Shown here: piece by piece, positions 1 through 20,000 of the stretch
Numbering within the stretch: the stretch's first letter is position 1
How the letters are laid out: each line of letters starts with the position of its first letter
IMG/VR virus record: IMGVR_UViG_3300044998_001320
From: an uncultured virus (IMG/VR IMGVR_UViG_3300044998_001320)
Taxonomy: Duplodnaviria; Heunggongvirae; Uroviricota; Caudoviricetes
Reading direction: 5' to 3' (one strand)
Length of the DNA: 20,000 nucleotides
Notes under the pieces: model-generated
What the model saw: the letters and a program-made list of their open reading frames with translations, nothing else
Database searches by the model: none
Told to the model about the DNA's origin: nothing
Program-made: the position numbers and the translations under genes

Positions 1-34
1 AACACACCGATTGAATTGCACCGATGTTTATCAG

Positions 35-377
35 CTCGCATTTACTTTTGCGAGTGATCCACCCTGCTCAAAGCAAGCCACAAGCAAAACCTAACGATAA
101 CGAACATTTACTCGACAATCGGTGAAACCCTTACGGCGCGGGCGGTTGCTGCACCAGAGCGAGACTAAATGTTCGCAATCTCGCATTTACTTCACGAGCG
201 CAACGGCGACCGCTTGAAACCCGGGCTGGAGGTGGAACCGAGCAAATGGCAGAAGTAAATGTTCATCTCGCATTTACTTTATAGGTAACGCCTGAAACTC
301 TTGCGGAACAAGGGTTTCACGACTAAATGTTCATCTCGCATTTAGTCCGAGTAAATGTCATTTTCAACATTTAGTCG
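35..377. repeat. Cluster of palindromic repeats built from the half-site CATTTA(C/G)T, interleaved with TGAAACCC motifs; putative replication origin or recombination region
   Basis: Half-site on + at 39, 105, 184, 271, 339, 368 and on - at 164, 254, 322, 350. Perfect 9-9-9 palindromes at 253-279 (AAGTAAATG-TTCATCTCG-CATTTACTT) and 321-347 (GACTAAATG-TTCATCTCG-CATTTAGTC). TGAAACCC/TGAAACTC at 123, 215, 293. No long ORF in any frame. Confidence 0.8.
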
Positions 378-429
378 GCGTCTTTTTGGCGGCTTGTCCT
401 TGTTTGTATTTATTTATTACGGGCCAAAA

Positions 430-456
430 ACGCGCGCGTGTGCGTGCATGCGCGCG
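430..456. other. 27-nt alternating purine-pyrimidine tract (Z-DNA-prone)
   Basis: ACGCGCGCGTGTGCGTGCATGCGCGCG strictly alternates purine/pyrimidine and lies next to an AT-rich stretch (400-420). Confidence 0.7.
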
Positions 457-782
457 AATATCACAACCAGAGCATGCTGTCAAGTGGTTGACGAGAAAAA
501 CTGCCGATCAAATCTCAACAACGGATCGACATGAGATGGGGTTTGGTAGTTAATGGCGCTCGCGCGTTTTGCGGCTGATTCCAGGGGCGTGAAGGCGGCT
601 TGCTGGCAAGTCAGGTAGGTTGGGATGTTTAGCCCTAAAACAGGCGGCAAATTGGGGTGGTTTTTTGGGGGTGGCGATTAAGGGGTGGGGGTCAAGCGGC
701 TAAGCGGGATTGATATCCTTACCCGTCGTAAACCATCCAGAATATCCGTAGTTACACGGACGCAATTACTGTGCATCAGGGG

Positions 783-816
783 CAAAAATAACCCCAAGAA
801 AGCTAAATTCTGGGGT
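783..816 (-). terminator. Putative intrinsic terminator downstream of the spike gene
   Basis: On the minus strand: ACCCCAGAA-loop-TTCTTGGGGT (one bulge) followed by TATTTTT, about 75 nt after the stop at 891. Confidence 0.55.
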
Positions 817-890
817 CATAATCAATGGGTTATTAATGTTTTTGTGGCAAAAACAGGCTAGATAAATTTATGCTAATCCGACTTATTTTG

Positions 891-3800
891 TTAGGAATTT
901 GTTGATGGCGGGGCTTGTGCTTGTAGTGCAGCGATAAAGGATTCCAGTGTAGTGATCCTTTCGGTCAAGCTGTTAACAAGCGCCATTAAGTCAACATCGC
1001 CGATGAAGATTCCTTTGTTGGCTGCTAAGCGAATCGCGCCGTCAGCTACTGTCACCTCGGCATCCCTAGTTTTGCCCTGAGCATCTGCGAAGCTGGATAG
1101 TGACGCCGCCCCTCGGGCTAGTTCAAGTCCAGCGCCGCCCAGTCCTGGTGCACGACCCTCAAGCGATCGCATGGACATTTTGCCCAGGGTATTGAGGACG
1201 CCCCCCGCCTCACCCAACCCTAGTTCACCAAAGGGGGTTTTGATTCCAGCCTTGCCCAGCCCTGCGAACACCCCTGCTCTTCCCAGAGGGCCAATCAGCG
1301 CTCCCGTCGTTTTTTTGATCAGGATCTTGGCCCCGCGTTCCCGCAAGTCGGTCAAGATTTCTGCCGCGTGCTTGCGAACTTCAACGACTGCCCCTTTGTG
1401 CTCAATCGGGAGTCCATTCAGCAGACCGTTGAATTGCCCCAGCATCTTGTTCAGGTCACCGCTCACTAACCCACTGATTGCCCCCATCGCCTTGGGGAGG
1501 AACTCCTGGGCCATAGCGTTAGCTGAAGGCAACTGCCCCGCCCTTAGCCAATCTCCCAGGGGCTTGCCATCGATGACCTGATGAGCTAGGTTTCCCGCTC
1601 CTGAGAATTGTGTTACCTGAGATAAAGCGGCGATCGCCTCAGAAGTTTGCCCTTTGCCGATCGCCCCTATTGCCTGAGTCAGAGGCGAAATCATTCCCAA
1701 GTTGCCTTGGATCCTAGACAAGGTGTCTACGGATTTACTTGACAGGGAGGACATGGCCAACCCCACCAGCCCCTGGAGCTGGTCGTTGATTGGTAGCTGT
1801 CCTGTCGCCGCTGCCAGTAGCTGCTCCGGCTTTAGGTTGTTCTGGATCAAGTCCGGCAATAACTGCTCTAATTGCTTAGCGATCGGGGGTGCGTCGGCGG
1901 GCAAGATGCTGGGGCGATTAGCAGTGATTGGCGATTTCGTCGTCGCCACCGTGCCCTGCCCTGGTTTAATCACCGCCCCCGCGGCCGGGTCGTCCAGTGC
2001 CCGATAGAATGGACTGTTTGGATCAACTGGCGGAGTCGGAATCGCTGATCCTAGCTTGGATCCACCCGCGCGGTAGATTTCCGGGTTGAACTCTGGAGGG
2101 GGTTCAAATTCCGCCAAAATCGCTGCATCTGAGATTGCAGATCCTAAAGACTGAGGCAGATCACTGATCAGGGGCTGTGGCGCACTTCCCGCCCCCTCCC
2201 CAGTTGCCCCAGCCACTTGAAACAACTCAATATCTCCGATCGCGGATCCAACTACCGCGAAATCGTCGGGGGCAAACTCTGATCGCTGCTCCGGTGGGAG
2301 CCGGTCGTATAGGGCCCGCGCCAGTGGAATCTTGACCGTTGCCGGGTCATTCCAGTAAATCCCCTGCTCCCGAGGCCCGGCGTTGGCCGACTCGTAAGAG
2401 TCCAGTCGTTCCTCGCGTGTTGGTGGCGTGATCGGCCCATTGTTGCCGCCTCCCACCAACACCGCGCCGTCAGATCCCGCGCCCGCCAACCCAAGGGCAT
2501 CACCAAGAGATGCAGCCGGAGTAACTGGCGTCGTCCTGATCACCCCAGCCGGATCCACCGCCGTCAGTCCGTTAGCGATCGATTGCTCAAGCCCCGCCAT
2601 GAAATCCGTGGGGGCCTCAGCGGCGGGCAAGATCTCGCGGATCTTCCCTAGGGTCTCACCTAGCCCCAACCCAAACACGTTCTGCACCGCCTCAAATTGA
2701 TCACCCAAAGCCAAGCTGATCAACGACTCGGTTTGACGATCAGGCTGGCGCTGCAGAGCAATCGCCTCCGCAAAAATCCGCTCAGTCACCTCAGGAGTGA
2801 GCTGAGATTTAAGCGACGTCGGGAGCTGCGGCAAGATTTGAGCGACGGCAGTGACGGGGTCGTGGCTCTCAAAAGCTTGACGGGTAAGAGGAATCAGGGA
2901 TTGCACCGGAGCAATCGCATCTAGCTGCGGCCCCAGCAATTGCCCCACCTGAAGCGGGTTAGCACTAGACAACTTGCCGAACACCTCGATCGCCTCAGGC
3001 AGCCCGCCTAACTTGCCCGTCAAGTCCTGAAGTTGGTTGCGTAGCGCCTTGAATCCCTGCTCCACGAAATCACCGGATTCTGGCAACCCAATCCCCTTGG
3101 CAAGTTGATTGAATTTGTCCAAGGCTGGGGCAATCGAGCCGATCAACCCCTTGGCTTTTTGCAGAAGCTGGCTGATTTCATCAAGGGGGCCCTCGATCCG
3201 CCCCACTGCCTCATCAAGCTTCAGCGTGGACTTGGCAGCGCTGGTCAGGTCAATCCGCCCCTTGGGGTCAATTATCTGCTTAGCTCCAGCCTGGTTACCC
3301 TGAGCAACCTCTCCCTCAGGGCTATGGGTTGTGTAACCTTGGGGATTCTGGACGCTGGCCGTGCCATCCTCCCGCAGACTCAAGGTAGCGCTATTGGCAG
3401 TGGTCTGGGTAATATTACCTGCGCCATCAACCAGTTGAGTCACGCCATGGGGATAGGCATCGACACGACTTTGGTTTGCGTCGTTCTTGGCGGTGATCAC
3501 ACCATTGCGCGTGGCACTGCCATAAATTTCGTTCTCCCGATCAAACACCGGGTGAGGAGGCTCTTGGCGATTGACTACGCAGCCCAGCAAGAACAGATTG
3601 TTGATATCACCCAACATCGCCAGGCAGATTACCTGCGCCCCTTTTCTCAGTAATCGGTAGGATCCACCCGTGGTGTTACCCTCGGTAGTCAACTCGATCG
3701 GCCAGGCCCAACCGTCGTTGCTGTTTGGCAACACCTGGTTTTCGCTAAAAAGCTTACTGGTGACGCGGATCCGTCCAAGCTTTTCGGGGTCATCCAAATC

Positions 3801-3902
3801 AACAATCTCACAGGGAATTGCGCCAAAAACAAATCCCTCTTCTAGATGGGTGGCCCTGGCTTCGGGCAGGGTGGGACGGGTGATGCGATCAAAGGAGGAC
3901 AT
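891..3902 (-). CDS. Phage baseplate assembly protein V / gp5-VgrG-like central spike with a large internal insertion
   Basis: N-terminal gp5 OB-fold-like pattern (CEIVDLDDPEKLGRIRV...WAW...GGSYRLLRKGAQV...GDINNLFLLGCV), then Gly/Thr/Asp-rich beta-helix-like repeats and a C-terminal coiled coil. ATG at 3902 preferred over the TTG at 3911 in the ORF track. Confidence 0.75.
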   Translation of the reverse strand: MSSFDRITRPTLPEARATHLEEGFVFGAIPCEIVDLDDPEKLGRIRVTSKLFSENQVLPNSNDGWAWPIELTTEGNTTGGSYRLLRKGAQVICLAMLGDINNLFLLGCVVNRQEPPHPVFDRENEIYGSATRNGVITAKNDANQSRVDAYPHGVTQLVDGAGNITQTTANSATLSLREDGTASVQNPQGYTTHSPEGEVAQGNQAGAKQIIDPKGRIDLTSAAKSTLKLDEAVGRIEGPLDEISQLLQKAKGLIGSIAPALDKFNQLAKGIGLPESGDFVEQGFKALRNQLQDLTGKLGGLPEAIEVFGKLSSANPLQVGQLLGPQLDAIAPVQSLIPLTRQAFESHDPVTAVAQILPQLPTSLKSQLTPEVTERIFAEAIALQRQPDRQTESLISLALGDQFEAVQNVFGLGLGETLGKIREILPAAEAPTDFMAGLEQSIANGLTAVDPAGVIRTTPVTPAASLGDALGLAGAGSDGAVLVGGGNNGPITPPTREERLDSYESANAGPREQGIYWNDPATVKIPLARALYDRLPPEQRSEFAPDDFAVVGSAIGDIELFQVAGATGEGAGSAPQPLISDLPQSLGSAISDAAILAEFEPPPEFNPEIYRAGGSKLGSAIPTPPVDPNSPFYRALDDPAAGAVIKPGQGTVATTKSPITANRPSILPADAPPIAKQLEQLLPDLIQNNLKPEQLLAAATGQLPINDQLQGLVGLAMSSLSSKSVDTLSRIQGNLGMISPLTQAIGAIGKGQTSEAIAALSQVTQFSGAGNLAHQVIDGKPLGDWLRAGQLPSANAMAQEFLPKAMGAISGLVSGDLNKMLGQFNGLLNGLPIEHKGAVVEVRKHAAEILTDLRERGAKILIKKTTGALIGPLGRAGVFAGLGKAGIKTPFGELGLGEAGGVLNTLGKMSMRSLEGRAPGLGGAGLELARGAASLSSFADAQGKTRDAEVTVADGAIRLAANKGIFIGDVDLMALVNSLTERITTLESFIAALQAQAPPSTNS

Positions 3903-3970
3903 AAAAAACAAGCACGACTAGCCAGTGCCTAGCCGCGCTAACGGGGTTGAAACGGTTGCTGTTCTTTTAA

Positions 3971-4237
3971 TCAGTCTACGTGTAATTCGGAGCAATCGTT
4001 TTCTGCAAGGACAACCGTCGCCCGTTTCTTGCTTTCTGGGTCGCTCTCTCTCCACGCCTTTGCCCGCCGCATCCAAGCTCCAAAAGATGGGGAGGCGACC
4101 TGAGCTTCAACCAATTGCCCAATCAGGCGTCCAGGCGTGACACCGATCAAGTTAGACAGGTCGCGGATCTGGCTGCCCGCAAATGGTGAAACCGACACTG
4201 CGAAACGCCCTGGTTTCAACTCTTTTTCTTCGTCCAT
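3971..4237 (-). CDS. Small ribbon-helix-helix (CopG/Arc-like) regulator
   Basis: 88 aa with ATG start. Beta-strand (RFAVSVS) + helix + G + helix pattern. Divergent from an HTH gene. Confidence 0.55.
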   Translation of the reverse strand: MDEEKELKPGRFAVSVSPFAGSQIRDLSNLIGVTPGRLIGQLVEAQVASPSFGAWMRRAKAWRESDPESKKRATVVLAENDCSELHVD

Positions 4238-4262
4238 AAAAAGTCCCTTGCTATTTATGTAA

Positions 4263-4299
4263 AAATCCTAGCATTTTGTGTACTATAGTGCTAGAATTT
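4263..4299. promoter_or_regulatory. Symmetric divergent promoter/operator with two back-to-back extended -10 elements
   Basis: Inverted repeat AAATCCTAGCA-N15-TGCTAGAATTT (10/11 match). The + strand reads TGcTAGAAT (4289-4297) and the - strand reads TGcTAGGAT (4273-4265); both fit TGnTAnnnT. Confidence 0.6.
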
Positions 4300-4568
4300 G
4301 CAACACAACGCACCGGGCATTGACTGCTTGATACGTTGTGCTCACGGGAAGCCCTTAAAGAAACCGTAAGCTTTTTCAGTCTATCCGACATCCGCTCAAA
4401 GCAGATTCCGACAAGCTAGCGGATCCACCTATCAGTGAAAACCAAAGCATACGAATCGCTCGCGGCGTGCTCGACCATCTGATTCCCTTGGTGGGTGATT
4501 TGATTTTCCGAGCTGGTCGCCACCTTGTCCTGCAATTTGCCTAGGTCTCTTGAGAAAGGCCGCCCGCC

Positions 4569-4886
4569 ATGAAAGATAAGCTAAGCCTATACAAAAGTCA
4601 CCGTCGGCGATTCAGCGCCGCTCCCGCCCCTGATCCAGTTGGCGGTTTTTTCTCTTGGCTGCTGGGAGATCCCTGTTTTCTGGAGAACTACACAAAAGAC
4701 CTAATCGAGCGTCATCTTGGCAGCCTGTGCGATGTAAGTCCTCGCACGATTAGGCGCTGGGGGTCTCGGTTCGAGAAAATCCCCCCTCATTACGCACGGC
4801 TGCTTCATCTTCATCGACGCTGTCTGGAATTGGAGTTAAGGTGTGCTGCTTTGCAACGGCAATCCACCGCTCAACGAGCTAGTTGA
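4569..4886 (+). CDS. Helix-turn-helix (Cro/XRE-like) DNA-binding protein
   Basis: LGSLCDVSPRTIRRW...KIPPHYARLL is an HTH-type signature; short C-terminal coiled coil. Stop overlaps the start of the next gene. Confidence 0.65.
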   Translation: MKDKLSLYKSHRRRFSAAPAPDPVGGFFSWLLGDPCFLENYTKDLIERHLGSLCDVSPRTIRRWGSRFEKIPPHYARLLHLHRRCLELELRCAALQRQSTAQRAS

Positions 4887-5929
4887 CTATGAATGGCTCC
4901 GCTGACGTAATCGCCCAGGCTTTGAAGAGCGGGGTTACCCCCGAGGAGATTCGCCGCGCTGCCAATGGCAACCCTGAGTTGTTGACGGCCCTGCAGGTGC
5001 AGGTTGATCGACTCCGGCTAGAGTCGGTTGGGGAATGCAACCCGATCGCTCAGCTAGCCCGGTCTCCCGGGCACACCCTATTTGCCTCAAAAACCGGAGC
5101 AGGCAAGACCTCCTTTCTGCAAGCCTTGATTGCAGATGCTTGCCTTTATTTCCCAGAATGCGCTTGGTCGATTGTCACACCGAAGAACGACAATTTTTTT
5201 GGCTGGCCGACGATCCAAGGGCAGCGCGTCGTTACCTATCTCGACTTGCCGGAATCCCCCAGCGACACGACCTGGGTGGATGTATTGCACCGAGAAGTGA
5301 GCCGAGTTTACCGAGTCTTTGTCCGGCGTAATCGTTTTGACAAGTCGGCGATCCGGGCGGGAGGACAGCCCTCGGACTGGCCCCCTGTATTCCTGGTGAT
5401 CGACGAATACTTTGCTCTCTATTCCTTGCTGAAACGACTGCCCAAAATTGAGCAAGAACAGGATGATGGCAAGGGAGGGTTAAAGCGAGTCAAAGTTCCC
5501 GATGAGCGCGGCGGAGAGATCACCCAGATGTTGCAATACATCGTGCTCATGGGGCGATCTCTCGGGGTTTATCTGATCCTTTCAGGGCAGTCCGCTAATT
5601 GTGAAGAAATTGGGTTCAGTAGTGACGGGCGCCGTAACTTCCGAATTGTGGCCTTGGGAAAACGGCAAACTCACACGGGGACTCCCGTTGGCTACGAATG
5701 CTTGTTTGGAGCCCTGAACAATTCTTTCTTGTTTGCAGATCGGGAGCAGGTTGCACAAATCAAGCGCCAAATCAAGTTTGTGATTGCCCAAGCTCAAGCG
5801 ATGGGCGATCTCCCGGTAGCCCTGATCAATGGGGGGCAAACCCGGTTGTGGATCGTCCCTGATCTGCGAGAAATCGCTCGCGCCCCCATCCCGTTGCCGA
5901 AATCGGTGGAGATGGCTCGTGTTCAGTAA
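4883..5929 (+). CDS. FtsK/HerA-superfamily P-loop ATPase (TraB/coupling-protein-like), no TM anchor
   Basis: Walker A ASKTGAGKT, Walker B FLVIDE, and the GRSLGVYLILSGQ motif (Arg finger plus conserved Gln) typical of FtsK/HerA pumps. Confidence 0.85.
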   Translation: MTMNGSADVIAQALKSGVTPEEIRRAANGNPELLTALQVQVDRLRLESVGECNPIAQLARSPGHTLFASKTGAGKTSFLQALIADACLYFPECAWSIVTPKNDNFFGWPTIQGQRVVTYLDLPESPSDTTWVDVLHREVSRVYRVFVRRNRFDKSAIRAGGQPSDWPPVFLVIDEYFALYSLLKRLPKIEQEQDDGKGGLKRVKVPDERGGEITQMLQYIVLMGRSLGVYLILSGQSANCEEIGFSSDGRRNFRIVALGKRQTHTGTPVGYECLFGALNNSFLFADREQVAQIKRQIKFVIAQAQAMGDLPVALINGGQTRLWIVPDLREIARAPIPLPKSVEMARVQ

Positions 5930-5950
5930 TTCCCTCACCCCAACGAAACC

Positions 5951-6520
5951 ATGTCTGTCTCACAAGACGGCGATCGCCATGACCGACTGATCTACCTGAC
6001 CGCCCCAATTGCCCCTGCCATCTGCGGGGGCTTGGCTTGGTGGGGCAACGCCGAACCCCAAGCGATCGTTGCAATCGGAATCAGCGCGATCACAGCGCAC
6101 CTGTTTGGCGGACTGTACTTGAGTCCTGATCTTGACTTAGCCGGGACGATCCGCTGCAAGTCCTGGTGGCGCTGGGAACATTCTGCCAAGCTGGGCTGGG
6201 TCTGGATGCACTATCCCCGCTTGGTGGGCTGTCATCGATCGCGCTGGTCTCACGCCCCCCTACTGGGCAGCGCCACCCGCCTGCTCTACCTGATGGCGAT
6301 TCTCCCCTTTCTGCTCCCGGTCTTTGTTCGGCGTTGGCGCAGATTGATCGCTGTGATTGCCCTAGTCAGCGTTGCCCTTAGCTATACCCCGTGGTGGTCT
6401 TTGTTGGCAGCGTTGGTCGTCGGCATCGAGACCAGCGCGATCGCCCACTACACCCAAGATGGTACTGTACTTGGCGGATGGCATCGTCCCCGCCGCTCAA
6501 AACCTAGACGCAAGCCTTAA
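5951..6520 (+). CDS. DUF2227-like putative metal-binding membrane protein
   Basis: Motifs HDR, LSPDLD, SWWRW...LGWVW, HRSRWSHAPLLGS, RLLYL and a C-terminal HxxxD, with several hydrophobic helices. Confidence 0.8.
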   Translation: MSVSQDGDRHDRLIYLTAPIAPAICGGLAWWGNAEPQAIVAIGISAITAHLFGGLYLSPDLDLAGTIRCKSWWRWEHSAKLGWVWMHYPRLVGCHRSRWSHAPLLGSATRLLYLMAILPFLLPVFVRRWRRLIAVIALVSVALSYTPWWSLLAALVVGIETSAIAHYTQDGTVLGGWHRPRRSKPRRKP

Positions 6521-6538
6521 CTCCCACGCTATCAACCC

Positions 6539-6580
6539 AAAGCCCTGTCATTGATGTTTTCGATGACAGGGCTTTTGTTT
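6539..6580 (+). terminator. Intrinsic terminator
   Basis: 16-bp stem AAAGCCCTGTCATTGA / TCGATGACAGGGCTTT (one G-U pair), 5-nt loop, followed by TGTTT. Confidence 0.8.
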
Positions 6581-6630
6581 CGGACAAATTGACCTAAAGA
6601 TTTGCGCTTGAATCGACAAAATGCGAACGT

Positions 6631-6697
6631 AGGAAACACCAAGGAAACACCAAAGAAACACCACCAGCTAAGCACAGGATGTTTCCTTGGTGTTTCC
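6631..6697. repeat. Three tandem 11-bp repeats plus a perfect 18-bp inverted copy; putative protein-binding site
   Basis: AGGAAACACCA (6631), AGGAAACACCA (6642), AAGAAACACCA (6653). 6680-6697 TGTTTCCTTGGTGTTTCC is the exact reverse complement of 6632-6649. Confidence 0.85.
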
Positions 6698-6757
6698 CCT
6701 TAGCACAAGAGGAGCGGCCAAATTGTCCAAACGACTTCACTGAACGTGGCGGGCGTC

Positions 6758-7111
6758 ATGCCCGTTGCATACCTCAACCCTGAACGTGTGCGTAACCGAT
6801 ACAAGAACCCCAAGACCGGGCGAACCATAAGCCGCAAAACCTTTGCCCGTTGGCGGCACATCCTCTGCATCCCGGTCGCCAGTCAAGGTAGTAACCAATA
6901 CAGCGACACCAGCGCCTGGGTTTCAACCGAAAACGTCTTCCTGTTGGACGCTTGGTACTACCTGGTTATTAGCCCCCACGGGCCTGGCATGAACCGAACC
7001 GAATTCGTTGATCGTTTCTGGGAGTGGGACGACACCGATCGCACCCCCCAAGAGCGAATCGCAGACTATCTGACCGAGCACAAACTCACAATTCCCGACC
7101 TATGCGCCTGA
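6758..7111 (+). CDS. Putative MerR/Xis-like HTH DNA-binding protein
   Basis: ISRKTFARWRHILCI resembles a MerR/excisionase recognition helix. First gene after the repeat site. ATG at 6758 (ORF track uses GTG at 6746). Confidence 0.5.
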   Translation: MPVAYLNPERVRNRYKNPKTGRTISRKTFARWRHILCIPVASQGSNQYSDTSAWVSTENVFLLDAWYYLVISPHGPGMNRTEFVDRFWEWDDTDRTPQERIADYLTEHKLTIPDLCA

Positions 7112-7683
7112 ACCAAGTTGCTAGCCAGTTAAAAATTGCGCCCGCCAAGATCCAAGAGGCGATTGCCGCCCTCCATCAACGCAGGCACCCAGCATTTCCC
7201 AGTTCCACCGTCGCCGACCTTAGTGAGGTGCAAGTCGAGGCGATCGCTCAGTATCTTCGCAACCCTCAACAAGAGCAAAGTACCGGTGCGCAACCCGGCT
7301 CAGCCCACGACGTTGGCGGGGCCTTTGGGGTGATCAGTCAGCAGTTCAATGAGGCCGCCGCTACCGCCGGTGTGCAAATCGCCCGTGAAGCCGTTCGGAC
7401 TGCCCAAGCTACAGCCACTCACCTATTGGTCAACTACTCGCCCGATGAAATCGATGATCTAGCCCTTCGTCAACTGGGGCTAGGCGCGATCGAAGACAAC
7501 GGAGCCAGTCAAGGGATGGCTAGCGTTTTGTCCAGCCTGGGAAAGCCGCGGAGGGCGATGCTCGACTTCACCCCCAATCACAGCAATCCAATCCTGTCGC
7601 TAGCAGGGGTTTGTCCGCCAACCCAGCAAGCCTTGTCCGCCAGCAGCGACAACGCTACTGTCGAAGCTGGCTCGGATTCCTAG
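7102..7683 (+). CDS. Hypothetical protein with N-terminal IF2N/HTH-like motif; contains a -1 slippery site
   Basis: ATG at 7102 overlaps the upstream stop. MRLNQVASQLKIAPAKIQEAI resembles an IF2-N/HTH pattern. G GGA AAG at 7539-7545. Confidence 0.65.
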   Translation: MRLNQVASQLKIAPAKIQEAIAALHQRRHPAFPSSTVADLSEVQVEAIAQYLRNPQQEQSTGAQPGSAHDVGGAFGVISQQFNEAAATAGVQIAREAVRTAQATATHLLVNYSPDEIDDLALRQLGLGAIEDNGASQGMASVLSSLGKPRRAMLDFTPNHSNPILSLAGVCPPTQQALSASSDNATVEAGSDS

Positions 7684-8015
7684 CGGCGATCGCCCTAGTC
7701 AGCGGGGTAGGCAGCTGGCTGCTTCGCCTACCCCCCACCACGATCCTGGTCGCCCTGACGGCCGGGGCGGTGGGACGCGAAATCGCCGACGGCAATCTTC
7801 CTGTGTTGCGTGTCGACCTCTCAGAGCCGGAGGTGGTTGATGCCGTAGTCGAGTCCTCTGAATCACCTTCGGGCATTCCCGCGATCAAGGCAGGACAAGC
7901 AGAACCCTCGTTGCTAGATCTCAGCACGATCGCCGCCTGGCTGCCCTCCAATAACCCCGGAAGGTCTTCCCTGGCTTCACCTCCGCCCAATCCCTTTGGT
8001 GAATACAGTGACTAA
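7545..8015 (+). CDS. Membrane-anchor ORF, probably expressed as a -1 frameshift extension of the 7102 gene (track start TTG 7611)
   Basis: Frame open 7524-8015 with no ATG. Two hydrophobic segments (WLGFLAAIALVSGVGSWLL; TILVALTAGAVG). Lies in the -1 frame relative to the GGGAAAG site. Confidence 0.6.
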   Translation, partial: AAEGDARLHPQSQQSNPVASRGLSANPASLVRQQRQRYCRSWLGFLAAIALVSGVGSWLLRLPPTTILVALTAGAVGREIADGNLPVLRVDLSEPEVVDAVVESSESPSGIPAIKAGQAEPSLLDLSTIAAWLPSNNPGRSSLASPPPNPFGEYSD

Positions 8016-8415
8016 ATTCAAAAAACTCCCTCACCCCTGGAAAGCCGCAGTCAGCACCTTTGCTGCCATCTTGATTGCCACCCCCTTCGTTAGCACAGCC
8101 GGAATCTTTGCCTGGATCATTCAAGGCTCCATAACTCGGATCGCTGATTGTGTCAAGACCGAGACCCGCGAAACTTGTGAAGTCTTGAATCGCTGGGATT
8201 CCGTTAGCTTTGCCAACTTGATCGCTTACACCTTTGGTGGCGGGGTCTACGCGGGATTGATTTTGGGCGTGATCAGTGGAAGCCTTTCGTTCCGCGCCGC
8301 CCAGCCCCGCATATTCCGGCAGGTTTCACTCGCCACCCAGCAGCGCTTGCAACGCGCAATCGAAGAAGGAGGACTAAACCTTGAAGATATCTTAGAAAGT
8401 GCAGGGTATAAGTGA
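7996..8415 (+). CDS. Hypothetical membrane protein (2 TM)
   Basis: Two long hydrophobic helices flanking a Cys-Cys loop. Overlaps both neighbours; start may be GTG at 8008. Confidence 0.7.
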   Translation: MVNTVTKFKKLPHPWKAAVSTFAAILIATPFVSTAGIFAWIIQGSITRIADCVKTETRETCEVLNRWDSVSFANLIAYTFGGGVYAGLILGVISGSLSFRAAQPRIFRQVSLATQQRLQRAIEEGGLNLEDILESAGYK

Positions 8416-9248
8416 TGACGAGAACCTCATCCCCCACGACCGGCCGAGCGGTCAAGCATCCCACCCCATCCCTACTTAAGCAAAATCAACCTAGTTGGAC
8501 CCTCCAGAAGATCTGGCACAAGTATCCCGTTGCGGTCGTCCTGTCCGCGATCCTTGTGCCGGGCTGCGCGATCAGCCTCTGGCTTGGGCGTCCCCAGTCC
8601 CAGCAGGTGGAGGTCACGGCGGTCAACCATGGTGAAGTCCCTCCCGCCCCCACCAACCCAGTGGAGGACTCCCGGGTGATCGCCCAGCAGCTGCGTGCCC
8701 AGTACGAGCAGACGATGCGGACAATGCACGCTCGCCTTCAGTCCGATATCGGCAACGCGATCGCCCAACGAGCCAACGATTACTTTGAATACGCAAGGTC
8801 TGTCGAACAGGCTGATCGCCGCAAGGCTCAACAGGAAAACCGTAACCCATCCTTTGATGGGACGGCTGGGGTGTTGACCCACCTCCTAGAGGTCAAGCGG
8901 CAGGAGTTGATTGTTGCACGGCAAGCACAAAAACCCGAGGAGGTAAACAAGATACTTCTTGAAACCTACGCCTGCATGGTGGCCCTGGAGGCGGCGTTCA
9001 ACCCTGCCAGTGTCAAGCCTTTCCAAATTCAAACCACGGTTGACATCTCCGATCCGACTCGGCGGTTCTCAGCAATCATTACAGCCCAAGCGGTGCAGGG
9101 GCTTGTGAACGACGTGCGAGCAAGCGGCGAGTCGGCTAAACAGGCCTATGAAGCGGCAATCGCTGCCCAACAGAAGGCTAGTCAGCAATCCCACGTGTCA
9201 CCCCCTACTGCCCAACCCGTGTCTTTTGAGAGCGGAGGTATGCCATGA
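8412..9248 (+). CDS. Single-TM protein with long helical/coiled-coil region
   Basis: TM YPVAVVLSAILVPGCAISLWL followed by Q/A/E-rich helices. GTGA and ATGA overlaps with neighbours. Confidence 0.75.
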   Translation: MMTRTSSPTTGRAVKHPTPSLLKQNQPSWTLQKIWHKYPVAVVLSAILVPGCAISLWLGRPQSQQVEVTAVNHGEVPPAPTNPVEDSRVIAQQLRAQYEQTMRTMHARLQSDIGNAIAQRANDYFEYARSVEQADRRKAQQENRNPSFDGTAGVLTHLLEVKRQELIVARQAQKPEEVNKILLETYACMVALEAAFNPASVKPFQIQTTVDISDPTRRFSAIITAQAVQGLVNDVRASGESAKQAYEAAIAAQQKASQQSHVSPPTAQPVSFESGGMP

Positions 9249-9844
9249 AATTTCGCCCTGTTCACTTGCTGGCACTGCCGGTCATGGCCATGGCCCCCCT
9301 CCAGTTTGCGGCCAGTCGTTACCAGCCTACCAAGTGTGGAGCAGAAGCCAACCCCGTTTTCATCAACCAAGGGGGGCGACAGTATGAGGTTACGCGGGTG
9401 ATCGATGTGCCGCAACCTAACCCCCTCGCCCTGTGGCACTGGCTGTCTGGGTTTGCCTCCCTGGTAGCTCCGCCGATCGTGGTGGCCCTGAACGCAATGC
9501 CTGGGATGCGTAGCGGAAACAACGATAGTCGCGAGGAGGATCGCTCTTTTGCCACCTCAGTCATTGGACAAGGTTTGGATCCTTTCGTAGTCGACAGCGA
9601 TGACGAGGAAGAGGAGGCATCGGATCCCCTGCAGGCTGACGATCTTGACGACTTCCCGATCACATCTCCCTCTTCGGCTGTCGTGACCACCTCAGATCCG
9701 AGCACTGCTGATTGGATGTCGGCGATCATTGCTGTTGCCCAACGTCGGGCTGCATCACCTCCCGCCTCGATTGCCTCAGATAATCAGGACGATCCTCTGG
9801 ACGACCTTGATCTTGACCTTGACCTTGCTAAACCCCTCTCATGA
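9245..9844 (+). CDS. Membrane protein with very acidic C-terminal tail
   Basis: Signal-like N-terminus, second hydrophobic helix, D/E-rich tail (DSDDEEEE, DDPLDDLDLDLDL). ATGA overlaps; GGAGG RBS upstream. Confidence 0.7.
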   Translation: MKFRPVHLLALPVMAMAPLQFAASRYQPTKCGAEANPVFINQGGRQYEVTRVIDVPQPNPLALWHWLSGFASLVAPPIVVALNAMPGMRSGNNDSREEDRSFATSVIGQGLDPFVVDSDDEEEEASDPLQADDLDDFPITSPSSAVVTTSDPSTADWMSAIIAVAQRRAASPPASIASDNQDDPLDDLDLDLDLAKPLS

Positions 9845-10323
9845 GCGACGACGACTTTCACTCCCCCCGGAGTCCTAAATCTATGAGCAGCAGTCCACAT
9901 GACAAGTCTCGATCATTCGTTGAGGCAATCGAACGAGGGCATCGACTCACCTACCGCGACCTGATTGGACTTCCCGTGACCTTGAGCGCGCAAACCTGGG
10001 CCATCCATTGGCCTCGATGCATCGCGTGGATAGGCGTGATTGCAACCAGTGGCTCATTGTTTTCCATGTGCACCGCGTCAATCACAGGGCAGGCAATTCA
10101 ACCAAGCGGCGTGCATGACTTTATCAACCCCGTGGTCTGGACAAGCGGGGTGGGGGCCGGGATTAACGTGGGGGTTCGTGGATTCAACCAAACCATCGTA
10201 ACCCCTACCAACAATGCACTGAGATCAGGGGAGGGTATTAACTGGGCACAGCCTCAGACGGGCCGCGACTCTACTCTAGTCGTGCCACCCGCCCCCAATC
10301 GGTCTGTTGCACCCGTCCCCTAA
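9841..10323 (+). CDS. Hypothetical membrane protein
   Basis: Hydrophobic segment CIAWIGVIATSGSLFSMC; ATGA overlap with the upstream gene. Confidence 0.65.
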   Translation: MSDDDFHSPRSPKSMSSSPHDKSRSFVEAIERGHRLTYRDLIGLPVTLSAQTWAIHWPRCIAWIGVIATSGSLFSMCTASITGQAIQPSGVHDFINPVVWTSGVGAGINVGVRGFNQTIVTPTNNALRSGEGINWAQPQTGRDSTLVVPPAPNRSVAPVP

Positions 10324-10325
10324 CC

Positions 10326-10919
10326 ATGATTGGATTACCACCGATTACAAAGACAGTCCTGACGTTGGGGCTGGTTGTTTGGGCAATCGGGTCGGTTAAA
10401 AGCGGCGATCCGCGCACCCCCGATCTTGTCTTTGTTGGATCCTTGGCTAAGCAAGGAGCTGTAGCTTCAGTCAACGCCGCCCAGAAAGCCTGGAAGCTGG
10501 TTCCCACAACCAACCCAGCAACCGCCCAGCAATCAGCCCCTCAAGACCCCCAGCCCCGATCGTCAGCCACCAATTTTTTTCGTCAGCCGACTGTGACTGA
10601 ACCGGCCCGGCTCATACCACCATCACTAGTCCAGTCGCTGGGATGCAACGACATGCCTGGGGAGGCTGTTCCCTTGAATCAACAGACCCTGGTTGCCTGG
10701 TTAACCCGAGCAGGGGGGTATCCTCGTGCATCCTTGGCAGCCCTGTATGAACCACTCCCCGGACTGTCTACACCTCCTGTCTGTCTCAACGCTGATCGCA
10801 CCCGCGCCATCTGGCTTGTCACCTTTGGAGGCGGGCAGTACCAGAAACTCGTGGCCCATTTTGACCCCAATCAAAACTACCTGCGCCACGACCCGCTTCA
10901 ACCCGTAACCTTTCCCTAG
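10326..10919 (+). CDS. N-terminally anchored hypothetical protein
   Basis: TM VLTLGLVVWAIG, a P/Q/T-rich linker, and a small C-terminal domain with two Cys. Starts 2 nt after the previous stop. Confidence 0.7.
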   Translation: MIGLPPITKTVLTLGLVVWAIGSVKSGDPRTPDLVFVGSLAKQGAVASVNAAQKAWKLVPTTNPATAQQSAPQDPQPRSSATNFFRQPTVTEPARLIPPSLVQSLGCNDMPGEAVPLNQQTLVAWLTRAGGYPRASLAALYEPLPGLSTPPVCLNADRTRAIWLVTFGGGQYQKLVAHFDPNQNYLRHDPLQPVTFP

Positions 10920-10932
10920 ATTTGGTCAATCT

Positions 10933-11436
10933 ATGAAATCGTTACTCACCACCCTGTTGATTACTGGTGGAGTAATTTGGGCTGCCTTTTGGCTCATGAA
11001 CAGCCCTCTCACTTACACCGTCGACCGACAACTACCCAGCCGGGTCTCCCTCGAAGCAATCCAATCTCCCGAGGGCGTCGCCCCTAATAATCTACCTACC
11101 GTGATCGCCGAACGAGTCCTGAACGTCGAAGTTGTACCGGGACGCAGCCTTAGCGAGGGAGTCCTCTTGAAGGGGGAGCAGTCCGTAATCTACTACGCCC
11201 CCTTCGATGGCTCGATTACCGCAATCCCTAGGGGCATTCGTTACGAATCCCCTGAGTTATTTGGCTCGATTGAACTCATCTATGGAAACGTCTTAGCCGC
11301 GCCGGGGCCGATTCAATCGCGCATGTCCCTAGCCGCAGGGCAATCGGTTCAGGCGATTCGACTTGACTCAAATGGGCAGCCGATTCCTCTTGAGCGACCG
11401 CTGCTGGAGGCTTTGCAGACAGGAGTGGCCCCATGA
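10933..11436 (+). CDS. Membrane-anchored protein, possibly a degenerate M23/hybrid-motif fold
   Basis: N-terminal TM; YAPFDGSI resembles the 'YAPxDGxV' segment of M23/duplicated-hybrid folds. No histidines, so the M23 Zn ligands are absent. Confidence 0.55.
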   Translation: MKSLLTTLLITGGVIWAAFWLMNSPLTYTVDRQLPSRVSLEAIQSPEGVAPNNLPTVIAERVLNVEVVPGRSLSEGVLLKGEQSVIYYAPFDGSITAIPRGIRYESPELFGSIELIYGNVLAAPGPIQSRMSLAAGQSVQAIRLDSNGQPIPLERPLLEALQTGVAP

Positions 11437-12221
11437 AGTTCTTTGACGACTTGATAATCGCGTCCTGTGTTGTCTCTGTTGCGACCCTATGGGTCACGAG
11501 CCGCACCCCGCGCATCGCCACCGCGCCGACCCAAGCTGCCACCGCGCCGATCACTGCGCATCGCCTTGACCTTGACCCCACCATTGACCGGTGGTTTGCT
11601 TCCCCCAACTCGATCGGTGCGGTGGCGATCGGAATGGCTGAGGGTAACTACTGGCTGCAGATCGCCTCCAGCCCAACGGGACAGAGGGTGGTCGTCAAAA
11701 CAACCCGACTCTACGCAGGGCATGTGGATCCAGGCAACTTTGTGCAGAACTACGGTTTCTGTTCTGATCAAGGGCGATCGGGTGGAGACCTACCCAAGGC
11801 TGACCAGGGTTGCCTTGAACGGATACGCAGTAAGATCCCTGAGGCGATCGCTGATCTCAGATCCGCCGGGATTGACCCCATAGCAGATCCCGAGGCTCTT
11901 TTCAACACCCTAGACCTCCACAATCAGGGCAGCCCCATCCACTCGCGGTGGTTTCCCAGATCCCTCGCCAAAGCAAGAGCGGCGAGGAATCAAGGAATTG
12001 AAACAATCGCCCACGCCCGTACCGCCGCCTTCTACCAAAACGGAGATCCCACCACTGGACATAACCTGGCCATCGGACTACTGGGTATTTGCCGCCGAGA
12101 AAATCGTAGGGTTAGCGACTTTGCCTGCGTCTACGGCGATCAACTTCGACGAGCTAGGGAGATCAGCAAAGCGATCAGGATCTTCGGTCAAGCAGGTACA
12201 ACAGAGGGAGAGCGCGAATGA
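11433..12221 (+). CDS. Putative lysozyme-like muramidase with N-terminal anchor
   Basis: TM, then AIGMAEGN...YAGHVDPGN...NYG (Glu after helix, then Y-x-x-H-x-D-P-G, reminiscent of lysozyme-type active sites), DLHNQ and DQLRR motifs. Function inferred. Confidence 0.5.
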   Translation: MKFFDDLIIASCVVSVATLWVTSRTPRIATAPTQAATAPITAHRLDLDPTIDRWFASPNSIGAVAIGMAEGNYWLQIASSPTGQRVVVKTTRLYAGHVDPGNFVQNYGFCSDQGRSGGDLPKADQGCLERIRSKIPEAIADLRSAGIDPIADPEALFNTLDLHNQGSPIHSRWFPRSLAKARAARNQGIETIAHARTAAFYQNGDPTTGHNLAIGLLGICRRENRRVSDFACVYGDQLRRAREISKAIRIFGQAGTTEGERE

Positions 12222-12967
12222 GTCGCAGTATCGCCATTGACTGGGCGAGTGTCGTCGTTGTCGCAGCGGTGGCTGCAGCGATCGGGATAATAAGCGCGCC
12301 CAGTGGGTCTCCCCTCTTCTCGTTAGGAACCCCCGCGGCCACAGCCCAGCCCAGTGACGACCAGAGCAGCCCCCTTGGGCGACGGGTGATAGCCGCCATG
12401 AAGTCACGGGGCTACGAAATCGACCCCGTTTTCAATATCGTCGCCATCTCTGGGATGAACCCTGATGGTACACGCAACGATAACCACCCTGACCAGTGGA
12501 ATGACCTCGTGCTAATTGTCAAGCCCGACGGCACAGTATTGCACATTGCGCAAGCAACGACCGAGCCAGCCTGGGGAATCACGCAGAAGCCGATCGTCCC
12601 ACCCGGTGCTGCCCAGCTTGCCTTTGGACAGCACCCCAGGGCTTACCAAATTGGAATTCACCAAGGATCCAGTCATCACGAAGCGCTCGTGCAAACCGGA
12701 GGCCCCGTGACGATCCTACGCGACGTGAATCGCAATGGACGACGCGATGCTGACGATCTGAGGGTTTCGGGTTTCTTTGGAATCAACTGGCATCGAGCAA
12801 CGACCACCCCCCTGAAAACGATCCAGGGCTATTCAGCAGGCTGCATCGTCACCAACGACATCACCAAACACTTGTCCTTTATGCGGATCCTCAAGACCCA
12901 TCCTGGCTACCAACGTGATCGCCTGTTTCGGTTCACGGTGACGCTCTTGAACGGCGCGGATACCTAG
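12218..12967 (+). CDS. Putative L,D-transpeptidase-like (YkuD-related) peptidoglycan enzyme / endolysin-like protein with N-terminal anchor
   Basis: FGINWH...SAGC catalytic His/Cys motif, plus WND, ATTEP, GAAQLAFGQ, ALVQ, RDVNRNG. Hydrophobic N-terminus. Confidence 0.7.
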   Translation: MSRSIAIDWASVVVVAAVAAAIGIISAPSGSPLFSLGTPAATAQPSDDQSSPLGRRVIAAMKSRGYEIDPVFNIVAISGMNPDGTRNDNHPDQWNDLVLIVKPDGTVLHIAQATTEPAWGITQKPIVPPGAAQLAFGQHPRAYQIGIHQGSSHHEALVQTGGPVTILRDVNRNGRRDADDLRVSGFFGINWHRATTTPLKTIQGYSAGCIVTNDITKHLSFMRILKTHPGYQRDRLFRFTVTLLNGADT

Positions 12968-12997
12968 GCTCGTGTGATTACCCACCCCGTCCGCACC

Positions 12998-13141
12998 ATG
13001 ATGCCCCGCCTCCTCAAAGCGATCACCCTCGCCTTGCTTTGGTATGTCTTGCTCTGCTCGATAGACGCACCATCAACGCCACCCCCTCACCCCACGACAA
13101 GCTATGACCACTTCTCCCAGCATCCTCAACCGCGCCATTGA
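12998..13141 (+). CDS. Small single-TM, Pro-rich protein (not in ORF track)
   Basis: Manual translation: MMPRLLKAITLALLWYVLLCSIDAPSTPPPHPTTSYDHFSQHPQPRH (47 aa). Fills the gap after the cell-wall enzyme gene. Confidence 0.45.
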   Translation: MMPRLLKAITLALLWYVLLCSIDAPSTPPPHPTTSYDHFSQHPQPRH

Positions 13142-13754
13142 CTGGCTAGGCCGATACAGTCGGCCCGTCGCCTTCGGTGATCGAGTGCGGTTTCGGCGAC
13201 GCGAGTGGATCCTTGGGACTCGACTGGATCTTTACCTGATAGGTTGGGGCAACGATCATCCGCCCTTCCCTACGCCCAAAGACCTTGATCATTGGCTAGT
13301 CCTTCTGTCCAGCCAAGGGGGTACCCCTCCCTTGCCCGCCTCGTTCTTGGATCGGTACAATCACCACCACTTCGTTACTGACCCCACCAAGCCAGCCGAT
13401 CGGCAACCCGCCCCTCGCTATCCCCTGATCTGCCCCGTCAATGGCGAAGTGGACTGGGCAGACGAGGACGAACTGCAATTCTTGTCTGCCGGGCGCTACC
13501 TTGACTTGCGCGATAGTGAGGGACGGACAATCTCCCTGCCCATCGGACTCATCCACCGGATTCGAGGTCGCGACGATCTTGGGCTGTACCAAGTCACCTT
13601 CCTAGGTGGCGCTGAGTTGTGGCTGGATCGCCACGCCCCCCATGATATGCACTGGACACCCTACACTGATGAGGCGATCGCTGCCCTTGACCAACTGATG
13701 AGTGATCGGGGGCAGCGGATCGCCGTTGCGCTAAGCAGTGTAGGTTCGCGCTAA
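13104..13754 (+). CDS. Hypothetical protein
   Basis: 216-aa ATG ORF co-oriented with the operon and followed by a terminator. No recognisable motif. Confidence 0.65.
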   Translation: MTTSPSILNRAIDWLGRYSRPVAFGDRVRFRRREWILGTRLDLYLIGWGNDHPPFPTPKDLDHWLVLLSSQGGTPPLPASFLDRYNHHHFVTDPTKPADRQPAPRYPLICPVNGEVDWADEDELQFLSAGRYLDLRDSEGRTISLPIGLIHRIRGRDDLGLYQVTFLGGAELWLDRHAPHDMHWTPYTDEAIAALDQLMSDRGQRIAVALSSVGSR

Positions 13755-13797
13755 AGTAGCGGTATCATTGACAGCCTTCTCCTTGTGTTTTGTCGAG

Positions 13798-13833
13798 AAA
13801 CGATTTCCCGGTAATGGGCAATCGTTTTTTTTT
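13798..13833 (+). terminator. Intrinsic terminator
   Basis: AAACGATTTCCC-GGTAAT-GGGCAATCGTTT hairpin (one mismatch) running into a T9 tract. Confidence 0.7.
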
Positions 13834-13892
13834 GGTCGCCAGTTATTGTCTGATTTGAGTGCAAAATTAAACAATCAGCACAAGCACTCAAT

Positions 13893-15647
13893 ATGAACAC
13901 CACAAACGCAAGCGCAAAGGATTCCTGTTACAACGAGTTTCGTCGCTGGCTATGGGACTTAGCCGAAGGCTACATGATTGACCTTGATCGACCTGGACGA
14001 GACGTGATCGACCTGCTGGCAAATGCGATCACCCACCAGCTCCATGGGCGATCAGCGGGGCGCTCTCACATCGAAAGAGTCTTAGCCCCTGTGTTTGGCG
14101 TTACCAGGGAAAACCTACTGGACGCGGTGCTCATGGATGACGATGAATCGCAGATCCAGTACCCCGTCATTGAGGATACAGAGGGAGTACTGGAGGGTCT
14201 CACCCCGTCTCAGAGGTCGGTCGCAATCGAGGTCGTCAACTGGCTACAGACGGGCAAGGTCAACGGCATTCCAACCAGGCAAGCCATCCTCAGGGGGTAC
14301 GCCGGGATGGGCAAGACCTATGTCGCGGGGGCGATCACCCGCCTAGCGCTCAAGTCCGGGATGTTTGACCGCAGCGAGGTCATCCTCACCGCACCAAGTC
14401 ATCAGGCTCGCAAGGTGATCCGCAACACCTTCTACTACCACTGGAATCTCGCGTTGGACACCTGTACCTTTGCAGGGCTGCTAGGGCTGACTCCGGACAT
14501 CGACGAAGAGACTGGAGAAGAAATCTACATTCAGAAGGGGGAGATCACGCCTCGGATCAGCGACAAATTTCTGGTAATTGCAGACGAAGCGAGTCAATGG
14601 GGGCGGCAATTGCAGTCTCATTTGGATGGGAATATTAATGGCGCAACCATCCTCTGGCTGGGGGATGACGCTCAACTTCCACCCGTGGAGGGCAGAAAAC
14701 GCGATCGTCCAGGCAGTCCGCTGCTGTTCGATCTGAGTTCCTTCGCCGACGACAACGACTCCACCTCGCCCATCTTCAACCTACCCGGATGGGAACTCAA
14801 GGAGGTGGTTCGCTACAGCGGGGCGATCGCGCAACTCGCTAACGACATCCGCAAAAACCTAGATTGCCCCCGGATGCCAATCGCCGAAATCCAGGAATAT
14901 GCTAAGCAGGATGACACCGTGGTGCTGTTGAGCCGGCAGGACTGGGAGTCTGAGCTACTTCAATCCTTTAAGCGAGCGCAAAACCCTGACCAGGTGCGGG
15001 CTTTGTCCTGGCGCAACAAGCGCGTACAGGAAATCAACCGAGTTGTCCATGAGTTCCTGCACGGGGAATCTGCCGCCCCCTACTGCCGCGGCGAGTCCCT
15101 GGTTGCTCTCTCCCCTTGCAAGTCGCGAGAGAAGATTGTCCGCATAAGACAGGGGAAGGAGATTGAATCCATGGTTGAAGTCACGATCCTGCAAAACGGC
15201 GAACAAGCCCTGATCAAGAGCGCCTGCAAGGTTGTGACCGAGGAGGGGTTGGTTGCTTGGCAGTTGAACTGCACGAAGACTCCCGACGACGATGGGCGAA
15301 CAGACATAACCCTCCTCGTGATCGACGAGTCCTGCCAAGCAGAACTCAATCGTCGGCTATCTAACCTGGCTCGCCAAGCCAAGGCAGAGAGCAAGGAAAA
15401 CAAGGGCAAGTCAAAATTCCAGAAATGGGGGCCTTACTTTGAACTCCGCAATCGGTTTCATAGGGTTTCCCTGGCTTATGCCCTGACCGTCCACAAGGCC
15501 CAAGGGTCAACATTTGAAGAGGTCTACGTCGACCTAGACGACATTGGTCAAAACAAGGACAAGGACAAGGTCAAGGATCGCAACCGCATGATCTACACCG
15601 CGATCACCCGTTGCTCCCGTCGGGCGGTCTTGACCTATAACCAGTAA
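13893..15647 (+). CDS. SF1B Dda/RecD-like ATP-dependent DNA helicase
   Basis: Motifs GYAGMGKT, TAPSHQA, IADEASQ, GDDAQLPPV, LKEVVRY, AYALTVHKAQGSTF, YTAITR. Confidence 0.92.
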   Translation: MNTTNASAKDSCYNEFRRWLWDLAEGYMIDLDRPGRDVIDLLANAITHQLHGRSAGRSHIERVLAPVFGVTRENLLDAVLMDDDESQIQYPVIEDTEGVLEGLTPSQRSVAIEVVNWLQTGKVNGIPTRQAILRGYAGMGKTYVAGAITRLALKSGMFDRSEVILTAPSHQARKVIRNTFYYHWNLALDTCTFAGLLGLTPDIDEETGEEIYIQKGEITPRISDKFLVIADEASQWGRQLQSHLDGNINGATILWLGDDAQLPPVEGRKRDRPGSPLLFDLSSFADDNDSTSPIFNLPGWELKEVVRYSGAIAQLANDIRKNLDCPRMPIAEIQEYAKQDDTVVLLSRQDWESELLQSFKRAQNPDQVRALSWRNKRVQEINRVVHEFLHGESAAPYCRGESLVALSPCKSREKIVRIRQGKEIESMVEVTILQNGEQALIKSACKVVTEEGLVAWQLNCTKTPDDDGRTDITLLVIDESCQAELNRRLSNLARQAKAESKENKGKSKFQKWGPYFELRNRFHRVSLAYALTVHKAQGSTFEEVYVDLDDIGQNKDKDKVKDRNRMIYTAITRCSRRAVLTYNQ

Positions 15648-15656
15648 CCCGCATCC

Positions 15657-15692
15657 CGCATCCCGCCCTGGTGATTGTCAAGGCGGGATGCG
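15657..15692. terminator. GC-rich hairpin between convergent helicase genes (possible bidirectional terminator)
   Basis: CGCATCCCGCC (15657-15667) pairs perfectly with GGCGGGATGCG (15682-15692). No clear U-tract. Confidence 0.55.
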
Positions 15693-15698
15693 TTGAGG

Positions 15699-17855
15699 TC
15701 AACGACGGCTATTCTTGCCAAAGATGTCCGTCGCCAGCTCCAGGGCGATCGCGTTGAGGTCTTTCACGCCCCGCAGGGTTTTGCGCTTACCCTGCAAGAC
15801 CAGCTCAATCCGATCGCTCTTCTGGGATAGCACATCATCCACCCGCTCATCGATCGGCCCAAACTGCAACCACAGGGACAGCACGTTCGAGGTCGTGCCA
15901 ATGCGGTAGCAGCGATCCTCTGCTTGGACTGCATCACCGGGAGACCAAGGGCGGTCGACCAACACAACCGTGCTTGATCGGGTCAATGTCAGCCCCACGC
16001 CACCAGCCTTGATTGTTCCCACGAAAACCTGGGTCGCGCCTGACTGGAATCGATCAACGATCGCCTGACGCTCGCCGGCTGGGGTCTCGCCCGTCAATAA
16101 ATCCACCGTCAGCCCTTGACCGACAAGCAAATTTGCCAATCGCTTGGCGCTGGGGACAAAGTCGGTGAACAACACGATCGAGTGCCCTTGCGCCACCACC
16201 TCTTCAGCAATCTCAATCGCCGCCTCGGTCTTAGCCATGCTGACCGCTTGACGCAACTGGCCCAGCTCGACCAGCGCCGCCGCCGTGGGGTCACCCTGGA
16301 TTTCCCCCGCCTGGATCCTGGCATGGTGCTCTGCTTGCAGCCGCGCGAACACTGACTGGTACAAATCAAGTGCCTTGCCACTGACCTCGACCGGTCGGAT
16401 CACCCGCGTCTTGGGTGGCAAGTCCAGGCAGTCCTCTTTCTTGCGGCGCAGCATGTAGGGTGACACTAGTCGAGAAAGCTCATCCAGTCCACGTGCACCC
16501 TTGTTCCACCAATGGCGCGTACTCCGCCCGGGCGTGGGGCGGTATTGCCCGTCGCAATACTTAATCTCGTAGGCACGAGGGTTTTGCGCCAGTGGGTGAC
16601 GGATCGCCTGGAGTAGTGGGAGCAACTCGATTGGCAGTCCATTCTTCATGGGCGTCCCGGTTAGAGGCCAGCAGACGACACAGTGCTGACTCAACGCCAG
16701 ATCCAAGAACCGCTGCCCCCGCTGGGTCTTACCCCCTGATTTCGCGTAGTGGGCCTCGTCGGCGATGAGCACGTAGGGCGTCTCGGGTGGGTCGGGAACC
16801 TTGCTCCAGCTATGGATCTCCACCTCGACCCCCACCCTGTCGGCTTCACGCTGCCAGTTGTCACGCAATGACGACGGAGACAAGACCAGCACCCGGTCTC
16901 CGAAGGCCACCTGAAAGCACCGCGCCGCCGATAGAGACATGATCGTCTTGCCCAGCCCCATGTCGTCGGCAACAATCATGGGTTGTTCCAGCATCTTGGC
17001 CGCGCCCGATCGCTGATGCTCCAGCAAGGACAGCCCACAGGGAAGATCGTAGGCAAGATGCCTGCGGGCCTGTTCAAACCGAACGTGCTGCGCGGACTGC
17101 GACGATCGCCCCTCCTCCAGCAGCTTGGCAGACTGATCATCTAGCGTCGCCTCAGGCAACAAATCGACCAGGGCGGTGATCGCGCTAAGGGGGAATCGCC
17201 AGCGCTTCGATTTGGAGTCAAACGATTTGGTCAACCCTAGCTCTTGCTGCAACCCTCGCAACTTGCCTACGGTCATGGCATCGTAGGGGAAGGCGACCCA
17301 CAACCCCCGGCGCTCGTAGCTGATCGACGGGCGCGTCTCCACCGCCTCCGCCCTTGAGTCCCTTATCCGGGCTAGGACTACTGAGGGAAGGGGTATGTCC
17401 AACTGCGACAGCTCTAATAGATCGCGATCCATGTCAAAGCCGCGAAAGCACGCCCCTACCTGTTTGGGGGTGGGCACGCCGCCCGTGCTGAGGATTTCGA
17501 TCAACTCCTCGTAGAGTAAGATCTCAGATTGCCACTGAGCAAGGCAAAGCAGGCACGCACCCCACTCCCACCCGCCAGCCCAGTCCCGCGTGGACAAAGA
17601 CCACTCCCCTTGTAGTGCGGACAGTTGCCGCTGCCAGCCTTTGTGTGACCGAAAGAAGGCGATCGCCTCGTCGGGGGTCGGGATGCTGATCGACACGGAG
17701 TTCAGGTGATCGCGCTGGCCCTGCAGTAGGGTTGCCCAGCGCACCCGCTCCCAGGGATGCAGCGAGTCAACCCGATCAGCGATCTTCTCGTAGCGAGCGC
17801 GGTTGATCGGGTCGAAGGTGGGAGCCAAATATTTCAAAGCCTGGGCGATCGTCAC
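15699..17855 (-). CDS. SNF2-family (SMARCAL1/HARP-like) helicase
   Basis: Motifs ADDMGLGKT, IADEAHYAK, LTGTPMKN, MLRRKK, GGVGLTLT, QAEDRCYRIG, preceded by a HARP-like segment (FPYD...SFDSKSKRWRFPL). Confidence 0.92.
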   Translation of the reverse strand: MTIAQALKYLAPTFDPINRARYEKIADRVDSLHPWERVRWATLLQGQRDHLNSVSISIPTPDEAIAFFRSHKGWQRQLSALQGEWSLSTRDWAGGWEWGACLLCLAQWQSEILLYEELIEILSTGGVPTPKQVGACFRGFDMDRDLLELSQLDIPLPSVVLARIRDSRAEAVETRPSISYERRGLWVAFPYDAMTVGKLRGLQQELGLTKSFDSKSKRWRFPLSAITALVDLLPEATLDDQSAKLLEEGRSSQSAQHVRFEQARRHLAYDLPCGLSLLEHQRSGAAKMLEQPMIVADDMGLGKTIMSLSAARCFQVAFGDRVLVLSPSSLRDNWQREADRVGVEVEIHSWSKVPDPPETPYVLIADEAHYAKSGGKTQRGQRFLDLALSQHCVVCWPLTGTPMKNGLPIELLPLLQAIRHPLAQNPRAYEIKYCDGQYRPTPGRSTRHWWNKGARGLDELSRLVSPYMLRRKKEDCLDLPPKTRVIRPVEVSGKALDLYQSVFARLQAEHHARIQAGEIQGDPTAAALVELGQLRQAVSMAKTEAAIEIAEEVVAQGHSIVLFTDFVPSAKRLANLLVGQGLTVDLLTGETPAGERQAIVDRFQSGATQVFVGTIKAGGVGLTLTRSSTVVLVDRPWSPGDAVQAEDRCYRIGTTSNVLSLWLQFGPIDERVDDVLSQKSDRIELVLQGKRKTLRGVKDLNAIALELATDIFGKNSRR

Positions 17856-18310
17856 TGGAGCTGCCTTCTAATGACGACGCAACAAAGGTCGGGCAAGGCA
17901 AAGGACTCGCCGCTACCCTTGATTGACTCCAAACGAAAGAAGCGGCCGCCATACCCCGAGGCGACGCCCCACAGCGGCCGCCGGGACTCACTCACAATCC
18001 TCAGGGTCTCCCGGGTCAGCCGATCACGTTTCCCTTGGTTTTTGTGTTCCGGGTAAAACTGCTTCAGAGGTCGAGCCGCGATGATAACCTCGTCGCCCAC
18101 CCTGGGGTAGTGCTGCCACCCCAGCAGCCAGTCGACCTCTCCGTCAACGAACTTAACGCGAGGGTGCCCGTCTTCCAGGTAGCACCCCGCAACGGTAAAG
18201 GCGATCAAGCTATGCCATGGTAGCCAAAGCTGATCGCCCTCGCGCGGCCAAGTGGCCGGATCCTCCAGAGTGAACATCTCAAGTGCGTGCGTACGTGCAT
18301 TTCTGCACAA
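17852..18310 (-). CDS. Hypothetical protein
   Basis: 152-aa ORF whose stop overlaps the SNF2 start (GTGA). True start may be the internal ATG (MFTLED). Confidence 0.6.
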   Translation of the reverse strand: MCRNARTHALEMFTLEDPATWPREGDQLWLPWHSLIAFTVAGCYLEDGHPRVKFVDGEVDWLLGWQHYPRVGDEVIIAARPLKQFYPEHKNQGKRDRLTRETLRIVSESRRPLWGVASGYGGRFFRLESIKGSGESFALPDLCCVVIRRQLQ

Positions 18311-18324
18311 ATATTAGCGCAGTG

Positions 18325-18771
18325 TCAACAAAATGAGTCAACACTCGCCTGGGGCGGGTCGATCACCTCAATGACCCACACCGAGTCGTCCCTGGGACAA
18401 CCGTGGGGCGGTATGATGATCGCCGCCATCACCTGCCCTCCCAGAAATTCATGCTTGATGCCTGCCAGGTCAGACAGTTGCCCCAGGGGCAGGGAGTCTC
18501 GACGGGCGATCGCCACCCGCGAGTGGCCCACCCCAACCCAGTAATCTCGGCAGCACCACGCAGCGGTCACCTCGGGTAACGCCTGAATGATCGCCCAAGG
18601 CAAGTCCTCGACCTCCCGAGGCTCCCACAGATCCGGCACAGGAGCAACCTCGCCGCCCGCCATCCACAGCACTCCACTTGGGTAGCGCACGCCCTCAAGA
18701 AAATCATTCGTGTGCGACGCCGACTGGATCCACCTTGGCTGTCTGCCGTAGCGCTGTTCGAAGTCGAGCAA
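18325..18771 (-). CDS. Hypothetical protein
   Basis: ORF track gives 18325-18936. Start trimmed to the TTG at 18771, which follows a GAAGGGGG RBS-like sequence and limits overlap with the upstream gene. Confidence 0.5.
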   Translation of the reverse strand: MLDFEQRYGRQPRWIQSASHTNDFLEGVRYPSGVLWMAGGEVAPVPDLWEPREVEDLPWAIIQALPEVTAAWCCRDYWVGVGHSRVAIARRDSLPLGQLSDLAGIKHEFLGGQVMAAIIIPPHGCPRDDSVWVIEVIDPPQASVDSFC

Positions 18772-19294
18772 CGGACACACCCCCTTCTTGGTAGTTGTGG
18801 TCAGTGAACAGGGACTGGATCGTGTCCAGTGCCGCACAGACTTGCTCTGGACTTGACGTGTTGTCAAGCAAATCCAAGATGGACTTGATGACTTGACAAA
18901 ATCGATTTTGTTTGATCCAAGATTGCCCTTGAGCACGGTGCAGGGAATCTAGCAAGAGAGATCGCTGGGGGGCGAGCTGGCTTAGCTGGATATTGACAAA
19001 TGCCGATCTCCGTGATTCGGACAGGCGCGGATTGGATAGCTGAATCTCCAGCGATCGCTCTTGAACGGCGATGACATTTAGTCCATGCTGGATCTCCGCT
19101 TCACAGAACTCTCCCAGTGGGGGCAGCGATTCGTACACCCAGTCGGGGAAATATTCTCGCGGGACATCGATCAGCCCCCACTGGATCCACTCCTGGCGGG
19201 TGCGTGACTTTCGGTGGGAACCTGGGGGAGGCGAGGAGGCTGGGGGAGACGAGGAGGCTGGGGACTTGACTTTGTAGCGAACAGGGGATTTCAT
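18704..19294 (-). CDS. Hypothetical protein
   Basis: 196-aa ATG ORF starting 8 nt after the nrdJ stop. Pro/Ser-rich N-terminus with a helical remainder. Confidence 0.6.
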   Translation of the reverse strand: MKSPVRYKVKSPASSSPPASSPPPGSHRKSRTRQEWIQWGLIDVPREYFPDWVYESLPPLGEFCEAEIQHGLNVIAVQERSLEIQLSNPRLSESRRSAFVNIQLSQLAPQRSLLLDSLHRAQGQSWIKQNRFCQVIKSILDLLDNTSSPEQVCAALDTIQSLFTDHNYQEGGVSVARLRTALRQTAKVDPVGVAHE

Positions 19295-19302
19295 GGGCGT
19301 GG

Positions 19303-20000
19303 CTAGTAGAGTTCAGGCGTCAAGCAACGATCAGAATCGCAAGCGGCCGGCCCTTGCTCAGATGCTTGGGGTTGACTCAAGACGTCCCGATCATGTCGAG
19401 CCAGGTGATCATGGAACGAACCCGGTTTACGGCGATCACGCACCGCCGCCGCCAACCGGTCATAGGTCTCGCGGGAAATCGGCTCAAAGGGCAGCCGAGG
19501 ATAGGTCTCCAAGTTGTCGAACCGGGCCAACAGCGCCACCGAAATATACCCCTCGTCGTTCTGAATCGCCTGGTAGATCCGCTGGCCCAGGGGTTCAATT
19601 TCTGACTCCCGTAGCTCGATCGTGGCGCTGGTGTTGTGGGTGGTGTAGTGGGTTTGCACCTGCATGTAGAAGTCAAACTGAGCGAGGGCGCTGAACCGCT
19701 CGATCGCGATCGTGTCCGCCCCCGGCAAGTCCGCCCAAGGCACTGCCACCGGAATCTCCACCAGCCACTCGGTACAGCGCGGGTCAAACGGATCGTCCAA
19801 CAAGCGGCCGTCTTCGTCCTTGTCTGACTGGGATGGCACAACGCTATAGCCATAGTCTAAACAAGCCAGGGCCACCGGGTCGTTCTTTGCAAAGGTGATG
19901 CGCCGGATGAACCGAGCCGCCTTGGGCGGATGCCAGCCGGGCGAGGCCCCCGTCAGCAGACTCTTGGTTCCACTGGGCTGAACTGTGGTGCAGCGGTTGG
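19303..20000 (-). CDS. nrdJ: Class II (adenosylcobalamin-dependent) ribonucleoside-triphosphate reductase, C-terminal part (5' end outside window)
   Basis: Frame open to the window edge: NRCTTVQPSGTKSLLTGASPGWHPPK...FIRRITF...HNTSATIE...PRLPFEPI...GPAACDSDRC (C-terminal redox Cys pair), the cyanobacterial NrdJ pattern. Confidence 0.93.
   Translation of the reverse strand, partial: NRCTTVQPSGTKSLLTGASPGWHPPKAARFIRRITFAKNDPVALACLDYGYSVVPSQSDKDEDGRLLDDPFDPRCTEWLVEIPVAVPWADLPGADTIAIERFSALAQFDFYMQVQTHYTTHNTSATIELRESEIEPLGQRIYQAIQNDEGYISVALLARFDNLETYPRLPFEPISRETYDRLAAAVRDRRKPGSFHDHLARHDRDVLSQPQASEQGPAACDSDRCLTPELY

Follow-up and report, generated by a model that had tools for sequence, protein, structure and literature searches.

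Comparison with described systems

The TraB/Spd system of Streptomyces pumps double-stranded DNA between cells, and the initial annotation took it as the model for a gene run in an uncultured virus (IMG/VR IMGVR_UViG_3300044998_001320). A second point of comparison is the isolated cyanophage PaV-LD, whose ORF129L-122L encode a protein with two transmembrane (TM) segments (129L), an anchored protein (128L), an 'FtsK/SpoIIIE' protein with two N-terminal TM segments (127L), the products of 126L-124L, an anchored M23 peptidase (123L) and an 'endolysin' (122L). No other endolysin or peptidase is annotated among the 142 features of PaV-LD. In the report on this phage (PMC9096620), the equivalent of the hydrolase end described here is the published lysis pair, and expression of ORF123 and ORF124 caused growth inhibition and membrane damage that depended on the TM region. 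That an anchored peptidase is toxic when over-expressed is not, however, a feature specific to lysis.

The region analysed here (4569-12967) lies within a window of 20,000 nucleotides, the whole stretch of DNA under study. Tailed cyanophages (PaV-LD, the IMG/VR contigs L052 and the L005 group) share its layout of membrane proteins, FtsK-like ATPase and tethered wall hydrolases, which is not unique to this window; the best reading is that of a local, rearranged copy of this recurring module. We tentatively interpret it as an envelope cassette of the lysis type that lies next to a DNA pump docked at the membrane, with no role assigned to the pump (probability about 0.45).

The element is virus-like and comes from a hot-spring cyanobacterium. 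Its cyanobacterial origin is supported by the HIP1 motif GCGATCGC, found 14 times against 0.5 expected and at uniform density across the window. The description 'phage-like' depends, within the window, on a borderline Phage_base_V match (23.9 bits against a cut-off of 23.8; a gp5/VgrG-type OB domain) together with genes for a Dda-like helicase, an SNF2 helicase and RNR.

Gene organization and transcription units

The open reading frames previously listed were found at their given coordinates, those of the region all on the + strand. The 25 natural variants listed in 4569-12967 (from 40 of 259 variant rows) gave 26 codon readings, one being counted twice since it lies inside two overlapping ORFs; 16 were synonymous and 10 non-synonymous. 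In the same 40 rows, all four indels of at least 6 bases were in frame. These variants indicate that the ORFs are likely to be real genes.

The start/stop overlaps reported earlier at 8412 (GTGA) and at 9245, 9841, 11433 and 12218 (ATGA) are real, and with TTGA at 4883 the region has six overlaps of four bases. The TTGA joins the ATPase start to the stop of a small upstream gene (4569..4886, 105 aa), which carries an in-frame 21-base insertion in strain variants and possibly encodes a MerR-type HTH protein (Pfam E 0.0069, below the cut-off). The coupled run does not, however, form one unit with the ATPase. An intrinsic-terminator-like hairpin followed by a T-run (6540..6580, + strand; a 15-bp hairpin, inverted repeat I1) ends the ATPase/DUF2227 unit, with a folding energy of -26.9 kcal/mol (z -6.65) that none of 200 shuffled sequences equalled. 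The region is therefore made up of two transcription units, unit 1 (4569-6520) and unit 2 (6746-12967). Between them, after the terminator, stand three tandem 11-bp repeats (AGGAAACACCA) with an 18-nt inverted copy (6631..6697), predicted to be probably a regulator binding array; in L005, the corresponding operon is likewise preceded by a similar array of three 11-bp repeats. The operon break is shown by the sequence, while the timing of expression of the two units is something we infer.

The FtsK-type ATPase

The gene at 4883..5929 encodes a soluble, single-domain P-loop ATPase of 348 aa with Walker A (GAGKT) and Walker B (VIDE) motifs. It was first described as an FtsK/HerA ATPase with no TM anchor, and this held, the highest 19-residue Kyte-Doolittle mean (1.43) falling within the core. 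The match to Pfam FtsK_SpoIIIE was weak (E 8.5e-4; 19.3 bits, under the 24-bit cut-off), and that to the 'FtsK/SpoIIIE-like' family phrog_1358 reached E 1e-5. The fold of the AF2 model (pLDDT 91.4) is of the FtsK/TcpA/HerA type. The conjugation coupling protein TcpA gave the top Z score (16.1), followed by HerA (15.7), FtsK (15.1) and EssC (14.7), such that the protein is by fold no nearer to conjugation ATPases than to HerA, FtsK or EssC (Z within about 1.5).

The top Foldseek match was EccC (E 3e-7), which together with the EssC score would fit a minimal EssC/EccC-like motor exporting wall hydrolases or other signal-less proteins through a channel of small membrane proteins. Two proteins, the PaV-LD ORF122L 'endolysin' and an M23+SLT protein of L005, have no predicted anchor and would for that reason need an export route. 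Against this, EssC and EccC have three ATPase domains where this protein has one, none of the ORFs matched a WXG100-type family, both hydrolases of the window carry N-terminal anchors of their own and DNA pumps match its fold at least as well. Such an export function appears quite improbable.

The FtsK/HerA fold is also that of packaging motors of membrane-containing (PRD1/STIV-like) viruses; were the ATPase such a motor, the membrane proteins would be components of the virion membrane. Small membrane proteins are likewise numerous in tectiviruses, which have anchored wall enzymes too. STIV B204, however, scored Z 12.4-12.8, about 3 units below TcpA, HerA and FtsK. Relatives of the ATPase co-occur with terminase and tail or baseplate genes; L005 (phrog_2, 6.6e-28) and PaV-LD (ORF053L) encode their own terminase, and the ATPase is thus not the packaging motor in those phages. 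With a gp5/VgrG-type OB domain in the window and no double-jelly-roll capsid gene seen there, a packaging role is disfavoured to the point of being extremely improbable.

Hydrophobic segments were found in 37 of 73 relatives of the ATPase, mostly paired at the N-terminus as they are in TraB and TcpA. The protein of the window differs from these in lacking the pair, and also lacks a C-terminal extension carried by several relatives, which could be a DNA-recognition tail. These features bear on the earlier proposal that the ATPase, small membrane proteins and tethered wall enzymes form one envelope-crossing pump moving double-stranded DNA into a neighbouring cell, enabling spread with no virion. 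Transfer was envisaged either within a filament or from cell to cell on contact. The analogy with TraB and Spd stands for the FtsK-clade ATPase, the coupled small membrane proteins, the wall enzymes and the absence of any recognised relaxase or VirB4. In agreement with the initial annotation, searches of Pfam, PHROGs and NCBIfam gave no match to a relaxase, VirB4 or pilin for any of the 23 ORFs; for relaxase and VirB4 this is as expected of a TraB-type system. The analogy is weakened by the missing anchor and tail, and by the membrane proteins, none of which matched an Spd or T4SS family. The terminator separating the ATPase from the membrane run also counts against a single pump, as does a fold that fails to separate TcpA from HerA, FtsK and EssC.

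Membrane proteins and wall enzymes

The protein encoded at 5951..6520 (189 aa, about four hydrophobic segments) was correctly described as DUF2227-like, matching DUF2227 (PF09988) at E 1.4e-19, and by its adjacency is a candidate membrane partner of the ATPase. Since the ATPase is without the two N-terminal TM helices of many relatives, a docking partner is proposed: unit 1 comprises a possibly MerR-like protein, the soluble ATPase and the four-segment DUF2227 protein, and the ATPase would work as a ring pump at the cytoplasmic membrane, with DUF2227 or some other membrane protein as its dock.

Unit 2 opens with two genes for soluble proteins, of 121 aa (6746..7111) and of 219 aa (GTG start at 7024) or 193 aa (ATG start at 7102) ending at 7683, where two of the three listed variants in the frame 7024..7683 were synonymous. 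Both had been called HTH-like, a label not borne out in Pfam, PHROGs or NCBIfam, where neither matched any family; the HTH signal is restricted to the weak MerR match upstream of the ATPase.

The set of about seven anchored proteins and two anchored wall enzymes noted at first was recovered as nine consecutive proteins (7611-12967) with hydrophobic anchors. All nine have a 19-residue Kyte-Doolittle mean of at least 1.52, with seven reaching at least 1.67; among the other 14 ORFs scored, 1.52 was reached only by the DUF2227 protein (1.95) and a 1006-aa protein (1.93), in which the stretch sits within its OB domain. The run begins with a 134-aa protein with one anchor (7611..8015) and a 139-aa protein with two hydrophobic segments (7996..8415), which is holin/pinholin-like in architecture only and matched no family in Pfam or PHROGs. 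It is followed by a 278-aa protein (8412..9248) that combines an N-proximal anchor with a long helical ectodomain, spanin-like in the same architectural sense. This architecture is shared with genes upstream of the ATPase in L005 and L052 and with PaV-LD ORF128L; the protein has only three relatives (99, 56 and 52 % identity) and no match in an atlas search. The remaining small proteins are of 199 aa (9245..9844; signal-like N-terminus, one hydrophobic segment, acidic tail), 160 aa (9841..10323; a weaker segment of 1.54, and four of four listed variants synonymous), 197 aa (10326..10919; weak N-terminal anchor, 1.52) and 167 aa (10933..11436; N-terminal anchor). None of the small membrane proteins of the run matched a family in Pfam, PHROGs or NCBIfam.

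The two wall enzymes close the unit. The first (11433..12221) has an N-terminal anchor, a lysozyme-like fold in its AF2 model (pLDDT 89.6) and an invariant Glu70 after the first helix. Nearly all of its best 50 fold matches were lysozymes, lytic transglycosylases and chitosanases, with Z of 7.3 or less (PHAb11 7.3, P22 lysozyme 7.2, chitosanase 7.1, MltE 6.4, VgrG3-C 5.9). It has 41 homologs, mostly cyanobacterial and including fusions to M23 or M15, and its domain occurs at 16 IMG/VR loci. The second (12218..12967), also with an N-terminal anchor, matched phrog_3000 (3.4e-32) and the 'endolysin' family phrog_33083 (3e-24); His148, His192 and Ser-Ala-Gly-Cys209 are invariant in alignment A6, and the domain was found in 27 phage records by tblastn. 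The first is most likely a lysozyme-like glycosidase and the second a Cys/His peptidase-type domain, both predicted.

Unit 2 would most likely be the phage's envelope-breaching, lysis-type cassette, with the holin-like, spanin-like and further anchored proteins acting beside two signal-anchored enzymes that would cut peptidoglycan from the periplasmic side. The equivalence with the PaV-LD pair (PMC9096620) favours this over DNA spread. On the other hand, nine anchored proteins far exceed the need of a lysis cassette, and for five of them no part in lysis can be assigned. On cyanobacterial chromosomes (twice in G145, once in G317), homologs of the two wall enzymes are grouped with anchored proteins and with a TM-anchored P-loop ATPase that differs from the one described here, groupings which suggest an ATP-driven envelope machine and argue against lysis.

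Distribution in cyanophages, plasmids and other elements

In L052 the ATPase follows a 213-aa anchored protein and is itself followed by an 87-aa TM protein, a 157-aa protein, an anchored M23 protein and a domain like that of 11433; a helicase gene and genes for Baseplate_J, Tail_P2_I and Mu Gp36 flank this set. The L005 group has the layout in three diverged versions (ATPase identity 55-65 %). What is conserved as a unit is the layout of functional classes and not, outside close copies, the homologous genes: beyond close copies of the element, relatives were detectable for the ATPase and for the two wall enzymes alone. The linkage of ATPase and hydrolase nevertheless persists across very divergent phages (23-31 % identity), and lysis does not explain it. 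Its retention in PaV-LD, L052, the L005 group and the window would also suit spread, although the carriers, as complete tailed phages, already have a way out of the cell.

Alternatively, the region might be an accessory module expressed from a resident element, serving superinfection exclusion or defence, or helping an episomal prophage to segregate when the septum closes, a role of the kind proposed for FtsK/SpoIIIE genes of Bacillus phages. Phage accessory genes of this type are linked to segregation into spores (PMC8597652). Genes for ParA, ParB-like and DnaN proteins are present in the L005 group, a HEPN/nucleotidyltransferase pair adjoins the ATPase of L007, HerA-type ATPases of several defence systems are among the fold matches and the even HIP1 density fits long residence in the host. 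The window itself, however, has no partition or integrase gene, the sole PADLOC match in 4569-12967 was to the P-loop stretch of mad8 (E 2e-6) and the wall enzymes are left unexplained, making this role improbable.

The ATPase has a family member of 31 % identity whose relatives are found on 23 named plasmids, all from filamentous cyanobacteria (Nostoc 18, Leptolyngbya 2, Tolypothrix 2, Oscillatoria 1; raw genus counts that do not factor in the genus make-up of the collection), some being annotated as 'conjugative DNA-transfer family protein'. On Nostoc pNSMS105 the ATPase lies behind a run of tiny ORFs, and the plasmid is typed non-mobilizable, meaning that no relaxase was recognised. The 10,548-bp element L001, which is probably circular, encodes an integrase, an HTH protein, two TM proteins, the ATPase and a primase-helicase, and has no room for virion genes. 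These carriers fit virion-free spread, but the host of the present element may be unicellular, and for this locus we regard such spread as doubtful. The plasmid and L001 relatives have membrane partners and no recognised hydrolase or virion genes, and so the core role of the ATPase family cannot be lysis. In the cassette-and-pump reading that we prefer, the pump would handle the element's own DNA at the membrane, as suggested by its conserved linkage to the cassette and by the relatives found on plasmids and in an integrase/primase element.

Gene organization and transcription units

The region from 4569 to 12967 contains 16 tightly packed ORFs, all on the plus strand. The most economical reading of it, to which we would give a probability of roughly 0.45, is that of a lysis-type envelope cassette (6746–12967) lying beside a membrane-docked FtsK-like pump (4569–6520). 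Four-base start/stop overlaps were confirmed at six junctions (TTGA at 4883, GTGA at 8412, and ATGA at 9245, 9841, 11433, and 12218). The initial annotation had grouped the ATPase and the membrane proteins in one candidate module; they fall into two units, split after the DUF2227 gene by a perfect hairpin of 15 bp with a T-run behind it (6540–6580; −26.9 kcal/mol, z −6.65). The first unit comprises a gene for a 105-aa protein, the ATPase (4883–5929), and the DUF2227 gene (5951–6520), and the second encodes two soluble proteins followed by nine membrane-anchored proteins, the last two of which are wall enzymes (11433–12221 and 12218–12967). About 110 bp past the first unit, in a promoter-like position, there are three tandem repeats of 11 bp, together with an inverted copy of 18 nt (6631–6697). 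As the terminator-like hairpin is followed by these repeats and then by a second gene run, the ATPase appears to be transcriptionally apart from the membrane run here. Three tandem 11-bp repeats also lie just upstream of the ATPase operon on the IMG/VR contig L005 (7739–7774), with the same period and position as those at 6631–6663 of the window.

The ORFs of this region behave like real genes in nature. Contigs carrying it at no more than 0.5% divergence were found in other mat metagenomes, and the 25 variants listed for it gave 26 codon readings, as one of the variants falls where two ORFs overlap; 16 of the readings are synonymous and 10 are not, with third codon positions predominating. 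Each of the four listed indels of at least 6 bases (21, 15, 6, and 18 bases) preserves the reading frame; these counts are of 40 of the 259 variant rows. Two in-frame insertions distinguish strain variants: one of 21 bases, which duplicates local sequence, close to the beginning of the gene for the 105-aa protein (4571–4589), and one of 15 bases close to the end of 12218–12967. The mat contigs supported no joint beyond a 21–25-letter side and are uninformative on excision or circular forms.

Pfam matches at E ≤ 0.01 were obtained for two of the 13 ORFs between 4883 and 12967, namely the ATPase and the DUF2227 protein, and for no other. The convincing PHROGs matches were restricted to the ATPase (phrog_1358 'FtsK/SpoIIIE-like', 1e-5) and the product of 12218–12967, while across 4569–12967 NCBIfam gave a single weak row (E 0.0073, for the 105-aa protein) and PADLOC only a mad8 match to the ATPase, confined to the P-loop. 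The DNA from 4883 to 12800 had no match when searched against phages, and PDB sequence searches with five single window proteins and the profile A4 returned no credible match. As previously noted, no relaxase or VirB4-type ATPase was recognized among the 23 window ORFs using Pfam, PHROGs, and NCBIfam (20 kb of a 76.6-kb contig). The sole TraA_Ti match (E 9.5e-4) was traced to the common helicase C-terminus of a Dda-like helicase.

The HIP1 palindrome GCGATCGC is enriched in cyanobacteria; it occurs 14 times against 0.5 expected, distributed across the entire window. The source runs of this DNA are hot-spring and microbial-mat metagenomes.

The FtsK/HerA-fold ATPase

The product of 4883–5929 is a 348-aa, single-domain protein with Walker A (GAGKT) and Walker B (VIDE) motifs. 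It possesses no hydrophobic anchor, in agreement with the initial annotation, and ends directly after the ATPase domain. A structural model built from 50 relatives (pLDDT 91.4) found its best Foldseek matches in EccC, FtsK, and TcpA (E 3e-7 to 5e-6), and re-scoring with VIA-align gave Z values of 16.1 for TcpA, 15.7 for HerA, 15.1 for FtsK, and 14.7 for EssC, with lower scores for the STIV B204 packaging ATPase (12.8) and TrwB (11.9). Based on these matches, the modeled protein is a ring ATPase that belongs to the FtsK/HerA superfamily and is of the FtsK/TcpA/HerA kind, the fold leaving the exact kind undecided. The FtsK_SpoIIIE domain (PF01580) scored 19.3 bits, under the curated cut-off of 24.

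Two of the minor alternatives for this protein bear on these comparisons. Packaging would place it with the viral packaging branch, the grouping that the initial annotation had named as speaking against its own proposal, and that branch gave a lower fold score than TcpA, HerA, FtsK, and EssC. Protein export is suggested by the likeness to EssC and EccC, which differ in having three tandem ATPase domains against one here; no WXG-type family was matched among the window ORFs in Pfam.

The family of this ATPase is small and rare. A word-indexed search recovered four proteins at E ≤ 1e-3 and an exhaustive search 72, 16 of them at ≤ 1e-10, and members were present in two of 401 sampled cyanobacterial genomes. 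The window ATPase had no tblastn match at 1e-5 among phages and plasmids, and none in a search of viral contigs. Among 50 aligned relatives, 19 matched FtsK_SpoIIIE (E ≤ 0.001) and eight DUF87/HerA. Hydrophobic segments, mostly paired near the N-terminus, were found in 37 of 73 relatives, and several have a C-terminal extension of approximately 50–100 residues that the window ATPase lacks.

The membrane run and its wall enzymes

The prediction of consecutive anchored proteins was borne out, with nine of them in 7611–12967, each having a hydrophobic 19-mer of mean at least 1.52 (at least 1.67 in seven); among the other 14 scored ORFs, 1.52 was reached only by the DUF2227 protein and a 1006-aa protein. 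None of the nine matched any family in Pfam or NCBIfam, and in PHROGs only the product of 12218–12967 was matched, to phrog_3000 (3.4e-32) and phrog_33083 'endolysin' (3e-24), neither of which is an Spd family. The two soluble proteins heading the run had been called HTH-like, for which no family match was found. The product of 8412–9248, an anchor with a long helical part, gave no usable match in ESM Atlas and has three relatives, at 99, 56, and 52% identity. In related elements the ATPase and the 11433–12221 enzyme are 70–72% identical to those of the window, and the membrane run thus evolves fast, given how few and diverged the relatives of 8412–9248 are by comparison.

In the family of the 11433–12221 protein, 41 proteins were detected, most of them from cyanobacteria (Lyngbya, Spirulina, Coleofasciculaceae, Xenococcaceae). 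The family is present in 22 of 401 sampled cyanobacterial genomes and 16 IMG/VR loci; a search of the window protein against phages gave no match. Two members are fused to Peptidase_M23 and one chromosomal homolog to Peptidase_M15. Foldseek against the PDB returned nothing at E ≤ 0.001 for its model (pLDDT 89.6), and in a fold search independent of Foldseek the top 50 were nearly all lysozymes, lytic transglycosylases, chitosanases, and T4-lysozyme fusions (PHAb11 Z 7.3, P22 lysozyme 7.2, chitosanase 7.1, MltE 6.4, VgrG3-C 5.9). With Z values that are modest and a match list that is one-sided, the model points to a lysozyme-like fold. An invariant Glu70 lies directly after the first helix and before a beta-hairpin, the place of the catalytic acid in lysozymes. 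ESM Atlas gave a VgrG3-C lead for the domain (score 0.90), and the VgrG3-C entries 4nso and 4noo appeared in the fold search at Z 5.9 and 5.3, respectively; PF21277 was matched by none of the 41 family members.

The domain of the 12218–12967 protein is found in 27 phage records, among them those of crAss-like, Bacteroides, Pseudoalteromonas, and Leptospira phages. His148, His192, and the Ser-Ala-Gly-Cys209 motif are invariant in four cyanobacterial copies, a pattern with a candidate likeness to the His/Cys site of L,D-transpeptidase-type enzymes. The N-terminal anchors of both wall enzymes are rich in Ala, Gly, and Val. Both proteins can be regarded as peptidoglycan hydrolases, the second by its phrog_33083 endolysin match and the first by its lysozyme-like fold and M23/M15-fused homologs.

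Lysis genes are required by tailed phages. Judged by architecture, the two anchored hydrolases, the 2-TM protein (7996–8415), and the anchored helical protein (8412–9248) would fit a scheme of holin, signal-anchored endolysins, and spanin; for the 2-TM and helical proteins this fit is by architecture alone, with no family match. Ala/Gly/Val-rich hydrolase anchors, tight gene coupling, a small protein with two TM segments, and a helical periplasmic protein with an anchor are all features of the pinholin/SAR-endolysin/spanin cassettes of Gram-negative phages. The window differs from these in having far more genes and a neighboring conserved FtsK-like ATPase, and a lipoprotein outer-membrane spanin was not recognized in it. 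Nine anchored proteins are, to our knowledge, more than in any known lysis cassette.

Homologs of both wall enzymes are also found adjacent to one another in the chromosomes of two cyanobacterial genomes, twice in G145 within a duplicated stretch of approximately 9 kb (loci L044, 2279–11732, and L045, 2124–11983) and once in G317 (L048, 7200–16400), where one of them is fused to Peptidase_M15. Each cluster also encodes anchored proteins and a different TM-anchored P-loop ATPase; these ATPases (P0117, P0118) matched no known family and showed no detectable relation to the window ATPase beyond the P-loop. By their sequences, the clusters are a parallel module with a non-homologous ATPase, and the occurrence of wall-enzyme homologs beside a different ATPase in a chromosome is not explained by lysis.

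Conservation of the layout in other cyanophages

The initial annotation had expected the module to be conserved as a unit. On comparison of the sequences it is conserved as a layout, which recurs, and not as a homologous gene set: in tblastn and phmmer searches of all 23 window proteins against the ATPase-bearing loci, nothing except the ATPase matched. The IMG/VR contig L052 (65.7 kb; 23 HIP1 sites within 20.6 kb) encodes in one run a 213-aa anchored protein, an ATPase of the FtsK/HerA type, a TM protein of 87 aa, a protein of 157 aa, an M23 peptidase with an anchor, and a domain like that of 11433–12221. This run is flanked by helicase, resolvase, and dCTP deaminase genes on one side and by Tail_P2_I, Baseplate_J, and Mu Gp36 genes on the other, comparable to the flanks in the window, where a gp5/VgrG-type OB-domain protein stands opposite a Dda-like helicase, an SNF2 helicase, and a class II ribonucleotide reductase.

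A second group of IMG/VR contigs (L005/L066, L065, L067, and L068), with ATPases 55–65% identical between versions, encodes throughout a protein of 136 aa, a helical protein with an anchor, an ATPase bearing two TM helices at its N-terminus, a TM protein of 171 aa, a hydrolase of the M23+SLT type, DnaN, and a ParB-like protein, to which L005 adds ParA and a large terminase (loci L065–L071 were annotated by BLAST against previously annotated proteins). Exclusion or segregation is, like packaging and export, a minor alternative for the ATPase. In two further loci (L007, 3251–8818; L012, 28–3327), another ATPase subfamily is preceded by an HTH-like protein and by a second P-loop protein whose TM helices are C-terminal, with DUF2157 and/or YdjM membrane proteins next and, in L007, an upstream HEPN/nucleotidyltransferase pair. 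A relationship between YdjM and DUF2227 was not found (hhalign probability 0.2%), and the idea of a recurring pairing of the ATPase with a YdjM-type protein was therefore dropped.

The layout extends to PaV-LD (NC_016564), an isolated tailed phage of Planktothrix. ORF129L to ORF122L of this phage encode a 2-TM protein, an anchored 269-aa protein, 'FtsK/SpoIIIE' (ORF127L, whose TM helices lie at 13 and 62), three proteins of small size, an M23 peptidase with an anchor, and an 'endolysin'. On one strand, the functional classes follow one another as in the window (anchored or TM proteins, FtsK/SpoIIIE-type ATPase, small or TM proteins, anchored wall peptidase, second wall enzyme), and PaV-LD is a tailed phage with a terminase of its own and a cyanobacterial host. 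The link to the window ATPase is through intermediates only: the L005 ATPase matches ORF127L at E 1.5e-9 and the M23 proteins match ORF123L, whereas the window ATPase reached E 0.029 against ORF127L by phmmer and the window proteins gave no tblastn match to PaV-LD at E < 0.01. PaV-LD differs further in the two N-terminal TM helices of its ATPase, absent from that of the window, in having about five anchored proteins against nine, and in its hydrolase families (M23 and 'endolysin' against lysozyme-like and Cys/His), while the terminator split and DUF2227 belong to the window. As PaV-LD has its own terminase, portal, major head, and tape-measure genes, its FtsK-like gene is not a packaging motor, and with a large terminase in L005 and a terminase and portal in PaV-LD, the ATPase is not the sole candidate motor in either relative.

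Among the 142 annotated features of PaV-LD, ORF122L and ORF123L are the sole endolysin and peptidase. According to the accessible portions of PMC9096620, expression of ORF123 (an M23 endopeptidase with an anchor) and ORF124 ('holin') in E. coli and Synechocystis inhibits growth and causes membrane damage, the two acting jointly, and these effects require their TM regions; the same portions contain no mention of ORF122, ORF125, ORF127, 'lysis cassette', or 'spanin'. Our literature search found no function assignment for the PaV-LD FtsK-like gene or for DUF2227. What lysis does not explain is that the ATPase is kept beside hydrolases across phages whose ATPases are 23–31% identical, or that its family is also carried by elements that do not lyse their host.

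Plasmid relatives and the possibility of DNA transfer

The L068 ATPase, a family member of 31% identity, matched 168 plasmid records (raw counts), of which 139 were from Enterococcus, 18 from Nostoc, two each from Leptolyngbya and Tolypothrix, and one from Oscillatoria, some being annotated as a conjugative DNA-transfer family protein. In the Nostoc plasmid pNSMS105, typed as non-mobilizable, the ATPase is preceded by ten tiny ORFs, and the window ATPase matches it weakly (E 1.7e-5 by tblastn, 8.4e-8 by phmmer). A further relative is found on L001, a complete contig of 10,548 bp from Oscillatoria sp. PCC 10802, which encodes an integrase, a MerR/excisionase-like protein, two TM proteins, an ATPase with a C-terminal extension, and a primase-helicase, leaving no space for virion genes. 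L001 is probably circular, since the primase-helicase ORF (1388 aa) runs in frame across the contig ends.

These relatives, together with the conserved linkage, are better accounted for by spread of the TraB/Spd kind than by lysis. On our analysis it is nevertheless rather unlikely that a relaxase-free device, common to cyanobacterial tailed phages, plasmids, and small integrating elements, passes double-stranded DNA to a neighboring cell without a virion. The parts of such a device would be a pump of the FtsK/TcpA kind, small partners in the membrane, and tethered enzymes that cut the wall, and it would move the dsDNA of the element directly into the neighbor, for example across filament septa, as a cyanobacterial counterpart of Streptomyces TraB/Spd spread. 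The window would then hold a variant whose pump relies on DUF2227 after the loss of its own anchor.

Like the Streptomyces system, the window combines a single FtsK-clade ATPase with translationally coupled small membrane proteins on a mobile element; relaxase and VirB4, which that system does not need, are not recognized here. Two N-terminal TM helices and a C-terminal extension, as in TraB, are present in relatives of the window ATPase; from the window ATPase itself both of these defining appendages are missing, and with them the C-terminal DNA-recognition winged helix of Streptomyces TraB. Neither Spd nor TraB families were matched in sequence by the window proteins, and the carriers differ in being tailed phages. 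The candidate in the window for the Streptomyces clt, a cis array of short repeats recognized by the ATPase, is the array of three 11-bp repeats at 6631–6697. TcpA of the Clostridium perfringens plasmid pCW3 (PDB 6o1w–6o1z), the best structural match (rmsd 3.4 Å, 225 residues aligned), is also a single ATPase domain working with wall hydrolases and small membrane proteins; sequence identity to the window ATPase is 14–15%, its Z is tied with those of HerA and FtsK within about 1, and no counterpart of the VirB4-type ATPase and the relaxase that it works with was seen in the window.

According to the available excerpts of PMC3548315, TraB homologs are found only in Actinobacteria and TcpA homologs are reported only in Firmicutes. 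MPF_C, the cyanobacterial T4SS class, is VirB4-based and unstudied, so that a relaxase-free cyanobacterial system would be new. Accessory FtsK/SpoIIIE genes of phages are themselves already known (PMC8597652, in the part available). If pump and wall-cutting proteins do act jointly to move DNA, conjugation-like transfer would gain a third kind, one outside Actinobacteria and Firmicutes, and phages of filamentous cyanobacteria a cell-to-cell route, with a bearing on phage bloom control and on gene flow in microbial mats. If the region is only a lysis cassette with an accessory ATPase, it would define the lysis genes for a cyanophage group that is little known, along with two uncharacterized families of wall enzymes, one with a lysozyme-like fold and one with a Cys/His domain that also occurs in crAss-like phages. 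The question is testable, as the ATPase linkage is conserved in PaV-LD, which can be cultured.

Other features of the window

The 1006-aa protein (891–3911, minus strand) has a borderline gp5/VgrG-type OB domain at residues 33–111 and a long Ala/Gly/Leu-rich remainder, and found no match among 50,697 phage records; by its sequence it may be a contractile-tail hub or spike. Within an 890-bp non-coding stretch, positions 1–400 contain at least four copies of a palindromic site of approximately 21 bp (TAAATGTTCATCTCGCATTTA), two of them identical, along with related half-sites, in what looks like an operator or iteron array. In the mat contigs this segment is covered approximately 1.7 times as deeply as the remainder of the window. 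At the other end (19303–19998, minus strand), a monomeric class II ribonucleotide reductase (TIGR02505, 1.5e-74) is represented by its C-terminal 231 aa. In mat runs the depth over this stretch rises to as much as five times the level elsewhere in the window, and a gene approximately 95% identical to it is therefore carried by an organism of higher abundance, perhaps the host.

Follow-up and report, generated by a model that had tools for sequence, protein, structure and literature searches.

A slippery G GGA AAG heptamer at the junction of two conserved genes in a putative cyanobacterial phage-like element

Introduction

How is a conserved reading frame translated that has no ATG codon, overlaps the upstream gene in the -1 frame and is preceded by a slippery heptamer? 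This question is raised by one junction of the window, the whole 20,000-nt stretch of DNA analysed here. For this junction a lambda-type -1 frameshift that tethers a DNA-binding-like protein to the membrane had been proposed from the letters alone (referred to below as the original prediction).

Two explanations are compared. Positions 7102–7683 would encode a soluble protein of 193 aa, and the -1-frame ORF would be the first in a run of small membrane-protein genes, translated from its own start. We give an even chance to such a pair of separate genes with their own initiation, in which the heptamer is incidental and slipping at G GGA AAG would be a minor by-product at most. Alternatively, the -1 frame is reached by a programmed frameshift, for which the chance is put at somewhat below even. 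Some ribosomes would slip at G GGA AAG, where the tRNAs on GGA and AAG would re-pair on GGG and AAA, and would run to 8015 to yield a protein of 304 aa.

Layout of the two reading frames

The features of the overlap are as follows.

7102–7683, plus strand: upstream gene, P0001, 193 aa, soluble, no known family; three-helix N-terminal domain and low-confidence tail (homologues, AlphaFold)
7521–7523, plus strand: final stop (TAG) in the -1 frame ahead of its long open part; eight stops at 7122–7521, none until 8013
7539–7545, plus strand: G GGA AAG heptamer in codons Leu146-Gly147-Lys148; LGK invariant in 18/18 sequences, heptamer identical in the variant contigs
7545–7683, plus strand: stretch open in both frames; the 0 frame encodes the P0001 tail, which is partly conserved

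In the frame of ATG 7102 the letters of the window read CTG GGA AAG at 7537–7545, which places G GGA AAG in the X XXY YYZ phase of a slippery heptamer, as originally described. The 0 frame terminates at TAG 7681–7683, and 45 sense codons lie 3' of the heptamer. The -1 frame is open from 7524 to TAA 8013–8015 (163 codons, no Met) and thus becomes open five codons ahead of the heptamer. The phase of the heptamer and this opening speak for a frameshift. Counting ATG, GTG and TTG, the start-capable codons of the -1 frame are TTG 7611 and, next, GTG 7770; the reported absence of ATG from a frame open from just past 7521–7523 to 8015 holds. The slip product computes to 148 + 156 = 304 aa with the junction ...LGK/AAEGDAR, in agreement with the proposed ~304-aa protein and junction peptide ...LGKAAEGDAR. 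Read in the -1 frame, 7545–7683 comprises a stretch rich in Gln, Ser and Pro, an Arg-rich cluster and the beginning of a hydrophobic segment.

Two independent full-length contigs from public runs (X9 and X11) together show 21 single-letter differences over 6700–8500 and no indels, and the heptamer is free of differences. Runs X12 and X13 contributed short fragments outside the junction. Since X9 and X11 have no indels, the frame arrangement is not an assembly error. An assembly indel that split one gene is rejected on the same ground and because the homologues share the 0-frame end. Transcriptional slippage is unlikely because a long homopolymer run is absent.

Contig X9 has four differences within 27 nt (7480–7506), each silent in the 0 frame. 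One of its differences, 7506 C>T, introduces an extra -1-frame stop 5' of the heptamer.

The upstream protein

Homologues of P0001 fall into five clusters with 52–99% identity and lengths of 191–198 aa. They have the identical Met start and about the same end, which supports ATG 7102 as the start. Comparison of the protein sequences shows LGK to be invariant in 18 of 18 family members (52–100% identity). This invariance argues for a frameshift; it is, however, an invariance of LGK at the protein level, with which the heptamer is possible everywhere. Residue 149 is only Pro, Arg, Gln or His (codons CNN), so the -1 codon stays GCN (Ala). This restriction disfavors separate initiation. On the other hand, Arg150, Leu154 and Phe156 are invariant 3' of the heptamer and the length is kept at 191–198 aa. 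The conserved residues in the 45 further codons count against a frameshift. The frameshift site of lambda is near the 3' end of gene g according to PMC5009743.

AlphaFold predicts a confident three-helix domain for residues 1–55 of P0001 (pLDDT about 80), followed by a long helix of moderate confidence. The pLDDT is below 50 for residues 126–145 and 147–193. No Pfam family was found for P0001, and chaperone families were likewise not matched. The best Pfam E-values were 0.17 (HTH_35 and HTH_1), each in one of six members. Two PHROGs matched with E = 0.006 and 0.007, both families of unknown function. At E ≤ 0.001 Foldseek found nothing in the PDB, and its best compact hit was the DNA-binding domain of RacA (E = 0.64, probability 0.6). 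Structure rows of the ESM Atlas reached a TM of at most 0.36, and no solved structure was matched below E = 0.4 in a profile search. The HTH-like character attributed to the upstream protein was therefore not confirmed by Pfam or Foldseek, and its description as DNA-binding-like may serve as a lead.

Searching phages and plasmids with P0001 by tblastn gave no match. Viral, metagenome and genome contigs were scanned with P0001, with alignments of its family (A1) and of the downstream proteins (A2) and with two neighbour proteins, and no true relative turned up. The sole locus returned by one of the viral contig scans was rejected as a chance word match (NYSPDEID inside a protein of 1,957 aa). 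Look-alike clusters of P0001 in the ESM Atlas consist of cyanobacterial hypothetical proteins of 188–209 aa (95–175 members, scores 0.90–0.91). An additional cluster (score 0.88) has IF2_N in 10% of its members. A wider P0001 family may exist in cyanobacterial genomes.

The downstream membrane protein

The downstream reading frame, its membrane segment and the following gene are located as follows.

7611–8015, plus strand: -1 ORF read from TTG, 134 aa; basic N-terminus, hydrophobic segment and conserved C-terminal domain ending in NPFG (homologues)
7668–7724, plus strand: the sole clear transmembrane segment (WLGFLAAIALVSGVGSWLL), straddling the 0-frame stop; Kyte-Doolittle 19-residue mean 1.87
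7999–8415, plus strand: next gene, membrane protein; probable start GTG 7999 or GTG 8008, either of which lies within the final codons of the -1 ORF (GTGACTAA)

Judged by its homologues and codon usage, the -1 ORF is a genuine gene that is conserved and encodes a predicted small membrane protein. Its codon-usage score is positive from ~7650 to 7950 and amounts to +0.17 for 7683–8012. Inside the overlap the scores are all between -0.07 and +0.04 and the frames are indistinguishable. Six of the seven variant sites at 7749–7997 are silent in the frame of the -1 ORF. These sites cannot choose the strand, because an antisense ORF (7655–7990, minus strand, 111 aa) has the same wobble positions. The antisense ORF is rejected: its codon score is -0.05 versus +0.17, and all homologues are called in the plus frame. 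Homologues of the -1 ORF include the window's own call P0019 (81 aa from GTG 7770), P0020–P0022 (111–113 aa) and P0023–P0026 (81–86 aa), with the common motifs GRExAD, LPVLR and NPFG. With P0001 conserved as described above, both genes are real and conserved.

Four Arg residues precede the transmembrane 19-mer. Two hydrophobic helices had been proposed for the -1 frame. One is a clear transmembrane segment, whereas the second reaches a Kyte-Doolittle score of 1.41, below the threshold. In the hydrophobic region, 22 of 30 residues are common to the window and lineage 3, with conservative changes (counted on the alignment), and AGAV is common to the window and lineage 2. Conservation of this region is in favor of a frameshift. 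The lineage-3 protein read from its called Met has a hydropathy maximum of 1.54.

An ESM Atlas search with the TTG-started product yielded scores of at most 0.86, to unrelated reductase fragments. Natural in-frame fusions, which had been suggested as a check, were not found among five clusters in the searched range of 106–338 aa. A search with the -1 ORF against 1.84 billion representatives of any length returned only two proteins, of 81 and 113 aa, and no fusion. The lack of a fused homologue in these searches speaks against a frameshift. Together with a 0 frame that stays coding after the heptamer, it favors separate initiation.

TTG 7996 is lost in X11, where the variant 7997 T>C makes it TCG without changing the product of the -1 ORF; GTG 7999 or GTG 8008 is accordingly the probable start of the next gene.

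Start codons available to the downstream gene

Two further codons of the -1 frame align with starts that were called in other lineages.

7689–7691, plus strand: ATC aligned with the called start of lineage 3 (M of MALVSG); inside a HIP1 site, 5 nt after the 0-frame stop
7770–7772, plus strand: GTG used by gene callers (81-aa P0019; lineages 2 and 4), probably an internal Val; P0025 reads AGAVGRE through

Each -1-frame codon takes its first base from the end of one 0-frame codon and its other two from the beginning of the following one. Hence, for the -1 frame to contain ATG, GTG, TTG or CTG, a 0-frame codon must start with TG, that is Cys, Trp or the stop TGA. By this rule the availability of -1 start codons can be read from protein sequences alone. 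TTG 7611 rests on Cys171. Outside the window's 90% cluster, none of 15 family sequences has a Cys or Trp after LGK; thus, none of the four codons is possible in the overlap of these 15 sequences. As Cys171 is absent outside the window's cluster, TTG cannot be the general start of the family, and among the sequences compared TTG 7611 is confined to the window's lineage. The impossibility of a canonical start in 15 of 15 sequences from other lineages argues for a frameshift and disfavors separate initiation. An overlap of the ATGA type with a TGA stop would demand a second residue starting with A, and no called protein has such a residue.

A start at TTG 7611 gives an overlap of 73 nt. Most junctions of the operon are 4-nt overlaps or short gaps, among which 73 nt would be an outlier, and this also weighs against separate initiation. 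So does the lack of homologue support for any TTG start of the element. In line with the original remark that it lacks a well-spaced RBS, TTG 7611 has no Shine-Dalgarno site. This says little, since a GGAG-like run precedes only some three of the starts listed (by eye).

The called starts vary by lineage and comprise TTG 7611, a Met at the 7689 position, a Met at the Thr79 position and the Val83 codon. That they differ although the membrane region is conserved is a point for a frameshift, under which these lineage-specific start-capable codons would be incidental internal codons. In lineage 3 the called start MALVSG aligns with ATC 7689, which lies 5 nt beyond the upstream stop of the window. 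In lineages 2 and 4 the called start MGRE aligns with GTG 7770 (Val83 codon). One lineage-2 variant is called four codons earlier (MAGAVGRE, with M at the Thr79 position), which shows that the lineage-2 frame is open and conserved 5' of the Val83 codon and that this codon is read as Val. Independent starts in homologues would count against the original prediction. One lineage is called at the 7689-aligned position, which favors separate initiation, whereas lineages 2 and 4 are called from the Val83 codon only. Between 7683 and 7769 none of six Leu codons is TTG and none of three Val codons is GTG (hand count). The chance of this by codon usage is ~0.05, and the lack of such codons is in line with a frameshift.

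Translation from GTG 7770 as annotated, to a soluble protein of 81 aa with the upstream hydrophobic stretch left untranslated, was chosen by gene callers in three lineages (P0019, P0023/P0026, P0024), but it is very improbable given the protein-level conservation of the upstream region with lineages 2 and 3, the positive codon-usage score of this region and the Ala of lineage 3 at the position of GTG 7770. Prodigal disallows same-strand overlaps above 60 nt, and this limit presumably explains why TTG 7611 was not called.

Codon-position changes within the overlap

Positions of change were inferred by parsimony for 18 protein sequences of the P0001 family, and changes at second codon positions were compared with those at first positions. 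Residues 1–148, the single-coding control, gave 37:50 (second versus first). The stretch from the heptamer to TTG (residues 149–170) gave 6:10, which matches the control (Fisher p = 0.74). After TTG (residues 171–193) the ratio was 13:7 (Fisher versus control, p = 0.058). A second position of the 0 frame corresponds to a third position of the -1 frame. The latter ratio therefore suggests that the -1 frame is constrained in residues 171–193, even in lineages that have no possible start in this region.

Variant 7557, the sole variant between heptamer and TTG, is silent in the 0 frame and changes Asp to Asn in the -1 frame. Variant 7661 changes Val to Ala in the 0 frame and is silent in the -1 frame. 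An Arg-Ala/Leu-Val polymorphism of lineage 3 corresponds to two second-position changes. Variant 7661, this polymorphism and the restriction of residue 149 to CNN codons agree with a constrained -1 frame. Signs of -1-frame coding 5' of the 0-frame stop (the straddling membrane segment, the 13:7 ratio, variant 7661 and the lineage-3 polymorphism) are in favor of a frameshift. Separate initiation, in turn, is favored by the ratios of 6:10 between heptamer and TTG and 13:7 after TTG, and by the variants 7557, which changes the -1 frame only, and 7661. The stretch from heptamer to TTG looks single-coding, but a flexible linker would look alike.

Chance expectation and RNA signals

In-phase X XXY YYZ heptamers are common, with 17 in the 5,865 codons of 21 ORFs. 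Of these 17, the heptamer examined here alone precedes a long -1 frame, of 156 codons; the second longest has 66. GGGAAAG is found twice in the window, both strands counted. Given LGK, the probability of CTG or TTG followed by GGA and AAG is ~0.54 x 0.22 x 0.67 = 0.08 by the codon usage of the element. Without selection, the same usage would lead to G GGA AAR at LGK in only about 1 in 10 cases per lineage. When synonymous codons of the 0 frame were resampled, the -1 frame was free of stops from the heptamer to TTG in 0.40 of the trials and from TTG to the 0-frame stop in 0.15. Both this chance openness up to TTG and the lack of -1-frame constraint in the same stretch count against a frameshift. 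Combining 0.08 with 0.40 gives a coincidence of ~0.03. A heptamer with an open frame is expected by chance in about 3 of 100 cases, which is unusual, yet not rare across a large scan, and no proof.

No stimulatory structure was detected 3' of the heptamer in pseudoknot-free folds (z-scores +0.78, +0.12 and -1.29 versus shuffles), in keeping with the reported lack of a strong hairpin. The sole Shine-Dalgarno-like run upstream is AAGGGA (7511–7516, read by eye), ~22 nt before the heptamer. A stimulatory element is not obligatory for a -1 frameshift site. Nevertheless, the absence of a downstream structure counts against a frameshift and, with a coincidence of only ~0.03, favors separate initiation. 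G_GGA_AAG is highly shift-prone in E. coli, as stated in PMC5009743, which argues for a frameshift. According to the same paper, the shiftiness of A AAG needs a single lysine tRNA in the host, a point against it. No tRNA gene is present in the window. A host with tRNA-Lys(UUU) alone would have a shifty A AAG, while tRNA-Lys(CUU) in addition would speak against efficient slipping.

A promoter scan found no promoter-like sites at 6500–8600. A terminator scan around the junction gave one terminator-like site on the minus strand, below chance, and none on the plus strand.

Two separate genes or a frameshifted fusion

For two separate genes, the start codon has to be selected from those available, and we infer that TTG 7611 is the most likely. 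It would yield a protein of 134 aa with a basic N-terminus of 18 residues, a membrane segment and a C-terminal domain beyond. The TTG product is built like those of the next genes, with a short N-terminus, a hydrophobic segment and a domain (by eye), which supports separate genes. Initiation at TTG 7611 itself is tentative, with the chances rather against it. Re-initiation at ATC 7689, just past the upstream stop, is less likely than TTG 7611 and appears improbable. A start at 7689 would cut the sole clear transmembrane segment, since this segment straddles the upstream stop.

If the heptamer is used, the fusion would consist of residues 1–148, a flexible Gln/Ser/Pro-rich linker, the Arg-rich cluster, the membrane segment and the C-terminal domain. 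The anchored form would carry the conserved domain on the far side of the membrane. It would be the first of the run of membrane proteins, which maybe form an envelope-spanning apparatus. Of the membrane-tethering frameshift originally predicted, the anatomy stands. The invariant LGK, the impossibility of a canonical start inside the overlap in other lineages and the varying called starts are new facts in its favor. The usable TTG in the window's lineage, the usable start in lineage 3 and the missing fusion speak against it. The broader claim, that a family of hot-spring cyanobacterial phage-like elements has a conserved G GGA AAG frameshift outside the tail module and makes free and membrane-anchored forms at a set ratio, is possible but falls short of an even chance.

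If this claim is true, recoding in phages would extend beyond tail chaperones and capsid proteins to switching between soluble and membrane-anchored proteins. To our knowledge, no frameshift of such kind has been documented in cyanobacterial viruses. In each lineage, a conserved membrane protein would then be wrongly annotated as a fragment of 81 aa. Without a real frameshift, the locus is a cautionary case, in which heptamer, phase and long open frame come together at the chance level of ~3 in 100.

Comparison with known systems

In same-strand overlaps of the ordinary kind the downstream gene may lie in the -1 frame, as in the ATGA overlaps of this operon. The present locus resembles them in this respect and in having a TTG available, but its overlap is 73 nt instead of the usual 4 nt and its start is not conserved.

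In retroviral gag-pol a long overlap has its slip site at the 5' end, and the 0-frame tail is functional; the system is eukaryotic and depends on a stimulator. The early slip site in a long overlap and the continuing 0-frame tail are shared with the present locus, whereas the proteins are different. The frameshift in E. coli copA, which gives CopA(Z), reportedly truncates a membrane transporter to a soluble chaperone. In both cases a soluble and a membrane-bound protein would come from one gene, but here the shift would add the anchor.

The slippery site of E. coli dnaX (tau/gamma) has flanking stimulators, and the shifted frame stops at once, which makes the shifted product the shorter one. 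At the present locus no stimulator was found and the shifted product would be longer. Similarities to dnaX are a slippery site ending in A AAG (PMC5009743) and two products with a common N-terminus.

In lambda, g-t is expressed by low-level -1 frameshifting with a product ratio of 30:1 (PMC5009743). The heptamer G GGA AAG is identical to that of lambda gpG/gpGT and the -1 ORF likewise lacks an ATG. A minor fusion beside a major short product would be a further likeness if the frameshift is real. In contrast to lambda, the site is 45 codons before the upstream stop, no chaperone family matches and the -1 frame contributes a membrane protein. A scan of the 21 ORFs recognised neither a major tail gene nor a tape-measure gene, which bears out the earlier remark that none is adjacent, and the neighbours are small membrane proteins. 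As only the heptamer is shared and gene position, neighbours and protein family differ, the locus does not belong to the lambda G/GT system. Of the lambda comparison drawn originally, only the identity of the heptamer remains.

The element and its gene neighbourhood

By its gene content, motif composition and source, the element appears to be phage-like, HIP1-rich and of hot-spring cyanobacterial origin. The HIP1 motif is typical of cyanobacteria. Its octamer GCGATCGC is found at 14 sites (e.g. 7240, 7686 and 8757), whereas base composition predicts 0.5. One copy includes ATC 7689. The sequencing runs in which the stretch occurs carry the label of hot-spring or microbial-mat metagenomes, and no RNA runs are listed among them. 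The following genes were assigned outside the junction.

891–3911, minus strand: protein of 1,006 aa with an N-terminal Phage_base_V OB domain (23.9 versus a cut-off of 23.8 bits, borderline); the rest is low-complexity without a family
4883–5929, plus strand: FtsK-like ATPase, below the Pfam cut-off (19.3 versus 24 bits) and with weak PHROGs matches
5951–6520, plus strand: DUF2227 protein
12218–12967, plus strand: protein matching phrog_3000 and an endolysin family

The Phage_base_V gene is 3.2 kb from the junction on the other strand. Other phage-like genes encode a Dda-like helicase, an SNF2 helicase and a ribonucleotide reductase fragment. Searching phage records by tblastn with the ATPase gave no match, and the helicase had matches only below 60% identity.

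The plus-strand genes at 4569–15647 form a tight array, mostly with 4-nt overlaps. Between 7611 and 12967 there are about nine consecutive plus-strand ORFs, nearly all with an N-terminal hydrophobic segment (by eye; hydropathy computed for three). The ATPase and the DUF2227 protein precede this run, and the protein matching phrog_3000 closes it. The run looks like an envelope-spanning apparatus.

The array is interrupted at 6520–6746, 12967–13104 and 13754–13893 by gaps of 136–225 nt in which no long ORF is listed. The 105-aa ORF at 4569–4886 weakly matches MerR (E = 0.0069, below the cut-off) and a PHROG whose annotation is tail assembly protein (E = 0.0029). A TTGA overlap joins this ORF to the ATPase gene, but ATG 4889 may be the true start of the ATPase.
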